In this document: one piece after another, positions 1 through 64,000 of the stretch
Layout of the letters: the number at the start of each line of letters is the position of its first letter
How positions within the stretch are numbered: the stretch's first letter is position 1
Source of the DNA: Escherichia phage CMS-2020a
Reading direction: 5' to 3' (one strand)
DNA length: 64,000 nt
Sequence record: CP053388.1
The notes under the pieces: generated by a model
What the model was told of the DNA's origin: nothing
What the model saw: the letters and a program-made list of their open reading frames with translations, nothing else
Databases searched by the model: none
Made by a program: the position numbers and the translations under genes

Positions 1-214
1 TTACAATCGGCAGATCGTCGACAAAAATAGATCTTGCGCCATTTACCAAGCCGCCAATTACACCTTCCCCAAGAAGATCGAGGATAGCGGCCATTGCACG
101 AGAATTTACGGTATCGTCGGCTTCAACCGGTGTACGGCTAGAGCTTTTGCTGCTTTTTTTACCACCCGCACCTGCAATAAACAGCGGTAACTTTTTCTTC
201 TTGAACTGTTCCAT
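1..214 (-). CDS. Tail tip central fibre protein, lambda gpJ-like (5' end only; gene continues past the window start)
   Basis: Minus-strand ATG at 214 directly downstream of the gpI-like gene; N-terminus MEQFKKKKLPLFIAGAGGKKSSKSS...DLLGEGVIGGLVNG resembles the lambda J N-terminus. Partial, so not in the ORF track. Confidence 0.5.
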   Translation of the reverse strand, partial: MEQFKKKKLPLFIAGAGGKKSSKSSSRTPVEADDTVNSRAMAAILDLLGEGVIGGLVNGARSIFVDDLPIV

Positions 215-232
215 GTTCAAAAAAATCCTTGT

Positions 233-826
233 TTACATTAGCTGGTCAATCGTGATTGAAGAACTCACAACCTGTGAGCCAACCAGAATTTCCTCGCCAT
301 AGATAAGTTGTACTGGGTTGCCCTGGTTTTCTGTATTTTGAGGGCCGTCGAAATAATAAGAGTTCGAGTTATCTGCCTGTCTCACACTTTCGTTAGTGGC
401 TTGCGGCGATATGATTTGTGATATGCCGCCCATCATCAGTGACAAACCGAGAGGTGCTAAAGCAGGCATCACTACCGCCGATACAACCAACAAAGCGGCC
501 CCTACTACCGTCTGAAACCACCCAAAAGCAGATCCACCGCTTCCTCGCGGAACAGGTGTAATGCGGATTTTGGCAATGTTGTCAGACTGCCCCATCATCT
601 GATATTCACTTTCGTCAACAGACCACTTGTGGCCCTGTTTATTGGTGATCTGGATGTGGTAACGGTCATAGGTTTTGATATTGCGCTTCATCCATGCTTT
701 AAACCCAGGCTTGTTGGCCTCAATTAAATCCAGAGCCTGTTTTGTATTGCGCACCTTTAGATGCCAGTGGCGGCCAAAATGTTTGGCCATAGGGCCGCCA
801 AGCTGCACATGAACTAACTCAGACAC
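233..826 (-). CDS. Tail assembly protein, lambda gpI-like
   Basis: 197 aa, hydrophobic C-terminal half, sits between the K-like and J-like genes in lambda M-L-K-I-J order. Confidence 0.55.
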   Translation of the reverse strand: MSELVHVQLGGPMAKHFGRHWHLKVRNTKQALDLIEANKPGFKAWMKRNIKTYDRYHIQITNKQGHKWSVDESEYQMMGQSDNIAKIRITPVPRGSGGSAFGWFQTVVGAALLVVSAVVMPALAPLGLSLMMGGISQIISPQATNESVRQADNSNSYYFDGPQNTENQGNPVQLIYGEEILVGSQVVSSSITIDQLM

Positions 827-1638
827 GTCTCATCTCCCTTGAGCAAGTCTCTGTGACGCAAGTGATGCGTCGTATGTTTCTGATACATTCCGCCGTAATA
901 AGCACGACAACTAAGGCGGTCGATCTGGTGATGAAGAATCATTCCATCGCCGATATAAACCGCGCAGTGGTCAGGCATTTTCCCGTATTGGATAAAGAAG
1001 ATGTCCCCACGTTGAGGCTCTGTTCCGGGAGCAAGACGCACCAATCCCTCGTTACGGTAGTTCTGATCGAGAATGTCGTTATCGCCGGTGTACCACGATG
1101 GAATATGCAGGTGTGCGTTCGGGTTTAGTTCGACGTTAAACTCACGCTTCAAATAGTCCCGACACAACATCCAGCAATCGAATACGCCAAATACATACGG
1201 TCTGCCCAGGTATGGCATTTCGAAACCATCAGGTGTGATCACATTCATCTCGCTAAAATGGAAAGGGGCATCTCCCTCAACATTCTTGCGAATAGCCAGA
1301 ATCATCCACGGAACTTCCGTCGCTTCGCAGCCTGCACGATCGGCATCAGATGCTTCTGCTGATTCATCAGTATGTGAATGCCAGATTGCGATAACATCAC
1401 CCGCATCCTCTGCCGCCATAATGTCGTCAACGTGCATTACAAAAGTGTTCTGCGGGTTCTCCGAAACATTCCGCGCTTCCATAAAGCGATATTTGTCGCC
1501 ATTAGTTCTAACCAGAAAGCCACACGCTTCATTAGGGTAGCGATTTATGGCGCAGAGATAGATTTGCTGCATAACGTCAGAGCCAAGCTCAGGGATTGCT
1601 TTATTACCCATACCGCGTAGCTCCAATAAATCCGCCAA
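814..1638 (-). CDS. Tail assembly protein, lambda gpK-like (JAB/MPN metalloprotease plus NlpC/P60 domain)
   Basis: JAMM-like motif (IAIWHSHTDE...SDAD) followed by an NlpC/P60-like Cys/His region (GVFDCWMLCRDY...HCAVYIG); position after the L-like gene. Confidence 0.75.
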   Translation of the reverse strand: MADLLELRGMGNKAIPELGSDVMQQIYLCAINRYPNEACGFLVRTNGDKYRFMEARNVSENPQNTFVMHVDDIMAAEDAGDVIAIWHSHTDESAEASDADRAGCEATEVPWMILAIRKNVEGDAPFHFSEMNVITPDGFEMPYLGRPYVFGVFDCWMLCRDYLKREFNVELNPNAHLHIPSWYTGDNDILDQNYRNEGLVRLAPGTEPQRGDIFFIQYGKMPDHCAVYIGDGMILHHQIDRLSCRAYYGGMYQKHTTHHLRHRDLLKGDETCLS

Positions 1639-2335
1639 AATGGATCACACCGTCGGCAAAATAATTCCGACGCGCATTACAGGCGTCATAACGTTTTGTG
1701 CAGTAATCCGCACCAGACATAGACGTCTGCTGGTTATTTTTGTCGAAATATGGACCGGTATAGCCGCATTCTGGCCCTCGGTATTTCCACGGGCAGGTGT
1801 TTTTAATGATCTGACGATACGGCAGTTGCACCCCCATCAAATCGAACACACTAGACAATTCAAACTCGACAACCTGATGAGTTTCGAGAGTTTTCTGTTC
1901 GATAAACCACATTTCATCCGGGAAATGTTGGTTTGGATCTGCTGTTGGGTTGCCGTCTTTAAAATTAACGGCATCGAGGAAGCGAGCCAGCGTCATCTTG
2001 CGAATAATGCGGCAGCCAACAAGATCGTCGTTTGCCTGAACTTCCGCAGAGACAGTTCCGGCAAAGTTCGATACCTGAATTTTTGGACGTGGCAACGTTC
2101 CCTGGCCAGTTTTGTCAAAGCCTGATGCTTTGATTGGCCACGGCTCGTATGTCACTCCTTGCCAGACGACCGGTTGCATCAGTTCGTTTGTTCCGGCGTG
2201 GAAGAATAACTTCCCCCCTGAAGTTGTGTTCGACATATCCAGTACGAACAACTCAATGAGTGCAGAGGGAGATAAGCTCTGAATATCAGCTTTAATTCCC
2301 ATTGTTTCATCCTTGAAATAAGTAGGCGCTAACAT
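1604..2335 (-). CDS. Minor tail protein, lambda gpL-like
   Basis: 243 aa with a C-terminal cysteine cluster (CPWKYRGPECGYTG...C...C) as in the gpL Fe-S region; order M-L-K. Confidence 0.7.
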   Translation of the reverse strand: MLAPTYFKDETMGIKADIQSLSPSALIELFVLDMSNTTSGGKLFFHAGTNELMQPVVWQGVTYEPWPIKASGFDKTGQGTLPRPKIQVSNFAGTVSAEVQANDDLVGCRIIRKMTLARFLDAVNFKDGNPTADPNQHFPDEMWFIEQKTLETHQVVEFELSSVFDLMGVQLPYRQIIKNTCPWKYRGPECGYTGPYFDKNNQQTSMSGADYCTKRYDACNARRNYFADGVIHFGGFIGATRYG

Positions 2336-2384
2336 CCTGTCAGCGCCACAATGATAGTAAATTAGTACTTACTTATCCAGATAC

Positions 2385-2720
2385 TTAAGCCTCAAATACT
2401 TGTCTGAATGTAGCAGTTAAGACACAGTACCCCTGATATCGCTTGACCGTATGACTGTCACATACAACTACAATCCGTTTTCCTCTTGGATTAACCCAAT
2501 AGAACGACTCAACGCCTGCTCGCTCAGTCAGGAAGTCATCGATTGCATTAATTTCGTTGTATGATCTGGTAAAGGTTAACGACCATTCTTCTTTAATACG
2601 ATTAAGACCTTGAGCCTGTCTCTGCTCGTAGTCATCACCAAAATTAAGTACCGTTACATTCGGTTTTACGCTCTTTTCAGATTCGTAATCTGGATACCAA
2701 TTAAACGTTTGTCTTTCCAT
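2385..2720 (-). CDS. Minor tail protein, lambda gpM-like
   Basis: 111 aa ORF immediately downstream of the tape measure gene; size and position match gpM. Confidence 0.6.
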   Translation of the reverse strand: MERQTFNWYPDYESEKSVKPNVTVLNFGDDYEQRQAQGLNRIKEEWSLTFTRSYNEINAIDDFLTERAGVESFYWVNPRGKRIVVVCDSHTVKRYQGYCVLTATFRQVFEA

Positions 2721-2762
2721 CTCACATCCTTGTGAGACTGCCCCGGTCGGGGCAGTCGATAG

Positions 2763-5700
2763 TTAGTTACGTTGAGTGTTTGGGTTGAGTGATCCGCCAG
2801 GGCGTTTCTCTTGAGCGATAGTCTCAAGCGCGATTGCTTTCATCCGTTGAGCGGCATTGTTCCATATGCTTTCTGTATCGCCGGATTCAGTTGTGCTACC
2901 GTCACTATGGACGTTGATCTCAATTGATACCGGAGAAAGAACATTTCCTCCTCCACTCATACCATCGGTACTGAGCGTTACAGGGATTGTTCGACCATCA
3001 GGCAATGGAACATACGCCTCATTCATATCGCCTTCCCCAAACAACGCCAATTGAGGTGAGTTGGCGATACCGCCTTTCTGGTATGCCCGGAGCGGGATCA
3101 CGCCGTCTTTTCCGAATATGCCACCATTTGCAAACTTCGGAATTGCAGGAATACCATTCGTGCCATCGGCAGCAGAACTGGTCAGATTGTTGAACCCGGA
3201 AGTTGAGCCAGAAGAACCGGACATCAATCCATCGAATCCACCACCAGCCCATACTGAAACCAAACCAGATGCAACTGTCGCGCCGAAATTCAACCACTTA
3301 TTACCAGAGCCGGAAGCATTAGCTCCAAGCATTGCAAACGCGGCAGACAGAGCGCCGGTAACAGAGCTGAGGTTCTGCATCGAGAAGATGGAGTCCTTCA
3401 CTGCTTTTGTCTCAGCATCTTTGGCTTCGGTGCTATCAAATAGCCCCGATACCCAGCTACCAATCGCATTTGTTGCTGTGCCAATTGCGCTGGTGGTCTG
3501 CTGTGTTGTTTGCCCCAATCCAGTTACCGAACTGGACGTCTCCTTCGTGGCTTCTCCTACCGACTTGTCGCCATTAACAGTGTTGCCCATTCGTACACCT
3601 TGATTGGCAACGGCAGAAGCAACTCCAGTGAGCAAATTGCCACTCTGTGAACTACCAGCTGCGGTGGTTCCCATCCCCAACATGTTCATTAGAGGCAGCG
3701 TGATTTGCGACTTCACGACCATATTGGTGATATCTTTCAAAATGGACTGAGATAGGCTGGAGAAGCTCATCTTCCCGTTAATAACGAAATCAGTCAGGAC
3801 ATCAGTTAAGCCACTAAACAAATCAGTCCAGGTGCTTTCGATCTGCTCTGCCAAGTTTTCGTATTCCAGTGCCAACTTCTGCGTCGCAGTCCCCGTCTCT
3901 TTAATAAGCGCGGTATTGCCAGCAGCAATCAGTTGATTGATTTTCTTTGTATAAAGCGCCACAACTTTAGGATCAGACGCCTTATCACGAAGTTCTATCA
4001 ACGCTTTGAGATTGCGGTTGTAGGTGTCTTCGAAATCAGCAACTTTCTCTTCGCGAGACGGCGTATAGCCAGCACTAATAATGGAATCCGCCTCCGGTGC
4101 CCAAGTGGAGATCATCTGCTCAACATTGCGGCGATTAAACATCTCGCGATATTCAGGTGTCGCATTTTTGAGGTCTTCAAGACGTTTTTTCGCCTTGTCG
4201 ATCATCTCTTGAGTGATGAACTCGTTAGGTACCGCATTAGCCAAATCTGTCAGCGATTTCGTTGTATCGCGAAGAGACTGATCAAACGATACCGTAGCCT
4301 TAGAGCTTTCACCCATTTGCCCCATAAGCTGATCAGCTTTGTCCAGAGCCTTCTGGTATCCGGCTGCCAGTTTCTGTTGCGCTGCCTGTTCCTTCTTGGC
4401 CGCACGCTGCGAGGCGTTAGCTGATCGTTGGGCTGCTTTCTCGGCAGCTGCTGCATCCTGTTCACGAGCTTTAGTAAGTGCGGCAATGGCTGCGGCACGC
4501 TCTTCATCGCTCATTTTCTCCAGAGAGCTGGCACTGGATGCTTTCTGCAAATTAAGCTGCGTCTTGAGTTGTTTAGGCCCAATAATCGGCTTACCTTCGA
4601 AGTCCATCATCGGAGTGCCGTCAGGCAAAGTACGCTGATAAGTCGCAGAATCCATCTGGTTTCGCATATATTGCGCCAACGCCTTCTGAGCAGCTTTATC
4701 AGTTGTACCTAACCCAAGAACAGTCCCCTGGTTTGACATTACGCCCTTACCAGTTTTGGCCGCGTTATCTCTCTCGAACTCTGCCTGAGTCAGCTCCTGA
4801 GCAACGGCTTCCAAATGCTCCTGATAACCACGAATACTGCCTTGCAGTTTCTGGATCTGCTCGGTATTTCCATCCTTTTTGGCTTTTTCAAGCTGATCAT
4901 TAAGAGTCGCAATTTGCTTCTCGGTCGCATTCTTACGAGAAGAAAGTGAATCAACCAGTTTTTGCGCAGGCTCCAGATAGCTTTTGTTTACCGTTTCACG
5001 TAACGGTGCCAATAGCTTGTTCTTTTCGTCATCTGAAAGTGAACCGTCATCATTGATTTTCTGGATCTTATCCAGAGCCTCTTGCCGGGCTTTCACGAAT
5101 GTTGCCGCGAAAATCTGGTTTTCCGCTCGAATTTTCTCAATCTGAGATTCGGCAGCCTCTTTAGCCAAACGCTTTGCTACAGCGCCGTCACCAAGAGCTA
5201 TCGTGCCGGTTATCTTTTGATACTCCTCCTGATTTTTTTTCAGGCGTGCTTCGATGTCAGCCTTCGACTCTTTGTGAGTAATAACACCGGCAGAGTTAGA
5301 TACGTAATTAACACCCTCACCAGTTTTTAATGCTCGTTGATCAGCAAGAATCTGCTTTTCGAGCTTTTCTGCGCGGTCGGCCATTTGTGCACGTTTGGCC
5401 GCTGTCATCGCTTCTGGTATTTTCCTAATCTCGTCAACGACCTTTGAAGTTTCGCTGCGGAGCATGGTCATGTACGTGATTAGGCCAGCAACAGCTACAG
5501 TGGCAACTGTAAATGCTGCCCCTATAGGGTTTGCTGCAATGAACGCCGTTAATCCAGCAAAAGCGCCTTTAAGCCCCGTAATCGCCCCACGGATGGCGAA
5601 AATAAGAGAGGGGATCGGAGCCAGCCCCATACGTGCCGCACGATTGAATCGAGTTACTGCTGTAGCGCCGAGGTTAAATGGAGTCTGTATGGCGGTCGCC

Positions 5701-7352
5701 ATCGTGGCAAAGGTGCTAACCATCTGGCTCCCAGCGCCAACTACCCCCATGATCCCTGCTCGCATCAGTTTGAACGCAACCATCGCGGCCACGACCTTAC
5801 CGAGATTAATTACCAGCTCTTGGTTCTTTGCTAACCATTGAGCAAGCTGACGCAACCCATCGATTGCCGTTGTTAACCCCGAACCTAAAGAATTGGCAAA
5901 CGAAATCCCTTCGGCGCTATTCATGATTGAAGCCAGTTCTTTCATCCCCTTCGATAGAGAATCCAGATATCCGGCCTGACCAACCCGATCAGCAAATAAC
6001 GTGAATGACGTCTGAAGTTGCGCCAGCGCACCTGTGTAGGTTTGCATCATGTCTTTCGCTGCGTTCTCATTCTCCGCACGCAGACCAACAAACATCAGAG
6101 ACAACGCCTGTTTTGCCTCAACCGTACCGCTGGCAACGGCTTTAGTCAGTTCCCCCATAGTGATGCCTGCGGCGTCTGCCATTGCCTGCATCGCGTTAGG
6201 AACGGCTTCACCTAATTGCTGACGTAGCTCTTCCATTGACACGACGCCCTTACCGGACATCTGCTGAACGGCCACAGCCGCACGTTTCAACAGCTCACTA
6301 TCACCACCAAAACGAGCAACGGAGTCCACCAGCGCCTTCAGAGAGCCATCGGTTGGATCTAAGCCAGCAGAACGAAACTTCACGAAGGAATCTGTTAACG
6401 CCTGCATCGCGAACGGCGCATTTTGAGCCATGTCTACGATGTACTTCATGTCATCGGCGGCAGCCTGGCCAGGGTTAGACTTCTCCTTATTCAACCCACG
6501 AAGCATCACCCGCATACGTTCCATTTCGGCCGCAGCTTCAACAATAGGCTTCTGCCATCCAAACATGATGTCAGTAACCGTTCTGGCTGCATCTCCGATC
6601 TCGCCAAGCAGGAAAATGTTGCCACGAAGGCCAGAGAACATACCTCCTTCGTTACTTTTACCGCTATGGCCAGAGCCGCTACGCCGCCCGCTGCCACCAT
6701 CGCCACTTCCAGATGTACGAACGCGTACCGGCTTGCTAATCAGTTGCTGACGTCCGATAACTTCGTCCATCTGCTCACGAACCTTTTTCAGTCCCTCGGC
6801 AGCCTGACTCGTTGTGACACCCCAATTACTGAGTCGCTTCGTCGTGGTATTAAGGCGCGTATTCATGCCACTCACGGACGCAGAGGCTTCTTTGACCTCC
6901 GTACCAAAGCGGCTTGCGCTTTTGCTTGCATAGGTCGCCCAATCAGAGAAATCATTTAGCTCTGATTGCACTTTACGTAATGACGCGGTGAGTTTATCTA
7001 CTGAAGAAGTTGTCGTATCGACGCGCTCAATCAGGGCTTTAAGACCAGAATTGAGGCTGGTGATGTTGCCACGCATTTTACGCGTAGCATCTGAAGCAAG
7101 CTCAAAACCGGCAGCTACATCCTGTAGTTTATCTGCCGTAGAATCGAGCTTGCTTTCCAGAACGCCAATGATACGGGCGACCGAACCCAAAGAGCGTTCA
7201 AAGGTTTGGATTTTTTGAGCAGGCTTTGTTACCTGCTCACCAAATCGAGTAAGCAGTTTCCCCGCACGATCGATTGACGCTGTAAACTGTTTGTCTTCCA
7301 GCGACAGGATAAACTCTACGTTTTGTGACATTCCCTTGTCATCCTCTGCCAA
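2763..7352 (-). CDS. Tail tape measure protein
   Basis: 1529 aa, long helical and coiled-coil regions, Gly-rich C-terminal segment, hydrophobic mid-region; follows the chaperone pair. Confidence 0.85.
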   Translation of the reverse strand: MAEDDKGMSQNVEFILSLEDKQFTASIDRAGKLLTRFGEQVTKPAQKIQTFERSLGSVARIIGVLESKLDSTADKLQDVAAGFELASDATRKMRGNITSLNSGLKALIERVDTTTSSVDKLTASLRKVQSELNDFSDWATYASKSASRFGTEVKEASASVSGMNTRLNTTTKRLSNWGVTTSQAAEGLKKVREQMDEVIGRQQLISKPVRVRTSGSGDGGSGRRSGSGHSGKSNEGGMFSGLRGNIFLLGEIGDAARTVTDIMFGWQKPIVEAAAEMERMRVMLRGLNKEKSNPGQAAADDMKYIVDMAQNAPFAMQALTDSFVKFRSAGLDPTDGSLKALVDSVARFGGDSELLKRAAVAVQQMSGKGVVSMEELRQQLGEAVPNAMQAMADAAGITMGELTKAVASGTVEAKQALSLMFVGLRAENENAAKDMMQTYTGALAQLQTSFTLFADRVGQAGYLDSLSKGMKELASIMNSAEGISFANSLGSGLTTAIDGLRQLAQWLAKNQELVINLGKVVAAMVAFKLMRAGIMGVVGAGSQMVSTFATMATAIQTPFNLGATAVTRFNRAARMGLAPIPSLIFAIRGAITGLKGAFAGLTAFIAANPIGAAFTVATVAVAGLITYMTMLRSETSKVVDEIRKIPEAMTAAKRAQMADRAEKLEKQILADQRALKTGEGVNYVSNSAGVITHKESKADIEARLKKNQEEYQKITGTIALGDGAVAKRLAKEAAESQIEKIRAENQIFAATFVKARQEALDKIQKINDDGSLSDDEKNKLLAPLRETVNKSYLEPAQKLVDSLSSRKNATEKQIATLNDQLEKAKKDGNTEQIQKLQGSIRGYQEHLEAVAQELTQAEFERDNAAKTGKGVMSNQGTVLGLGTTDKAAQKALAQYMRNQMDSATYQRTLPDGTPMMDFEGKPIIGPKQLKTQLNLQKASSASSLEKMSDEERAAAIAALTKAREQDAAAAEKAAQRSANASQRAAKKEQAAQQKLAAGYQKALDKADQLMGQMGESSKATVSFDQSLRDTTKSLTDLANAVPNEFITQEMIDKAKKRLEDLKNATPEYREMFNRRNVEQMISTWAPEADSIISAGYTPSREEKVADFEDTYNRNLKALIELRDKASDPKVVALYTKKINQLIAAGNTALIKETGTATQKLALEYENLAEQIESTWTDLFSGLTDVLTDFVINGKMSFSSLSQSILKDITNMVVKSQITLPLMNMLGMGTTAAGSSQSGNLLTGVASAVANQGVRMGNTVNGDKSVGEATKETSSSVTGLGQTTQQTTSAIGTATNAIGSWVSGLFDSTEAKDAETKAVKDSIFSMQNLSSVTGALSAAFAMLGANASGSGNKWLNFGATVASGLVSVWAGGGFDGLMSGSSGSTSGFNNLTSSAADGTNGIPAIPKFANGGIFGKDGVIPLRAYQKGGIANSPQLALFGEGDMNEAYVPLPDGRTIPVTLSTDGMSGGGNVLSPVSIEINVHSDGSTTESGDTESIWNNAAQRMKAIALETIAQEKRPGGSLNPNTQRN

Positions 7353-7608
7353 ATATTTGCATCAGTTGCTCTTTGGCGTCAGGGTCTGCCTTATCCTGGC
7401 TTGGATCGTAGACTTTATCTGTTACGACTGGTCTTCCAATCCTGAGTTGCAAACCCTCCATGAACGCCTTCACAGCCTCGCCATCCGCCTGGGACGCACG
7501 AGCGACTTGTAAGTTGCGGACATCCTCTTCCGCACGCAGACGGTCTATATTGCGACTGAGCATCCAGAACATCGTGAGAGGAACGTTCAGTAGCTCTAAT
7601 GGCGACAC
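7339..7608 (-). CDS. Tail assembly chaperone, T-like segment (probable -1 frameshift extension of the G-like ORF)
   Basis: ORF starts with GTG; its frame stays open upstream to about 7725, overlapping the 3' end of the G-like ORF in the -1 frame. Confidence 0.45.
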   Translation of the reverse strand: MSPLELLNVPLTMFWMLSRNIDRLRAEEDVRNLQVARASQADGEAVKAFMEGLQLRIGRPVVTDKVYDPSQDKADPDAKEQLMQIFGRG

Positions 7609-7688
7609 GGCGTAGTGAGCAACTACACGACTGAAATAGAATCCGAGATCTATTGAGACGGTCCTTGTCCCGGATTCATCGCGGGAAA

Positions 7689-8006
7689 TTACTTTGCCCC
7701 TTCGCCAGCCGCTTTTTCGTTTTCTTCATCAATCACTTCCATAGCGAAGGTGAAGATCTGCTGGAGTTGCGGAACAGTCAGTTTTTCAAGAACTTCGTCA
7801 GGTACTGAAGGGATAACCTTACGAACCAGATCTGCATAAGCTGTCACTTGCTCAACAGGAGACATGTTCATGAGATCTTTGCCTTCCATCTGCTTGATGG
7901 AAACGAACAGACCTACCGTCATTTCAACGATGGGATATTCCTGACCGCCAAATTTGATGCTTTTCTTCGGAGGCAGAATGGAATCGAGATCGAGTAATTT
8001 GGTCAT
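7689..8006 (-). CDS. Tail assembly chaperone, lambda gpG-like
   Basis: 105 aa acidic protein between the tail tube and tape measure genes. Confidence 0.6.
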   Translation of the reverse strand: MTKLLDLDSILPPKKSIKFGGQEYPIVEMTVGLFVSIKQMEGKDLMNMSPVEQVTAYADLVRKVIPSVPDEVLEKLTVPQLQQIFTFAMEVIDEENEKAAGEGAK

Positions 8007-8061
8007 TGGTTAAAATCCTTTTAAAAGAGAGGCCCATCCTGAGCCTCTGCTTAATTACTGA

Positions 8062-8844
8062 TTAATCTGCGGGGTTAATCGTTACTGACTTAGTTGCCTT
8101 CTTACCACCGCTATTGCTGGTGAAGGAGATATTTGTAGAACCCTGCGCCACACCACGTACCAGACCCGTTTGATCTACCGTGGCCTTTTTCTGGTCTTCG
8201 GATTCCCAAACACCGGTTTTGTCTGCGGCATCAGCTGGAGTAATTTCGACTGTCAGTTGCACAGTCTCCCCTGCTTTTACAGTTGGAGATTCCTGTTTGA
8301 TCGACACGGTTTTTACCGGTTTAGGACCGCTCATTTTGCCCAGAACGCCTTCATCATCCGGGTATGCGCTGAACTGAACAGAGAACACACGAACATCATC
8401 AGACTGGTAGGTCATAGTGAAGTTGCCCGCGGTTGCCGCTTTCGGGATGGTCAACACATAGTCGGTGGTGTCCTGCGGAGTCAGAACCAGCTCCTTCGCC
8501 ACATCAATCAGGTTAACGCCCTGTGCAGATGTGATCGTGACAGAGCTGTCATCTTCGCTCAGAGTAGAACCAGGCATCAGGTCAACCATGTTTTGGAGTA
8601 CAGACTCAGCCAGAGGCGCGGTGATGGTAATGTTGCGCCCCTGAACTAATTCGGAAATTACGGTCTGCCCCAACTGATCGACGGTGACTTTCAGCGTTTC
8701 AGTGGCTACTTCAACCTGAACACCACCTTTGGTGTAACCCAAATCCACACCACCAAACGACACCTTACAGGCACCAAGTTTGATGTTTTTTACATGGGTA
8801 TTAGACATTGATGGAAAACTCCTTTTTCCGTTAATTCTACGCAT
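8062..8844 (-). CDS. Major tail tube protein, lambda gpV-like, with C-terminal Ig-like (Big_2) domain
   Basis: 260 aa; C-terminal about 80 aa show the Big_2 pattern (VKAGETVQLTVEITPADA...ATVDQTGLVRGVAQGSTNISF); palindromic motif upstream at 8868-8885. Confidence 0.75.
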   Translation of the reverse strand: MRRINGKRSFPSMSNTHVKNIKLGACKVSFGGVDLGYTKGGVQVEVATETLKVTVDQLGQTVISELVQGRNITITAPLAESVLQNMVDLMPGSTLSEDDSSVTITSAQGVNLIDVAKELVLTPQDTTDYVLTIPKAATAGNFTMTYQSDDVRVFSVQFSAYPDDEGVLGKMSGPKPVKTVSIKQESPTVKAGETVQLTVEITPADAADKTGVWESEDQKKATVDQTGLVRGVAQGSTNISFTSNSGGKKATKSVTINPAD

Positions 8845-8882
8845 TCATTGCGCTAATAGTAAGTATATACTTACCAATTGAG

Positions 8883-9239
8883 TTAATTCAATAAATAGCC
8901 AGCAAATTCAACAGGAATGCCTGCTTCTATTAATGCCCCATCATTTTTGGGATAAATGATTGGCATCGCCATCGGTCGTACAAGTCGAAAATAAACACCA
9001 CCAGATTCCGTTTCCTCTACTGGAAACATCTCAATGATTTTATTGGCTTTCTCAACCGTCGTAGTAATTGACGAACCACGCACAATGATTGTGAATGATT
9101 CGTGATAAAAGCCCTGTAGCTCATGATCGATGCTGATACCGGTATTTGGGTTAATAAGCAGGACGCCAGATTTCACATTGGCAGGCAAGTAGTGACAGAA
9201 AATGTCAGTCCCGACCGTGCCAATCTTTGCCTTCTGCAT
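8883..9239 (-). CDS. Tail terminator protein, gpU-like (start adjusted to internal ATG at 9239)
   Basis: Track ORF 8883-9389 overlaps the upstream gene by 122 nt; the internal Met (MQKAKIGTVG...) at 9239 removes the overlap. Position just before the tail tube gene. Confidence 0.45.
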   Translation of the reverse strand: MQKAKIGTVGTDIFCHYLPANVKSGVLLINPNTGISIDHELQGFYHESFTIIVRGSSITTTVEKANKIIEMFPVEETESGGVYFRLVRPMAMPIIYPKNDGALIEAGIPVEFAGYLLN

Positions 9240-9267
9240 CAAACTTGCAAACGCTTCAATAAACACA

Positions 9268-9741
9268 TTAACCTCTCGTAAATCCGGCTTTTCTGGCAGC
9301 CTCAAGAATCGCTTCTGAGAACTGCTTCTCGCTAATTTCCACCGCTCTTTCCAGAAAGTGTGGCCCAACACGGGGTTTAACACCGGCAATTGGTGGGTTT
9401 GTCACGTTCTTCATTCGAGAAAGATAACCGAGTCGGTATTTACCCAGCTCCATGTACTTAGCATAGTCACCGACTTCTACGCCCGGATGCCCCTGACGTG
9501 GTTTTGCTCCAGACACAGAAAGCTCAATGCGCAGCCCTGAATAACCTTCTTTAATCACCCTGGCAAAGATGGCTGTCTCCAGAGATCCGGTTTCCAGCGG
9601 GGCCATTGCACGGCTGAGGCGCTCAACCAAACGCGCCAGCTTTTCCATGTCCCGAATAAGATATCGCTTAAATGCTTTCTGGCTGTTGTTGAGTCTATTC
9701 CCCGCACGTTTGAACTGATGCGCATCGTATTTCAGACCCAT
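9268..9741 (-). CDS. Head-tail connector or tail completion protein (putative)
   Basis: 157 aa ORF in the connector block between capsid and tail tube genes; function by position only. Confidence 0.4.
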   Translation of the reverse strand: MGLKYDAHQFKRAGNRLNNSQKAFKRYLIRDMEKLARLVERLSRAMAPLETGSLETAIFARVIKEGYSGLRIELSVSGAKPRQGHPGVEVGDYAKYMELGKYRLGYLSRMKNVTNPPIAGVKPRVGPHFLERAVEISEKQFSEAILEAARKAGFTRG

Positions 9742-10172
9742 ATATTCGCCCCTACTTCAAGATGCCCAGGTCTTCCTCGTAGCCCCCAGCGGCGATGAAC
9801 ACTGGACGCCTTTAATTTTTGACCTTCAAGGATCAGTACATCATCAAGTTGTACAGCCGCTTCTAAAGGGACTACTAACACAGCATCAAACAGCTCCAGA
9901 CTCGCCTTACCACGACTACCAGAGCTATCAGCACGAACTGACGATTTCTCATTACTCTGTTCGAACTTAACCACGCCGACATTCGTCTTCCTGACGAATT
10001 GTAATTGCGCCTCACCGTAAACGTTCTTTGCGCCAAAGCGGTAGATCGCAATTTCTGTTTGCCATGAAATATTCATGCTCTCTCCCTGTTGTTGTCGGTC
10101 GCTCTCATTACTGGCCAAAAACCCTTTCGACCAAAAGTAAATAATGCGACTGGCGTTACGCACGGCGAACAA
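9732..10172 (-). CDS. Head-tail joining protein (putative)
   Basis: 146 aa, coupled to neighbours in the connector block. Confidence 0.4.
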   Translation of the reverse strand: MFAVRNASRIIYFWSKGFLASNESDRQQQGESMNISWQTEIAIYRFGAKNVYGEAQLQFVRKTNVGVVKFEQSNEKSSVRADSSGSRGKASLELFDAVLVVPLEAAVQLDDVLILEGQKLKASSVHRRWGLRGRPGHLEVGANIWV

Positions 10173-10989
10173 TCATACGGTTGTTGATGTAACTGACCAG
10201 CAAGCGCCAGGTACTACGAGCCACATGCACGTTTGCAGCTTTACCGGTACGGTACATGTTGGTTGTTTCACCGATGGACTCTGACAAAATGCCATCCTCT
10301 CGTGCTGCGGCTACATCATTGCCATTTGCGATCTCACACGCTTCGTTGACAACGGCAAGCATCAACGCTTCTTTGAAGTAGTCAGGGAACTCTTCAAACT
10401 TCTCCTGCGTCATCTTTTCCCAATCGACTAAATCATGCCGGTACGCTCCATCTGCTCCCCACGGAATGTCATACACATTCAGCATATTTTGAGGGCGATC
10501 GTATCGGTCAAAGTCGATACGTAGAATTTTGCGGATTGAGAACGGTAAAGTTTTAATTCGTCTGGTAGCCTCAATGAGACGCTTGCGCATTAAGCCTTCA
10601 CCATCCGACAGCAAAGTGTCCCCATTCAGCATATCGATCGCCTGCATTTGAGCATCAGCGACAGTTGCAAACGACTGTTCTGGTATCGACAGTTCAAAAC
10701 TATTCAGCAGAACATACATTTGCCGCTCTTCATGCGTCAGACCCGATGCAACAGCCTTCACAATGACGTACCGCAGATCTCGCTCTTTCTCAGAGAGCTG
10801 GTTATATTCAGCCGACACGACAACCGGAATCGACATTTGACCGCTGGTAATTTCTAGCGGCTCGCCATCAACGAGAATAGCCCCGGTGCTGTCCTTTACT
10901 GTGTAGGTAGCAGATTCGATATCCAGCACGTTGAAGGCAAATGAAAGAGAAACAGCTTCACCGCTACGATACGAGTCGATCTGCGCCAT
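10156..10989 (-). CDS. Structural protein of unknown function
   Basis: 277 aa ORF coupled (ATGA overlap at 10989) to the upstream gene in the head module. Confidence 0.4.
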   Translation of the reverse strand: MAQIDSYRSGEAVSLSFAFNVLDIESATYTVKDSTGAILVDGEPLEITSGQMSIPVVVSAEYNQLSEKERDLRYVIVKAVASGLTHEERQMYVLLNSFELSIPEQSFATVADAQMQAIDMLNGDTLLSDGEGLMRKRLIEATRRIKTLPFSIRKILRIDFDRYDRPQNMLNVYDIPWGADGAYRHDLVDWEKMTQEKFEEFPDYFKEALMLAVVNEACEIANGNDVAAAREDGILSESIGETTNMYRTGKAANVHVARSTWRLLVSYINNRMIVRRA

Positions 10990-11423
10990 TACTCACCGCC
11001 TTGTGCTTTCAGGATGCCTTCAATCATCTCGACAATTCCTTTCGCTTTGACACCAACCTGATTACCAATAACTCGTAGACCGGCAATACCTTCGTTGTCT
11101 GCAATGGACTCCAGCTCTTCTCGTGTGAAAGCCTGGATCTGTTTGGCCGGTTCATCTGGTGTTCCACGTTTCATTGGCACAATGTCAGGCGCTGCTGGCT
11201 CGGTAATCAGGTCTGCTGTCAATTCACCACGATCACTGTATGCGGCAGACGGAGAAACATTTTTGCCCTCTACTGTTGACGCTCGCATTGAAGCACAAAT
11301 CCTCTGCTGATCGATAAAAGGCAACTCCGCTACGGATACCCCGTTCTCGAACTGAACGCCGCACAGCATTCCCGAATAACCGGAAAATTGCGGTTCTAAT
11401 AAAACAATTTTTGCTGGTTTCAT
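10989..11423 (-). CDS. Structural protein of unknown function (possible head-tail adaptor)
   Basis: 144 aa ORF downstream of the Ig-like protein gene. Confidence 0.4.
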   Translation of the reverse strand: MKPAKIVLLEPQFSGYSGMLCGVQFENGVSVAELPFIDQQRICASMRASTVEGKNVSPSAAYSDRGELTADLITEPAAPDIVPMKRGTPDEPAKQIQAFTREELESIADNEGIAGLRVIGNQVGVKAKGIVEMIEGILKAQGGE

Positions 11424-11467
11424 AACGCTTTCTCTCCTCTTGGGCGGCTTTCGCCGCCCAATGTCGG

Positions 11468-12388
11468 TTATTCCTGTGCGGCAGTGACCTCTACGGTCGC
11501 TGTCGCTTTGTGGCTACCATCTTGGGTAGTAACCTCGATTGTGGCAGTACCAGCCGCAACACCAGTTACAACACCGGTTTCGCTGTCCACCGTTGCAAAC
11601 TCGGTATTTTTAGATTCCCAAGTAACGGTTTTATTTGTGGCTCCTGCCGGCTCGACATTTGCGGTCAGCTGAACAGTTTTGTTTGCCTCAACGGTTGTGC
11701 TATTTGGGTCGATTCCGACGCCGGTAACAGCCACAACAGGCGCAGTTACTTCCACCGTTGCAGTTGCCTTTTTGCTGCCATCTTGGGAAACGATCTCAAT
11801 CGTCGCAGTGCCAACTTCTACACCAGTAACGTTCCCGCTCTGGTCTACCGTTGCCTTGTCTTCATTTTTGGAAGACCAGGTAACTGCCTTATTCGTCGCA
11901 TTTGACGGCTGAACATTCGCTTTCAGACTGACTGATTTCCCTTTCTCAACAGAGGTTGAGTCTGGCGTTACCGTTACGGATTTAACGGCTACCGGATTTA
12001 CGGTGACTTCCACTGACGCGGAAAGCTGGGTTTCCTGATCAGTTGCGGTAATTTTCACTTTGCCTGGGGCTACGCCAGTTACTAATCCAGTGCCGTTAAC
12101 GGTTGCAATTTGATCATTGGCTGACTTCCAGGTAAATGAACTGGCACTCTTACCCATACTAATACCTGCACTAAGTTGAACAGTTTTCCCAACCAAAACT
12201 GATGGTGAAGCCGGAGTTATGTTTACGGATTGGGAGAAGGGAACCGCCTGCAAACAAGCAGATAGCTGACTTTGTTGCCGCTCGGTTAAAGGTTCATCGG
12301 AGATAGAATTGGTAAATCCGGCGCGGCACATATGCCCCGTAAAATCCGAAAATGCCTCTTCCGTAATCTTCATCTTTTGTTCTGGCAT
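11468..12388 (-). CDS. Ig-like (Big_2) tandem-repeat protein, putative capsid decoration protein
   Basis: Three tandem about 90-aa repeats with the Big_2 pattern (KTVQLTANVEPAGATNKTVTWESKN...ATVD..G.VTGV..GTATI); directly downstream of the capsid gene. Confidence 0.65.
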   Translation of the reverse strand: MPEQKMKITEEAFSDFTGHMCRAGFTNSISDEPLTERQQSQLSACLQAVPFSQSVNITPASPSVLVGKTVQLSAGISMGKSASSFTWKSANDQIATVNGTGLVTGVAPGKVKITATDQETQLSASVEVTVNPVAVKSVTVTPDSTSVEKGKSVSLKANVQPSNATNKAVTWSSKNEDKATVDQSGNVTGVEVGTATIEIVSQDGSKKATATVEVTAPVVAVTGVGIDPNSTTVEANKTVQLTANVEPAGATNKTVTWESKNTEFATVDSETGVVTGVAAGTATIEVTTQDGSHKATATVEVTAAQE

Positions 12389-12461
12389 TTCTTGCTCCTA
12401 CAAAAAGGGTGGGCGTATAGCCCACCCTTAAACATAGATAATTACTTATCTACAACACTGA

Positions 12462-13337
12462 TTAAATTTTTACATTGGTCAGTGCAGCGATAGCCTTATC
12501 GTGCTTATTCGCCAGAGAGCAGTACCACTTCACACGGGTACGTACTGCGTCTTTGTTCTGTACAGTACCAATGTTTTCAACAACGATACCTGCGTTGTCG
12601 CCGCCATACAGACCAGTAACGCCGTTCTCTTCTGACAGATGCAGGCAGTAGATGCTTGCTTTGCCAGCATCGGTCGGAATGAAGTCGTTTACGATAAACG
12701 GAACGCCGTTATGGCACAGCATCGGACGACCGAAGTTCTCCATCATGATTTCAGACGGACCTACGTTTACTGTACGCAGCAGCGCACGGTAAGCACGCAG
12801 GTGCTCTGAACGCATCATGATGCAGTCAGCACCAAGATCTTTCACCGCATCGACCAGTTCGTCGAACATGGAGAAAGTCATAGATGCACCGGCGATATCG
12901 ATCTTCTGATCTGCGTGCATCAGGCGTGGAATGCCGTCAAACGCCTTGTTGTTAGTGGTGGAGTCGCCAACAATCAGATTGCGACGGAAGGCACGAGCCA
13001 GACCTTTGACTTTCTGACGAACCTGGATAGCCAGCTGGTTGTTGGTATCAGCCATAGTGGTAGCCAGGAATTTGTCGACGTCAACGTCGCCAGCCAGAAT
13101 GCGCAGCTTCGCAACTTTCTCTTCGAAGGTTGCTGCACCTTCGGTGATGGTGTCGTTCACATCAATGAAAGTAGCTTCGCTCAGCGTTTTTTCACGGTTG
13201 TACAGATATGCCTTTGAATTAATTTTCATAAAAGGCAGGATGGCAAACAGGTCATCGCGATCGATGATAGTTTCGATCACACCCTGTTCAAGTTCGTTGT
13301 TAGACAGCTTTTCAGCTTCTTCACGCAGTAATGGCAT
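12462..13337 (-). CDS. Major capsid protein (putative)
   Basis: 291 aa ORF after the scaffold-like gene and before the decoration-like gene; assigned by gene order and size, no motif recognised. Confidence 0.55.
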   Translation of the reverse strand: MPLLREEAEKLSNNELEQGVIETIIDRDDLFAILPFMKINSKAYLYNREKTLSEATFIDVNDTITEGAATFEEKVAKLRILAGDVDVDKFLATTMADTNNQLAIQVRQKVKGLARAFRRNLIVGDSTTNNKAFDGIPRLMHADQKIDIAGASMTFSMFDELVDAVKDLGADCIMMRSEHLRAYRALLRTVNVGPSEIMMENFGRPMLCHNGVPFIVNDFIPTDAGKASIYCLHLSEENGVTGLYGGDNAGIVVENIGTVQNKDAVRTRVKWYCSLANKHDKAIAALTNVKI

Positions 13338-13362
13338 CTATCAATTCCCTTTGATTTAGATG

Positions 13363-14250
13363 TTACTTAAGTCCAATTTTCCCCAGACCGGAGGCCAACT
13401 TATCCATAGTCGACTTGTTCTTCGGTTGGGATATTGTGTAGGTCGATTTGGAATGTGAGCCTACACCCTGCTTGGCTTCGCTACGCATCAATGCGTCAGC
13501 TTCCGGATCTGCCCGCACAATGCGTTCAATCGCGGATTCAAACGGCAACGGCTTACCTTCACCGTCAACCAGAACAGCTCGTTCTTTATGACCTGCCGGT
13601 TTGTCATAACCCACTACGCTACCGTCTTCACCCACTTCAAAATGAGAACCGTAGATCACGCGGGCTTTTGCCGGGGTCATCAGAACTTTGTCACGTAGGA
13701 AGAGAGAGTTACTGAAGGAAGCGCCCACGGTCATCTCGACTAATTGAGATTTCAGTGATGCGTTTTCACTTTCCAGTGCTGTATAACGTTCGTCACGCTG
13801 TGCCAGCTCTGCCTGGTGTGCTTCGATCATCTGTTTTTTAACAGCATCGAACTCACCACGACGCTCCAGTTCAGCTTGCTCCGCCTCACGACGTGCATTT
13901 TCTGCGGCCTGTTCAGCTTCTAAAAGCTGGCGAGCACGCGCCGGGTCGATATCACCGTACTGAGCAAGCTGATCGGCCAATGTGCGCTCTTTCTCTTTGC
14001 GCTTCATGTTCTCCTTCAGCAGTTCAGCACCAGCTTTCTTGGTTTTACGAAGTTCGGCCAGTAACTCTTCCTGAGTCATGCCAGCGTATTCGTCATCGCC
14101 CTTCGGCTGCTCTTTTTGTTCACCCTGTTTGTCAGGATCTTGTGTGCTCTGCTCATTATCAGCAGCTACACCGCCAGCGCCTCCACGCTCATGCGCTTCA
14201 GCGACATCCATCAGACCACGACGGGCCAAAAGCATTTGCCACAGATTCAT
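13363..14250 (-). CDS. Scaffolding protein (putative)
   Basis: 295 aa, highly charged with a long E/A/R/Q-rich coiled-coil region; sits between portal and capsid genes. Confidence 0.5.
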   Translation of the reverse strand: MNLWQMLLARRGLMDVAEAHERGGAGGVAADNEQSTQDPDKQGEQKEQPKGDDEYAGMTQEELLAELRKTKKAGAELLKENMKRKEKERTLADQLAQYGDIDPARARQLLEAEQAAENARREAEQAELERRGEFDAVKKQMIEAHQAELAQRDERYTALESENASLKSQLVEMTVGASFSNSLFLRDKVLMTPAKARVIYGSHFEVGEDGSVVGYDKPAGHKERAVLVDGEGKPLPFESAIERIVRADPEADALMRSEAKQGVGSHSKSTYTISQPKNKSTMDKLASGLGKIGLK

Positions 14251-14271
14251 AAAAATTCCTTTTGTTACTTA

Positions 14272-15846
14272 TCACTCGTTCTCTTGAGTAGATGAGTCCC
14301 CATTCCCTCGGGGTTGATCTTGCCCGCTTTCTTGGGCTGCACCACGATAATAAGTAAGTACTGACTTATTTTCAAGGGTATTTAGATCATTTTTTGGAGG
14401 AAAATTCAAGAGATCTTTATCAAATTCCTTTTTCATCGCCTCAGTAATGTTCGGGAAAATCTTCTCAATAAGCATTTCCATCTGGTGACGACGTACAGAG
14501 TCCGGTGCCTGAAGTAATGACAGTTTCTCGGCAACAGAAAATTCATCAGTAAGGCCACGAATATCGAAACTTTCTGGATACGCAATTAAAGAGTGGTCTT
14601 CGTCCAGATCTGCCCCCATCCATTTCGCAACCAGTAGCATGATTTGGCGTTCAGCCCTTTCCAGACGCTCTGCTTTTGTGACAAGCAAGCTATTTACACG
14701 CTGGAAGTCATACATTTTTGCGGCACCAGATGAATTATCGATTCCCTGTGCGTTGTCCTGCTTCGTTCGCTCACCAGCTACACCAACTGAATGGTAGATT
14801 TCGTTAATCACCGTCTTAATCGTAGTGATGATCATCTGAGCTTGTTTCGGGTCTGGTGACAGATAAAACGGCTGGTTTCCACCTTCAGAATCGTAGGTGA
14901 AGACTCGCTTTGTGCCCATTTCAAGCACTTTAGTGTGGTTTTCATCACCAGGTAAAAGCGACTGTACCGGTATAGCCAACTGGCTAAATGTCTGATCCTG
15001 AATAATGGCATCAAGGTTTGACAGATAGTTTGCAACCGCACGATCAAGATAAGCGATATCATCGATCAACGATGGGCTGAAATACGGTGATTCACTTTCT
15101 CCAATACAATCAACAGGAAACACAGGAACTACGCCGAGATTATGCTCACCGCTATCCTCTAAAATAACTTTTGCCTGACGGCGACCTGCTCCACCAGCGC
15201 CCTTCTTCACTTCCTCACGGAACAGATACCACTCGTTTTGTGTCCACAGACGATAACGTTGGTATTCCTGACCTGTAGAAGTAAAAGGATCTGCGTCATC
15301 ACGAGCGACTTCCACAATTAACGCCCACAACATATTCCCGTCGTCGTCCCATGCCACATCCAGCATTTGCTGAGGTGAAATCCAGTAGGCGTAGGCGCGA
15401 GCATCTTTCTTTTTCTCGTCAGCTACTGACTCAACATCACCACTCATCGTGCTATCGACAACAACCCATATGCGACCGTAAATAGACGACTGCAAATCAA
15501 TAGCGGCCATAAATGAGTCAATAGAGGCATTCTGGCGAGTCGCACGTTTCCAGAAATTGCGGATCTGCTCTGGTGCCTCTTCGATATTTCTATGAATGTC
15601 TTCTTTAAAGAGATATTTGTTGATGAGGTTTACCACCTCACGAGTGTGGTTGAAGCGATAAGCACGTTCAACTCGCTCCTTAAACTCCTGATCTCCCTCT
15701 TTAAAGTAACGAAAGATATTGTCTGTAAACCAACCACGCCCGCCAGCGTAAGTGCTGGCGAGGAAGTCCCAATGTTCTTTTTTCTTTTCGTATTCCGGGT
15801 GGCGTCGCGCCACCAGATCCTTAATTTGTTTGTCGTTCAATTCCAT
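14272..15846 (-). CDS. Portal protein
   Basis: 524 aa ORF immediately downstream of the terminase large subunit; size and position typical. Confidence 0.7.
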   Translation of the reverse strand: MELNDKQIKDLVARRHPEYEKKKEHWDFLASTYAGGRGWFTDNIFRYFKEGDQEFKERVERAYRFNHTREVVNLINKYLFKEDIHRNIEEAPEQIRNFWKRATRQNASIDSFMAAIDLQSSIYGRIWVVVDSTMSGDVESVADEKKKDARAYAYWISPQQMLDVAWDDDGNMLWALIVEVARDDADPFTSTGQEYQRYRLWTQNEWYLFREEVKKGAGGAGRRQAKVILEDSGEHNLGVVPVFPVDCIGESESPYFSPSLIDDIAYLDRAVANYLSNLDAIIQDQTFSQLAIPVQSLLPGDENHTKVLEMGTKRVFTYDSEGGNQPFYLSPDPKQAQMIITTIKTVINEIYHSVGVAGERTKQDNAQGIDNSSGAAKMYDFQRVNSLLVTKAERLERAERQIMLLVAKWMGADLDEDHSLIAYPESFDIRGLTDEFSVAEKLSLLQAPDSVRRHQMEMLIEKIFPNITEAMKKEFDKDLLNFPPKNDLNTLENKSVLTYYRGAAQESGQDQPRGNGDSSTQENE

Positions 15847-15872
15847 TTGAATAACCTTAGATAACTACTTAC

Positions 15873-17129
15873 CTATCGAGAACCACCAAGAATAACACGG
15901 TTTTTGACTGGATACCTACGATGTACTGGATAGCCCAATGCGTCTGCACTATGCTCAATGCCACCTGTCTTATCCATATCTCGTGTTCCAGGCTTGTAGA
16001 TGACTTTTTCCAGTGAATCAATCAAATGCTTGCACTTCGGATCGATATACAGCCGGATATCTCCAGATGCGGACATCAGCATTCGGTTAACAGCATTAAC
16101 ACGATCCGCAATTGGCGGGTGCTTTTTCGAATAATCGACACGTAAGAATCCCTTCTCTTTGAATATGTCTACGTCAGACTCCCCACGAGCATGTTGGCGA
16201 TAAGCACCTGCCGGATCTGGAAATACCGTTACCTGTGATTTCCAGCGCCAGAAGCGTCTCTCAAGCTCATCACAAACTTCTGCCGTGTTAGAGGAAAAGA
16301 GCACCAATTCATCAATTGCCCATAGCTCACCATTTGGCTGAGGTTGCAAAATTACTGAAGACATCGGGTCAATGTTGAAGTCCTGCCCTACCCATATAGG
16401 CAACCGAGGGTTGAACTGAAGCGGTTTTACATGCACGTTACGATCGAACGGGTAGTAAACGCGCCCGGACATGTTCTCAAAGCTGGCCAGGTACTCCTGA
16501 GCGAACGATTTGGGGTCCATATCGTTCTTAGCAGCTTCAATTTCCGCCGTAGGTACAAACGGAGAATCGGCAGTTACAAACTGCCAGCTCTTCCACTGTC
16601 CCTTTCTTTGCAGCTCTACGTTCTGGCCTATCGTCCACAGTTTGTGAAATTCCGAGAAGCCTTTTGGCGTACCAATGATCAGTGCACCGCCGCGTGTCGA
16701 TGAAAGAGTAGGTCGTAACACCTTGTACCAGGTGTCAGCCTTCATATCCTGAAATTCATCAAGCACTACAAAATGCAACGCTACGCCGCGCAGAGTGTCA
16801 GGCTTATCAGCACCTTTGAGGGCGATCTCCGAACCGTTCTTCAACACGATTGTCATCGTGGTGTCGTTCTTTTTCCTAACCCACTTACGAGGCAGAACTT
16901 CCTGTAGATCGTCCCACAAAATCTGGCGAGCCATCTGGTAAGTAGGAGCGACATACCAGACCCTTTGCTTTTTTTCCTTTGCCGCCGCACGAATAATAGT
17001 GGAGATCGACAACCGGGATTTTCCCCAGCGTCGACCAGCACAAACAACTTTAAATCGATGCGGAGACTGGAAGACTTTCATCTGTCCAGAATGCAGTTGC
17101 ACAAGACTGAGCGAGGACGGGATTGCCAT
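15873..17129 (-). CDS. Terminase large subunit
   Basis: Walker A (VVCAGRRWGKS) and Walker B (HFVVLDEFQD) in the N-terminal ATPase, acidic residues in the C-terminal half; ATGA overlap with the upstream small subunit. Confidence 0.85.
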   Translation of the reverse strand: MAIPSSLSLVQLHSGQMKVFQSPHRFKVVCAGRRWGKSRLSISTIIRAAAKEKKQRVWYVAPTYQMARQILWDDLQEVLPRKWVRKKNDTTMTIVLKNGSEIALKGADKPDTLRGVALHFVVLDEFQDMKADTWYKVLRPTLSSTRGGALIIGTPKGFSEFHKLWTIGQNVELQRKGQWKSWQFVTADSPFVPTAEIEAAKNDMDPKSFAQEYLASFENMSGRVYYPFDRNVHVKPLQFNPRLPIWVGQDFNIDPMSSVILQPQPNGELWAIDELVLFSSNTAEVCDELERRFWRWKSQVTVFPDPAGAYRQHARGESDVDIFKEKGFLRVDYSKKHPPIADRVNAVNRMLMSASGDIRLYIDPKCKHLIDSLEKVIYKPGTRDMDKTGGIEHSADALGYPVHRRYPVKNRVILGGSR

Positions 17130-17761
17130 TATTCGTCCTCCCCTTCACTTCCATCATCTGTCGCATCAAATTCGCTTAGAGCTTCTTCTTCCAACGTCTC
17201 AAGCAATTCGTCATCGATGATTTCAGGCTCGTCGTCTTCCTGACGTAATTTCGCCACCTGGGAAGGCGTAAGCTCACCAAATACCAGGTTCGGAATTTCT
17301 TCCTCGTCATTTTCCGCATGATCCATGCCCAATGCTTTGGACGAAACTTCAAAGCATTTTGCAAGGGTATTACTGGCTCTCTGTAAGCTCTTGAGAGAAT
17401 CCTCAATCGCCCCTAAAGGCTTACCCTCACGTTTGGCCGTAGTGACTTCGACCATCACCATCTGCCCCAACGCATACGCCCAGCCGTCATAACGTGTACG
17501 ACGTTCTTCTATCTTTTCCGCACGGGCTTTAGCGCGAAGCTCTGCGTCAGATTTAAGAGACTCACGAACCATCTTCCCAACAGAGTCCGCGCCTTTCTCT
17601 AATCCTCGCTTTTTGAAATGTCTGGAGAGTGTTTCACGACGAATGCCGTACTCTTCCTCCAGCTTTGAGAGTGTATATTCGCCTGACGTCCATTTGGCTT
17701 CAGCTTCGGCCCACTCCGCTGGTGTCAGGCGAGTTTTTACCTCGTCTTTTTCGACCGTCAT
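17129..17761 (-). CDS. Terminase small subunit (putative)
   Basis: 210 aa, N-terminal HTH-like segment (YTLSKLEEEYGIRRETLSRHFKKRG), very acidic C-terminus, coupled to the large subunit. Confidence 0.6.
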   Translation of the reverse strand: MTVEKDEVKTRLTPAEWAEAEAKWTSGEYTLSKLEEEYGIRRETLSRHFKKRGLEKGADSVGKMVRESLKSDAELRAKARAEKIEERRTRYDGWAYALGQMVMVEVTTAKREGKPLGAIEDSLKSLQRASNTLAKCFEVSSKALGMDHAENDEEEIPNLVFGELTPSQVAKLRQEDDEPEIIDDELLETLEEEALSEFDATDDGSEGEDE

Positions 17762-17867
17762 AGATCCCTCTAAAACACACAGAGCGCGTCCATGCGCTCT
17801 AAAACAACTTGTTTACTGCATCTGCTAACCAACTTGTTTTCTGGGGTGTTTAATTAGGTCTGGCATG

Positions 17868-17922
17868 TCTTACGAAGCCTGCTTCCGTATATATTTAATA
17901 AGTTACTTATTATTTATATATA
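17868..17922. promoter_or_regulatory. Imperfect 55-bp palindrome, copy 1 (probable bidirectional terminator or regulator site)
   Basis: cctgcttccgtatatat...atatatacagaagcagg with an AT-rich centre; near-identical copy at 47953-48020. Confidence 0.5.
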
Positions 17923-17956
17923 CAGAAGCAGGTCTTTAAATAAGCTCCCAGACCGA

Positions 17957-18223
17957 TTACATCACCAGTAACTTCGCTTTGGCTCGACCTAAAGTAGTTA
18001 ACCCAAGAGTTCGGCGGTGATAGCGATTGTCACTGCGTTGGCGCGTATGCCCTTTCTCCACCAGCCCCTTTTTTATCAGAGCGCGAATTGAGAACTGGAT
18101 ACTTTGCTTGGTTGTCTTGTACGGCAAAACTTCAAGCAATTCGTCCAGGTCAAGTAGATGACCTCGCTCATAACCGAGATTGAGCGTTTTGATGATGTCC
18201 TTTTGTTTATCGGTTAACGTCAT
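17957..18223 (-). CDS. Small DNA-binding protein (winged-HTH-like), hypothetical
   Basis: 88 aa basic ORF, last gene of the ParB/ATPase operon. Confidence 0.4.
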   Translation of the reverse strand: MTLTDKQKDIIKTLNLGYERGHLLDLDELLEVLPYKTTKQSIQFSIRALIKKGLVEKGHTRQRSDNRYHRRTLGLTTLGRAKAKLLVM

Positions 18224-18232
18224 GGCAAATCC

Positions 18233-19132
18233 TTATGCCGGTAAAGCAATTTCTAACGGTTTATCCAAAGGTTGTTTGTCGAATGCCAGCAGTGGCAGCG
18301 TGTCAGGCAGTCGACGACCAAAGTCAGGGTTTCGATACACACCATACAACGGAGACGTAAAGCTCAGGTTGTGAATGTCCTTGAGCAGCTTCACAATGCT
18401 GGCCTCGTCCACCAGACTGTCGGCAATGTCCTGAATCGTCGTGCCACGATTCCGCCCAGCTTTTGCCAGGGAACTGTTCTTGTGGTAGTCCGCCACCAGA
18501 TCACGCAGTGCACGGCGACGACGAGACTCGCTCATAGCGAACAACTCTTTGACGATCGCCTCGTTATCACCCGGGTCGGAGCGGAAATGGCGCTGGAACA
18601 CACGCAGTGCACTTTCATAGCTCTTCGGTCGCTCAGGGCGGATGAACTTAAACCCTGCTTTCATGGCGAAGGGATTGTATTTGCTCATCGATGACTGGAT
18701 CTCAATGATTGGCCGGTCATGCATCCTGCTAACCAGGTTAATCATTCGATAAGAGACGCCTACGCCACGGTACTGAGTATCCACAACTGAGCGGCTGATC
18801 ACCGCAAAGTTGTTATTCACGTACCGGCCCCAGTACTGGTTAGCCACGGTGGTATTGGTAGTTGGTTTCAACTTAGGAAACATGCGATGGCGAGGTGCCA
18901 GCAGAAGTTTCGGGTAAGCCATAACCACGACGCCCACCAGACGGTCATCCAGTTCGCAGCGATAGTATGTTGGCGCGAAAGGTTTGCCGTCTGTTTTGTA
19001 GTGAAGCGATTTAAGAGCGTGCCAGTCCTCTACAGTTCCCTTTGTGACAGTCATTCGCTCCAGAAAGTCCAGATGACGCGGAAACTCTTCAGGGCGGTAG
19101 CGTTTGATGATGATATCTGCCATCTCGATCAC
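18233..19132 (-). CDS. Hypothetical protein with GNAT-like acetyltransferase motif
   Basis: 299 aa; segment RSVVDTQYRGVGVSYRMINLV resembles GNAT motif A; weak assignment. Confidence 0.35.
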   Translation of the reverse strand: MIEMADIIIKRYRPEEFPRHLDFLERMTVTKGTVEDWHALKSLHYKTDGKPFAPTYYRCELDDRLVGVVVMAYPKLLLAPRHRMFPKLKPTTNTTVANQYWGRYVNNNFAVISRSVVDTQYRGVGVSYRMINLVSRMHDRPIIEIQSSMSKYNPFAMKAGFKFIRPERPKSYESALRVFQRHFRSDPGDNEAIVKELFAMSESRRRRALRDLVADYHKNSSLAKAGRNRGTTIQDIADSLVDEASIVKLLKDIHNLSFTSPLYGVYRNPDFGRRLPDTLPLLAFDKQPLDKPLEIALPA

Positions 19133-19383
19133 CTGCGCTCGATATTGGCATTGATGAAATCCAGGCGAAGAGACTCCATCGCCCCTACCATGACATACGG
19201 GCGCCCGCCGTTATGCCAGCAATCAAGAACACTGCCGTCGTTGTTGATCATCAACAGCGCCAGGCTCTGGCTTTTTCCTTCTCTGGCGTGCTGAAGTGCT
19301 TCTTCCAGCAGGCGGATGACTTCCACGTTGTTGTTATCAGTCTCTTTCGATGGCTTCAGCTCTACGATCTTCAAATCAGGCAT
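19129..19383 (-). CDS. Hypothetical protein
   Basis: 84 aa ORF translationally coupled on both sides. Confidence 0.4.
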   Translation of the reverse strand: MPDLKIVELKPSKETDNNNVEVIRLLEEALQHAREGKSQSLALLMINNDGSVLDCWHNGGRPYVMVGAMESLRLDFINANIERR

Positions 19384-20014
19384 ATTCCACCTTCACGCGT
19401 TCTTTGTAGTGCTTGGTGATCTGCATATCCGGGCGCAGCGCGTTCTTCAGGTCTTCGTGAGTCGTCGCCACCATTACCGTCGCACCAACCTTTCGAGCGG
19501 CACGCTGGAGGTTAGATGCCACAACCTGAGCGGTTACACGGTCGAGAACAGCGCCGAACTCGTCAGCAGCCCACACTTTAGCGCCTGACTCAATCAGTTT
19601 GGCAATCTTGAGACGATATTTCTGACCGTCTGACATTTCAGAAGGCTTGCGAACAAACAGATATGCATCGTTCAGACCAGCCATAGATAACAACCCAAGC
19701 GCATCACTGGTAGTTTTGCCCAGTTGGTCAATGACGTTAACCTCATTATCGAAGGTAAAATCATCGATGGAGGCCACAGATAGCCCTTCATCCTTCATCT
19801 GGTGTTGCAGCTCGCGCAGCACAACGGATTTGCCGGAACCGGATTGGCCGGTAATGTACACCACATCGCCCTGCTTCACTTCCAGCTCCAGATTGTCGTA
19901 AAGCGTCCACTCTTTTTCGTCCAGGCCAAGCCCGAACGACTCAGCGATTTCCAACGTGCGCGTGGTTTTATTTACGCGTGTCTGAAACGATACGTTGATG
20001 ATGTATTTGCTCAT
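19376..20014 (-). CDS. Minimal ABC-type ATPase
   Basis: Walker A GQSGSGKS, signature-like SDGQKYRLKIA, Walker B VWAADEFG, H-loop ATTHE within 212 aa. Confidence 0.65.
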   Translation of the reverse strand: MSKYIINVSFQTRVNKTTRTLEIAESFGLGLDEKEWTLYDNLELEVKQGDVVYITGQSGSGKSVVLRELQHQMKDEGLSVASIDDFTFDNEVNVIDQLGKTTSDALGLLSMAGLNDAYLFVRKPSEMSDGQKYRLKIAKLIESGAKVWAADEFGAVLDRVTAQVVASNLQRAARKVGATVMVATTHEDLKNALRPDMQITKHYKERVKVEYA

Positions 20015-20679
20015 GCAGCCATCTCCCCGGAAGAGATCTTCTCCGCATATGCCACAAATGCGTCTACCCCGCTTTCTCCCGTCATTTCTTCCATGTGGGC
20101 AAGCAAATCACCAACAACAATGGCAGAGCCAGCAGGGAGCGTTTTAAAGCCCAATACGTCGACAACACGTACTTCTTCCGCTGCAACTTCACGACTGATC
20201 TCGGTGTGTTCATCCTTCTGTCGTTTAGTTTCTTCGCCAAGATCGATAACTAGCGAGTCGGTGTCCATTTCTTCTGTCATACTGCCAACGAGAACATTCA
20301 ACTCACGCTCTTCAAAGCCGAAAACCTCGATATCGTCCAGAACAAGCGACTCAAGCTCTTTCTGTAGCTTAATTGCATCGTAATCAATGCTGGCAAGTCG
20401 GTTATCTTCAAGGCGCTTCGCACGAACCTCGTCATCACTGAGATCATCGCGAACAATAACCGGTACGCGCTCAAGTCCAGCAAAAATTGCAGCCTCACGG
20501 CGGCCGTGGCCAGTAATAATTACGTCGTTCTTATCGACCGTAATTGGCTGGTCAAATCCGCGCTTTTTAATGGCTGCGGCTAGATCTCGGATCTGCTGTT
20601 CATCATGCTTTTTGGCATTCATCTCATAGGGAATAAGATCTGCCGGGTCGCGATATACGATTTCAAACTTTTTGGTCAT
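20011..20679 (-). CDS. ParB-like N-terminal domain protein (paralog 2; start adjusted to Met at 20679)
   Basis: ParB/Srx motif ITGHGRREAA; 1-nt overlap with the upstream ParB-like gene and 4-nt overlap with the ATPase gene. Confidence 0.65.
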   Translation of the reverse strand: MTKKFEIVYRDPADLIPYEMNAKKHDEQQIRDLAAAIKKRGFDQPITVDKNDVIITGHGRREAAIFAGLERVPVIVRDDLSDDEVRAKRLEDNRLASIDYDAIKLQKELESLVLDDIEVFGFEERELNVLVGSMTEEMDTDSLVIDLGEETKRQKDEHTEISREVAAEEVRVVDVLGFKTLPAGSAIVVGDLLAHMEEMTGESGVDAFVAYAEKISSGEMAA

Positions 20680-21377
20680 TACATACGCTCCTTGTAGTAG
20701 TCGACCAGCCATACCAGAGCCTCACCAGCGTTCTCCATTTCATTACCGGTGTTAATAGCCTGCTCTTTGATGATGTTTTTTATGGTTTCTGCAACACGAT
20801 CTGACGCATCGAAAGTTACTTTGAAGCGCATGGTCTGATGTTCCGCACCCACACGTTCGGTTTTCTCTCGTTTGTCGGTATCGACAGGCTCATCACTACC
20901 ACGAGACAACGCCTCCAGTGCTTCAAGGTCGATTGCCGCCTCTTTTGCTAAAACCATCGAGATTTCGTCGTCATACGGGGCGATTTCAGACAGTTGATAG
21001 TCAAGTTCTGACTGAATTTCTTCAATGAAGCGTTGCAATGCGATTTGGTCGTCTTCACCGTATCGCTCGTTGTCCACCAGTGACATCTGTTTAGCTACGA
21101 CATCGCTAATTTTGCCCACAGAAAGCACCGGAACCGTTGAAATTCCTTGCTCAATAGCAGCACGCCAGCGATGTTCGCCGCCGAGGATTTCAAAAAATCC
21201 ATCTTCAAGTTCACGAGCCAAAATTGGCTTAAAAAAGCCCAATTTTTCGATAGAACCTTTCAGTTTTTCAAAATTCTGCGCACCAACCGAATTGGTGTTC
21301 CAGGTATTCGGGCGAAGGTTGGCAACATCAACCTGCAAAATCGTGATTTTTACATCCATTTTATTGCTACAATCCAC
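20679..21377 (-). CDS. ParB-like N-terminal domain protein (paralog 1)
   Basis: Classical ParB box ILGGEHRWRAA; first gene of the operon, divergent from the helicase gene. Confidence 0.7.
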   Translation of the reverse strand: MDCSNKMDVKITILQVDVANLRPNTWNTNSVGAQNFEKLKGSIEKLGFFKPILARELEDGFFEILGGEHRWRAAIEQGISTVPVLSVGKISDVVAKQMSLVDNERYGEDDQIALQRFIEEIQSELDYQLSEIAPYDDEISMVLAKEAAIDLEALEALSRGSDEPVDTDKREKTERVGAEHQTMRFKVTFDASDRVAETIKNIIKEQAINTGNEMENAGEALVWLVDYYKERM

Positions 21378-21392
21378 TAAGTAATCACTTAC
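21367..21392. promoter_or_regulatory. Palindromic motif B in the divergent promoter region
   Basis: actaagtaatcacttacttat between the divergent ParB-like and helicase genes. Confidence 0.45.
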
Positions 21393-21441
21393 TTATTATA
21401 ATAGCCAAATAACATACAAAAGGCACTAAGGAAAGAGGTTT

Positions 21442-23001
21442 ATGACTGTTCGGATTGTATCTAACGCAGTAAATGCGCTTATTTCTGGCGCAGATGACAA
21501 GGTAAAGCAACTGGTGCAGCAAATGTTGAGCTACGAAGTCGAGACTGGCGACTGGAAGGGCACAAGCACGATGTTCAACTGGAGTAAAAACTCGTTCCCT
21601 GCTGGCTTTGCCAAGCCTGTAGCGGCGAACTTGAACAAGGCGGGCATCAAATGTGTTCATATCCGCAAAGACAAAGCCCCGGCGCTTGGTAAACCAAATC
21701 CGGCGGTTAACCCATTCCCATACAATCCTGATTATGCGTATCAGGATCAGACTGTGGAAACACTGGTTCGAGAGGGAATGATGATTGCGCAGATCGCTAC
21801 TGGTGGCGGGAAATCTAACGTTGCCTGCAAAGCAGCTGCACGTATCGGTCGAATGACATTATTTTTAACAACTCGCTCTGTTCTGATGTTTCAAATGGCC
21901 GAAAACTTCCAGAGATCCATCGACTACCGCGCCGAAAATGGCGAACCGTGGTTAAAGGGCCAAAAGGTTGGAGTCATTGGCTCGGGTGAGTTCCAGGTAT
22001 CACGACATATCAACGTCGCTACAGTTCAAACTCTGGCAAGTTTCCTTGAAGAACCACCACGCGATGCAACACCAGATAAAAAGAGCTACCATCTCAAACG
22101 TCGGGAGTTGGTGAAACGCTTCCTTTCAAGTGTGTCTCTGCTTATTCTGGAAGAAGCGCATGAGTCTTCAGGCTCTAATTTCTATGACATTGCCAGATTA
22201 TGTGTGAACGCAGACTATCGTCTGGCGCTTACAGCCACGCCGTTCATGAAGGATTCGACGGAAGCCAACATGCGCCTGATGGCGGTGGCCGGGCGAATTG
22301 AAATTAAAGTCACAGAAAAGTACCTGATTGATCGAGGCATTCTGGCAAAGCCGTACTTCCTTTATCATAAAGTTGCCTACAAGCCAGACGAGGCCAGAAT
22401 CAAGGCCGAACTTGCCAACAAACACCTCAATTTTAGAGTTGGTATGAGCACCGCCTACCAAAAGGCTTATCAGTTGGGGATCGTGTATAATTTGGGACGT
22501 AACGAGGCCATAGTGCGCGAGGCATTGCTTTATAAGCAACATTCACTCAACTGCATGACTCTGGTTCGTCTTAAACGCCACGGGCAAATCCTGATGGAGA
22601 TGATGAAGGAGTCAGGTCTTAAAGTTGATTTCATCTATGGGGAATCTAACCAGACGACAAGGCAAGCAAAGCTGAATAGTTTAGCGTCTGGTGAAATAGA
22701 TGTTTTAATAGGCTCGACTATTCTGGATGTTGGTGTTGATGTGCCAAGCGTTGGTGCGGTCATTCTTGCTGGTGGTGGGAAAGCAGAAGTTGAAATGAGA
22801 CAGCGTGTCGGTCGTGGCTTACGAGCCAAAAAAAATCAGGCAAACGTGTGTTTTATCACTGATTTCATTGACATTAGCAACAAATACCTGTTGTCTCACT
22901 CTTATGAGCGAAAACACATCATCGACACCACACCTGGCTTTGCAGAAGGTGTATTGCCTATTGATGGAGCATTCGATTTTGGAGTTCTGAAACGAGATTA
23001 G
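21442..23001 (+). CDS. SF2 DNA helicase (DEAD/DEAH-box type)
   Basis: Motif I ATGGGKSNV, motif II LILEEAHE, motif III LTATP, motif VI QRVGRGLR. Confidence 0.8.
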   Translation: MTVRIVSNAVNALISGADDKVKQLVQQMLSYEVETGDWKGTSTMFNWSKNSFPAGFAKPVAANLNKAGIKCVHIRKDKAPALGKPNPAVNPFPYNPDYAYQDQTVETLVREGMMIAQIATGGGKSNVACKAAARIGRMTLFLTTRSVLMFQMAENFQRSIDYRAENGEPWLKGQKVGVIGSGEFQVSRHINVATVQTLASFLEEPPRDATPDKKSYHLKRRELVKRFLSSVSLLILEEAHESSGSNFYDIARLCVNADYRLALTATPFMKDSTEANMRLMAVAGRIEIKVTEKYLIDRGILAKPYFLYHKVAYKPDEARIKAELANKHLNFRVGMSTAYQKAYQLGIVYNLGRNEAIVREALLYKQHSLNCMTLVRLKRHGQILMEMMKESGLKVDFIYGESNQTTRQAKLNSLASGEIDVLIGSTILDVGVDVPSVGAVILAGGGKAEVEMRQRVGRGLRAKKNQANVCFITDFIDISNKYLLSHSYERKHIIDTTPGFAEGVLPIDGAFDFGVLKRD

Positions 23002-23003
23002 TT

Positions 23004-23282
23004 ATGAGTGAAAAGAAAACAACTTACTGTCAGGTAGCATTGTCTGATAAGGCCAATGACAAACTTGGAAAGTTTCAAGTGAAACTAAAAGAAAAAAATA
23101 TCAAAATGTCTAAGGCTGAAGTCATAAATACCATTCTGGAACAATTGACAATGGCCGACTTTGACAAGGTTATATCTTCTGTCGGGGCTTCCGCTAAGAC
23201 TCGTGAGAAAATCATGCGTATCTATGAGAACTCTAATATGACAAAGGAAGATCTCGAAACGCTATTAAGCAGATTAAAATAA
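23004..23282 (+). CDS. Hypothetical protein
   Basis: 92 aa ORF starting 3 nt after the helicase stop. Confidence 0.45.
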   Translation: MSEKKTTYCQVALSDKANDKLGKFQVKLKEKNIKMSKAEVINTILEQLTMADFDKVISSVGASAKTREKIMRIYENSNMTKEDLETLLSRLK

Positions 23283-23350
23283 TCACGCTATCAATTAGGG
23301 AGACAAAGATGAAGTCTCCCATACTGTTCACTTTCTGTTCTAAAACTATC

Positions 23351-23773
23351 ATGAAATACTCGCTTCTCCCTCTACTAACGTTACCAGTGTTGATGCTTAC
23401 CGCGTGCCAATCACGCCCAATATCAATCCATGACGCCAAACCAGCACCGCAGGCCAAAGTGTTCAAGTATCAAAGCGCAGCGCCAGCTACGTTGGTGGTA
23501 ATGAGAGACACAGGTTTTGTAGGAGCTGGATGTGATGCTTCCATTTTCATCAACGGCGAAACTGTCGCAAAACTGGCTACAGGCGAAAAAGCGACTTTCC
23601 ATTTAAATGCCGGAGTATTAATTGTGGGTGCATCTCTTGAAGGTGCAGGTTTATGTGCTCTAAACCCCGCTCGTCAAGAGCGAGAAACGACTCTGAAGAA
23701 TGGAGACACAAAAGCGTTCAGGGTGTTCACCAGCAATTCTGGTGACATCGACATTCTGCCAACAACTCTGTGA
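23351..23773 (+). CDS. Putative lipoprotein (start adjusted to MKYSLLPLLTLPVLMLTAC)
   Basis: Signal peptide with lipobox L-T-A-C; track ORF begins 14 codons earlier. Confidence 0.55.
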   Translation: MKYSLLPLLTLPVLMLTACQSRPISIHDAKPAPQAKVFKYQSAAPATLVVMRDTGFVGAGCDASIFINGETVAKLATGEKATFHLNAGVLIVGASLEGAGLCALNPARQERETTLKNGDTKAFRVFTSNSGDIDILPTTL

Positions 23774-23777
23774 TGAC

Positions 23778-24302
23778 ATGACAACCAAAGATATTACCTA
23801 CGGTATCCAAGCTGAACTCTGGCCGCGAGATTACACTAACGTTGAAAAACTACTGATGTTCTGGCGCAGAGAACAAATTCCTGTAAGGGTCACTCTCGAA
23901 GATGGCCAGGCGTTTTGCATGTACGTTTATGGCCTCATGCCATCTCGTAACAAAGTTGACCTTTGCCCAGCCCCTTTTGACAAAGAAAATCGTATAAGGC
24001 TCCCACTTGAACGCATTAGTACAATTGAATCAGGTGTGGTTGACAGTATCGCTCACGATTTCAAAGGTCGACTAACAGTTCACCCTGATTATGTCGATAA
24101 TCGGCCATCACGCCGCGATTTTTTTGCAATTTGCAACCAAGCCTACAAAGCAAACAAATCTATAAGGGTGTACATGGCGGATGGCCGTGAAATTGAGGGG
24201 GTGTCAGCAGGTGCAGATGCTTGTCAGGTTACACTACGTGTCGAGAACGGTAGAAAAATAGTTGTTTTGTTCGATTGGGTTGAACGAATTTTGCCTTTTT
24301 GA
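23778..24302 (+). CDS. Hypothetical protein (start adjusted to MTTKDITYG)
   Basis: Track ORF 23700-24302 overlaps the lipoprotein gene; in-frame ATG at 23778 follows the lipoprotein stop. Confidence 0.45.
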   Translation: MTTKDITYGIQAELWPRDYTNVEKLLMFWRREQIPVRVTLEDGQAFCMYVYGLMPSRNKVDLCPAPFDKENRIRLPLERISTIESGVVDSIAHDFKGRLTVHPDYVDNRPSRRDFFAICNQAYKANKSIRVYMADGREIEGVSAGADACQVTLRVENGRKIVVLFDWVERILPF

Positions 24303-24305
24303 GTT

Positions 24306-24614
24306 ATGAAATCGATATTGTTACCACCATTATTTTTACTTTGCTCAGTTGCAGCAAATGCAATGGACTATAAGCCTGTCATTCAGTCGCTGATGAATGA
24401 CGTGTGCTCAACGTCTCAGAATGTATCAGTTTGCATGTATCAATTTTCGGCAGCCGTAAAAGCAGGAAAAGCGATAGGCGAGAATGTGGAACTGTGTAAG
24501 AAAGTGGCAAATGAAGAACGGGCAATGTTGGATTGCGAATCTAGCGAGTCATCGGCACAGTTCGTTGATGCGCTATTTGACACCAATCGTAAGGCTGTAG
24601 AGTCTGTTCAATAA
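24306..24614 (+). CDS. Small secreted, cysteine-containing protein
   Basis: N-terminal signal peptide MKSILLPPLFLLCSVAANA with A-x-A cleavage motif; 102 aa. Confidence 0.5.
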   Translation: MKSILLPPLFLLCSVAANAMDYKPVIQSLMNDVCSTSQNVSVCMYQFSAAVKAGKAIGENVELCKKVANEERAMLDCESSESSAQFVDALFDTNRKAVESVQ

Positions 24615-24626
24615 ATCTATAAGGTT

Positions 24627-24657
24627 AATAACCGGCTAAGTCCGGTTATTATTTTTC
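24627..24657 (+). terminator. Rho-independent terminator
   Basis: Hairpin aaccggctaagtccggtt followed by attattttt. Confidence 0.6.
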
Positions 24658-24805
24658 ACATCACTTCTTTATATCTACAAATCAAATAACCTAAATATAT
24701 ATAAGGTCTAAAGCCGCAATCGATTATTTATTTAGGGAACACCTTCGACGATCTCGCTTTTATTTCTAGGACTTTCATCCCTGCAAAAAATTTTAAAAAA
24801 AACAC

Positions 24806-24833
24806 TTGCAATCTTTTTTCGTATATCGATAAT
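24806..24833 (+). promoter_or_regulatory. Sigma70-like promoter of the moron operon
   Basis: TTGCAA, 16-17 bp spacer, GATAAT, preceded by an A/T-rich UP-like tract; about 65 nt upstream of the ATG at 24899. Confidence 0.5.
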
Positions 24834-24898
24834 TGAACTCGTCGAAAGCGAAGACGCTAACGACAATAAATTTTAAATTTACATAAGGAAAAATCATC

Positions 24899-25549
24899 AT
24901 GGCTAACATTATCATTTCTAAAAAATCCATCGTTGAAGCTGCTTCCATTGTATCCGATGAACTGCGCGAAAAAGCAGATCTGGCAACTCAAACATACAAC
25001 GAACATTATAAAAATGGTACGCACACTAAAGCAGACAAAGCAAATATGCAAGCTGCGACCACTAAACTAGCTTACTTCATCAACAACGTTGTAAACGCTG
25101 TAGAAGACGAAAAATTGTGCTCTGTTTTCTACTATGCGATTAAAGCAAGCAAACAAGCGCCAGAAGTATTTTTTCGTGATGCAATGACTAATAGTTATTC
25201 TCTGGAAAAACTGGTTTATCTGGTTAAATCAATTAAATCTGGTAAATGCATTTATTCCATCGCTGATATGTCTGGATCTCGTGTATTCGCTTTAATCGAT
25301 ATGATTAACGACGAGATCGACACGTTCACCAATGGCGCTGTTTTCGATTTAATGAATGAAGCTAAAAAAGCGTGTGAAATTAAATTGGACGCTGGCTATA
25401 CTCAAGCCAACCAGTTGATCAATCTTTGCGAACGTCTCGGACTTGTTGAAAAAGTCAAAGGAGCTGGGAGCGCCAAAGCTGGTACACAGCAATATCGCTT
25501 TATCAAGAATGATTTCTACAATTATTTAGCTGATGCTTTTAAAGCGTAA
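24899..25549 (+). CDS. Moron protein 1, unknown function
   Basis: 216 aa ORF with strong RBS (aagga) in an AT-rich segment; no motif recognised. Confidence 0.6.
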   Translation: MANIIISKKSIVEAASIVSDELREKADLATQTYNEHYKNGTHTKADKANMQAATTKLAYFINNVVNAVEDEKLCSVFYYAIKASKQAPEVFFRDAMTNSYSLEKLVYLVKSIKSGKCIYSIADMSGSRVFALIDMINDEIDTFTNGAVFDLMNEAKKACEIKLDAGYTQANQLINLCERLGLVEKVKGAGSAKAGTQQYRFIKNDFYNYLADAFKA

Positions 25550-25597
25550 TTAATGGAATCAAGCGCCCACAATGGGCGCTTTAAAGGAGCTTTAAAG

Positions 25598-25801
25598 ATG
25601 GTCAGCTATGACAAGATCCGCGCAGAATATCGCGCAAATTATCGCGCTTATAAACTGGAATTAATCGACGATTTGATCGCGCAACGCGACCAATTAAATT
25701 TTACGTTTTCTGATTTGCTTAACAGCAAGCGAGATTGCAAGCGCAAACGTGAATACTTACGCTTAAGCGCATTAATCGGAAAACTTCAAAATTCTATTTA
25801 A
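25598..25801 (+). CDS. Moron protein 2, small basic protein of unknown function
   Basis: 67 aa from ATG at 25598 with RBS aaggag; the track ORF begins earlier at 25553. Confidence 0.45.
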   Translation: MVSYDKIRAEYRANYRAYKLELIDDLIAQRDQLNFTFSDLLNSKRDCKRKREYLRLSALIGKLQNSI

Positions 25802-25822
25802 TTTTTTTTAAGGAGCTTAATC

Positions 25823-26053
25823 ATGTTTGTTCTTATCGCTGGCGTTAACGTCCATAATGAATATTATGTTAATCGCATCGCTGGGATCGCTGGTTACGCT
25901 GGGCGCGTAGTCGAGCTTATAGACGAAACGACGCGCAAAATTGACTTATTGAGCGACCAGGAGCGAAAAAAAGCAGACGTGAACGACGCTGATATATTTT
26001 TAATGTTAAAAGCGTTCGTAGAAATGGGATTTAAAATCAGTTTACACAAATAA
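25823..26053 (+). CDS. Moron protein 3, small protein of unknown function
   Basis: 76 aa with RBS aaggag 7 nt upstream. Confidence 0.5.
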   Translation: MFVLIAGVNVHNEYYVNRIAGIAGYAGRVVELIDETTRKIDLLSDQERKKADVNDADIFLMLKAFVEMGFKISLHK

Positions 26054-26056
26054 AAT

Positions 26057-26084
26057 CGAGCGCCCACTATGGGCGCTTTTTTCG
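26057..26084 (+). terminator. Rho-independent terminator
   Basis: Hairpin agcgcccactatgggcgct followed by tttttt. Confidence 0.65.
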
Positions 26085-26103
26085 TTTCCAATACACCTAC
26101 CAT

Positions 26104-26129
26104 AACGCGCCAATGATGGCGCGTTTTTA
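26104..26129 (+). terminator. Second stacked rho-independent terminator
   Basis: Hairpin acgcgccaatgatggcgcgt followed by ttttat. Confidence 0.55.
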
Positions 26130-26540
26130 TTGTCTTTAACTCACTCCAACAACATAAAAATAAGCGCCAAAATAACGCCATAGACGCGCTTTTATATCCT
26201 TACCAGTACATGCCCATTACTTAACACATTAACGCGCTTAAAACGCGTTATATTGCGCTATAGAGTATGGTTAATCATTGGCTTTTAGTCTTGCTATGTG
26301 ATCCGCGCTTATTTGTCGGTGCGGATCGGTATTTTGTTTTGTTCTGTATCCGCTCGCGTATTATGTGCGCGTGATTTTTCACTTAATCACACCACTTAAT
26401 CACGTATGTGATTATGCTACGAAAGAAATCTGGATGTCTCAGGTGACGAAAGTCATCATAATTTTCCCCGCTCACCTGTCCGACAACCGCTGGTTGGATT
26501 CCACCAGCTTCCCGATGTTTTTTCTACACAAAGGCGAATG

Positions 26541-26623
26541 CAGCCGTTTCCCGAAAAAATCCTGGCCGTTCCCCCGTCGGCTCATGAATACGTTCCTCGC
26601 CGCTTCTGAAAATTTCCCTGCGG
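26541..26623. repeat. Iteron-like array, type 1, cluster 1
   Basis: agccgtttcccgaaaaa, ggccgttcccccgtcgg, acgttcctcgccgc, cgcttctgaaaatttccctgcgg at about 22 bp spacing. Confidence 0.5.
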
Positions 26624-26669
26624 CAGCTGGTGGCTATAGAGAAAGGGCCGTTTCTGGCCCTCTTCTCAG

Positions 26670-27152
26670 TTACACGCCATCAAGGATGTGGATGCGGTTG
26701 CTTGCGTATACATTCAGCATAAAGTTAGCGCAAAACAGTTTCCATGTATCAACGCCAGCGGTATACGTAATGTTTTTGCATTTAATCGCATTGTTGGCGA
26801 TCCGCATCCCCTGCGATACTGCTTCATCGTCGGAAAATTTGAACGACGATTGAGTTTTAATCCAGACAGAAATCTGCGTAGCGAACTCAATCAGCTTGGA
26901 CTGGCAGAATCGCCCGGAGCGCACCGGAAAGACGAACGTTCCGAATCCAGAATTTACCACATATGCTTTCTCAAATACCCTCGAGTAACGACGATTGCCA
27001 ATGATGTCGCGTGCAATAATGCATTTTTCTTGTGCTGACAGTTCTACCGTCTCATTGTCGCGCCATGCACCAAGTACTCGTTTTTCAATGTCAGAGAACG
27101 TTACAGCGATATTGCCATGTGCGGGTGCGTTTACAGTAGCGATAAAATTCAT
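26670..27152 (-). CDS. Hypothetical protein
   Basis: 160 aa with RBS (aagga) before ATG at 27152 and motif A at 27174-27187; preferred over the overlapping plus-strand ORF. Confidence 0.5.
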   Translation of the reverse strand: MNFIATVNAPAHGNIAVTFSDIEKRVLGAWRDNETVELSAQEKCIIARDIIGNRRYSRVFEKAYVVNSGFGTFVFPVRSGRFCQSKLIEFATQISVWIKTQSSFKFSDDEAVSQGMRIANNAIKCKNITYTAGVDTWKLFCANFMLNVYASNRIHILDGV

Positions 27153-27356
27153 GATTAATTCCTTATCGTAAATAACAAATTGTTTTCTTGTTGGTGTTAA
27201 TTATCGTTGTACGAATAAGGCGTCAAAGTGGAAAGTTGCGGTAGCCGGACGGGAACAGGTGGGTTTGTCGGTTGCCTGGAGGTAAGAGGTTGGTGTTTTT
27301 AGCCTGCGGGAAACAAGATGGTCATTTAAGGCCACCAATGCTGATGGCCTTAATAA

Positions 27357-27500
27357 TTATCGCACGATTACGCTAAGGATCTTTTCCTCAACTGATTTGT
27401 TGTTGCGACTAAACTGCCTTGCGTATCTGATGACAGAAGAGGCGTTTTGCTTTCTGACCATCTCGGCTCTTTCCTTCAGGCGTTTCTTGAAATCGCCCAT
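27357..27500 (-). CDS. Small basic protein (47 aa), hypothetical
   Basis: MGDFKKRLKERAEMVRKQNASSV...; ATG 2 nt after the stop of the upstream gene; below the ORF-track length cutoff. Confidence 0.3.
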   Translation of the reverse strand: MGDFKKRLKERAEMVRKQNASSVIRYARQFSRNNKSVEEKILSVIVR

Positions 27501-27502
27501 AT

Positions 27503-27877
27503 TTACCACCAGGCGCAGAAGGTCAGTCTGTTATTGTGAAAGTCGTGGTTCTTAATCAGATCTTCCACAAGCTCTTTCAACTGCCCCACATCATGCCAGT
27601 AACCTTCATCGTACTCCTGACTGCCGAAGAAAAAACCTTCCCGGGTAGGCAAGTACTCTTCGCAATTACTTTCGTTTATGTGCATCAAATGAGCCTTCAG
27701 AAAACAAATGTCATTCATCGTTAATTCTAAAAGCTCACAATTTTCGACTTCACCTACGTTGCGCTCCATCCACCCAACGAGCGCATTGAACTTACGGAAG
27801 TAAGCAACCTGCTTTCTGGATGCCTCGTTATTCAGATCGTTTTTAGGCTGTGTCTCGATATAGATATCAAGTCCCAT
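27503..27877 (-). CDS. Hypothetical protein (start adjusted to MGLDIYIE)
   Basis: RBS (aagga) before ATG at 27877; motif A at 27934-27947 upstream. Confidence 0.5.
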   Translation of the reverse strand: MGLDIYIETQPKNDLNNEASRKQVAYFRKFNALVGWMERNVGEVENCELLELTMNDICFLKAHLMHINESNCEEYLPTREGFFFGSQEYDEGYWHDVGQLKELVEDLIKNHDFHNNRLTFCAWW

Positions 27878-27994
27878 GATGGTTTCCTTATTAAGTTGCT
27901 TCAGTGAAATCATTTTCACAAATCAGATAAGGCAGAAAACAAATTGTTATCGGGCTTAATAAAATGGCGCGGTTTACGCGCCATTTAAAGAGGA

Positions 27995-28390
27995 TTAAGC
28001 GAATACGCTTTCAGGGATTAAGGTGTCGGCAGGAATGCCAGAGGTAATGCGCAGGCCGTACTGACCAATCCAGGTAGTGTTGGTATTCAGGTTGGAGGCG
28101 AATACGGTGTTAACCATATTCATCATGGTTTCAAACACCTCTTCATCAACCTGGCGGAAGTAGTTCTCGATTTTCAGCAGCAGCGGGTCAGTTGCATCGA
28201 GAATGGACTGGTATTGAGTCGCGTACTCGCCGTCGGAGGCATCACCTTTACGCACGATCGTACTGGCCTGGACTTCGGCACCAGTTTCGGTGTTGTACGT
28301 AACAACGGTGATTTTTGCCACATTCTTACCTTCGGCGGTTTCAGAGGCATAGTAAACATCAACTGTCAGTTTTTCGCGTTTAACGGTCAT
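27995..28390 (-). CDS. Hypothetical protein (start adjusted to MTVKREKL)
   Basis: RBS GGAGAG before ATG at 28390; palindromic motif B at 28430-28452 upstream. Confidence 0.5.
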   Translation of the reverse strand: MTVKREKLTVDVYYASETAEGKNVAKITVVTYNTETGAEVQASTIVRKGDASDGEYATQYQSILDATDPLLLKIENYFRQVDEEVFETMMNMVNTVFASNLNTNTTWIGQYGLRITSGIPADTLIPESVFA

Positions 28391-28455
28391 TTCACTCTCC
28401 GTAGTGTTTTGGTTATTTTTATATTCTATGATAGTAAGTATGTACTTACAATACA

Positions 28456-28484
28456 AAAAAGCCCCGTAAGGATGGCGGGGCTGT
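28456..28484 (-). terminator. Rho-independent terminator
   Basis: Minus strand reads hairpin gccccgccatccttacggggc followed by ttttttg. Confidence 0.6.
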
Positions 28485-28516
28485 CGTACTGTCGACTAAT
28501 TGCCACTTGCACATTA

Positions 28517-28828
28517 TCAGGCTATTGCCATCACTGATGCTCTCTGAATCTCTTGCTGGGCCACGCGGTTAACTTCCATCAAAGCCAGTTCGAGCTGATG
28601 TTCCGGCCACATTCTTTGAAATGCCACCCAGCCTTTTCCACGCTGGCGACGAACATTCATTACATAACGAGTAAAGGTGTTTTTATCGAAAGACACCGCT
28701 GTTTCACGGAACAGACGAATAGAGGTTCCATTGGCAACGATGTCCAGCAAAGTTAATTGAGCAACCAGCGCAGGCTTCTCTTTTCTCTTCTGGTCTTTGT
28801 CCAGACCAAGAACCAATGATTTTTTCAT
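28517..28828 (-). CDS. Hypothetical protein (start adjusted to MKKSLVLGL)
   Basis: RBS GGAG 7 nt before ATG at 28828; motif A at 28840-28854 immediately upstream. Confidence 0.5.
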   Translation of the reverse strand: MKKSLVLGLDKDQKRKEKPALVAQLTLLDIVANGTSIRLFRETAVSFDKNTFTRYVMNVRRQRGKGWVAFQRMWPEHQLELALMEVNRVAQQEIQRASVMAIA

Positions 28829-28981
28829 TACAACTCCGTAAACAACTTGTTTTCTCAATGGCGTAAATAATACCAGTAAGAAAACGGCTACAAAGCATAT
28901 TGATCAGGTGCATGAGCGATATGCAGGTTCTTCCCTGCGGCTATAGAGAAATTAAGCCAGCATTGCTGGCTTTGGTTGGGG

Positions 28982-29311
28982 TTACTCGAATACTTCAAGA
29001 AACTCCTGAACGTCCCAATGCTGGACGAGGTGAAGATAGACCTTAGAAATCACGTCATTTTCGCTATCGCATGTGAAGTAGTACTTCTGGCTGCGGTTGT
29101 ATGTGTCCACACAAAATTCGCTCATATCCATAAAGTCAGCATCTTCACCCAGGTCGCTGATCATCAAAGCAGGTGCGTCATCACGAGTCATCAGTTCCAG
29201 CACCCATCTTGAATTGATCAGAGTGGAAGACCAACCTTCTAACTCATAAAACTGATCAAACTCTTTTTGAGTTAATTTCTTGATTTGGTTGATGTCGATA
29301 TTTGTAAACAT
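28982..29311 (-). CDS. Acidic hypothetical protein (start adjusted to second Met)
   Basis: RBS aagga before ATG at 29311; motif A variant at 29324-29338. Confidence 0.5.
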   Translation of the reverse strand: MFTNIDINQIKKLTQKEFDQFYELEGWSSTLINSRWVLELMTRDDAPALMISDLGEDADFMDMSEFCVDTYNRSQKYYFTCDSENDVISKVYLHLVQHWDVQEFLEVFE

Positions 29312-29671
29312 AAAGCAATCCTTAAACATGTTGTTTTCTTGATGGTGTTATTATCGCAATAACACACAGGCGGAAAAGGATTTTATTCCGGTGAATGTGG
29401 TTTTGGCAGTGAGTTTTCAGGTTCAGTACCGAGTACACTTTTTACATTATTCTGATTTAGTGGCCGAAAGTGGCTGGTGGCAGAGTAATCCTCTCCCCAA
29501 AAACCTACTGAAATCGATTGTGCCCCGTTGGCTGTCTGGCACAATTACGCTGTAGCTGGGCATTCAGAGGGAATCCAGCGGTAAGCAAGTCCGCCTACGT
29601 GAGCGCCTCTCTTCTTCCCGCACATTACAGGTGGGTAGCCGCAACTCTCCCTCTCGCTATACCGGTACGCC

Positions 29672-29806
29672 ACCGTTCCTGAACCGGCATCGAGCCTTCT
29701 CCCGAAATCCACACAGGCAACTCGACCGTTTCTCTGAAAACCTCCAGCCGTTCCCCGAAGGCAACCCAGCCGTTTCTGTAGCGGGATGCAGCCTTTTCCC
29801 TGTATG
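29672..29806. repeat. Iteron-like array, type 1, cluster 2
   Basis: Six copies of (A/G)(G/A)CC(G/T)TT(T/C)(C/T)C: accgttcctgaacc, agccttctcccgaaatcc, gaccgtttctctgaaaacc, agccgttccccgaagg, agccgtttctgtagcgg, agccttttccctgtatgg at about 21-22 bp spacing. Confidence 0.5.
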
Positions 29807-30131
29807 GACCGAAGGCTGACCGTAGGGGTGTTACGGGGGGATAAAATCAGGAGTTGAATAAATACGAAAAAGGAGGCGACACCTCTCCTTCCCTCCCCAC
29901 TTATACATACCTGGCTTCTTCGCTATACATGTTGTGTTTTCTTCGTGTTTTATCTGTCTCAACCTCTCTATAGGCGTTAATGCTCACTCCTTCCAGAACG
30001 TTCTATACGGCGACTATTTCTGTTGGTGAATTGGGTGTGTTGTTTTCTCTGTCGGTGTATGTGGTTTCGTTCGTTTTGCGGTGGTTCTTCTAGGGGGTGT
30101 TCTCGTCGTTTTGGTGATTGTTCTTCTCCAT

Positions 30132-30490
30132 GTATGGAGTAATGGCAGGTGGGCGATTCCTTTCGTTGTTGTGTTTGAGTTGTTTGTCTGGAGTGCGTGA
30201 AGGGCTTTTGTAGTTATTCGTGTATTGGGTAATGGCGTTTCCCGTGATTGTTATGTTTCGTGTCTTTTGGGATTGAGAGAATCCTTGTGGTTACAGGCTT
30301 CGTTGGGGTTTCAGTGATTCTGGTGTTTCTTCGCTGTTTGGGTAATGGCCTGTCGTGGGTATCGCGCGTATGAATGTTTTCGGATTGCCTGTGAAAGTTA
30401 GGTTGGTTGTCCGGTAGCCTGGGGAGAAGAGGTGGGTCTTTTCGGTAGCCTGCCATAAAGAGGTTGGTTGTTTTTGGGAATGGCATGTGT
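30132..30490. repeat. Degenerate tandem repeats in a GT-skewed non-coding tract
   Basis: ggagtaatggcaggtggg (30132), ttgggtaatggcgtttcc (30222), ttgggtaatggcctgtcg (30338), ttgggaatggcatgtgtg (30473) about 100-130 bp apart; only short low-complexity ORFs. Confidence 0.5.
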
Positions 30491-30864
30491 GTTATTTAGT
30501 TGTTTTGTTATACCTGAAAATGAGTTGTTTATATGGTTGTGTAACGCAACGGGAGCGATTTTGAGCGTGTGTTTTTGTTGGTAGTGTGTTGGGTCGTCTG
30601 TGGTGAAAATTGGACGCTGTGGCGCTGTCTGCTGCGTAGAGTTACGGGTATAAGAAGTGATGTGTGAAAACGTCAATTTTTTAGACCAAATCGGGTGAAA
30701 GCGTTGACGTTTCGTTGATCTGTTATTTAGTTGTTTTCTTATTTGTATAAACAACCATAACCTATTGATATTTAAAGATATGATTGCAGCTATGGAAGGG
30801 GAGTAGTGGCGATCAACGGATTCTTATAGAAAAGAATCAAATTGTGACCGCCATTATCAATGTT

Positions 30865-31599
30865 TTACATAGTTTTGTTTAGCAGAGAGAGAATTTCATC
30901 ACTAATTTCACTCGCCTGTTTTATAGCCAATGCAGTTACCTCTTCTATGGTTGGTGACTGTTGATGCTCATGTTTGGTTTCAGTTATGACAATGTGTTCT
31001 TCACCTGAATTTGCGCATAGTGCCGCATTGACGATAAGGTTTGAGTAAGAATTTAGCAGAGCACTGTTGATAAACGCTTTCACGGTATTACTGTCTGCAC
31101 CAAATACATCTTTTCTGACCGCTTCAGCCTCACAGCGAACCCCTGCAGCAACATCGTGAAGAACATGTATGGCCTTGGGGCTTGTTTGTTCACAGTACTC
31201 AATCATTATTGTCGAATTGTTCTGTTCAACAAACGATCTGATGCCTGACGATTCACCCATAGCATCGAAGGCAGCGTGACCCGCACTGGTAGAGATATCT
31301 TCATAGAGTTCTTCATCGCTATCTTTTTCTTCAGGTGTCGAGGTGTCTTCATCGTCGTAATAGATATTGCCTTTAATCAGTGTTTTGGACACTTGATATA
31401 AACAATAAGAAACGAGATTTAAGCATTGGATTTTAGCTGTATTGTCCTTTGTCGCCTCGCTCTTCAGTTCTTTCGCTTCTTCAGTAAGGCTGTTGATAAG
31501 ACTTTGTATTTTTTCCAACGCGTTAGGCGCACACTCCGCGTTGTCCATAAAGAATTTATAACCAGTCCCAGGGATTTCTAAACTTTTCAACTTTTTCAT
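30865..31599 (-). CDS. Hypothetical protein
   Basis: 244 aa ORF downstream of the 99-aa gene. Confidence 0.5.
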   Translation of the reverse strand: MKKLKSLEIPGTGYKFFMDNAECAPNALEKIQSLINSLTEEAKELKSEATKDNTAKIQCLNLVSYCLYQVSKTLIKGNIYYDDEDTSTPEEKDSDEELYEDISTSAGHAAFDAMGESSGIRSFVEQNNSTIMIEYCEQTSPKAIHVLHDVAAGVRCEAEAVRKDVFGADSNTVKAFINSALLNSYSNLIVNAALCANSGEEHIVITETKHEHQQSPTIEEVTALAIKQASEISDEILSLLNKTM

Positions 31600-31644
31600 T
31601 TCTTTGATAATCCTAAAAACAAACTACCAATGCTTTAATATCTG

Positions 31645-31944
31645 TTACCAGTTCCAGCACTCAAGCCCTTCAACGACTGGTGCTCCACAATCAAAATGTA
31701 CAGAGTCAAAGCCTACATCAAGTACTTTCTGAATGTTAGCAATCGCGCCTTCGGATATACCATATCGACGCAAGTCGTCTTTCCAGACATCATCCTGTAA
31801 CCCGGCGTGAACAATACAACCGCCATCAATTTGTGAAACCCAATCCAGCTCATTGCTTGCGATCATGAATCGGCGAGCATCTTCCTCTGATGTATGAGAT
31901 GAACTGATCAATGCCACCTGGTAGGCTTGGGTAATGTTCAACAT
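31645..31944 (-). CDS. Hypothetical protein
   Basis: 99 aa; two copies of motif A upstream (31957-31972 and 32007-32022). Confidence 0.5.
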   Translation of the reverse strand: MLNITQAYQVALISSSHTSEEDARRFMIASNELDWVSQIDGGCIVHAGLQDDVWKDDLRRYGISEGAIANIQKVLDVGFDSVHFDCGAPVVEGLECWNW

Positions 31945-31956
31945 TTCAACTACTCC

Positions 31957-32022
31957 AAAACAAGTTGTTTTCTTATGTGGCTTATTATCTCAATCAACAA
32001 AAGGTAGAAAACAAATTGTTTT
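31957..32022. promoter_or_regulatory. Tandem motif A sites (AACAAGTTGTTTTC type)
   Basis: aaaacaagttgttttc and gaaaacaaattgtttt upstream of the 31944 start; same motif upstream of at least ten other genes. Confidence 0.5.
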
Positions 32023-32053
32023 AGGGCTTGTGTAAATCAGGAGGGATTGTGTC

Positions 32054-32083
32054 TATATGAAAATGCCCGGCGTGTTGCCGGGC
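32054..32083 (-). terminator. metG rho-independent terminator
   Basis: Minus strand hairpin gcccggcaacacgccgggc followed by attttcatata. Confidence 0.7.
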
Positions 32084-32105
32084 ATTGTGAAAAATGGTTG
32101 TTTAG

Positions 32106-34139
32106 TTACTTAACTTGGTGGCCTGGTTTAGCACCAGCATCCGGGCTTAACAGGAAGATATCTTTTCCGCCAGGGCCAGCAGCCATCACCATGCCTTCGG
32201 AGATACCGAAGCGCATTTTACGCGGTGCCAGGTTAGCCACCATAATGGTGTGACGACCAATCAGTGCCTGTGGATCTGGATAAGCGGAACGAATGCCTGA
32301 GAAGACATTACGTTTTTCTCCGCCGAGATCCAGTGTCAGGCGCAGCAGTTTGTCAGAACCTTCGACAAACTCCGCGTTTTCAATCAGCGCCACACGCAGG
32401 TCAACTTTGGCGAAGTCGTCAAAGGTGATGGTTTCCTGAATCGGGGCGTCAGCCAGTGGGCCAGTTACCGGTGCAGCTGTGGCTTTCACTTCTTCTTTGG
32501 ATGCTTCCACCAGTGCTTCCACCTGTTTCATATCGATACGGTTATACAGTGCCTTGAACGGATTCACTTTATGGCCCAGCAGCGGTTGCTGGATACCATC
32601 CCAGGTCAGTTCTGTATTCAGGAATGCTTCTGCACGTTCAGTCAGTTTCGGCAGTACCGGTTTCAGGTACGTCATCAGCACGCGGAACAGGTTAATGCCC
32701 ATAGAGCAAATCGCCTGCAGATCGGCATCGCGTCCTTCCTGCTTCGCCACCACCCACGGAGCCTGTTCATCAACATAGCGGTTAGCCAGGTCAGCCAGTG
32801 CCATGATTTCACGGATAGCTTTGCCAAATTCGCGGCTTTCCCATGCTTCGCCAATCACTTCAGCGGCATCAGTAAAGGTTTTGTACAGTTGCGGGTCAGC
32901 CAGTTCGCTTGCCAGCACGCCGTCAAAACGCTTGTTGATAAAGCCTGCATTACGGGAGGCCAGGTTAACCACTTTGTTCACGATATCGGCATTCACGCGC
33001 TGAACGAAATCTTCCAGGTTGAGATCGATATCATCAATGCGCGAAGAGAGTTTCGCAGTGTAGTAGTAACGCAGGCTGTCGGCGTCAAAATGATTCAGCC
33101 AGGTGCTGGCTTTAATAAAGGTGCCGCGAGACTTGGACATCTTCGCACCGTTCACCGTCACATAGCCATGAACAAACAGGTTGGTCGGCTTGCGGAAGTT
33201 GCTGCCTTCTAGCATGGCAGGCCAGAACAGGCTGTGGAAGTAAACGATATCTTTGCCGATGAAGTGGTACAGCTCGGCGGTGGAGTCTTTCTTCCAGTAT
33301 TCGTCGAAGCTGGTAGTGTCGCCGCGTTTGTCGCACAGATTCTTGAAGGAACCCATGTAGCCAATCGGCGCGTCCAGCCAGACGTAGAAGTATTTGCCCG
33401 GTGCGTTCGGAATTTCAAAACCGAAGTAAGGTGCGTCACGGGAGATATCCCACTGTTGCAGGCCAGATTCAAACCACTCCTGCATTTTGTTTGCCACCTG
33501 CTCCTGCAACGCACCGCTGCGGGTCCATGCCTGCAACATTTCGCTGAAAGAAGGCAGATCAAAGAAGAAGTGTTCGGAATCACGCATTACCGGTGTAGCG
33601 CCAGAAACTACCGATTTCGGCTCGATCAGTTCCGTCGGGCTGTATGTCGCGCCGCAGACTTCACAGTTATCGCCGTATTGATCCGGCGCTTTACATTTCG
33701 GGCATGTGCCTTTTACAAAACGGTCCGGCAGGAACATGCCTTTTTCCGGGTCGTACAGCTGAGAGATGGTGCGGTTTTTAATAAAACCGTTCTCTTTCAG
33801 GCGAGTGTAGATAAGCTCGGACAACTGACGGTTCTCTTCGCTGTGCGTCGAGTGATAGTTGTCATAGCTGATGTTAAAGCCTGCGAAATCAGTCTGATGT
33901 TCCTGACTCATTTCGCCAATCATCTGCTCCGGTGTGATACCAAGCTGCTGTGCTTTCAGCATGATCGGCGTACCGTGGGCATCGTCGGCACAGATGAAAT
34001 TAACCTCGTGGCCGCGCATTCGCTGGTAACGAACCCAGACATCAGCCTGGATGTGCTCCAGCATATGGCCGAGGTGGATTGAGCCGTTAGCGTACGGCAG
34101 CGCGCACGTCACCAGAATTTTCTTCGCGACTTGGGTCAT
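32106..34139 (-). CDS. metG: Methionyl-tRNA synthetase
   Basis: 677 aa from [29 protein letters not shown] (HIGH motif) through KMSKS to the C-terminal dimerisation/tRNA-binding domain; matches E. coli MetG nearly residue for residue from memory. The track ORF (to 34268) adds a spurious 43-aa extension. Confidence 0.95.
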
Positions 34140-34296
34140 AGTAGGCATTACTTCTTTGTAGTGAAAAGGGGCTTGATAGTAACAAAATGGCCTTATGTCT
34201 GCCATGTGATAACAGCATTTCTCATAAATGATTAAATGTCGTAGCTGGAGTACACTACAAGGCGACAATTGCGCAAATTAAAATAAAGGAGACGGG

Positions 34297-35397
34297 ATGA
34301 GCGAGTCCAAATCGCCGGATGCCCTGAGAGCAATGGTAGCCGGTACGCTGGCTAATTTTCAGCACCCAACCCTGAAACACAACCTGACTACGCTTAAAGC
34401 GTTACACCATGTTGCGTTGATGGATGACACACTGCATGTCGAACTAATCATGCCTTTCGTGTGGAATAAGCCTTTTGAAGACCTGAAAGAGCAATGTAGT
34501 GGTGATCTGCTCCGTATCACTGGCGCAAAGGCTATTGACTGGAAGCTGTCGTACAACATTGCCACGCTTAAGCGTGTCAAAAACCAACCAGGCATTAATG
34601 GCGTTAAGAACATTATCGCCGTCAGCTCAGGCAAGGGCGGCGTGGGTAAATCCTCCACGGCGGTAAACCTGGCACTGGCGTTGGCTGCTGAAGGTGCGAA
34701 AGTTGGTATTTTGGATGCCGATATCTATGGTCCATCAATTCCAACCATGCTGGGCGCGGAAAACCAACGTCCAACCTCACCTGACGGTACTCACATGGCA
34801 CCTATCATGTCTCATGGCCTGGCAACCAACTCTATTGGTTATCTGGTCACCGACGACAATGCAATGGTGTGGCGTGGACCGATGGCCAGCAAGGCGCTGA
34901 TGCAGATGTTGCAGGAAACATTGTGGCCTGATCTGGACTATCTTGTTCTCGATATGCCGCCGGGCACTGGTGATATTCAGTTGACGCTGGCGCAGAACAT
35001 TCCTGTAACTGGTGCTGTTGTGGTAACTACGCCGCAAGACATCGCGCTGATCGATGCGAAGAAAGGCATTGTGATGTTCGAAAAAGTCGAAGTGCCGGTA
35101 CTGGGTATCGTTGAAAACATGAGTGTGCATATTTGCAGTAACTGCGGTCATCACGAGCCAATTTTTGGCACCGGTGGCGCACAGAAACTGGCCGAGAAAT
35201 ACAACACGCAGTTGTTAGGCCAAATGCCACTTCATATCTCTCTTCGTGAAGATCTGGATAACGGAACACCAACCGTTATTAGTCGTCCAGATAGCGAATT
35301 TACAGCTATTTATCGTGACCTCGCAGATCGCGTTGCCGCCCAAATGTATTGGCAAGGTGAAGTAATACCTGGCGAAATCGCATTCCGCGCAGTGTGA
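34297..35397 (+). CDS. apbC: Fe-S cluster carrier ATPase ApbC/Mrp
   Basis: Deviant Walker A SGKGGVGKSSTAVNLA, CxxC motif (ICSNCGHH); divergent from metG exactly as in the E. coli mrp-metG locus. Confidence 0.9.
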   Translation: MSESKSPDALRAMVAGTLANFQHPTLKHNLTTLKALHHVALMDDTLHVELIMPFVWNKPFEDLKEQCSGDLLRITGAKAIDWKLSYNIATLKRVKNQPGINGVKNIIAVSSGKGGVGKSSTAVNLALALAAEGAKVGILDADIYGPSIPTMLGAENQRPTSPDGTHMAPIMSHGLATNSIGYLVTDDNAMVWRGPMASKALMQMLQETLWPDLDYLVLDMPPGTGDIQLTLAQNIPVTGAVVVTTPQDIALIDAKKGIVMFEKVEVPVLGIVENMSVHICSNCGHHEPIFGTGGAQKLAEKYNTQLLGQMPLHISLREDLDNGTPTVISRPDSEFTAIYRDLADRVAAQMYWQGEVIPGEIAFRAV

Positions 35398-35423
35398 TAA
35401 AAAGGCGGTGCATTGCACCGCCT
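35395..35423 (-). terminator. Terminator hairpin between apbC and the UmuD'-like gene
   Basis: Palindrome aggcggtgcattgcaccgcct; minus-strand reading is followed by tttttatca. Confidence 0.55.
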
Positions 35424-35434
35424 AATCAGTTCTC

Positions 35435-35824
35435 CTACATCACGGGACAATCATCAAACTCGCCACTTCTTGCGTCGTTGATAATGTGAGTGATCACACC
35501 AAACACGGCATTGCTGCCCGTGCATCCATCGTCATCCTTTGGCAATGCTTCCTTCTTACCGGTTCTTAAATCCTCCAGATGCTGACGTGGGTACTTCCGG
35601 TATCTTTTTACGCGATATTCCCCATCCAGAGCGCATACAAGCAGAGAACCATCAACCGGGGTAAGTGAGGAATCGACCACCAGCAATGCACCCTGTAATA
35701 TTCCCTCACGATGATGACTATCAGCTGCCCTCATGAAGTAGGTCGCTGAAGGATGTCTAATTATCTGCTGATCAAGAGAAATACGGCTCTCAACATAATC
35801 CGCCGCAGGAGAAGGGAAGCCCAT
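35435..35824 (-). CDS. umuD: UmuD'-like protein (pre-truncated UmuD analog, P1 HumD-like)
   Basis: Starts MGFPSPAADYVE, i.e. at the Gly after the UmuD Cys-Gly cleavage site; Ser and Lys of the catalytic dyad conserved in alignment; LexA box immediately upstream. Confidence 0.8.
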   Translation of the reverse strand: MGFPSPAADYVESRISLDQQIIRHPSATYFMRAADSHHREGILQGALLVVDSSLTPVDGSLLVCALDGEYRVKRYRKYPRQHLEDLRTGKKEALPKDDDGCTGSNAVFGVITHIINDARSGEFDDCPVM

Positions 35825-35840
35825 AATACTCGCCTCTTAA

Positions 35841-35860
35841 TACTGTATACACATACAGTA
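35841..35860. promoter_or_regulatory. LexA (SOS) box
   Basis: TACTGTATACACATACAGTA = CTGT-N8-ACAG palindrome, 17 bp upstream of the UmuD'-like start codon. Confidence 0.8.
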
Positions 35861-36180
35861 TATATTGAAGCTATATATTTTTGAACTCTATCTCTTAAAA
35901 AAGATGTTAATAAGATGCTAACTATTGAAAGGCATAAATATATACAATTCAAACAAACGTTATTTTTAACAAATTTTTTCTTCCCATTGACTTTTTCGAA
36001 CGCCTTGTCCGGTCTAAAGTGCGCAGAAGTCACTTTTTCCTTCCTGAGTTATCCACAGGCTTATGCACTTGCATGAAAAATCTATTCACACTATCTTAAT
36101 TCGCAAGACACTGATGTTGCAGTATTGAGGGTATGTTGGGTTAAAAATAGACATTAAAAAGCCCAGTTGACTAGGCTGGG

Positions 36181-36212
36181 CTTTTTAAAAGGAAACAGAG
36201 TTTGCGGCTCTG
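36181..36212 (+). terminator. Rho-independent terminator (plus orientation) in the AT-rich non-coding region
   Basis: Hairpin agcccagttgactaggctgggct followed by ttttt. Confidence 0.5.
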
Positions 36213-36582
36213 TTCCTGAGCCATAAGTATCTGGCGACTGAGCTAAGATTAACCGAATGTACTGGATTCATCAAGAAACGTTGAGTGGTCATACTAGGTA
36301 ATAATGACCATTTACTAAACATCGTTGTTCTCAAAGAAGATTTAAGTCCAGGTTTTTGGTGACTCTAAAACCTTACCTTAACTCGAAATCGTGCCGTAAG
36401 TATCTGGCGACTACAGATATTGCAACTGCAAAGGCAAGCTCAAAGGTATTTGCAGCTAGGTGCGATAAAACTAAGTGAGGCCTATAGTGCTTAACTTACT
36501 TTTCAAAATCGTGCCGCCTATGTTCGCAATCATCGAAGCGATCATTGAGTACGTCAACCAGCGCCCATAATGCTAGTTGTTA

Positions 36583-36612
36583 CCGGCCCCATCCAAATGG
36601 GGCCATTTTATT
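36583..36612 (+). terminator. Rho-independent terminator (plus orientation)
   Basis: Hairpin ggccccatccaaatggggcc followed by attttatt. Confidence 0.45.
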
Positions 36613-36619
36613 GTATTGA

Positions 36620-37252
36620 CTACATACTTTCTGATCTAATTGAGTTGTTCACTGCTCTGGCAATCTTCTCCCGCAATTGCTGCGCTCCGTGGTACTGAAC
36701 CGCAATATCCCGCAACTCGTTCACCAGTTCTCTAATCTGGTGATCTTTAAGCTCATTATTTGGGTGATGGGTAACAACTCTGGTTAATTCACCCTTGTCT
36801 TTTGCTCTTACGTATGCAGCTCTTGTGCATTCGACCCATGTATTACCGCCTACATTAACTTCGTAGATTAGGCTGGACTTATCTGTCAATTCGGAACAAA
36901 TACGGGCCGTGGTCTGGCAACTAGAGCATTCGCAGTTATCGCGGAAACCGTGATCTACCGGTCGAGAAAGAGGTTTAACTTTTTCATCCAACTTCATCAC
37001 AGCATCGTGATAAGCGTTCCAGCCGTCATCTTTACCAAGTTGATAAATCTCTGAAGGCTCCATGTAGTCTATATCGCAACCTTCTTCATCCGATCTATCT
37101 GGTCGCTTCCCTGGTAATCGCTCATAAAAACGTTTTCTGTCTCGACGTTCGGCTCTCAGAGCTAACGCAAGAAGTTGCTCAAGCGAGGTATTTGCACCAG
37201 CAATAATTTCATTGAGAATATCTTCTGTGAGATCTTTCGCTACCGTGCTCAT
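36620..37252 (-). CDS. Hypothetical protein
   Basis: 210 aa ORF coupled to the upstream gene. Confidence 0.5.
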   Translation of the reverse strand: MSTVAKDLTEDILNEIIAGANTSLEQLLALALRAERRDRKRFYERLPGKRPDRSDEEGCDIDYMEPSEIYQLGKDDGWNAYHDAVMKLDEKVKPLSRPVDHGFRDNCECSSCQTTARICSELTDKSSLIYEVNVGGNTWVECTRAAYVRAKDKGELTRVVTHHPNNELKDHQIRELVNELRDIAVQYHGAQQLREKIARAVNNSIRSESM

Positions 37253-37632
37253 TTATCTCTCTCAGTATGTTGCGATGGCGTAAATTTGACGACATCAAAT
37301 ATTTTGGATGGCATCAACTTTATCCGCGAGCTTAGTTCGGCTCTTCTCTGTAATGCGGTTAATAATGTTTTCGTTCTGACGCCTTCGTGTATCCTCATCC
37401 CTGGCACAAGAACTACATCGCAGGGGAGATGCTCAGGTGACAAATCATTTTGGGCATCGCTAATCAGTCGTGTAATCTCTCTTTCAAGCCGACCGCCTAG
37501 CTCTGTTTTAGTGCAATGTTCTGACCAATCGCCAGCCTCAAGCAGCGCGAGAATGCTTAAAATATCGTCCAATAGAACGGTAGTATTATCGACTTCCTTC
37601 TGAAACTCACCGGCTACTGATTTATGCATCAT
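37249..37632 (-). CDS. Hypothetical protein
   Basis: 127 aa ORF, ATGA-type overlaps on both sides. Confidence 0.5.
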   Translation of the reverse strand: MMHKSVAGEFQKEVDNTTVLLDDILSILALLEAGDWSEHCTKTELGGRLEREITRLISDAQNDLSPEHLPCDVVLVPGMRIHEGVRTKTLLTALQRRAELSSRIKLMPSKIFDVVKFTPSQHTERDK

Positions 37633-38282
37633 TCGTCATCCTCATCCGAGTCATCCTCATCACAGGATGAGAGTAGTGGGTTAGTCATTCGCCCTACTTG
37701 AGTGGCGTAGCCACGCCGACAGAGATTGCGCAGCACACTGTATATTTCGAACATCTCGGTTCGTTCATCGCCAACATCAAGCTCAGATGCTATAGCGTGG
37801 CATTCAGTCGCGAGAGCCGATATTTTCTGAAATAACTCTGCATTATTCACTGTTCGACTCCTGCGGCGTTCTGGTAGTGACATCCAGTGTGTGACATTGC
37901 TAATCAGACCATATTCATTAGTTTGAGGATGGTTGCCGTTAGCGTCTCCGTATTTAAGACTCTCCATAAAGCCATAATGCCTATCACCATTAACGCTCAC
38001 AAAGCCGTAATAAGCAGGTATAACGCCGATCTCACACGTAACCAGTAAAGGAAAACTAGTTCTCCAATTTAGCTCGCCAATTACAGGCATTCGCTCACTA
38101 CAGCTTATCCAACCATCCTTAGATGCGGCTGTATTGGCATAGGCCTTACGGTGCTTCTGTAGCTCTGCTGCAATCGCTCTCACGACTTCAACTGGTGCTC
38201 TTGCAGCAAACTCAATGTTGGTGATCAGCTCATTAAGATATTTCTCGCTTGGGTAGCATTTCTTATTGTTAACGGTGGTCAT
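37629..38282 (-). CDS. Hypothetical phage protein (possible DUF551-like)
   Basis: 217 aa with WISCSERMP ... WMSLPE segments and an acidic tail; family assignment from memory only. Confidence 0.4.
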   Translation of the reverse strand: MTTVNNKKCYPSEKYLNELITNIEFAARAPVEVVRAIAAELQKHRKAYANTAASKDGWISCSERMPVIGELNWRTSFPLLVTCEIGVIPAYYGFVSVNGDRHYGFMESLKYGDANGNHPQTNEYGLISNVTHWMSLPERRRSRTVNNAELFQKISALATECHAIASELDVGDERTEMFEIYSVLRNLCRRGYATQVGRMTNPLLSSCDEDDSDEDDE

Positions 38283-38467
38283 TAGGCAGCTCTCTCAACA
38301 ACAAGCAATTCGTCGTAGTCATAATCAGTTTCGGAACCATCCGTACCGAACAGAGTCACTTTGTCATTTTCCATCCAAAAAGATTTAACCGCACATTGTT
38401 GACCTTTAGATGTTATGAGCACATCACCAGGGATTACGTCTTCAGCGCGAACCTCTAGTGTTCTCAT
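38282..38467 (-). CDS. Small hypothetical protein
   Basis: 61 aa ORF coupled between neighbours. Confidence 0.35.
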   Translation of the reverse strand: MRTLEVRAEDVIPGDVLITSKGQQCAVKSFWMENDKVTLFGTDGSETDYDYDELLVVERAA

Positions 38468-38994
38468 CGTGCTGCCCCCTCTTTGGTGAAAATGCCTGCT
38501 GCAATGCTGTTTATGATGCTGTCAGTGCATGGAGTAGAAAGCTGGGCATCTCCAGCAATTTTCATGACCTCAACATCCGCATATCGAATACCGAGGTGTA
38601 TCAGACCGGCTATACCTGACTTAAGTCGAACATTTTCCATAAACAGATCTTTTTCCCGCTGTTTAGCGCCTTCCAACTCCATCGACAATTTTTCCAACTG
38701 CTCTTTATGCTTCTTGTATTCCTGATACGCGTGCCAAGACTGACCTTTGCGCACACTATCAGTGATATCAGCAACCTGCTCTGGTGTTAGCGTGGTCAGT
38801 GGCTGTGCTGGAAAAATCATCACTTGCCCGGCATCCCAATCAAAACCCGCCTGAATTGACTGAACCTCAACTGATGGTGTTGAACCGATGCGACCAGGCG
38901 AATGAACAACGATCGTTACATCCATATCGCGACGATGGCTGTGGTTGTTGGACAAAATACGATTCACCAACTCAGAAAATTTGGATAATTTCAT
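38464..38994 (-). CDS. Hypothetical protein (start adjusted to [10 protein letters not shown])
   Basis: Internal Met at 38994 gives an ATGA overlap with the upstream gene; the track ORF extends to 39123. Confidence 0.45.
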
Positions 38995-39314
38995 GCTGAT
39001 CTCTCTTTCTCTCCCCGGATAATTCTGTTGCACACATCCACACACTCGTCGCAGATGAAAACGGCGTCCCCAGCAATTAACTTTTTGACGGCGTACTGGG
39101 ATTTGTTGCAGAAGCTGCAACAAAGTGTTCGCCTGACTGATAAGGATGGAGCGCCAGATGTCAGCCGCTCCATATCGTTCTTGCGACGCAATATCACACG
39201 GCTGAACTCAACCAGTTTCTCCGGGGATATCTCCTCCTCCGTAGCGAGCGTCTCTAGTCGTTCGAGTATGTTGAAGGCTTTTTCTTGGGTAATAGCAGAG
39301 TGCGATGTGGTCAT
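38991..39314 (-). CDS. ClpX N-terminal zinc-binding-domain-like protein
   Basis: C-terminal [38 protein letters not shown] closely matches the E. coli ClpX C4 zinc-finger region ([37 protein letters not shown]); no AAA+ domain follows. Confidence 0.7.
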
Positions 39315-39712
39315 TTTCTTTCACCTTCAATGTTCGTGGCGCTGGCACGATTGTCCTTGCGAAGAAGAGCGGCTATGCGCTTACTTCCATCCGAGATAAC
39401 GCCCTCGTAATACTCACGCTGCTCGTTGAGTTTTGATTTTGCCAACTCCAGTTGTTTTGTTAGTTCCGCAATACGGCAAACATCGTTGATACGCGTTTCC
39501 TCTAATGCGTTGATCTCATCCAGTAGTGCCAGCACGGTTTCTGGTCCGGCCAGAAATTTGAAGGCGTTGAGGGCATCAATATCAACACCGCTATCTTTAA
39601 GTTCCTGTTCGCATATCAGATCATCATCAACTGGCAACATTAACAGGCGTTCCATTGCCGGAATTGCACGCTCTGCCGCCTCACGCAGTGCCTGATAGTC
39701 AATCTTGCTCAC
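39311..39712 (-). CDS. Hypothetical protein
   Basis: 133 aa, coupled. Confidence 0.45.
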
Positions 39713-40209
39713 TGGATGACTCCTTTACGAAGCTGTTCAGCAATACTTACGCATATCTCTGCGCCTCTAATCAGCCCCGGAACGTTCTTGTTTGGCCCAA
39801 CTTCACCATCAACAAAATCAATCATCGCGTTACGAGCCATATCCACGCCCTGCGCACGTACTTCAGCCAGAAAAGCATCGGTGGCTGGAGTCTCCGTCAA
39901 TTCGCTAACCCAATTATCTCCGTGTTCCTCGGCACACATCGCATCGAATGCTCGCTCAGATTCTTTCAGGGCTGCATTCTCCGCCGCTAATGCGTCTCTT
40001 TGCGCCAGCAACTTCTCAATTTCGGCAGCCATGTAGTAACCAACCATAGCGAAGACGGCAAAAGAGTTATCTGCCTCATCAGGCGACACTGAGGCCATTA
40101 GCAGGCCATCGTAAAAATCGTGACTCCCATTGGTGATCGCCACCGCATAGGAGTCGTGGTTCTCGCGCTTGTGAATGAGAACTACGGGATTTTCGATTTT
40201 GTTACTCAT
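39709..40209 (-). CDS. Hypothetical protein
   Basis: 166 aa; motif A variant at 40282-40296 upstream. Confidence 0.5.
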   Translation of the reverse strand: MSNKIENPVVLIHKRENHDSYAVAITNGSHDFYDGLLMASVSPDEADNSFAVFAMVGYYMAAEIEKLLAQRDALAAENAALKESERAFDAMCAEEHGDNWVSELTETPATDAFLAEVRAQGVDMARNAMIDFVDGEVGPNKNVPGLIRGAEICVSIAEQLRKGVIQ

Positions 40210-40347
40210 GTGTTTTTCTCTTCTTTGCTGTTACATAAGCACTACCAAGTGCTGGTTTATTTTCACAAATAAGAAAAGGTAGAAAACAATTTATTTAAGG
40301 CCACAACTTATGGCCTTTATTTATTCATGCCGAAGGATTTGTAGCGT

Positions 40348-40728
40348 CTAATTGCCGGATAAAATGGGGTGAGGTGCTTGCCAGTAGGCTCCACCGTTCC
40401 ATGTGAACCCCATGCGAATAAGAGTGTTTATTGCGGCTTTGGTAGCCTCCGATTCGACACTGGCTTTTCGAAACTCTTGAACCTCTTTCGCCAACTTGTA
40501 TGTAATTGTGCAGGGGACGATTGCAGCCCAGCCTTTCTCATGACTGTTAATGACCATCTGGATGTGACCATCCAGAATAGGTTGATTAGGCATGTTATTG
40601 AAAATGTCTGCCTGTTTTTGAATGTGAAGAAAAAGCCTTGCCAGCTCCATTTGCTCACTCCGAGACAAGGGATTATCAAGAGGGCTTTTTGCAAAAGCGG
40701 CTACACGCTGTGCGTCAATGCCAAACAT
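40348..40728 (-). CDS. Hypothetical protein
   Basis: 126 aa ORF. Confidence 0.45.
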   Translation of the reverse strand: MFGIDAQRVAAFAKSPLDNPLSRSEQMELARLFLHIQKQADIFNNMPNQPILDGHIQMVINSHEKGWAAIVPCTITYKLAKEVQEFRKASVESEATKAAINTLIRMGFTWNGGAYWQAPHPILSGN

Positions 40729-41432
40729 CAGCGCACCTCACCATCTTTATGGCTGGAGTTAACTTCCGCCATTAAATGTCTGACGTAATCGACAAGAGAG
40801 CCACCTGGTGGAATCTGGCATTCCTCGACTAACTGGAAGTAGATATCCGCAGCATTACGTGTATTGCTACCCGCACATATTCTTTCTTCCCGAAGTGCAT
40901 GAAGCTCGTTGATCAAACGGTCACACTCTCCGTTACGCTGATCCACAACGGCCTCAAGCTCTGCGACGCGTTCACCTGGCGTCTTACCTTCTTTGCGTTG
41001 GATGGTAACGACGAAATCGCCAATTTCCGGGACGTTGTAATCCAGCTCAAGGTAGTTTTTGGCACCGCTGCGGACGAACTCACCCGCGAACATGGTAGCG
41101 AACATCGCAGAGGCCACTTCGCCGTTGAAAAGTGACTCCAGATCTAACGGAGTACCGGCAGCAAGAGCCTCTTTTGCTGTATCCATTGCATCCATGAACC
41201 GATCAAACTCATTGGCGCGCTTTTCCAGGTTTTTCCATTGCTCGCTCCAACGTTTGGCAACGAAGTCTATGAATGTTTTCGCGGATTCATCAAAATTCCC
41301 CTCAAACTTAACGATGCCTTTATCAATAATGATCTGGCCTACCGCATCCTCTGCATAACCTTTCAATGTAAACTTGAAAGGAAAATCGGAATGGCCTGTG
41401 ACGTTAAAATGCTCTAACTGGAGGTTGCTCAT
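40728..41432 (-). CDS. Hypothetical protein
   Basis: 234 aa; motif B at 41475-41495 upstream. Confidence 0.5.
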   Translation of the reverse strand: MSNLQLEHFNVTGHSDFPFKFTLKGYAEDAVGQIIIDKGIVKFEGNFDESAKTFIDFVAKRWSEQWKNLEKRANEFDRFMDAMDTAKEALAAGTPLDLESLFNGEVASAMFATMFAGEFVRSGAKNYLELDYNVPEIGDFVVTIQRKEGKTPGERVAELEAVVDQRNGECDRLINELHALREERICAGSNTRNAADIYFQLVEECQIPPGGSLVDYVRHLMAEVNSSHKDGEVR

Positions 41433-41492
41433 GTGTTTTCTCTTATCGTTTAGTTACTACATTCTTACATAAACTAAGTAAGTATTTACCTA

Positions 41493-43178
41493 TCATTTAA
41501 CGCGTTTGAAAACGTATACGCTGACTGTGATCCCTGTGTCTTCAAACTCGTTGGTAAACGACTTCCCTCTGGCATAAACGTAATTATCCATCGTCATCCA
41601 GTCCAGTATTGGCGCAGTGCCCGGCAATACTGCTACAAGACGCCCGCCGACTTTCAGATGCCCCAGCGCAGCCAGCGTGTGCTCTCTATGACGACCAAGC
41701 GAGTACGGCGGGTTCATAACGATTTTGTCGAACTGATAACCTACGTTGTCCTCAGACCACTTTATGAAGTCGCAGCAAATCGTGTTCGTATACCCTTTTC
41801 CGCGCAGGATATCAGCGAAGAGAGGTGCGATTTCTATGCAGGTAACATCTTCCAGATCGGCGTTGATATAGGCCAGAAGATCCCCACGTCCGGCTTGAGG
41901 CTCCAGCAGCTTCTCACCAGACTTCAATTCAGTGGCTCTGGCAACGTACTCAGCAATCAAGCGTGGGGTAGGGTAGAACTGGTGTGATTTTGTATCCGGT
42001 ATTAATCCGGTAGCCACAATCGTATTTAGCGTATGGCCGATCTCATACGGGAACTGCCAGTGTTTTTTCTCCTGCACGCCGCCAATGAAGCTCAGTGTGC
42101 GCTCAAGCTCTTCCACCTGCGACTTCTGGAGAGCTGAATCAGAGAAGTACCATACGCCTTTGTCTTTGCTCAATCGCCCGTCACGAAGCGCAGTGCGAAC
42201 CGGCACGGAGATCGTCTTCTGGATTAACCCGAACTGCTTTGGTGCCCGTGTTTTTGGCGCAGTTCGGCATGGCGCGGGGATTGCAGCAGGCATACTGTAA
42301 GCCAGCACCTCATTCAACTTCCAGGCCACGTCAGGATGTATTTCAAAGTGAACGTTGCCGTTCTTGAACATCTTCACGCGCATCAGATTTCCATCGACGT
42401 TCATCCAGTCACCGGTCTGGCAGTCGTTTGCTCGATACGCAGCTGATAGCACCTCAGCAGTGCGGTTGATGGTAATAAATTCTTTGTGCGCGAAGAAATG
42501 AAGCAAGACACGCAGATCGTCGATGTAGTCCTCTTTGCGATAGTTCACGCTAACGCTGTCCCGCCAGAAATCAGAAATGCAGTCAGCGATTATCAGACGC
42601 TCGCTGAAACCGTTTGTCTTATTTGTCTTGTGCGCAGGACTCAGCGCCTTAAACAAGCCATACACGCGCTCAGAGAGATATTTGTGCCTGTCATTCAGCA
42701 AATTAAGCATCGTGGGTATGACCGTTTCTGCTTTGAACTCCGGTACACCAACGAACTCTTTAACCTTCATCTGGTAGCCGGTTCTGTCAGTTTTGATGAC
42801 TTCCTGTTTGCCCTCTATAAACTGCTCGCGCCACTCATCTCGACGGGAAGCTGGCATGATCAGCAAAACGTTAGTCATGTCCGTGACCTTCCTCCAGTAC
42901 TCGGCCCAAATATTCTGTTTCACCCATTCCAGATCGACTTTATCCAACCAACCTCGATTTAAACGCGAGCGATCTTCATCTGGTCGATGGTTTAGTCTCA
43001 GCAGGCGATTAATCATGTTGTGGCGTTCGTCGCCATAAACGAAGTCGTGTACCTGATACATGAAGGCGATCTCTTTCTCGCACTCGGCCACAATTTCGTG
43101 GATGACGTTCATTTCCTGCCGATAGTCGATAGCAGTGTTTGAGTTGGCATCGTCGATGATGGAAAGGGCTGTATTCAT
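41493..43178 (-). CDS. Large protein with C-terminal N6-adenine (or N4-cytosine) methyltransferase domain
   Basis: FYPTPRLIAEY, motif I-like LEPQAGRGDLL, then motif IV IVMNPPYS within the last about 180 aa; N-terminal about 380 aa of unknown function. Confidence 0.55.
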   Translation of the reverse strand: MNTALSIIDDANSNTAIDYRQEMNVIHEIVAECEKEIAFMYQVHDFVYGDERHNMINRLLRLNHRPDEDRSRLNRGWLDKVDLEWVKQNIWAEYWRKVTDMTNVLLIMPASRRDEWREQFIEGKQEVIKTDRTGYQMKVKEFVGVPEFKAETVIPTMLNLLNDRHKYLSERVYGLFKALSPAHKTNKTNGFSERLIIADCISDFWRDSVSVNYRKEDYIDDLRVLLHFFAHKEFITINRTAEVLSAAYRANDCQTGDWMNVDGNLMRVKMFKNGNVHFEIHPDVAWKLNEVLAYSMPAAIPAPCRTAPKTRAPKQFGLIQKTISVPVRTALRDGRLSKDKGVWYFSDSALQKSQVEELERTLSFIGGVQEKKHWQFPYEIGHTLNTIVATGLIPDTKSHQFYPTPRLIAEYVARATELKSGEKLLEPQAGRGDLLAYINADLEDVTCIEIAPLFADILRGKGYTNTICCDFIKWSEDNVGYQFDKIVMNPPYSLGRHREHTLAALGHLKVGGRLVAVLPGTAPILDWMTMDNYVYARGKSFTNEFEDTGITVSVYVFKRVK

Positions 43179-43281
43179 AATTGCACCATTAAGAAGTGAT
43201 TTGTTTAATGGTGCAATTATTTCAAAAATGAAAAGGTACTAAATAGAAATAAACAGGCAATCGTTCAAATAAAGGCATTGG

Positions 43282-43953
43282 CTAATCATACTTGGAGGTA
43301 TTTATCACCAGAATTTTGTTTGTATAAATCTTCTTAATATCCCATGTGACATTACCGGAATACCATTGACCGTTATATACTTGGTTTCCAGTTGCACCTG
43401 TCATTGTTACATAGACAGGTCTGTCGTAATCGGTTCGTCTATAGTTATATACCCCAACCATAGCAGGCATTACCGCACATGGATACCCCATATCTATTGT
43501 AAATTGAGGGTCAGAAATAGTGATAAGTTTCGCATCAAGGGGCATCATCTCACCGTGATACACCATTGCGCCTGCGCTGTTATACATGGCAATGCCATAG
43601 CCAGAATGTGGTAACACCATATCAGAAAAAGCATAAACTGTTATTGTTCCGGGGCTACCATTTACCTGATGCAATCTGAGAGCATTGTATCCGTTACTAT
43701 GCTCATGAATAAACATCATGTTCGCCTTATTACTGCTTTTTATGAAGAAAAAGCATGATTTGTTTGATGGGATTGATGTTTGAAAAACAGAACCTTTAGA
43801 TGTAGACATTGTCCCTTTATTAATCAGATTTTGCGGAGTAAATTCTGGACTCATCCACAAACTTCCATCTGATTGAGTAATTGACATCCCGAACATAATT
43901 ATCCCCAGTATGTGTATATGTAAGAACCAAGCCCCGTATATAAATTTGACCAA
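43282..43953 (-). CDS. Beta-rich N/Y/G/T-rich protein, AT-rich gene (possible C-terminal part of a split gene)
   Basis: 223 aa ORF overlapping the 3' end of ORF 43899-44180 in another frame; AT-rich DNA. Confidence 0.4.
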   Translation of the reverse strand: MVKFIYGAWFLHIHILGIIMFGMSITQSDGSLWMSPEFTPQNLINKGTMSTSKGSVFQTSIPSNKSCFFFIKSSNKANMMFIHEHSNGYNALRLHQVNGSPGTITVYAFSDMVLPHSGYGIAMYNSAGAMVYHGEMMPLDAKLITISDPQFTIDMGYPCAVMPAMVGVYNYRRTDYDRPVYVTMTGATGNQVYNGQWYSGNVTWDIKKIYTNKILVINTSKYD

Positions 43954-44180
43954 CTAACCGTATTTCCATTAATAGTAACTGTTGGAACAGGTAAATTAAT
44001 GTAGTTGTCGTTGTTAAGAGGCATCAATGACCACACGGCATGTAGCGATTTACCCGGTGGCGGATTGGAGTACGTCTTAGAGCCTGATGACGCAGTAAAT
44101 CGATCAAGAAAAAAAATAGGAGTAAGGAAGCCAGTAACGTTAATTCCTTTATTGTTGTAAATCCCTGTACCGTATGACAT
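43899..44180 (-). CDS. N/Y/G/T-rich protein, possible N-terminal part of a split or frameshifted gene
   Basis: 93 aa ORF of similar composition overlapping the next ORF. Confidence 0.35.
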   Translation of the reverse strand: MSYGTGIYNNKGINVTGFLTPIFFLDRFTASSGSKTYSNPPPGKSLHAVWSLMPLNNDNYINLPVPTVTINGNTVSWSNLYTGLGSYIYTYWG

Positions 44181-44234
44181 TTTTCACCCTTGTTTTTATC
44201 AACACAATATGGCCGATCATGCGGCCATATCAGA

Positions 44235-44804
44235 TCAATTAGAGCTTTGAAAGACTTTGTGTGGTTGTGTTGCGAGGTTATGTCGATGGCTTAACTCACG
44301 CATCATGTCTTCAAGCCGACTCTTTGTGTCGTCGAGTTGGTCGGCCATTGCTCCCAAAAGCTGACGAACGGCCATCGGATCATCGCTGTTTAGTGATGGC
44401 ATTTTATAACCCGCCTGAGAAGACATAAGATTGAACGCAGACATCAACATCGTTAGAGAGGATTTAAGCCCAGCAATTTCACGATCTTTGCTGGCAATAA
44501 TCGCCTCACTCTTGTTAGTGTCATCAGTTCGTTGAGTCTCGCTCACCATATCCAAAGTCGCCTGCAACTTATCAGCGCGCTCTTTTTCAGCAAGATAATG
44601 AACACCGAAATGATGTGCTAAAGCTACAACCTGAGTTGGCTCTTCAAAGGTGGACTCAAAATTAAGTGCTGTAACCACTCTCTCAAATATGGAAACGTCT
44701 TCTATTCCTCGAAGAATGGCTAACATTTTGACCAGTTCATTAGCATCCATTTCTTCGAATAAGGCGTTTTGTTCATCAGCTATCGCTTTGCATTTCTTGC
44801 ACAT
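44235..44804 (-). CDS. Hypothetical protein
   Basis: 189 aa; motif A at 44823-44837 upstream. Confidence 0.5.
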   Translation of the reverse strand: MCKKCKAIADEQNALFEEMDANELVKMLAILRGIEDVSIFERVVTALNFESTFEEPTQVVALAHHFGVHYLAEKERADKLQATLDMVSETQRTDDTNKSEAIIASKDREIAGLKSSLTMLMSAFNLMSSQAGYKMPSLNSDDPMAVRQLLGAMADQLDDTKSRLEDMMRELSHRHNLATQPHKVFQSSN

Positions 44805-44943
44805 GTGTTTTTCCTAATGCTTAAACAAGTTGTTTTCTTATTGGCTTTATTGTGATGTGGCATAAAAGGGGAGCAAGCTAAACGTAAAGGTGCAAACTCT
44901 CTATTTCGGTCAACGAAACACAAGGGCCATTTGGCCCTTGTCA

Positions 44944-45102
44944 TTAACACGTTGCTTTACGGACTAGCGGATAAGCGAAGTAGATCGCCAGACCAATGAG
45001 GACGCCATCAGAAATGACAGACATCATCTTTCCCGTAAAATCCACCAACACCGCCATCACCAGAAGAGCAATGACGATCACAAGCCGGAATCTCTCAAGC
45101 AT
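44944..45102 (-). CDS. Small hydrophobic membrane protein (52 aa)
   Basis: MLERFRLVIVIALLVMAVLVDF...; ATG overlaps the stop of the upstream gene; below the track cutoff. Confidence 0.35.
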   Translation of the reverse strand: MLERFRLVIVIALLVMAVLVDFTGKMMSVISDGVLIGLAIYFAYPLVRKATC

Positions 45103-45527
45103 TAGAGATAAGCATCCAGTGACAACTGAAGCGCCTGGGCGATCTTTTTCAGTGCCTGCTCTTCTTGTTCACCAATGCCGTCCTGATCGGCAATATCAAG
45201 GCACAGACACAGAACATCGACCGCCTCTGGAGTACCCGCAATATCAGACAGCTCACGAATAGCCTGTGCATTAGCAGAACGAGGGGACGCTTCGTAACGA
45301 GCACGGATATTGGCGCTCATTTGGGCAATTTCACCAGCAAACGGAGAAAACGCAGGCAGAGCTGCAATTGTCTTCTCAAGAATGGCAATTTCTTTTGCGT
45401 CACATGTGCCGTCGGCATAGGAGATCATGTACGCGCCCCACACGGTGGCCTCAACCGCATCACGGTTCTCCATTTTTTTGACTTCGATAACAGCTTTACG
45501 AGTTTTCTTTTTGAAGAAACCTAACAT
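45102..45527 (-). CDS. TerB-like protein (tentative)
   Basis: 141 aa with composition reminiscent of the tellurite-resistance TerB fold; motif A at 45551-45566 upstream. Weak. Confidence 0.35.
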   Translation of the reverse strand: MLGFFKKKTRKAVIEVKKMENRDAVEATVWGAYMISYADGTCDAKEIAILEKTIAALPAFSPFAGEIAQMSANIRARYEASPRSANAQAIRELSDIAGTPEAVDVLCLCLDIADQDGIGEQEEQALKKIAQALQLSLDAYL

Positions 45528-45620
45528 GTGCTTTCCTTTTATTATTTGTCAAAACAAGTTGTTTTCTAATTACATAAATTGCTTACGCAGAGATGGTCAA
45601 TGCATATGCACTAACAGCCG

Positions 45621-45809
45621 TCAGAAATAACCAAGTACCGAACCAACTGGAAAAACAAAAATCCCAACAACACGAGCCAAGGTCATACCAGCCTGAAACT
45701 GGAGATCGCCAGAGCAAACAAGTTTTATAATGTTCGATACCCAACCGGCGGCCATGAGGGCAAGAATTGCCAGCCAAATTTTTCCAAAGTGATTTGAAAA
45801 CCAGTTCAT
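45621..45809 (-). CDS. Small membrane protein (holin-like, tentative)
   Basis: 62 aa with two hydrophobic segments (IWLAILALMAAGWV, VVGIFVFPVGSVLGYF). Confidence 0.4.
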   Translation of the reverse strand: MNWFSNHFGKIWLAILALMAAGWVSNIIKLVCSGDLQFQAGMTLARVVGIFVFPVGSVLGYF

Positions 45810-45818
45810 ACAACCGCC

Positions 45819-46313
45819 TTAGTCACAGCATGATCCTGAGTAACTGGATGAACTTGAGGTATCGCATCCACCGTCATCCCATCCAGAGTGACAGGACGCT
45901 CTACTGGAGTGGTGGTAATTGTCGTCGACGAAGGTGTGGTGGTGGATGAATCCGGCATCAAAAGGCTCTGACCGGCTGGAACGGCTACCGTCGCCAGTGA
46001 AACTATAATGAGAACGTAGGCCATTGGTTTCAGCCTCTTTCTTTGAAAATTTTCCATTCGAACTGTCCTTGTTGTTTTTCTCCTTCACTAAAGGCCGTGC
46101 ATTTTTCGCTTCGCGTGAAGAACCAGAGGCAACAATCGCCCCCACGTTCGCAACAACTGACGCTTGATTATCTAAACGTTCATTCAGCAACCGAACGGTA
46201 GTCTCTAGTTCTTCAAGGCGTGACATAACACGACCGCTAAATAATTCGGCCAAAATTTGACGTAAAGAACGAGGGCGTTTAGTTACAGAAGTGAAATAGG
46301 TTTGACGTGCCAT
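45819..46313 (-). CDS. Hypothetical protein (reading frame uncertain)
   Basis: 164 aa ORF whose C-terminal low-complexity tail overlaps an 83-aa ORF (45806-46057) with an N-terminal hydrophobic anchor in another frame. Confidence 0.35.
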   Translation of the reverse strand: MARQTYFTSVTKRPRSLRQILAELFSGRVMSRLEELETTVRLLNERLDNQASVVANVGAIVASGSSREAKNARPLVKEKNNKDSSNGKFSKKEAETNGLRSHYSFTGDGSRSSRSEPFDAGFIHHHTFVDDNYHHSSRASCHSGWDDGGCDTSSSSSYSGSCCD

Positions 46314-46461
46314 GTGGACTCCATCCAGTGTCAGAAAGAGTTGCGGCTGGCGATTGCCAGCCGCCTTTCTCGTTCCATCCTGGAACTGTGTCTTACCGAC
46401 ACATTGTCATCCTGACGCCGATAAGATACATGATTTAAAATGATAGGTAAACACTTACTTA

Positions 46462-47052
46462 CTATTTATTATAAACAAAACCAATATCTTTCTTGTGAGG
46501 CATATCTGCTGCTGAAAAAGCTGCGATCTTCGCGAGTCGATCACATATTTCATTTTCACGATGCCCGGCGTGACCTTTAACCCACTTCCAGCGAACATTA
46601 TGTCGACTTGCGGCCTCATCCAGACGCTTCCACAGATCAACATTCTTTACCGGTTTTTTGTCAGAAGTCATCCATCCATTGCGTTTCCACCATTTCATCC
46701 ACTGTGTCATGCCGTTTTTCAGATACTGGCTATCAGAGTGCAAAATAACGTTGCATGGATATTTCAAACGCTCCAGCCCGATAAGTGCCCCCATCATCTC
46801 CATGCGGTTATTGGTGGTGCTATGAAAACCATCTGAGAACTCGCGTTCCTCTCCACGATACTGAAGAACGATACCGTAACCGCCCGGGCCACCCGGATTT
46901 TTAAGGCAAGAGCCATCACTGAAGATTTTCACGGTTTTAAGCTGGGGATTGAACTCTACGACAGGCGTTGTGGGATTGGTGCGGGGAGAATTTTTGTTTT
47001 TGGCTTTTTTGCGAGTTTTCGCTTGCGATCGGGCTGGTGTCTTCGTCGTCAT
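46462..47052 (-). CDS. rnhA: Ribonuclease HI (start adjusted to MTTKTPARS)
   Basis: Strong match to E. coli RnhA ([75 protein letters not shown]) with a basic N-terminal extension. Confidence 0.9.
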
Positions 47053-47136
47053 ATAAACTCCTGAATCAAGCGCCGCGCCGATTTTTCCTCGCGCGTGCGC
47101 ACACGCGTGCGTGTTAATAATTATTAAAATAAACAA

Positions 47137-47635
47137 ATTACTTCCCAGAACAGGTTTTTATAAACCTGAACTGAACGAACGAAGTGAGTGAAGTTCACCT
47201 CGAACGAAGTGAGAGGTTGTCTTTTCAGGTAATACTCTCCCAGGGAGGTGAGTATAAAAATCTCTCACCAACCTGGTCGTTTCATAACCTGAAAAGTTAT
47301 GGTCTAAGTCTACTGCCAGCTTAGACTTGGGAAGTTATGGATGACAGCACCCCAGAACCGAGATCTTCCCACACTTTATGAAGGGGAGTACTGGATTCAA
47401 CCTCTCGAAACACCCCAGACTCGACAATCATAAAGTGACCCTTGTCTCTGCTCACTTTGGTTCCCCCTTCCCCGACACCTAAACGGCACCAGTTCTACGC
47501 TGGTAGTGAGCTTTTTTTAAACCTGACGCCAGTGACGCTTACCCCCACCCATCAGGTCGAGTCTCCAGTCTACGACTGGAAACTATCAGATCTTAGCACT
47601 TACAATTCACTTTATGAATAGTTTGTACTTATCTA
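47137..47635. other. About 500-bp non-coding region with several stem-loops and short direct repeats
   Basis: Direct repeat cgaacgaagtgag (x2), hairpin caggtttttataaacctg, long-range inverted repeat cttttcaggt...acctgaaaag; no ORF of 60 aa or more with an RBS. Confidence 0.4.
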
Positions 47636-47866
47636 TCATTGTGATTGATTATTTTCTCTACCATGTAGTTGAACATTCAAGGCAAACACCTCATTGATCA
47701 ACTCACCTAAAAGCTGTTCAACAAGTTCGCGATGCTCGCCAAGATGCAAGCACTTAATTGCCCATTCGTACAAGTTGAAAGCCTGCTCACGATCTTTCAT
47801 CATTTCACGAGCCTGGGCCAGAAAATCGCTCTCTACGAGCGCAACGACATTAGTCGGGTATGACAT
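47636..47866 (-). CDS. Hypothetical protein (start adjusted to MSYPTNVV)
   Basis: RBS AAGGAAA before ATG at 47866. Confidence 0.45.
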   Translation of the reverse strand: MSYPTNVVALVESDFLAQAREMMKDREQAFNLYEWAIKCLHLGEHRELVEQLLGELINEVFALNVQLHGRENNQSQ

Positions 47867-47952
47867 GTTGGTTTCCTTAAAGTGGTTCATAAAATCGATT
47901 TTAAAGCGTCTGGGAAGGGGTTCTAGTGGATTCTGTAGTGATGTTCAGGTCT

Positions 47953-48020
47953 GGAGTCTCTGATACAAAGCTGCCTGCTTCCGTATATTAATAATTAATA
48001 TGTAGTTATTTATATATACA
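47953..48020. promoter_or_regulatory. Imperfect palindrome, copy 2
   Basis: gcctgcttccgtatatt...atatatacagaagcaggc; near-identical arms to the 17868-17922 copy. Confidence 0.5.
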
Positions 48021-48051
48021 GAAGCAGGCTAATTACAGACGCCAGAACAAA

Positions 48052-48645
48052 CTAAGCAGCCTTCTTTGATGGTCTTTTTTTCCTGATCACATTCGCAGGA
48101 TCATACCCTCCCAGACTTTTCATGACGTCCAAAGGGATCTTGCTTATAGAGTGCCCAGCGTCCTGACAGAATCCTCGAAAAACAACGAGCATACTGCCAC
48201 CTGGGTTGATGTTTACTTCTACCTGACCCAGATTTACGTCAGGCTCGACAAACGCTACGCGGCCACCAGACAGAATAATCGTCTCATTCGCACACTCTGT
48301 TGCACGCTCATACCACTTTGTATCTAGGGATTGAGGAATTAGCATCACTGTTGTAACTCCACGAGCCTGCTCACGTATAGCCGCATCAATCCAGGGGGAG
48401 ATTTTGGAGTAGGGTGGATTGAGGAAGGCAATTGTACCTGGCTGTCCCCATTCAGATTTCAAAGCATCACGCTCAACGCCTATGAAATTAGGCAGCTTTG
48501 CATTGTCCTTGTTGCAGGCAACGTCAACATCAAATGTCACTCCAAGATAACGTTGAATGGCAGAAAACAGCCAGTCAGGTGTTCTCCAGAGGTCACGAAG
48601 AGAGTTGTCGCGCTTTCGCTGTTTGATTTTTTCGGCTGCAATCAT
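48052..48645 (-). CDS. dam: Phage-type DNA N6-adenine methyltransferase
   Basis: WRTPDWLF and FLNPPYS motifs in a 197-aa protein typical of small phage Dam-family enzymes; motif B at 48655-48677 upstream. Target sequence not determinable. Confidence 0.8.
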   Translation of the reverse strand: MIAAEKIKQRKRDNSLRDLWRTPDWLFSAIQRYLGVTFDVDVACNKDNAKLPNFIGVERDALKSEWGQPGTIAFLNPPYSKISPWIDAAIREQARGVTTVMLIPQSLDTKWYERATECANETIILSGGRVAFVEPDVNLGQVEVNINPGGSMLVVFRGFCQDAGHSISKIPLDVMKSLGGYDPANVIRKKRPSKKAA

Positions 48646-48708
48646 CTTCTTTCTCGATAGGTAAGTATATACCTATTTTTGCATTTGATTTTATGTCTGG
48701 CAATCAAA

Positions 48709-48757
48709 TAAAACGCGCCAGAAATGCAAACGAGAAGCTCTCTGGCGCGTTTTTGTG
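48709..48757. terminator. Hairpin terminator (bidirectional)
   Basis: aaacgcgccagaa...ctctggcgcgttttt. Confidence 0.5.
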
Positions 48758-48828
48758 GTGCTGGGTATGTGATTGGCTTACCCAGTACTATAAAGCTCTC
48801 TATGGGCTTTATTTTAAGTAGGGGAACG

Positions 48829-49638
48829 TCATCCAATAGTGTACTCCGCGACAAACTTCTTAACGATCGGTGATTCTTCGTTCAATGTTAGATTTCCACC
48901 GTCTCTAACGGCAATTCCTGTCGCTGGAAATACAGCCATCATTTGCCCAGCCTGAGTTGACGCAGTATTAAGCGGATACGGTTTTTCTGGATTGCTCATT
49001 AAAGCAATCTTAATACTATTACTTGTAGCCTTCTTTTCTGTGAGAAGGTGTCTCATGGAAATTACCGTGTAAACACTAATATCTGGACCTCCGCTAAACC
49101 AATTAAGAAGGTTTAATATCTTATCCTTTGCTTTGACAGGCGCGTTATCGTAAGCGTCTAAGAAAATATCTTTTTCTAAGCCCGCTTTATTGAAAAACGA
49201 ATCATCTTTATCACTTAAAGTAAAACGAGGACCTCTTGCAGTACGCGCTTTTTTATTTGTATTGCTATCATTTGACTGTTGAACTTTTAATTCATCATTA
49301 ACCTCAACACACTCTTCAACCTCAATAAATCCCAATTGTTCTGGCTCGTTTTCGGCAGCTTCAACACTTTCAGCGTTAATTACGTTTATAGGCTCATGCG
49401 CTAACTCCAACTCATTTAAAGCAGAGCTGAAATCACCTGCTTTTTCTTCATTGAACAGTTCTTCGGCAACATCATCAGAACTCATGGCTACGCCAGCATC
49501 TAGGCCGAGCAGCAGATCGTCAATATCATCAGTATTTTCAACCTGTGCAGCTTTTTTTACTGGTTCATCAAGTGATTGCAACATGGCTGTCAGCTCGTCC
49601 AGATCAGCATTTGTCATTACATTTTCAACCGAACTCAT
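48829..49638 (-). CDS. Acidic hypothetical protein
   Basis: 269 aa, very acidic N-terminal 120 aa. Confidence 0.5.
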   Translation of the reverse strand: MSSVENVMTNADLDELTAMLQSLDEPVKKAAQVENTDDIDDLLLGLDAGVAMSSDDVAEELFNEEKAGDFSSALNELELAHEPINVINAESVEAAENEPEQLGFIEVEECVEVNDELKVQQSNDSNTNKKARTARGPRFTLSDKDDSFFNKAGLEKDIFLDAYDNAPVKAKDKILNLLNWFSGGPDISVYTVISMRHLLTEKKATSNSIKIALMSNPEKPYPLNTASTQAGQMMAVFPATGIAVRDGGNLTLNEESPIVKKFVAEYTIG

Positions 49639-49796
49639 GTAAGTCTCCTTCTGTTTGGTTACATTTGCGTTTCGATGGCTGCATTTTGACTAAACCTATC
49701 AGGCGGAAAAGTATTAAATACAGGCAGGAAATGATTGAAAGGCGACTGTTCTTTAAAAAAAAGCCTACTTTAAACTTTTTAAAGTAGGCTTTTGTT

Positions 49797-50354
49797 TTAC
49801 ACAATTTCAGAGGGTAATTTAAAAAATCCGTACTTATTACGTGCCTTAAAGAAGCATTGCATCATTAAGTTTGTGTCATATAAGGCACTATGTGCTTTGG
49901 CATGATCGTATATAAAGCCAAGAGAGAAGGCCAACTCTTCAAGGCGGGGACGTTTACCGTCTTCTGTGGCCCACAATCCCGATAACATAGTATCTATAAC
50001 AGGAACTTCTGGCAGTCTTACTCCATACCCTGAAAACTCGTGTCGAATAAATGGTATATCAAATGCTTCGCCGTTATGAGCAACCCACACACTACATGCC
50101 CCCATATAAGCGCCAATTTCGCTGGCATGATTTGACAACAAAGGTTCAGCTGCGAGCTGTTCCAATGAAATGCCATGAACGGCTTGAGCTTTCGGATCTA
50201 TGTTTCTGCGAGGGTTAAAACGCATCTCCAGACTATCAATATGTCTCTGTGTCTCCAGTTCATAGCGGGTAATTGCGATTTCAATAATTTTATGACCAGC
50301 AAGGAAATCCAGTCCCGTAGACTCGATATCGATGCCTGCAACAATCGTTGTCAT
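49797..50354 (-). CDS. DnaQ-like 3'-5' exonuclease (DEDDh family)
   Basis: Exo I GIDIESTGL, Exo II HNGEAFDIPF, Exo III HSALYDTN. Confidence 0.85.
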   Translation of the reverse strand: MTTIVAGIDIESTGLDFLAGHKIIEIAITRYELETQRHIDSLEMRFNPRRNIDPKAQAVHGISLEQLAAEPLLSNHASEIGAYMGACSVWVAHNGEAFDIPFIRHEFSGYGVRLPEVPVIDTMLSGLWATEDGKRPRLEELAFSLGFIYDHAKAHSALYDTNLMMQCFFKARNKYGFFKLPSEIV

Positions 50355-50363
50355 CAGAACTCC

Positions 50364-50783
50364 TTACAACTTCTTAGCGCCCTTAAGTAGTGCGCTACGT
50401 ACAAATTGAGCCGCTTTTTTCAAAGTTTCTTCACTGGTTTCACAGACAATCGGATCTTTCCACTTACCTGACACAGTGTTGAGAATATTGATTTGGTTGC
50501 TATCCAGACAAACAGAGATATAAAGCACCGTGCCACCAGCCAGCATCAAATGCATAGGAAACAGAGGCTTTTTACTGCCTTCACTGAACTGAGACATGGC
50601 GATGTTAATGGCTTCACCCACTTGTGTACCAACAAGCCCCTGCGCAGTTTCGAATATGGCACGAATAGCCAGACGAGCCTCTCGATCGCTCATAAGCGAC
50701 CGGGAATGTTCGTCCGCTACACGAATCAAAGCCTCTGTTGTTTTCCGATCCAGTTCATCTTCAAGCAACATTTCACTAAACAT
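50364..50783 (-). CDS. Hypothetical protein
   Basis: 139 aa ORF. Confidence 0.45.
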   Translation of the reverse strand: MFSEMLLEDELDRKTTEALIRVADEHSRSLMSDREARLAIRAIFETAQGLVGTQVGEAINIAMSQFSEGSKKPLFPMHLMLAGGTVLYISVCLDSNQINILNTVSGKWKDPIVCETSEETLKKAAQFVRSALLKGAKKL

Positions 50784-50844
50784 TTTTTATCCTTAACCCA
50801 TTTTGAGAGTTTTATTGTCGCAATGTCGAAGAGGCGAACAATTT

Positions 50845-51489
50845 CTAATGAACGGTCACTCGGCCACAGAACCGGTTTTCTATCTTTTCTACAGCGTTAT
50901 CTAGCATTCTCATCACTGATCTGGCTCTTGCTTCAACCGTGCGATATCGGTTGGAAACGACGAAGGTTTGCAGATCTCCCCTTTGCGGATGCAGGTGAAT
51001 TTTTGTCAGTTCCCCGCACATCAACGCATCAATACGAGCGACATACAGACGGTCTAATGATGCTCGTTGTGATCGCAAGTAATCTCGCTCTGAGAGAGCG
51101 ACTCCCGGGCGTAAGCCAGCAATGGCGTTAAAGTTTGAAATAGCAGTTTTGTGGCAAAACTTTTCGATATCGAGGGCTAACTCAATACACCGATCTTCAT
51201 TTGTATGGCCGACCAAATCCAACGTGTAGGCCATAACATCAGCAGGTGTGCGATCGATAACAAAGCCTTCAACACCACGCGTAAGTAGCTCTATATGCTT
51301 TGCTATTTCCATTTGAATCTGAAGCCGCTCATATAGAGGCATAGAATCACCTACTCGAACACCGAGGCGGCTCATCAAACTTCCGACACCAGCATCCACG
51401 TAAGGGATTCCGTAATGTTTGTCGATATATTTAGCCAGGGTTGTTTTCCCACTGCCCTGAGCACCAGTGATCCCAATCCGGTAATCCAT
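50845..51489 (-). CDS. P-loop nucleotide kinase, putative dNMP kinase
   Basis: Walker A GAQGSGKTT at the N-terminus; placed in the nucleotide-metabolism cluster; substrate inferred. Confidence 0.55.
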   Translation of the reverse strand: MDYRIGITGAQGSGKTTLAKYIDKHYGIPYVDAGVGSLMSRLGVRVGDSMPLYERLQIQMEIAKHIELLTRGVEGFVIDRTPADVMAYTLDLVGHTNEDRCIELALDIEKFCHKTAISNFNAIAGLRPGVALSERDYLRSQRASLDRLYVARIDALMCGELTKIHLHPQRGDLQTFVVSNRYRTVEARARSVMRMLDNAVEKIENRFCGRVTVH

Positions 51490-51965
51490 TACGACCTTCT
51501 GTATACGATCTGCGAAAAGCCAGGCTCTTCCTCGCTGGCTCGTTGGGTATAAGCTGTTTCAACAGGCACAAAGCCTAAATTACGCATCATGCTTGCCGGG
51601 AAGAATGCATCGGCGTTTGGCACATCAACGCCGATGTGGGAGAGCCAAATCTCTTCAACATGCGGCATGAATAGCGAGTAAATTTGTTCCCCGCCAATCA
51701 CCCACACAGGCTCTGGTAATCGCAACACATCATCCACACCAGCAGGGTAGAATCCATTTGGTACAAAGCCATGAGAGCGCGTCAAAACGAGGTTATGACG
51801 CTCTGGAAGAGGGCGTTTGAGACTTTCCATCGTTTTACGCCCCATAACGACAGTGGCGTTTTTGGTGAGTCTCTTAAATAGCTTCAGATCGGTAGAACAA
51901 CGCCAGGGCAGTTCGTTCGCTATGCCGATCTCATAGTTACGGCCAACAGCAGCTATCATCTTCAT
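51489..51965 (-). CDS. folA: Dihydrofolate reductase
   Basis: MIAAVGRNYEIG...LPW, VVMGRKTMESL, VWVIGGEQIY motifs; 158 aa. Confidence 0.9.
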   Translation of the reverse strand: MKMIAAVGRNYEIGIANELPWRCSTDLKLFKRLTKNATVVMGRKTMESLKRPLPERHNLVLTRSHGFVPNGFYPAGVDDVLRLPEPVWVIGGEQIYSLFMPHVEEIWLSHIGVDVPNADAFFPASMMRNLGFVPVETAYTQRASEEEPGFSQIVYRRS

Positions 51966-52375
51966 TTGCTCACCTCATAGATGACCGGTCTATGATGAGA
52001 GTCAGCTAAAGCGGCACGGAGTCGAGGATCGTGCACCAGCGCAGCGATAAGCAGATCGCCTTTATGCTCCGCTAATGTGCGCTTAATATGCTTCTCATAA
52101 CTGGTGCCATTCGGTACTAGATGAAGCCAGTCATAATCAACACCAAAATCTTTCAGCCATCGTTTAGTGGGCGCTTCAAGAGTTTCAGAGCGGCTACTGA
52201 TAAGCACCACTTCAGCCCCTGAGCGAGCAAAACCACGCAACATACGGCTGGTGGGGAAAATGAGTTCATCACCGGCAATGAATTGGCCTGCATCCGAGTC
52301 AGATACAGATTTACGATGGCTGGTATTTGCCAGCACACCTTCAATTTCGCATAAGACATACATACCTCTTGCCAT
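51962..52375 (-). CDS. Hypothetical protein (start adjusted to MARGMYVL)
   Basis: Internal ATG at 52375 lies just after the thymidylate synthase stop; the track ORF to 52471 would overlap by about 95 nt. Confidence 0.4.
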   Translation of the reverse strand: MARGMYVLCEIEGVLANTSHRKSVSDSDAGQFIAGDELIFPTSRMLRGFARSGAEVVLISSRSETLEAPTKRWLKDFGVDYDWLHLVPNGTSYEKHIKRTLAEHKGDLLIAALVHDPRLRAALADSHHRPVIYEVSK

Positions 52376-52376
52376 A

Positions 52377-53480
52377 TCACACCGCCACTGGAACCTTGAT
52401 CCACGGTAGAGGGGCATAGCCAAGAATAAGAATCTCGTCCCATTTGAAATCATCCAGCTCAGACCATTCATTAGGGAATATAACGACCGGATCTGAATGC
52501 TCTGGAGCCTGTCGTTGCATTAGCTCACACACACCTTCCATGTGGTTGTTGTACAAATGCACGTCAAAGCCAAAATGCACAAATGCACCGGCCATGTGAC
52601 CCGTAATCTTCGCGAGAAAATGAGTGAGAATGCCATAGCCAGCAATATTGAATGGCATACCAACAAAAGTGTCTACGCTACGCTGTACGAGGCAGGAGTT
52701 GAGGATGCGTTTGGGGATTCCAAGTGCATCCAGTTCAGTTTCAGTAACACTGCCGTCCATCTCCAGATCGTATAGCATCTTGGTGTAGATAGACTCATAA
52801 CCGAGGCGACTGTGTTGAAGACCAATGTCAGTTGCCATCGTTAAACGGGTTTCAAAATCCAGTTCACGACTCCACAAAGAGAAGACAAAGTGGCAAGGTG
52901 GCAGTTTCATATCCTCAAGCTCGCCTACGTTCCATGCGTTAAGCATGATGCGACGATCGGTAGGGTTCGTGCGCAGTGTATCGACAATACGCTGTAGCTG
53001 ATCGATTTCACGGGACAGCACTACGCGATCTTCACTGATACCCAGGTATCCCTCGACTTTGTACCCGCGTTCACGGAAAGTAGCGATCTTGCTCAGATAT
53101 TCACTATGGCTCACGATGCGGGTATCTTCCCATCGACGCCACTGCTTACCGTAAACCGGCCCCAAATCGCCATTCTCATCGGCCCATGCATCCCAAATCT
53201 TAACGCCGTTATCCTTGAGAAATTGGATGTTGCCCGTGCCTTTCAGATACCACTCAAGTTCGACAAGCAGTGGCTTAAGATTTACCGCCTTTCCAGAAAT
53301 AAGCGGCACAGTCCCACCAGTAAGCATGTAGTAAGAGGGAACGTAGCAGGTGCTTAAAGTACCAGTGCCTGTGCGATCATCAGCCTGCACGCCGCTTTTA
53401 AGCACCGTCTCAATAACTTTTGCATACGATGCGTTTGTTACCTGACCGTTCGTATGCTCACGATTCAAAAGGAGTGACAC
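52377..53480 (-). CDS. thyA: Thymidylate synthase with two insertions relative to E. coli ThyA (start adjusted to GTG at 53480)
   Basis: DRTGTGTLS, DLGPVYGKQWR, catalytic LPPCH, PFNIAGYGILTHFLA; SD GAGG before GTG 53480; motif B at 53493-53512 lies upstream of this start. Confidence 0.85.
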   Translation of the reverse strand: MSLLLNREHTNGQVTNASYAKVIETVLKSGVQADDRTGTGTLSTCYVPSYYMLTGGTVPLISGKAVNLKPLLVELEWYLKGTGNIQFLKDNGVKIWDAWADENGDLGPVYGKQWRRWEDTRIVSHSEYLSKIATFRERGYKVEGYLGISEDRVVLSREIDQLQRIVDTLRTNPTDRRIMLNAWNVGELEDMKLPPCHFVFSLWSRELDFETRLTMATDIGLQHSRLGYESIYTKMLYDLEMDGSVTETELDALGIPKRILNSCLVQRSVDTFVGMPFNIAGYGILTHFLAKITGHMAGAFVHFGFDVHLYNNHMEGVCELMQRQAPEHSDPVVIFPNEWSELDDFKWDEILILGYAPLPWIKVPVAV

Positions 53481-53651
53481 AAAAACCTCACAAAGATAAG
53501 TAACCACTTATTCATTGCGTGAGTTTACATTTATTGAGAGAACAAGACCAGACAGATAAAAAAATGGTGGCCATAGGCCACCAAAAACGAATAGTTGTTT
53601 CAGAAATTTAACGCGCCAGCGCAATATACACAGATAGATAACTACCTACAA

Positions 53652-54521
53652 TTATTTTTTGATCATTCCGTACATTGCTGAGGCTTTAGCTTGCTCAACA
53701 AAGGAGGATAAATCGACATCACTATAGGTTGGAGACTTCAGAATCTTTCCATCGGAAATTCGAAAACCGATCATCTTATCGGTGCCATCAGCATGGCGAA
53801 ATCCCAGGTCAGAAGAGTCGTATTTGCAGTTGGCCACAGCATGGCGACGCTCTTCGGCATCTGCAGGCCATAATTTTGTCATGTTGGACCGATGAATTTC
53901 GCCAACCAGCTCGACGACATTGATACCGAGAAAATCAGCCAGTCGATAAGTCATCATGCACGCCACATAGATTTTGTTCATTACACGGCGCAGTTCCTGA
54001 ATCAGCTCAGAATCCTTAACAGTCTTCTTCTCAAGTTTATCTGCCAGCTCTTCGAGCATACATGACGCCTCACGAGCTTCCTGAAATGGCATTGCCATAT
54101 CATCGAAAACAGTGTTACCAGGCACAAAAATTGTCTGCATAAAGCGATCAATGCTCTGTTCCTGCGTGTAATAAGTCATGCCGGTAGAAATACCACCTTT
54201 GATGGCGACCATCGTACCAACACCAACGTATAAAAAGTCGGCCATTGCATCCAGCAGTTGCTCAATATCCCCATTCATTGCGGCTGGAATACCTTCCACT
54301 ACAGCTTCTTCATGAATCAGGCTTGCACGGAGACGAAGCAGCTCTGGTGTCGGCATAACGCGTCTCGGATGCTGGAAGAGTTCATGAAACTGATCGACCA
54401 TCTTGTAAATACTTTCAGTGGCTACACCATGGCCTTCATGCAACTCATATGGTTCTGGCTTAAATCCAATGAGTCGATCGGTGGCAAGTTTCAGGTGGTC
54501 AGTCAGTTTGGTAAAGTTCAT
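53652..54521 (-). CDS. MazG-like nucleoside triphosphate pyrophosphohydrolase (tentative)
   Basis: 289 aa with EExxE...ExxD-like segments (LIHEEAVVE...DIEQLLDAMADFLYV), apparently duplicated; weak. Confidence 0.4.
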   Translation of the reverse strand: MNFTKLTDHLKLATDRLIGFKPEPYELHEGHGVATESIYKMVDQFHELFQHPRRVMPTPELLRLRASLIHEEAVVEGIPAAMNGDIEQLLDAMADFLYVGVGTMVAIKGGISTGMTYYTQEQSIDRFMQTIFVPGNTVFDDMAMPFQEAREASCMLEELADKLEKKTVKDSELIQELRRVMNKIYVACMMTYRLADFLGINVVELVGEIHRSNMTKLWPADAEERRHAVANCKYDSSDLGFRHADGTDKMIGFRISDGKILKSPTYSDVDLSSFVEQAKASAMYGMIKK

Positions 54522-54598
54522 GCTAGTTTTGCTCCTTCTTAATTCTTGTGATCCATTGTGGCCCAGCGTTGCCAGGCCACATAATGCTTTGTATCGGT

Positions 54599-55741
54599 TT
54601 ACAGGTCTGCAAACTGGCTTAGAGAAGCCTTATCCACGGTAGAATCGATCTGACCTACCAGATATGTGCTTTGCTCTGCCTCTTGTGGCGCAATTTGCAG
54701 TGTGTCGGTTAACAACCACTTGTTCATCCAGACCAGCGGATCAGTGGTAACTTCTGGAAATAAAGCCTTCAGGCCAAGACGATTCATAGCCAGATTGGTG
54801 CGGTATTTTACATAGGTTTTGAGAATATCCGCGTTTAAACCAATCATCGAACCGTCTTTGAAGAGATAGTCTGCCCAGTTCATTTCTTGTTCGGCGACTG
54901 ATTTCATGGTGTCGTAAATGACGTTTTCTTCATCAGCAGCAATCTCTTTCCACAATAAACCTTCGCGACCGGTACGCATGAAGCGGATCATGCGTTCAGT
55001 TCCTTCGCAATGCAGAGCTTCATCACGGGCAATAAAGCGCATAATTTTGGTGTTACCCTCAAGCAACTTCCGTTCACCAAAGGCAAACGTACATGCAAAA
55101 CTTACGTAGAAACGGATCGCCTCAAGCGCATTAATGGACACCAACGTGCGGAAAAGCTGACGATGCAAAGGGTATGGCTCCCAGCCATATTCATTTACGT
55201 ACAGACGCTCAAATTCCTTCTCACCTAACGACTGGCGCTCGCAGGTCATCCCATAAAGCCTGTCATATTCAGCAGAGATACTGATCGCTCGGTTGATGAT
55301 TTCTTCATCCGTAACAATACCGTCAAAAACAATGCTCGGATCGTCCACCATGCCACGAATAATGTGGGTGTAGCTGCGGCTATGGATAGTCTCAGAGAAA
55401 GACCACGTTTCAACCCACGTTTCCAGTTCAGGAATAGAGATAAGCGGCAACAGCGTTGCATTTGGACTACGTCCCTGAACTGAATCGAGTAACGTTTGAT
55501 AACGGAGATTGCTCAGAAAAATGTGACGTTCGTGGTCCCGCAGCTTCGTGTTGAAGTCGATACGATCGCTCGAAATATCAACTTCTTCCGGCCGCCAGAA
55601 GAAAGACAATTGACGTTCAATCAACTTTTCAAAATCACGGTATTTTTGCTGATCGTAACGTGCCACGTTGACAGATTGTCCGAGGAACATAGGCTCTTTG
55701 GTTGCATCATTAGCACCCAAACGGAACGTTGAATATGACAT
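54599..55741 (-). CDS. nrdB: Ribonucleotide reductase class Ia beta subunit
   Basis: Collinear with E. coli NrdB ([35 protein letters not shown]-terminal SQF.DL); motif A at 55773-55787. Confidence 0.95.
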
Positions 55742-55847
55742 GTGTTTTTCCTTTTTCTTTTTTGGTGTGTTTAAACAAGTTGTTATCTTATGTGTTTAAA
55801 CAAGGCTTACAAATCAAAGAGAAGGTGGGGATATCCCCCACCATATG

Positions 55848-58163
55848 TCAGATTTTGCAGGCTCCGTCGCACTCATCTTCTGGCTCGACGGCTACAGCTT
55901 GCGCCAGTGGATTCTGCGGTTCGTCGTCATCACGCTTTCCTGCACCATCTCTGGTGTTGTGGTAGTAAAGCGTTTTAACTCCCATCTTGTAGGCGAGAAG
56001 CAAATCTGACAGTAGCGTCATCATTGGGACTTTATCGCCTTCAAAGCGAGAAGGGTCATAGTTGGTATTGGCTGAAATAGCCTGGTCAAAGAACTTCTGG
56101 ATGATCGCCACCTTTGTCAGATAGCCGCGGTTGTCCGGCATATCCCACAGGTATTCATACTGTTCCTTCAGTTTTTCAAACTCAGGCACGACCATCTTAA
56201 CGATGCCGTCCTTAGAAGATTTCACCGACACCGGGCCACGAGGCGGTTCGATGCCGTTGGTGGAATTAGTGATCTGGCTGGAAGTCTCGCATGGCATTTG
56301 TGCCGTCAGTGTGGAGTTGCGAAGGCCGTATTTTGCAATACGTTCACGCAGTTCTTCCCACGGCATCTTTAACTCAAAGTTGGTTTCGCCACTTTCGTCT
56401 AATGAAGAACGGTAATGGTCGATCGGCAACTGACCAATTGCGTATTTGGTCTGCTCAAACCAGTCACACTCACCTTTTGCTTCAGCAAGTCGGCAGCTGG
56501 CATCAAGAAGGTAATACTGGATAGCTTCGAATGTTTCATGCACCAGTTTATTGCCAGCGGTATCAGAATAACGAACGCCATTCTTTGCCAGGTAATAAGC
56601 AAAGTTGGTTACACCAATTCCCAAGCTACGACGAGCTTTGGCAGGCACTTCGGCTGCCTCCATCGGATAGTCTTGATAATCCAGTAACGAATCCAGTGCA
56701 GCAACGGCATAGAACGCCACCTCTTTAAGAGACTCCAGTGAACGGATGGCTCCGAGGTTAAAAGCGGATAAAGTGCATAGCGCGATCTCACCGTTCGGGT
56801 CGTCGGTAAATGCCAGTGGACGGGTGGGTAGGGTGATCTCCATACACAGGTTTGACTGGCGGACAGGTGCAAGAGCAGGAATGAAAGCGCCATGCTCATT
56901 AATATGATCGACGTTCGCAATATACATTCGGCCCGTGGACGCTCGTTCCTGCATCAGAGATGAGAACAGCTCAATGGCAGGTACTGACTTCTTGCGAATT
57001 GAATCATCGGCTTCGTATTTATGGTACAGCTTTTCAAACAGCTCCTGGTCTGTGAAGAAGGCTTCGTACATATCAGGCACATCATGCGGGCTGAACAGAG
57101 TGATGTTCTCGCTTCTGACGAGTCGACGGTACATTAGACGGTTACTCATGACGCCGTAATCAAGATGGCGAACGCGGTTTTCATCAATACCACGGTTATT
57201 TTTCACCACCAGCAGACTTTCAACTTCAAGATGCCAGATCGGGTAAAACGCTGTTGCTGCGCCACCACGAACACCACCTTGCGAACAAGATTTAACAGCC
57301 GTCTGGAAATGCTTCAGGAATGGAATAACTCCGGTATGGGTGGCTTCACCATTGCGGATCTCGCTGCCCAGCGCACGGATACGGCCAAAACCAATACCAA
57401 TTCCAGCACGACGTGAAACGTAGTCGATAATTGCGGCTGAAGCTGCACTAATCCCTTTCAGACTATCGCCAGACTCAATCAGCACACAACTGGAGAACTG
57501 ACGGGTTGGAGTACGGACGCCGGCCATGATTGGTGTGGGCAGAGACAGTTTGAACGTACTTGTAACGTCATAGAAACCTTTGACCATCTCCATACGTGTT
57601 TTGCCAGCGCAGTCGTCTTCCCAATTCTGGAACAGACACATGCCTACCAGCATATAGATATGTTGCGGCCCCTCATGAATCTCACCAGTAACACGGTTTT
57701 GAACGAGGTATTTGCTTTGCAACTGCACCGTAGCTGCATAGCCAAAAAGATCGTCACGTTTAGGCTTAATGTAATTGCCGAGTTCTTCGATCTCTTCAAA
57801 CGAATAATGTGTCAGCAAATCCTTGTCATAAACGCCCTTGTTAACGTTCTTGACAATGTGTTGGTAGAAGTTCGGATAGTCGTAACGACCGAAGGCATCT
57901 TTGCGGATTTTAAAAATGTTCAGGCGGGCAGCCACCTGTGAGTAATTTGGTGCTTCTGGTGAGATCAAATCAGCGGCAGATTTAACCAAAGCCTCATGTA
58001 ACTGGCTGGTGGTCATCCCATCAAAAATGCTGGCCGCAGCTCCCATTGCTACAGCGGATGCGCTTACACCACGAATGCCTTCTACGCCATACATTACGAC
58101 GCGGTTATATTTTTCTTCGGATAACGGCTCTGTTTGGCCGTTACGTTTTACGATGCTTATCAT
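55848..58163 (-). CDS. nrdA: Ribonucleotide reductase class Ia alpha subunit
   Basis: 771 aa collinear with E. coli NrdA (QFSSCVLIE, SQGGVRGGAAT, NLCMEI, C-terminal CDGACKI); motif B at 58208-58233. Confidence 0.95.
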   Translation of the reverse strand: MISIVKRNGQTEPLSEEKYNRVVMYGVEGIRGVSASAVAMGAAASIFDGMTTSQLHEALVKSAADLISPEAPNYSQVAARLNIFKIRKDAFGRYDYPNFYQHIVKNVNKGVYDKDLLTHYSFEEIEELGNYIKPKRDDLFGYAATVQLQSKYLVQNRVTGEIHEGPQHIYMLVGMCLFQNWEDDCAGKTRMEMVKGFYDVTSTFKLSLPTPIMAGVRTPTRQFSSCVLIESGDSLKGISAASAAIIDYVSRRAGIGIGFGRIRALGSEIRNGEATHTGVIPFLKHFQTAVKSCSQGGVRGGAATAFYPIWHLEVESLLVVKNNRGIDENRVRHLDYGVMSNRLMYRRLVRSENITLFSPHDVPDMYEAFFTDQELFEKLYHKYEADDSIRKKSVPAIELFSSLMQERASTGRMYIANVDHINEHGAFIPALAPVRQSNLCMEITLPTRPLAFTDDPNGEIALCTLSAFNLGAIRSLESLKEVAFYAVAALDSLLDYQDYPMEAAEVPAKARRSLGIGVTNFAYYLAKNGVRYSDTAGNKLVHETFEAIQYYLLDASCRLAEAKGECDWFEQTKYAIGQLPIDHYRSSLDESGETNFELKMPWEELRERIAKYGLRNSTLTAQMPCETSSQITNSTNGIEPPRGPVSVKSSKDGIVKMVVPEFEKLKEQYEYLWDMPDNRGYLTKVAIIQKFFDQAISANTNYDPSRFEGDKVPMMTLLSDLLLAYKMGVKTLYYHNTRDGAGKRDDDEPQNPLAQAVAVEPEDECDGACKI

Positions 58164-58236
58164 GTATCACCAAATAAAGAGGGCCACTAAATATAGTGGC
58201 CCATGTTAATAGATAAGTACTTACCTATCAATGAAA

Positions 58237-58806
58237 TCAAATGAGAGACTTAAGAACATCGCGCACCTGGCGGAACTGATCTGTTTGCATACCGGTATGG
58301 ATGGCAGCCACCGCATCAGCCAAATGTTCGTTTTTGTTCACGAGAACATCCTGTCCAGATTGCTTACGACGCAGCCACGGTGCTTTAGGGTGTTTTTTCG
58401 TAGCCCACTGGATAATCTCTTCTTTCGATGTAGTAAGTTTATTGCCGACAAAATGCTTAATTTCGTTTGGAGTAACCTGGATCAATGGCTTATCCACACA
58501 CGCAAGTACACCGATACAAATACCGTAAGACGTCTGCGAACGAGAGCTTTGGCTCCCAACCGGTAGCTCACAAAAAACCATATTTGCCTTATCAATGATT
58601 GGCTTCGCAACACGCCATATTTCACTGGCTCGGCGCAGATCGTCACTGTTCACACGAACGGTCTTTTTGTTACTCCCCGCTTTAGTCTCAACAAGAGTAA
58701 GGCCGTGAATCTCAAGTTCGTCCGTCTCAAGGTCTAAAGTGCCCACAGCAAGCCCAAAGTTGCTCATTGAGGGATCAACACCAACTACGCTGATTTTTTT
58801 ACTCAT
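58237..58806 (-). CDS. RuvC-like Holliday junction resolvase (putative)
   Basis: VGVDPSMSNFGLAV N-terminal Asp motif, internal acidic residue (CELPVG), C-terminal ADAVAAIHTG as in RuvC-fold resolvases. Confidence 0.6.
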   Translation of the reverse strand: MSKKISVVGVDPSMSNFGLAVGTLDLETDELEIHGLTLVETKAGSNKKTVRVNSDDLRRASEIWRVAKPIIDKANMVFCELPVGSQSSRSQTSYGICIGVLACVDKPLIQVTPNEIKHFVGNKLTTSKEEIIQWATKKHPKAPWLRRKQSGQDVLVNKNEHLADAVAAIHTGMQTDQFRQVRDVLKSLI

Positions 58807-58815
58807 ATAGTCTCC

Positions 58816-59559
58816 TTACCATGTTCCCCATATAGGGTTTTCCAATAATCTCGCCTCCAACGAATTGGTTACTATTGCCGTTTGCAACGTTGGTTGGGGA
58901 GAGTTTGCAAAGTCTGAATACTCATTTTCCTGCGTGACACGTTTATCTACGGCATGTTTAACGCCACTTGCTATGAAATGACGCATGATGCCCAACAGCC
59001 TCCGACTGTCTGCACTATCGTTTGCTAAAACATGCGGGAGCTGAAGTTCGATTTCTACCATTTCTCCATACTTACCAACAAACTGTAGTTTGTCCGCACT
59101 GTACTTTTTATCCCTCCTTTGGATAAGGAAACCAGTAAAAGCATCACCTGGCGATGCCAAACTATCCACCCGCTTATTGGCAAGTCGAATAAGGTTCGTG
59201 AAAGCCATACAGTGATGCGCACCCATTCCCCCAAAGAACCCTTCGCTATTAATGTTAAGATCTTCATTTTCATGGGATGCAATAAACCCAGGCCCGACGT
59301 TGGGAAGATATCCCCCCTCAACAAAAGGATTAATCAGGATCGGCGCAATACATCCAGGTGGTAGTGATTTCAAACTTTGCATCAATGGCGTCTCGGATAT
59401 TAGACCAAGCAACGCGGCAAATTGTACTCCGTCAATATTGTTGCTGCCCCACAGAATACGTGGAGCCGCACCATTGGAAGTATGCCCATTGATCAGTTTT
59501 ATCGACTGCATCACTGCAAATACCTGCAAAAACTGCGAGCGGCTTAATTTAAACGACAT
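58816..59559 (-). CDS. Hypothetical protein
   Basis: 247 aa ORF between the resolvase-like and SbcC-like genes. Confidence 0.45.
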   Translation of the reverse strand: MSFKLSRSQFLQVFAVMQSIKLINGHTSNGAAPRILWGSNNIDGVQFAALLGLISETPLMQSLKSLPPGCIAPILINPFVEGGYLPNVGPGFIASHENEDLNINSEGFFGGMGAHHCMAFTNLIRLANKRVDSLASPGDAFTGFLIQRRDKKYSADKLQFVGKYGEMVEIELQLPHVLANDSADSRRLLGIMRHFIASGVKHAVDKRVTQENEYSDFANSPQPTLQTAIVTNSLEARLLENPIWGTW

Positions 59560-61465
59560 AGCTGCGCCCCTCTTTAACTTCCAGCGTAATAGTTTCCCGG
59601 AACCATGACTTCATCTCTTTATGGGAGATAATCAGCACAGTACCTCGCTCGCGAGCTTTGGACTCCAGAATACCCATGAGGCGTTCAAGACCGGCTGTAT
59701 CGAGTGCATCGTCAATTTCGTCGCCGATAAACAAATCGATGTTTTTACTCGCCCGGTTACTAACCAGATCCTGCAATGCCAAAGAACACGCAATGCGAAC
59801 CTTCCGCTTCTCACCACCAGAGAGGGTCTGGAACGACTTACTTGAACCTTTCTTCTGCACACTAATGTTGAATTTGTCGCGATACTCACCTTTTTTGGTG
59901 ACATCCATCGTCGACCACTCAGCAGTAATATTCCCGTCAGACAACGTATTGAGATACTCGGCAGTGCGTGTATTCAGGAAAGGCGTAACAGACGTCAAAA
60001 TATGAGAACGCACCCCGGCAGGAGAGTAGACCTGACGAGCTTTTTCCAATAGCAACGTTTGTTCCTGAATAGCCTTCAACTCATCTTTTAAGGACTTGAA
60101 GGTAGACTTACTGGATACCAAGTTATCTTCGTGTCTGGCGATAAGAGCAATAAACGGATTAATCTCTTTTGATATACGATCGACCTCAGTACGAGCACGA
60201 GTCACAAGAGACTCAATAGCAACAACCTCCTTCTCACGATGACGCAAAGATGAGAGTTGTTTCGTAAGCTCTTCAATCCGGGCAATGATAGCCGTTACAT
60301 CAGGTGTCGTTTTAACAAGGGCAGACTCAATGCTTAACGCTTTCTCAAGATTCGTTTTGTGTTTAGCCATTGCCTCTGCAAGTGTCTTCGCCTGACCAAT
60401 TTCCTGACGTGCTTGTTCAATGAAATTCTCCTTCACCGTTGATAGATCTTCTTCGCAGTAGGCTTTGCCACAAGTAGGGCATGGTGATCCCACTTTAGTA
60501 CCAACCTCTTCTGCTTTGGTCTTAAAATTACGCGCGCGGTTCATTGCATCAGCCTGACTATTTTCTGTAGCTTTGATGCTTGCCCGAATATCAGTTATCG
60601 CACCACGAACTTTGAGCAACTTGGCGTCATGTTCTTCTTTTGAGGCTAACTTTTTGCGCTCACTTTCGATTGCCTTCTCGGTATCACGGATCTGTTCGGG
60701 AAGAGTGCGGATCTCAAGTTCAACTTCCGTTAACTCAACTTCGGCACTGGCCAGCCCAGCCAGGGCATCGTCATAACGTTTAGAACGCTCTTGCTCCCAT
60801 GATTCAGAGGAGGCTTTCGCTGACTCAATTTCTGACTGTGTTGCCTCAATGGTCGAGATTGTCGACTCCAATTTGGTTTTAACCACATCCATACGTGCGG
60901 CAGCTGCATTAGCTCGCTCACGAGCAATAGCGTAGGCGCGTGTCAGTCTGTCAACGCCAGCGGCTTCTTCTACGATGGTTTTGAGGTTTTTGTCGGACAT
61001 TCCAGGTAAATCTGGCATAGCTTCTTGGCTCGCATAGATGGAAGCCATGAAAACCTCTTTAGATGCACCGATCAGACGCTCGACGAACTCTTGCGTCAGC
61101 GCATCTTTGCCTTTCGTCATATCGCCGTCTTCACCACGAACGATAAGCCGATTTTTGAACTCTTTGTGTTTACGGTGACGAATGATCGCATATCTCTTGC
61201 CTTCATCCTCGATGGTTACTGCAACACGACAGTTCTTTTCATGGTCGGTAGACAACACATCGTCACCCTTCACACCATGAGCTGTTTCGCCATAAAGACA
61301 CCACATCAGGCTATTCATTAGCGTTGACTTTCCAGAGCCATTACTTGATGCGGAACTATCATCACTATTAACACCCTGAATGAGCACTAAACCACGCTGA
61401 TCTAACTCGACCTCCGCGCTGGCGATAGCCATAAAATTCTCAACCTGGAGCTTTAAAAACTTCAT
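59549..61465 (-). CDS. sbcC: SbcC/Rad50-like recombination ATPase
   Basis: Walker A NGSGKST, long coiled coil with central CPTCG hook-like motif, signature LSGGEKRKV, Walker B LFIGDEIDDALD. Confidence 0.9.
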   Translation of the reverse strand: MKFLKLQVENFMAIASAEVELDQRGLVLIQGVNSDDSSASSNGSGKSTLMNSLMWCLYGETAHGVKGDDVLSTDHEKNCRVAVTIEDEGKRYAIIRHRKHKEFKNRLIVRGEDGDMTKGKDALTQEFVERLIGASKEVFMASIYASQEAMPDLPGMSDKNLKTIVEEAAGVDRLTRAYAIARERANAAAARMDVVKTKLESTISTIEATQSEIESAKASSESWEQERSKRYDDALAGLASAEVELTEVELEIRTLPEQIRDTEKAIESERKKLASKEEHDAKLLKVRGAITDIRASIKATENSQADAMNRARNFKTKAEEVGTKVGSPCPTCGKAYCEEDLSTVKENFIEQARQEIGQAKTLAEAMAKHKTNLEKALSIESALVKTTPDVTAIIARIEELTKQLSSLRHREKEVVAIESLVTRARTEVDRISKEINPFIALIARHEDNLVSSKSTFKSLKDELKAIQEQTLLLEKARQVYSPAGVRSHILTSVTPFLNTRTAEYLNTLSDGNITAEWSTMDVTKKGEYRDKFNISVQKKGSSKSFQTLSGGEKRKVRIACSLALQDLVSNRASKNIDLFIGDEIDDALDTAGLERLMGILESKARERGTVLIISHKEMKSWFRETITLEVKEGRSYVV

Positions 61466-61694
61466 ATAACACCTTTGATACCGTGTGTTAGCTTTTGACC
61501 TTCTTTCAATCTGAACTCCGTATGCGCCGGGAAGGATCTGCGCCTCAATACGCCTTTTCTGGTTAACCTTCCAAGATAAAACGCTACGGGATTTCCTTGT
61601 GGCGGGTAGGGCTTGTGAAACATCACCGTCTGGCCTCGTTCAAGTCTTTTCATCGTGATGGCAAAGTCTCGAAAGCTCCCATAACGACTTTGCC

Positions 61695-62780
61695 TCACAC
61701 AGCCTCCGAACTCTCCGCTTCGGTGAGGATTTCCTGACACAAAATATCCAACTTGCTCAGATCAAATCCGCCGTCAGTATCGTGGACAATCTTGCAATAA
61801 GCAGATACCGACTCTCCCAGGCTATCGATTTTGCTGGTTTCCGTTGTGCTTGCTGTCCCTTCCATCATTGATGACTTACGGATGAAGTTGCACACGACAC
61901 CTTTTGCACCCATTGTTTTGAGGATGTTCTGGTACTTAATGCCTTCTTCATCGTTCTCAATTACGGCGCGGAAACGCACGTAGTTGCCGCGAATTTGGTC
62001 ATCGGCAACATAATCTTCCAGGTTAATGAATTTAGGCGCACTGGTTTCGTAGTGACTGAAACTGCCGTCCGGGTTTACGATCATGTAACCAGCCAGAGAT
62101 CCAACATCTCCCCAATTTTGATGGGTCAGCGCACCGACACTGATAACTCCAGGAATGACCTCTTTGTGGTTGTGGTAATGCCCACTAAGCACGAGACGAA
62201 AGCCGATATCCTTTAACTCCTGCGCATCGATACCGACGTCAGGCATTGTTGGAATGGCTTTGTTAATGGATGTATGGATAACAACGTCATGATTATCACC
62301 TTCTACACTCTTACGTAATGCTTTCAGATCGCTGATAAGCTCCGCATGATTGTTACGCCAGCTAATCAGGTGGACAGTCACATCACCAATTTTTATTGAG
62401 TGTGGGCGTTTGCCACATACGATTACCACGCCGATAGAACTCAGCGATGCTGCTGCGTTGGCGCTATATACTGAATCGTTGGTTTCAAGATCGTGATTAC
62501 CGGCCAGCATTACTACTGTCAGATCAAGCTCGTTGATAATCCACTTGTACGTTTCAGTTACGTAATGCAAAACAGAAGGGGACACAGTTCCTCGGACGTG
62601 AAATGTATCACCGGCAACCAACATGTACTTACAACCGGCCTTCTTCATGGCGATGGCTGCTTCTTTCGTTGCTTCCAACTGTATTTCAAGTCTGGAGTTA
62701 AGCCCCTCTGCGTTCGTCGTGGAGAACGCATCCCATTTGTGGTAGTGGCAGTCAGAAATGACGCCGTATGGCAAAGTCAT
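61695..62780 (-). CDS. sbcD: SbcD/Mre11-like nuclease (calcineurin-like phosphoesterase)
   Basis: Phosphoesterase motifs LVAGDTFH, MLAGNHD, SGHYHNH; motif B at 62893-62916. Confidence 0.85.
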   Translation of the reverse strand: MTLPYGVISDCHYHKWDAFSTTNAEGLNSRLEIQLEATKEAAIAMKKAGCKYMLVAGDTFHVRGTVSPSVLHYVTETYKWIINELDLTVVMLAGNHDLETNDSVYSANAAASLSSIGVVIVCGKRPHSIKIGDVTVHLISWRNNHAELISDLKALRKSVEGDNHDVVIHTSINKAIPTMPDVGIDAQELKDIGFRLVLSGHYHNHKEVIPGVISVGALTHQNWGDVGSLAGYMIVNPDGSFSHYETSAPKFINLEDYVADDQIRGNYVRFRAVIENDEEGIKYQNILKTMGAKGVVCNFIRKSSMMEGTASTTETSKIDSLGESVSAYCKIVHDTDGGFDLSKLDILCQEILTEAESSEAV

Positions 62781-63034
62781 GTGTTTTTCCTTTGTGGTTA
62801 TTTTGATACAAATTTTAAGAGCAATGAGAAGGTAAACAACTATGCATAACGGTATGTTATGAATGAAACGAGCGCCTTAATATACAAAATTTATAAGTAA
62901 GTATATACCTATTTATTGTGGCGCAACTTTGCTTGTCTGTATGACTAAAAATAAGACAGGATCACTGTAGAACGCTATGAGAGCTATTTTGAGGAGGCGT
63001 AGATTCTATCTACGCCAATATACGATCTGGAGGG

Positions 63035-63679
63035 TTACAGCGCGTCAGTGGGCTTTTTACGCGCTGCGTTTATGCTTATGACGCCAGCTTTTGGACGTGG
63101 GTCAACAAGGTTAAGCTCTTCTTCGCTGTGGTATTCGAGGTCGAACTCACGTTTTACATGTCTGATGTAGATTGCGGTGAGCAGGCTATCTTTGGTCAGA
63201 AAGTGTCCGTAGGATTTGCGGATCACTTCTTCTACCTTCTCGATTTTCTCACCACCCATACAGAGATGATTAAACCGGCTGTGTTTCCGCAACATTTCGT
63301 CTACTGGGCCTGAGTAAACCTTGTCTACTTTCCCAAAACGGATGATTTTCCCTGTGTCTGCGGATACGAGGCAAATCAGCTTGTCTGGTGATAAACGATC
63401 TCGCCACGTCACACCTGAACGGAGTGTGTTGAAGTAGGGGGCATCCAATCCGATGATCGGTTTACGAAATGCGAGTAATGGAACGTACCTGATGCAACTG
63501 TTTAAATGAAAATTCACACCAGCCTTATCAAGTTTAATTCTGGTTTCGTAGATCGGGCACTTCGCCGCTATACCGCAGATGTCACAAAGCAACTTCTGCT
63601 TATTCAGGTTGGAATTTGATTCGATAGTGTAGGAGCCGTCTTCAAGACGACGAACCCAGCGCGTGCGTTTTAGATCCAT
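63035..63679 (-). CDS. Hypothetical protein with Cys-rich putative zinc-binding segment
   Basis: 214 aa; CDICGIAAKCPIY...C pattern; function unknown. Confidence 0.45.
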   Translation of the reverse strand: MDLKRTRWVRRLEDGSYTIESNSNLNKQKLLCDICGIAAKCPIYETRIKLDKAGVNFHLNSCIRYVPLLAFRKPIIGLDAPYFNTLRSGVTWRDRLSPDKLICLVSADTGKIIRFGKVDKVYSGPVDEMLRKHSRFNHLCMGGEKIEKVEEVIRKSYGHFLTKDSLLTAIYIRHVKREFDLEYHSEEELNLVDPRPKAGVISINAARKKPTDAL

Positions 63680-63765
63680 ATGTCATTTTTCTGTGATTGT
63701 TAGCCGAGGCAACGATAACCCACCAGGTGCGCCGAAGGTAGTAAATGCCTGTTTTAATTATTCAC

Positions 63766-63774
63766 ATATCCACA
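63766..63774. promoter_or_regulatory. DnaA box-like site
   Basis: ATATCCACA, 8 of 9 match to TTATCCACA, directly before the GATC cluster. Confidence 0.45.
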
Positions 63775-63779
63775 GGATA

Positions 63780-63838
63780 GATCCTAATAAAGAGATCCAT
63801 AGATAGATCCTTATATAGATCAAATAAGATCCCCGATC
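63780..63838. repeat. GATC cluster (six Dam sites in 59 bp) in AGATCC-type short repeats
   Basis: GATC at 63780, 63794, 63806, 63818, 63828, 63835. Confidence 0.7.
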
Positions 63839-63880
63839 GCTGTAAGCCGCGCCACGACTGGTCTAAAGTCATGTTCATGT

Positions 63881-63980
63881 ATGCTGTCAGCGGTAATTGA
63901 TAGTCTGTCAGCGGTTCACCGTATGCTGCCAACTGTTTTTGGTATTCTGTCAGCGGCAAATCAAGTATGCTGTCAGCGGT
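63881..63980. repeat. Iteron array, type 2 (TGTCAGCGG core)
   Basis: atgctgtcagcggt (63881), gtctgtcagcggt (63904), degenerate gtatgctgccaac (63921), ttctgtcagcggc (63946), atgctgtcagcggt (63967); 21-22 bp spacing; array may continue past the window end. Confidence 0.65.
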
Positions 63981-64000
63981 TGAATGACAAAGGTGTCCAC

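Follow-up and report, generated by a model that had tools for sequence, protein, structure and literature searches.

The closest described systems are of several kinds. The RNA II preprimer of ColE1 has its promoter several hundred nt upstream, a long specific fold, G-runs and a link to RNase H, and belongs to a plasmid-borne replicon. Lambda-type origins lie inside an initiator gene, and lambda and PAJU2 have iterons, an AAAGACA-rich tract and a hairpin at an equivalent position of that gene. The RNAs c4 of P1/P7, CI of P4 and CA of N15 are lysogeny RNAs of phage-plasmids and satellites, encoded upstream of an antirepressor operon; they are ~80 nt long, processed and carry short complementary repeats. 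GOLLD, ROOL, OLE, raiA and HEARO are several hundred nt long, have many covarying helices, occur in (pro)phages or mobile elements and are of unknown biochemical function. In herpesviruses, a non-coding transcript is reported to lie at or next to the lytic origin, oriLyt, with G-runs and a possible R-loop (PMC11350156, PMC12203722). Here we compare with these an element in a 64,000-nt window (the whole stretch of DNA analysed, from Escherichia phage CMS-2020a, CP053388.1), the host replicon of which is an SSU5-like phage-plasmid, a group that carries resistance genes (PMC9600943).

A conserved RNA fold beside RNase H

The interval 47137-47635 is intergenic and separates two minus-strand genes, RNase H (46462-47052; Pfam RNase_H, E 1e-44) and an 84-aa ORF (47636-47890) that borders the structured region; a Dam-type methylase (48052-48645), likewise on the minus strand, lies near the 84-aa ORF. 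These gene coordinates bear out the first-pass annotation, which had placed the region beside RNase H with Dam on its other side. The functional unit, on the minus strand, comprises the promoter (47590-47636), an RNA body of ~440 nt (47583 to 47137, both approximate; the promoter places its 5' end, and its 3' end is uncertain) and downstream features that reach ~47090, slightly past 47137, the left edge first proposed. Records leave the element blank or give it a spurious ORF label.

Across seven relatives, ~47140-47560 is 87-98% identical, compared with ~70-80% in the flanking coding DNA, and it is the most conserved stretch in its neighbourhood. The first-pass annotation had named absence of conservation in relatives as grounds for dropping its proposal; the opposite, a conservation island, was found. 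Judged by these identities, purifying selection is stronger on the RNA element than on the flanking protein genes. Indels of 1-3 nt are tolerated across homologues. The element is carried by 687 PLSDB plasmids and by 232 of 5,426 complete E. coli genomes (4.3%), and a scan of metagenomes added 37 copies but no new clades, with 10 further matches attributable to chance. In Klebsiella relatives the slot is filled by another structured RNA ("type B"), which lacks the hairpin motif described below. Using nhmmer with filters off, no homology was found between type B and the element described here (type A), their shared motifs being short and on different helix strands, and the two are therefore treated as different RNAs in one slot. 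A Moellerella plasmid was considered as a further member and rejected, as an ORF of 113 aa and a gap of 970 nt, which match nothing, fill its slot. A search with the RNase H protein over genome contigs returned only chromosomal rnhA genes and was uninformative for the locus.

Eight short ORFs (30-59 aa) can be read in the region, and each is frameshifted, stopped or start-less in 17-57 of 59 unique homologues (DNA identity at least 87%). No reading frame is thus conserved, as in an RNA gene and in agreement with the earlier claim that the region holds no RBS-preceded ORF. Likewise, the reported lack of a tRNA-like signature was matched by ARAGORN (0 tRNA/tmRNA in the 64 kb). The Infernal/Rfam search that the same annotation had suggested gave 0 matches to Rfam 15 at the gathering score over the whole window, and only chance microRNA/snoRNA matches at E <= 10 in 46900-48100; the families without a match include GOLLD, ROOL, OLE, raiA, RNase P, 6S, group I/II introns, riboswitches, C4, RNAI and STAXI. 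Type B and twelve loci bearing the hairpin motif also gave 0 Rfam matches, and the element was not described in any of the literature searched for the motif sequence and for the topic.

Folding of 47100-47640 gave a minimum free energy of -188.5 kcal/mol for the minus strand (z = -5.6) and -154.4 kcal/mol for the plus strand (z = -5.0), with 0/100 shuffles folding equally well on either strand, and a repeat search found 19 inverted repeats in 47000-48100. The region is thus as highly structured, with multiple hairpins and nested inverted repeats, as had been noticed at first sight. Covariation, also suggested at that stage, was assessed in an alignment of 13 representatives from two clades that are ~68% identical to each other. 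RNAalifold predicted 101 pairs, with 99% of cells paired, and 29 of these pairs have compensatory changes on both sides, compared with 15.0 +/- 2.6 in a shuffle control (0/500 reach 29) and 2-4 in slid controls. Independent compensatory events were also seen inside the SSU5 clade. Conserved structure and compensatory changes, the general marks of a structured RNA, are both present. About 10 pairs are predominantly G-U, and because many pairs of the covarying fold are G-U, we assign it to the minus strand (no strand had been named before).

As modelled from this alignment, the architecture comprises about a dozen conserved helices. The first is a 5' hairpin (47561-47583) that varies in sequence and retains its structure: pair 47582-47562 occurs as CG (23), UA (17), AU (10) and UG (9), and pair 47577-47567 as AU (28) and GC (24). 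It is followed by a long hairpin (47520-47558) with invariant GAUGGGUGGRGG and CUGGCRUC, for which 13 pairs are predicted, 4 of them compensatory, with every cell paired in the 13 sequences and invariant G-U pairs at 47549-47531 and 47545-47535. Next, a domain closed by GCUCAC/GUGAGC (47450-47511; 3/6 closing pairs changed on both sides) contains a variable hairpin and a near-invariant purine run, GGGGAAGGGGGAACC (47473-47459), whose G-run is conserved in both clades and has a presumed role discussed below; a second G-run lies at 47550-47542. The long irregular arm at 47372-47437 has an invariant internal loop, UUGUC/CCCU, and a conserved apical CGAGAGGUUG; Cronobacter-type sequences swap most of its stem pairs for other Watson-Crick pairs, with both loop strands invariant. 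Two hairpin domains (47371-47328 and 47326-47302) have 3 and 5 compensatory pairs, respectively. In the second, pair 47326-47302 occurs as G-C (19), G-U (32) and A-U (8), a series that therefore allows pairing on the minus strand only. Two mutually exclusive pairings are predicted within 47221-47301: 47301-47295 can form a local hairpin by pairing with 47289-47283, or 47296-47283 can form a long-range helix by pairing with 47234-47221. The hairpin 47279-47237 is enclosed in both cases, and each pairing has one compensatory change between clades; that they form a conformational switch is speculation. UCUGGGG and other short repeats change together with their pairing partners as helix strands and are not kept as binding sites.

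Promoter, transcript and upstream box

A sigma-70-type promoter is predicted on the minus strand at 47590-47618, with a -35 of TTCATA (47618-47613), a 17-nt spacer and an extended -10 of TGCTAAGAT (47598-47590), which would put the transcription start near 47583. Its columns GT..TA..AT are invariant within an otherwise poorly conserved stretch, and an extended -10 (TGnTAnnAT) lies 39-46 nt before GATGGGTGG in 51/52 distinct upstream sequences from both clades. For transcription, we used published RNA-seq of lysogens of Cyrano, a 96% identical relative. The ORF CYRAN_81, annotated inside the homologous region, was at ~117 FPKM, compared with 9.5 and 8.4 for its neighbours, and the excess was present in all five RNA-seq conditions (PMC9928086). 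This is 12-14 times the level of the neighbours and comparable to the repressor gene. The RNA accumulates in lysogens independently of both adjoining genes. With its own promoter and its own transcription, the element is a non-coding RNA gene of ~440 nt with a minus-strand sigma-70 promoter, the strand and ends being predicted. No canonical intrinsic terminator was seen at the 3' end of this window's element. The sole plus-strand promoter-like site (47577-47606) found in a simple consensus scan, a weak test for antisense RNA, points out of the element.

Upstream of the RNA, a palindromic box, ATAGATAAGTACAAACTATT (47617-47636, minus strand), directly follows the stop codon of the 84-aa ORF and overlaps the promoter's -35, making it a candidate operator or regulatory box. 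The window holds 4 copies (at 14350, 47617, 53634 and 58209), with 0.08 expected. Those at 47617, 53634 and 58209 are just after or beside the ends of minus-strand genes, the latter two followed by a GC hairpin with a U run, and the copy at 14350 is inside an ORF. Type-B plasmids have TAAGTAAcaatTTACTTA in the equivalent position.

Twin hairpins and a proposed role in replication initiation

The 3' domain of the RNA consists of twin hairpins (47167-47217). The 13-nt direct repeat that the first-pass annotation had noticed, CGAACGAAGTGAG, has exactly two copies, 47176-47188 and 47201-47213, and these form the loops of two adjacent predicted hairpins: hairpin 1 (47217-47197), ACCUC[UCACUUCGUUC]GAGGU, and hairpin 2 (47197-47167), UGAACU[UCACUCACUUCGUUCGUUC]AGUUCA. 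The repeat is not due to chance, because both copies are conserved in relatives as loops. The stem of hairpin 2 has 3 compensatory pairs (UGAACU/AGUUCA vs GAAACC/GGUUUC). No further copy of the 13-mer was found on either strand of the 64-kb window at <=2 mismatches (~45 kb of the phage-plasmid lies outside). An A-rich tract of the AAAGACA type, GAAAAGACAA, precedes the first hairpin. Downstream, a direct reading of the minus strand (47090-47166 and the adjoining bases) gives an A/U-rich palindromic hairpin (47168-47151), then an AT-rich stretch (47140-47114), and then 24 nt in which pyrimidines and purines alternate, CACGCACGCGTGTGCGCACGCGCG (47113-47090). In relatives, the AT-rich part varies in sequence and not in composition, and the CG tract is conserved. 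This flank could be part of the RNA, of an origin or of the promoter of RNase H.

The 17-nt core of the hairpins, CUC-UCACUNCGUUC-GAG, recurs in ~45 distinct non-SSU5 contexts in many unrelated viral contigs. The number of hits alone is not far above chance for a 16-mer in so large a collection, so the argument rests on stem covariation, multiple copies and initiator context. First, in the outer stems of the motif, pairs are Watson-Crick in 72%, 64%, 48% and 44% of cases at flanking positions one to four, vs 25% by chance. Second, several contigs carry more than one copy (L303, L276, L178 with three, and L342). Third, in at least 10 contigs the motif is in frame within a replication-initiator gene, in the part that encodes the linker, which is also the place of lambda-type origins; these initiators belong to several PHROG families with the descriptions O-like, DnaD-like loader or replisome organiser. 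The motif encodes [PSTA]-L-T-[TS]-F-E in nine of these linkers (HSHSVR in L275), its synonymous sites are invariant, and tandem repeats are found just upstream. The motif is not exclusive to origins, because intergenic copies also occur, and L303 has four copies within 2 kb. T4-like Aeromonas phages have several copies with one mismatch in each genome, which led us to consider the PeSL cassettes of T4-like phages, whose sequences are phage-specific. A 21-mer match in L170, L178 and L205 sits in a 442-aa ORF; we count it as genuine in view of the three copies in L178, the covarying stems and the in-frame placement in initiator genes.

Similarity beyond the hairpin is marginal (L307 shares CGCGCGAGG, z = 4.0; L279 shares AAAACC..GGGAAGTAA, z = 3.0), and CGCGCGAGG or (CG)n also follows the motif in L307, L178, L312 and L322. 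We found no protein common to the 64-kb window and the motif loci. The A-rich tract before the hairpin is CACAAAAGACAC...AAAAGAAAAAAGAAAAG in lambda, TAAAGACAGTAAAGACAAT in PAJU2 and ATAAAGACAGGAAAGACAT in L274, and the 17-nt core itself is absent from lambda, mEpX1 and PAJU2. A BLAST search of phage records with a 31-mer was too insensitive to place the motif in named phages.

Considering these features together, we tentatively favour a new structured RNA gene whose RNA acts in phage-plasmid replication initiation as an origin-associated transcript, a reading to which we give somewhat less than an even chance. The 3' domain would offer two CUC-UCACUNCGUUC-GAG hairpins of the kind found elsewhere at the right edge of lambda-type origins, in the order AAAGACA-type tract, hairpins, easily melted AT-rich stretch and CG-alternating tract. 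Transcription into this hairpin module, aided by the invariant G-runs, would leave an RNA-DNA hybrid that opens the duplex, is trimmed to a primer, or both. RNase HI, usually encoded immediately downstream, could serve the hybrid or primer step, and the folded 5' body may position or stabilise the hybrid, as in the ColE1 preprimer.

The surrounding operons for DNA metabolism (SbcCD, RuvC, ribonucleotide reductase, thymidylate synthase, exonuclease, Dam, RNase H) count in favour of a tie of the RNA to replication initiation. Where the first-pass annotation had offered a candidate lytic origin or structured ncRNA, the ncRNA is strongly supported by covariation, promoter and Cyrano RNA-seq, and the case for an origin is circumstantial: the repeat core recurs in initiator genes and the flank is AT-rich and CG-alternating, but GC skew has no inflection at the locus, a weak test of an origin here, where the skew tracks the orientation of genes. 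The RNase H link held in part, since the gene is usually directly downstream but is not obligatory. Cronobacter-type and some Klebsiella plasmids keep an element in this slot with RNase H absent downstream (as in L161), which counts against a replication role, as does the type-B RNA that fills the same slot without the hairpin motif. Also counting against an origin, the promoter is active in lysogens, a state in which an origin used only in lytic growth should be silent. The locus showed neither iterons nor an initiator gene. The plasmids carry separately typed replicons (PLSDB rep_cluster entries), which we take to be of the RepA/IncFIB type and to serve plasmid maintenance.

A bolder extension, which we regard as unlikely, is that SSU5-like phage-plasmids start replication by RNA besides or instead of a protein initiator, with a folded origin RNA that delivers or opens a universal hairpin module. 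As part of this, the 17-nt hairpin would be a so far unrecognised replication signal that phages share and that a conserved factor of the host or the replisome reads, again an unlikely proposition in our estimate, and the lysogen-expressed RNA could also be a decoy against incoming phages that use the signal. If the RNA is tied to replication, it would give a handle on the switch between plasmid maintenance and lytic amplification and a target for curing SSU5-like phage-plasmids, which are widespread in clinical Enterobacteriaceae. The shared hairpin suggests a general, so far undescribed origin signal, and it makes the poorly understood "right arm" of lambda-type origins a testable question.

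Alternative readings and known systems

Rather less probable, in our view, than an origin-associated transcript is an RNA of lysogeny that acts in trans and on its own, as a regulator or a protein scaffold, with no priming role. Its own promoter and a lysogen level 12-14 times that of both neighbours and near that of the repressor gene would suit such an RNA, as would a fold of a size and complexity typical of RNA-protein complexes or ribozymes, a downstream gene that varies or is convergent among relatives, and the different structured RNA in the Klebsiella slot, as expected for an exchangeable accessory locus. In one version, the twin hairpins would be a decoy that titrates a factor for the same hairpin elsewhere, leading to superinfection exclusion; the lactococcal "Per" phenotype is origin-decoy superinfection exclusion. 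However, no canonical intrinsic terminator marks the 3' end, no partner protein was found, the loop sequence has no antisense target in the 64-kb window, and the location in a lytic operon and the origin-like flanks of the hairpins would have to be coincidence.

A cis-acting 5' leader governing read-through into the RNase H/TerB-like/antirepressor operon, terminating in lysogens and reading through lytically, is distinctly improbable. In SSU5, a same-strand operon directly downstream of the element includes the Ant antirepressor, the RNA is abundant in lysogens with the downstream gene silent, the exclusive pairings at 47221-47301 could switch, and the twin hairpins recall nut sites and other paired sites for protein binding; a leader of this kind could be likened to the P4, N15 and P1 immI leader/immunity RNAs or to a processive antitermination RNA. 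Yet ~440 nt of dense conserved structure far exceeds the needs of known attenuators, no Rfam riboswitch, leader or C4 family matched even at E <= 10, complementary target repeats were not found, and the downstream gene is not conserved, with no constant pairing to any one gene among the relatives examined. The type-B element is not a leader, because the gene downstream of it is convergent in three type-B plasmids (L270, L271 and L273).

We consider it very improbable that the element acts purely as DNA (as a site of recombination or packaging, or as an origin whose repeats bind protein) with the RNA incidental: the direct repeat, the many palindromes, the AT-rich stretch, the alternating CG tract and the hairpin motif inside initiator genes elsewhere would all fit, but compensatory changes extend over ~100 pairs with strand-specific G-U, UCUGGGG-type repeats covary instead of staying fixed, the promoter is conserved and the transcript is abundant. 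Finally, a small-protein gene (e.g., the 44-aa CYRAN_81 of Cyrano, one of the ORFs annotated at this spot in Cyrano and some plasmid records) or a decaying pseudogene is practically refuted, because the 30-59 aa ORFs are all disrupted across homologues and 1- to 3-nt indels are tolerated, and conservation above that of the real genes nearby is the opposite of decay.

Returning to the origin-associated transcript and the systems described above, the resemblance to herpesvirus oriLyt transcripts is a conceptual analogy, as these belong to eukaryotic viruses and have no homology to the element. With P1/P7 c4, P4 CI and N15 CA, the element shares expression in lysogeny, a place upstream of an antirepressor operon in a phage-plasmid and short repeats; it is five times larger, the 64-kb window has no complementary repeated targets at <=2 mismatches, and Rfam C4 did not match. 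In lambda-type origins, as here, a hairpin comes after an A-rich tract of the AAAGACA type on the transcribed strand, and the same 17-nt core is found at that origin position in 10 O-like/DnaD-like initiator genes. They differ in that here the hairpin is duplicated and ~350 nt of covarying RNA lies upstream in place of protein-binding repeats; the flanks are the 84-aa ORF and RNase H and not an initiator gene, the 64-kb window encodes no O-like protein matching those of the motif loci, and there are no iterons, the twin loops being the only tandem repeat family in the element.

The likeness to ColE1 RNA II may extend to each of the features named at the outset, with the RNase HI gene directly downstream in most members. 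Unlike ColE1, the element has no sequence or Rfam similarity to RNA II, neither Rfam nor a simple consensus scan, a weak test, pointed to an antisense RNA I or a promoter for one, and its phage-plasmid has a presumed RepA replicon as well; we regard the resemblance as a functional analogy only. In size, number of covarying helices and mobile setting, the element resembles GOLLD, ROOL, OLE, raiA and HEARO, from which it differs in having no Rfam match, in its home in Enterobacteriaceae phage-plasmids, in its expression in lysogeny and in its twin origin-type hairpin. As an RNA gene, it would enlarge the small set of large structured RNA classes of bacteria and phages by a new one, well suited to structure probing and cryo-EM.

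Genomic setting and conservation

The region belongs to an SSU5-like phage-plasmid, with 98% identity to Escherichia phage PhiR41_1, 97% to Cyrano and 87% to Salmonella phage SSU5. The minus strand carries every gene surrounding the element (~47137-47583). In transcription order, the upstream genes encode an SbcCD-like nuclease, a RuvC-like resolvase, ribonucleotide reductase, thymidylate synthase, DHFR, an ATPase and a 3'-5' exonuclease. A Dam-type methylase gene (48052-48645) precedes the 84-aa ORF (47636-47890) that lies directly upstream of the element, and RNase HI (46462-47052) is downstream, then TerB-like genes and other small ones. The element thus fills the gap from the 84-aa ORF's stop codon to the RNase H start, and is to be read on the minus strand. 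Separately, a large hairpin at 47973-48029, between the Dam gene and the 84-aa ORF, has 16-nt arms (94% complementary) enclosing the AT palindrome TATTAATAATTAATA, to which a second AT palindrome at 47115-47131 is related; this hairpin may be a terminator, promoter or operator.

The first-pass annotation had described 47137-47635 as a hairpin-rich, non-coding candidate for a lytic origin or a structured RNA. Its inverted repeats were found again (19 within 47000-48100), as was the direct repeat, a 13-mer (CGAACGAAGTGAG) at 47176-47188 and 47201-47213 with no other copy in the window, and a search for tRNA and tmRNA genes likewise returned none. Conservation in relatives, on which that proposal hinged, was clear when 6.5 kb around the locus were aligned with seven relatives: 47153-47552 is 87–98% identical, compared to ~70–80% for coding DNA, and the island has sharp boundaries at ~47560 and ~47140. 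Using the RNase H protein as a probe, we collected 71 SSU5-like viral contigs, to which 37 metagenome contigs were added. In PLSDB, 687 plasmids carry the element (Klebsiella, Escherichia, Enterobacter, Salmonella, Citrobacter and Cronobacter); so do 232 of 5,426 complete E. coli genomes, where it is nearly always plasmid-borne with no annotation beneath it. A second, divergent clade (the Cronobacter sp. JZ38 plasmid and viral contigs L164, L176, L235, L261 and L186) has only ~68% identity yet aligns end to end.

A conserved, transcribed minus-strand RNA

The folding energy is 5–5.6 SD better than that of dinucleotide shuffles on both strands, consistent with the earlier description of the region as highly structured. 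Covariation across relatives, the check proposed at the time, was assessed using RNAalifold on 13 representatives spanning both clades. This yielded 101 predicted pairs, 29 of which have changed on both sides with pairing kept, and 99.0% of cells are standard pairs. Column shuffles gave 15.0 ± 2.6 such double-change pairs (0/500 reached 29), and sliding the 3' partners by 1–3 columns left 2–4. Most double changes divide the two clades and so represent few independent events, which nonetheless fall on 29 different pairs, the remaining pairs being unbroken. Further independent compensatory events occur within the SSU5 clade alone (59 unique sequences), at pairs 47326-47302 (GU 32, GC 19, AU 8), 47325-47303 (CG 41, UA 15), 47509-47452 (UA 32, CG 19, UG 8) and 47556-47522 (CG 42, UA 12, GC 4). 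In about ten pairs, G-U predominates; read on the opposite strand, these would become A-C mismatches, which identifies the minus strand as the one that folds.

The invariant single-stranded elements are GAUGGGUGGRGG, the purine run GGGGAAGGGGGAACC, the internal loop UUGUC/CCCU, CGAGAGGUUG and the loops of twin 3' hairpins. These loops are the two copies of the direct repeat, in the adjacent hairpins ACCUC[UCACUUCGUUC]GAGGU and UGAACU[UCACUCACUUCGUUCGUUC]AGUUCA, and the 17-nt core CUC-TCACTNCGTTC-GAG is referred to here as the hairpin motif. The divergent clade has GAAACC/GGUUUC as its second stem (three compensatory pairs) and UCACAUUCGUUC as the loop of that hairpin. Between 47221 and 47301, two mutually exclusive pairings are each supported by one compensatory change; that they form a conformational switch is speculation.

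Upstream of the island, the first 60 nt show little conservation apart from the columns G-T-n-n-T-A-n-n-A-T. An extended -10 (TGnTAnnAT) lies 39–46 nt before GATGGGTGG in 51/52 distinct upstream sequences, in both clades. In the window, the promoter (47618-47590, minus strand) consists of TTCATA, 17 nt and TGCTAAGAT, with a predicted start near 47583, and its -35 overlaps a palindromic box, ATAGATAAGTACAAACTATT. This box, ATAG(A/G)TAAGTAC..ACTAT, has four copies in the window (14350-14369, 47617-47636, 53634-53653 and 58209-58228; 0.08 expected). In three cases, a minus-strand gene ends just before or beside the box; after the copies at 53634 and 58209 comes a GC hairpin with a U run, and the 14350 copy is within an ORF. 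The box is probably a regulatory site, and has the appearance of an operator or intercistronic regulatory box common to the DNA-metabolism operons.

The Cyrano phage-plasmid of E. coli LF82 is 96% identical across the element, within which its record annotates a 44-aa ORF, CYRAN_81. In the supplementary RNA-seq table for Cyrano (PMC9928086), CYRAN_81 stands at 117 FPKM, whereas the ORF upstream and RNase H have 9.5 and 8.4, respectively, a contrast unchanged in all five conditions, and CYRAN_81 is about level with the repressor gene (96 FPKM). The RNA thus accumulates independently of the adjacent genes. Together, the conserved fold, the conserved promoter and transcription in Cyrano bear out the structured-RNA half of the first-pass proposal, and show the element to be a conserved, independently transcribed, structured minus-strand RNA with a predicted length of ~440 nt. 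Both CYRAN_81 and the 765-nt RNase H call in the SSU5 RefSeq record (L001 4415-5179), which reaches ~65 nt into the conserved element, look like ORF-calling artefacts over an RNA gene. Elsewhere in Cyrano (OV696614 40268-40822, outside the window), a "hypothetical protein" adjoining the integrase and repressor genes, CYRAN_43, is by far the top phage-plasmid transcript at 7,084 FPKM, 723 times background (PMC9928086), and may be another non-coding RNA.

In the Cronobacter plasmid, the element is present and RNase H is absent after it. Distant Klebsiella SSU5-like plasmids retain the order of Dam, a small ORF (44–50% identical to the 84-aa ORF) and a ~570–650-nt gap, which in 30 plasmids holds an unrelated sequence of ~450–480 nt, here called type B (e.g., 2780-3260 of L267; also L268 and L270-L273, all Klebsiella phage-plasmids). 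Type B itself shows strong conservation and structure (17 compensatory pairs in six sequences), and is preceded by a palindromic box and promoter similar to the element's. It has neither the hairpin motif nor an Rfam match, and the gene downstream is convergent in three plasmids. The Cronobacter arrangement and the convergent gene beside type B indicate that the RNA gene in this slot stands on its own, with RNase H a frequent yet dispensable neighbour. In a distant SSU5-like plasmid of Moellerella wisconsensis (L269 2840-4150), the slot contains a 113-aa ORF and a ~970-nt unannotated gap, then a type I restriction gene; this gap has no similarity to the element or to type B.

The hairpin motif in other phages

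Scanning viral contigs for CTCTCACTNCGTTCGAG gave at least about 45 distinct contexts besides SSU5-like contigs. By itself, that count is close to chance expectation for a 16-mer searched in such a large collection, but stem covariation, multiple copies per contig and initiator context show most matches to be real. Among the matches listed, the two sides are Watson-Crick complements in 72%, 64%, 48% and 44% at the first four positions outside CTC/GAG (25% expected), and contig L303 has four copies, with two or three each in L276, L342 and L178. In at least ten contigs (L178, L274, L275, L281, L306, L307, L312, L323, L324 and L328), the motif lies in one common reading frame, encoding [PSTA]-L-T-[TS]-F-E in nine and HSHSVR in L275, at residues ~136–193 of ~230–440-aa proteins, in an inter-domain linker. 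PHROGs assigned these proteins to different initiator families (O-like, DnaD-like helicase loader, replisome organiser). The motif's synonymous positions are invariant among these unrelated genes, with short tandem repeats or A-rich tracts just upstream, so it is the nucleic acid that is under constraint. From these sequence comparisons, the hairpin core in initiator genes appears to be an undescribed origin-associated motif common to phages; no Rfam model matches it, and a literature search by motif sequence found no description.

Other copies are intergenic, as in L283 (the early operon of a temperate phage group), so the motif is not exclusive to initiator genes. In a GC-rich phage (L303 5169-7321), the hairpin occurs four times in 2 kb, and L276 has copies at 2570 and 5270; every copy has a GC hairpin with a UUCG loop before it and (TAAC)n runs of stop codons after it, an arrangement resembling an intergenic cassette. 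T4-like Aeromonas phages carry a one-mismatch core, GTCTCACTACGTTCGAG, 1–4 times per genome in unannotated intergenic DNA (three in most records listed), and one copy in Aeromonas phage CC2 (L343 1160-1230) adjoins a homing-endonuclease gene. Comparison of the window with the motif loci revealed no common protein, so the hairpin is probably read by a host or replisome component, or acts alone.

In lambda, the origin inside gene O consists of iterons, then an A-rich tract, then a hairpin, and the motif in initiator genes is at the same place. Lambda and PAJU2 keep this order, but the hairpin is peculiar to each. As in these phages, the element's first hairpin is preceded by a tract, GAAAAGACAA. 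After the twin hairpin come an A/U palindrome, an AT-rich stretch and a perfect 24-nt alternating pyrimidine-purine tract, CACGCACGCGTGTGCGCACGCGCG (47090-47113), just upstream of the RNase H ribosome-binding site. This tract is conserved in relatives and prone to Z-DNA. CGCGCGAGG or (CG)n likewise follows the motif in L307, L178, L312 and L322, an extended similarity that is statistically marginal.

Candidate functions

We tentatively favour a role in replication, in which the RNA would act as an origin-associated transcript in starting phage-plasmid replication. This is suggested by an origin-type hairpin module in common with other phages, A-rich and AT-rich flanks, G-runs that are invariant and favour RNA-DNA hybrids, the position in replication and nucleotide-metabolism operons and the usual adjacency of RNase HI. 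Against it count the lack of iterons and of a skew signal, expression of the RNA during lysogeny, a dispensable link to RNase H, the absence of the motif from type B and the location of some motif copies away from origins. The main rival, a trans-acting lysogenic RNA (in one version, a decoy for a hairpin-binding factor), we consider rather unlikely. Ranked below it, and improbable, is a cis-acting leader or attenuator of the downstream operon, as the identity of the downstream gene varies and devices of this kind manage with much smaller structures. A purely DNA-level element is effectively excluded by the covariation pattern, as is a protein-coding reading by ORF disruption: in line with the first-pass annotation, each of the 8 short candidates has a frameshift, an interruption or no start codon in 17 to 57 of the 59 unique homologues.

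The element is real, well delimited and not ordinary. Its conservation and covariation are unusually strong, its carriers are common among clinical isolates, and a hairpin common to initiator genes raises a testable question on phage origins. It matches no Rfam family, a check also suggested earlier, and is new to Rfam and to the searched literature; as it fell outside every described family with which it was compared, it does not belong to a known RNA family but represents a new one. In kind, it belongs with large structured phage RNAs and possibly with RNA-dependent origins, the closest functional analogies being ColE1 RNA II and transcript-activated origins.

Follow-up and report, generated by a model that had tools for sequence, protein, structure and literature searches.

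A probable P1-type plasmid replication origin at the end of an SSU5-like phage-plasmid sequence

The window analyzed here, a stretch of 64,000 nucleotides, ends in what is very probably the plasmid-prophage replication origin of an SSU5-like phage-plasmid, equivalent to the oriR/incC region of phage P1 and homologous to the P1 oriR-repA-incA module. The whole origin occupies window positions 63758–63980 and consists of two DnaA boxes, six GATC sites, a GC-rich spacer, and five iterons on the same strand. An earlier note on this DNA had proposed a P1 oriR-type architecture here, and the proposal has held up well. The RepA that goes with the origin is 46% identical to P1 RepA over 278 amino acids (P1 residues 20–284 of 286; E = 3e-86), and the left half of the origin aligns with P1 oriR in the same order and at nearly the same distances.

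The window is the last 64 kb of a phage-plasmid of the SSU5 supergroup, in the pECOH89/p09EL50 lineage. A search with its last kilobase gave 461 plasmid and several phage records, with an identity of 99.8–99.9% to E. coli and Shigella plasmids of ∼100–114 kb, 99.8% to Escherichia phage CMS-2020a, 99.0% to PhiR41_1, 90% to Cyrano, and 77% to Salmonella phage SSU5; pECOH89 (NC_023916.1) is 99.5% identical over the covered part of the query. The announcement of pECOH89 presents it as a phage-like plasmid with homology to SSU5, p09EL50, and pHCM2; its RepA is given as the same protein as in p09EL50 and as showing 48% similarity to the RepA of pLF82 (PMC3999498). Over the stretch equivalent to the window, a sister plasmid is annotated with tail, capsid, portal, and terminase genes. 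Many of the deposited records are linearized at exactly the point where the window ends, the end of the record being the end of the match. The origin is present in 118 of 5,426 complete E. coli genomes (2.2%), at 119 sites, each of them on a circular plasmid and not one on a chromosome. In PLSDB, rep_cluster_488 is the sole replicon of pECAZ162_2 and pERB3f3, and the PlasmidFinder name IncFIB(H89-PhagePlasmid) is used in 25 papers; the replicon is already part of typing schemes. We found no paper that dissects this origin, and the accounts of the element family give only the presence of RepA.

At the outer edge of the origin, where a P1-type replicon carries its tandem DnaA boxes, two such boxes are found on the + strand (63758–63774). 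The first (63758–63766), TTATTCACA, is a perfect match to TTATNCACA and aligns with the first of the two boxes annotated in P1 oriR, while the second (63766–63774), ATATCCACA, agrees with TTATCCACA at eight of nine positions and aligns with the second P1 box; the two have the base at 63766 in common. The earlier note had correctly picked out the second box as a DnaA-box-like 9-mer, but the perfect box beside it was missed. Single boxes occur at chance level in the window, which contains 3 perfect boxes against 2.55 expected and 75 9-mers with one mismatch or fewer against 62 expected. The evidential weight of the boxes lies only in their tandem arrangement and context. In an alignment of five lineages, 13 of the 17 columns that make up the boxes are invariant. 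Two arrays of DnaA boxes have been described at the P1 origin in a review, which suggests that one of them is enough there (PMC4980987). On the repA side of the iterons, the window has a single weak match at seven of nine positions, GTGTCCACA (63993–64001, + strand), in place of additional boxes. Since one array seems to be enough in P1, we take this to be a difference from P1 and not a reason for exclusion from the P1 type.

Between the DnaA boxes and the iterons lies an A+T-rich (67%) block (63776–63839, + strand), which carries six GATC sites, five of them as AGATC(C/A) heptamers and the final one within CGATCG. The sites start at 63780, 63794, 63806, 63818, 63828, and 63835, that is, six in 59 bp, where the window mean of 4.56 GATC per kb predicts ∼0.27. 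This cluster, which the earlier note had reported, withstands both the site count and shuffling: of 200 shuffled sequences, 163 had a maximum of three GATC per 59-bp span, 29 had four, 1 had five, and none had six. It is also the only cluster of its kind in the 64 kb, the maximum elsewhere being three per 59-bp span. The A+T content is 67% in 63775–63834 versus 53% in the window as a whole and 33% in the core of the adjoining spacer. We compared four lineages that carry this type of iteron (the window, two Klebsiella phage-plasmids, and one E. coli IncF plasmid), and all 24 GATC bases are invariant among them, as opposed to 17 of the 35 bases between the sites. By analogy with P1, the block is presumed to be the region of DNA unwinding and of Dam/SeqA control. 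The spacer that follows (63840–63879, + strand) has a conserved GC-rich core, GCCGCGCCACG (63846–63856), and 18 of the 22 bases in 63839–63860 are the same as in P1.

The iterons are five copies of a 15-mer with the consensus TATGCTGTCAGCGGT, all on the + strand and upstream of repA, spaced by 21, 21, 21, and 23 bp and thus two helical turns apart, as in P1 incC. Iterons 1 (63880–63894) and 5 (63966–63980) read TATGCTGTCAGCGGT, iteron 2 (63901–63915) reads TAGTCTGTCAGCGGT, and iteron 4 (63943–63957) reads TATTCTGTCAGCGGC; iteron 3 (63922–63936), TATGCTGCCAACTGT, is degenerate, and it is so in all four related lineages. The iteron core TGTCAGCGG has four exact copies in the 64 kb, all of them at the origin (63885, 63906, 63948, and 63971), against an expected count of 0.46, and four copies were reached in none of 100 shuffles. 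The fifth copy of the core is degenerate, TGCCAACTG at 63926, and in register with the others. The repeats seen by the earlier note are therefore real and number five, but the array is complete within the window, ending at 63980, and does not extend past 64000 as had been supposed. Across the four lineages, 54 of the 75 bases within the 15-mers are invariant, compared with 11 of the 26 bases between iterons, and so the motifs are better kept than the spacers. A 65-residue open reading frame on the reverse strand (63762–63959) was rejected as an artifact of the repeats. No inverted repeats were found in 63600–64000, and Rfam, run on the replicon in E-value mode and on the entire window in gathering mode, gave no match to a known antisense or regulatory RNA family.

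The earlier note had also predicted a rep gene just past position 64000, and this prediction is borne out by a 364-residue RepA that starts at the base corresponding to 64001, the first beyond the window, in over 100 plasmid and phage records of nearly the same sequence. repA itself lies past the window end, and its sequence was taken from records that are 99.0–99.9% identical to the window over the last 1 kb. In PhiR41_1, a 364-residue coding sequence annotated as "DNA replication protein" begins one base past the match; CP054387.1 encodes the same RepA at record positions 1–1092 with 100% identity; and in pECAZ162_2, the repA ATG at position 6002 of the extracted locus (L001) corresponds to window position 64001. 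The leader that separates the last iteron from the gene (63981–64000, + strand) contains an AAAGG ribosome-binding site (63989–63993), 7 nt before the ATG.

The usual RefSeq/PGAP call for this gene is a different one, a 404-residue "RepB family" reading frame that starts at window position 63881, inside iteron 1 (L001 5882–7096). We rejected this start because the extra 40 residues are translated iterons (MLSAV... repeated), because the related Klebsiella plasmid pL3995-2 has an in-frame TGA three codons upstream of the repA ATG, and because similarity to P1 RepA starts only at residue 32 of the 364-residue form. The ATG at 64001 is thus likely the true start of repA. A consensus scan of the replicon gave no σ70-like promoter site for repA on the + strand. 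The positions that align with P1 PrepA are poor promoter matches, and each iteron begins with a −10-like TATGCT. A candidate extended −10 element, TGGTATTCT (63940–63948), was dropped, as it is not conserved in relatives. With the promoter not located and the PrepA-aligned positions poor, autorepression of repA is put forward only by analogy.

The 364-residue RepA matches the Pfam Rep3_N profile (PF01051), that of the RepE-class winged-helix initiators, at E = 3.9e-9 and 37.5 bits, above the curated cutoff of 22.4, whereas no NCBIfam family and, at E ≤ 1, no PDB chain was found for it by sequence. A tblastn comparison with P1 and P7 gives 43.5% identity, which places a homologue of P1 RepA beside the iterons. 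A C-terminal extension of ∼55 residues (residues 310–364, L001 6929–7093, outside the window; ...LTPENIKMIEILSNSLKLL) is conserved in the lineage and is missing from P1 RepA. Further iterons beyond 64000, for which the earlier note had advised a search, do exist: 12 more copies on the same strand lie downstream of repA (L001 7097–7628, outside the window), in one cluster of five that runs from the stop codon (7097–7213) and another of seven (7375–7628). The first copy abuts the stop codon, and the array corresponds to incA of P1.

The GenBank annotation of P1 oriR lists an 18-bp DnaA site, five Dam sites, five 19-bp incC iterons, repA, and nine incA iterons; the incC iterons have a period of 21–22 bp with PrepA inside them, and oriR is labeled "origin of plasmid replication". 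The block in the window is colinear with the minimal 242-bp P1 oriR, and its GATC block with Dam sites 1–5. Feature by feature, the bases identical to P1 are 23 of 24 in the GATC sites, 14 of 17 in the DnaA boxes, 18 of 22 in the GC-rich spacer, and 33 of 75 in the iterons. Judged by this alignment, the half of the origin that comprises the DnaA boxes, GATC sites, and GC-rich spacer is related to P1 oriR by homology and not by mere analogy.

A diverged copy of the replicon is found in CP099079.1, a 208-kb conjugative IncF plasmid, at L008 2197–3640, with an origin that is ∼82% identical to that of the window. The copy is a cassette of ∼1.45 kb that sits between IS21 istA and istB genes in a multireplicon plasmid; its two tandem DnaA boxes are both perfect, as in P1, and no more than three iterons lie downstream. 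Similarity to the window runs from ∼10 bp to the left of the DnaA boxes to the end of these three iterons, and MOB-suite types the segment as rep_cluster_488, as it does the phage-plasmids. The cassette, together with the plasmid-only occurrence described above, is evidence that the segment from the DnaA boxes through repA and the downstream iterons is a self-contained replicon.

A mechanism can be proposed for this origin from its homology to P1 (GenBank annotation), a published account (PMC4980987), the titles of P1 papers, and the established picture of P1 and RepFIB. RepA monomers, once activated by DnaK/DnaJ/GrpE, would bind the five in-phase iterons, and host DnaA would bind the two boxes at the outer edge. 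DnaA and RepA, with HU, would then open the A+T-rich block of GATC heptamers, at which DnaB would be loaded. Opening is expected to need full Dam methylation of the GATC sites; after passage of the fork these would be hemimethylated and bound by SeqA, which would keep the origin from firing again at once. By occupying the origin iterons, RepA may repress its own promoter, and the 12 downstream iterons may restrain copy number by titrating RepA and by pairing with the origin (handcuffing). The downstream iterons would also set the specificity of incompatibility.

We considered whether the region is, or is also, the lytic (vegetative) origin, such that a burst of phage Dam at induction could defeat SeqA sequestration, and regard this as improbable. 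The element does encode its own replication machinery and a methylase of the Dam family, and no second, lytic origin was identified in it. However, the homologous P1 module is a plasmid-maintenance origin by annotation, the same module serves as one replicon of a conjugative IncF plasmid that is not a phage, and an iteron/RepA replicon that has a control array downstream is built to limit copy number, as is established for P1 and RepFIB. As the element encodes its own replication proteins, a separate lytic origin in it is likely. The methylase, whose presence the earlier note had recognized, is encoded by a phage-type DNA N6-adenine methyltransferase gene at 48052–48645 (− strand; 197 residues), 15 kb from the origin, and the protein matches Pfam PF05869 (Dam) at E = 2.5e-38 and 131.8 bits, against a cutoff of 28.1. 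PF05869 is the phage Dam family and is distinct from the family of E. coli Dam; the homologue in a sister plasmid carries the RefSeq name "phage N-6-adenine-methyltransferase". The E. coli host provides Dam of its own. With respect to the origin, we regard this predicted enzyme as accessory.

A plasmid origin at 63758–63980 also has to be weighed against the idea that the repeats are only the repA operator and an incompatibility and copy-control locus, with initiation elsewhere on the element. In the P1 annotation, the origin iterons are indeed also the PrepA operator and incompatibility determinants. Yet the in-phase iterons, taken with the DnaA boxes and the A+T-rich GATC block, add up to a full origin, the minimal P1 oriR can be aligned with the block, and the IncF cassette has kept precisely this block but no sequence to its left, all of which makes the operator-only reading very improbable. 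Finally, the region does lie in the 321-bp gap between repA and a divergent 214-residue gene (63035–63679, − strand; no Pfam match and no NCBIfam family), but the suggestion that the GATC sites and boxes are a Dam/DnaA-regulated promoter of that gene, with the repeats incidental, has next to no probability, given that the IncF cassette has the DnaA-box, GATC, and iteron block without the 214-residue gene, that P1 has the same block beside an unrelated left neighbor, upfA, and that the iterons recur 12 times after repA.

Several other features of the window were recorded in the course of this work. At 32106–35397, a methionyl-tRNA synthetase gene (720-residue reading frame, − strand) is divergent from a gene for an ApbC/Mrp-type Fe–S carrier ATPase (366 residues, + strand), an arrangement that metG and mrp also have in the E. 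coli chromosome. A largely noncoding stretch at 35825–36620 adjoins a gene for a repressor-like S24 peptidase and has no Rfam match; it contains an SOS-box-like palindrome, CTGTATACACATACAG (35844–35859), three DnaA-box-like 9-mers on the same strand within 42 bp (36049–36090), one of them perfect, and a terminator-like hairpin (∼36160–36187). The product of the gene at 41493–43178 (− strand) is a 561-residue protein in which Pfam identifies a DUF4942 domain (E = 1.7e-20). In pERB3f3, an ISEcp1-blaCTX-M-15 unit adjoins the DUF4942 gene; at that position, the window has no reading frame of the size of CTX-M or of the ISEcp1 transposase.

Among clinical E. coli and Shigella, phage-plasmids of this SSU5-like lineage are common, and some carry blaCTX-M-15. 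Knowledge of the exact origin, the true start of RepA, and both iteron arrays bears on replicon typing, on the prediction of incompatibility, and on the interpretation of changes in copy number, and it would help in the construction of mini-replicons or of tools for curing. It also corrects a start codon that RefSeq repeatedly assigns and that leads to translation of the iterons. The scientific addition is otherwise small, as the origin is a diverged copy of one of the best-studied plasmid origins and will not surprise a specialist.

Among known replicons, those of F (oriS/RepE), pPS10 (RepA), and R6K (π) have the Pfam Rep3_N family and the general logic of iterons in common with the one described here, but are without the block of GATC heptamers. 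The likeness to RepFIB (P307, pColV-K30 REPI) comes from typing and record annotation: MOB-suite types close relatives of this replicon as IncFIB, and several records label a P1-type repA as "RepFIB replication protein A". In RepFIB, repA is flanked by iterons, and the methylation dependence of REPI has reportedly been studied, to judge by the title of a paper. RepFIB replicons sit on conjugative plasmids, not on phage-plasmids.

The replicon of SSU5, pHCM2, and pMT1 occupies the same position in the backbone, between the 214-residue gene and small leftward genes. Through the last GATC, the sequence of this type is 77–90% identical to the window, while its RepA is only 48% identical, and the iterons of SSU5, pMT1, and Cyrano are of the ATCCACTATAGAGAG type, unlike those of the window. 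The window resembles Cyrano (90.5%) and SSU5 (77%) across the 214-residue gene, both DnaA boxes, and the GATC block, and the similarity ends at ∼63839–63849. That homology stops right after the last GATC, with RepA only 48% identical beyond, suggests an exchange of an iteron-repA cassette at the conserved half of the origin. The type of iteron tracks RepA, being the same in the Klebsiella relatives, whose RepA is ∼85% identical, and different in SSU5 (48%) and in P1. The origin core of the SSU5/pMT1 type is moreover tandemly duplicated with a period of ∼375–383 bp (SSU5, L004 1770–2400; Y. pestis pMT, L010 2550–3200; phage Cyrano, L011 2550–3190), while it is single-copy in the lineage of the window. 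The distal copy has DnaA boxes, six intact GATC sites, and five iterons, and in the repA-proximal copy most of the GATC sites have decayed to GAAC or GACC.

A more speculative reading, which we think rather unlikely, is that the half with the DnaA boxes and GATC sites acts as a fixed "socket" for exchanged cassettes of iterons plus repA, and that the element's own Dam overrides SeqA at induction. If the first part were true, the socket would be common to P1-like, RepFIB, and SSU5-like elements, and recombination of cassettes would give rise to new incompatibility types. If the second were true, the six GATC sites would be freed from SeqA, and an origin that otherwise fires once per cycle would go over to runaway firing.

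The closest parallel in overall design is P1 itself. The order is the same in both: two DnaA boxes, GATC heptamers, a GC-rich spacer, five iterons at ∼21 bp, repA, and a second array. The distance from the DnaA boxes to the first GATC is 5 bp in each case, that from the last GATC to the first iteron is 39 bp in P1 and 41 bp in the window, and the first incA iteron of P1 (iteron 9) starts at the repA stop codon, just as the downstream array does in the lineage of the window. The window has six GATC sites to the five of P1 because P1 has GGTC at the position of the second. P1 has iterons of the GATGTGTGCTGGAGGG type in place of those of the window; GATGTGTGCTGGAGGGAAA in P1 compares with TATGCTGTCAGCGGT here, and the identity in register is 44%. 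Since the iteron sequences are unlike, a different incompatibility specificity is expected. Downstream of repA, P1 has 9 iterons, compared with the 12 in two clusters (5 + 7) of this lineage. Between the last iteron and repA, P1 has ∼56 bp with DnaA-box-like 9-mers, whereas the leader in the window measures only 20 bp and therefore leaves no room for them. RepA is 78 residues longer than that of P1, with a K-rich N-terminus and the C-terminal tail of ∼55 residues, and there is no parAB operon directly past the downstream iterons, as there is in P1. P1 and the element studied here are both phage-plasmids that encode an adenine methylase of their own. The element family is well described, and within it, this origin is best filed as an uncharacterized iteron replicon of the P1/RepFIB type.
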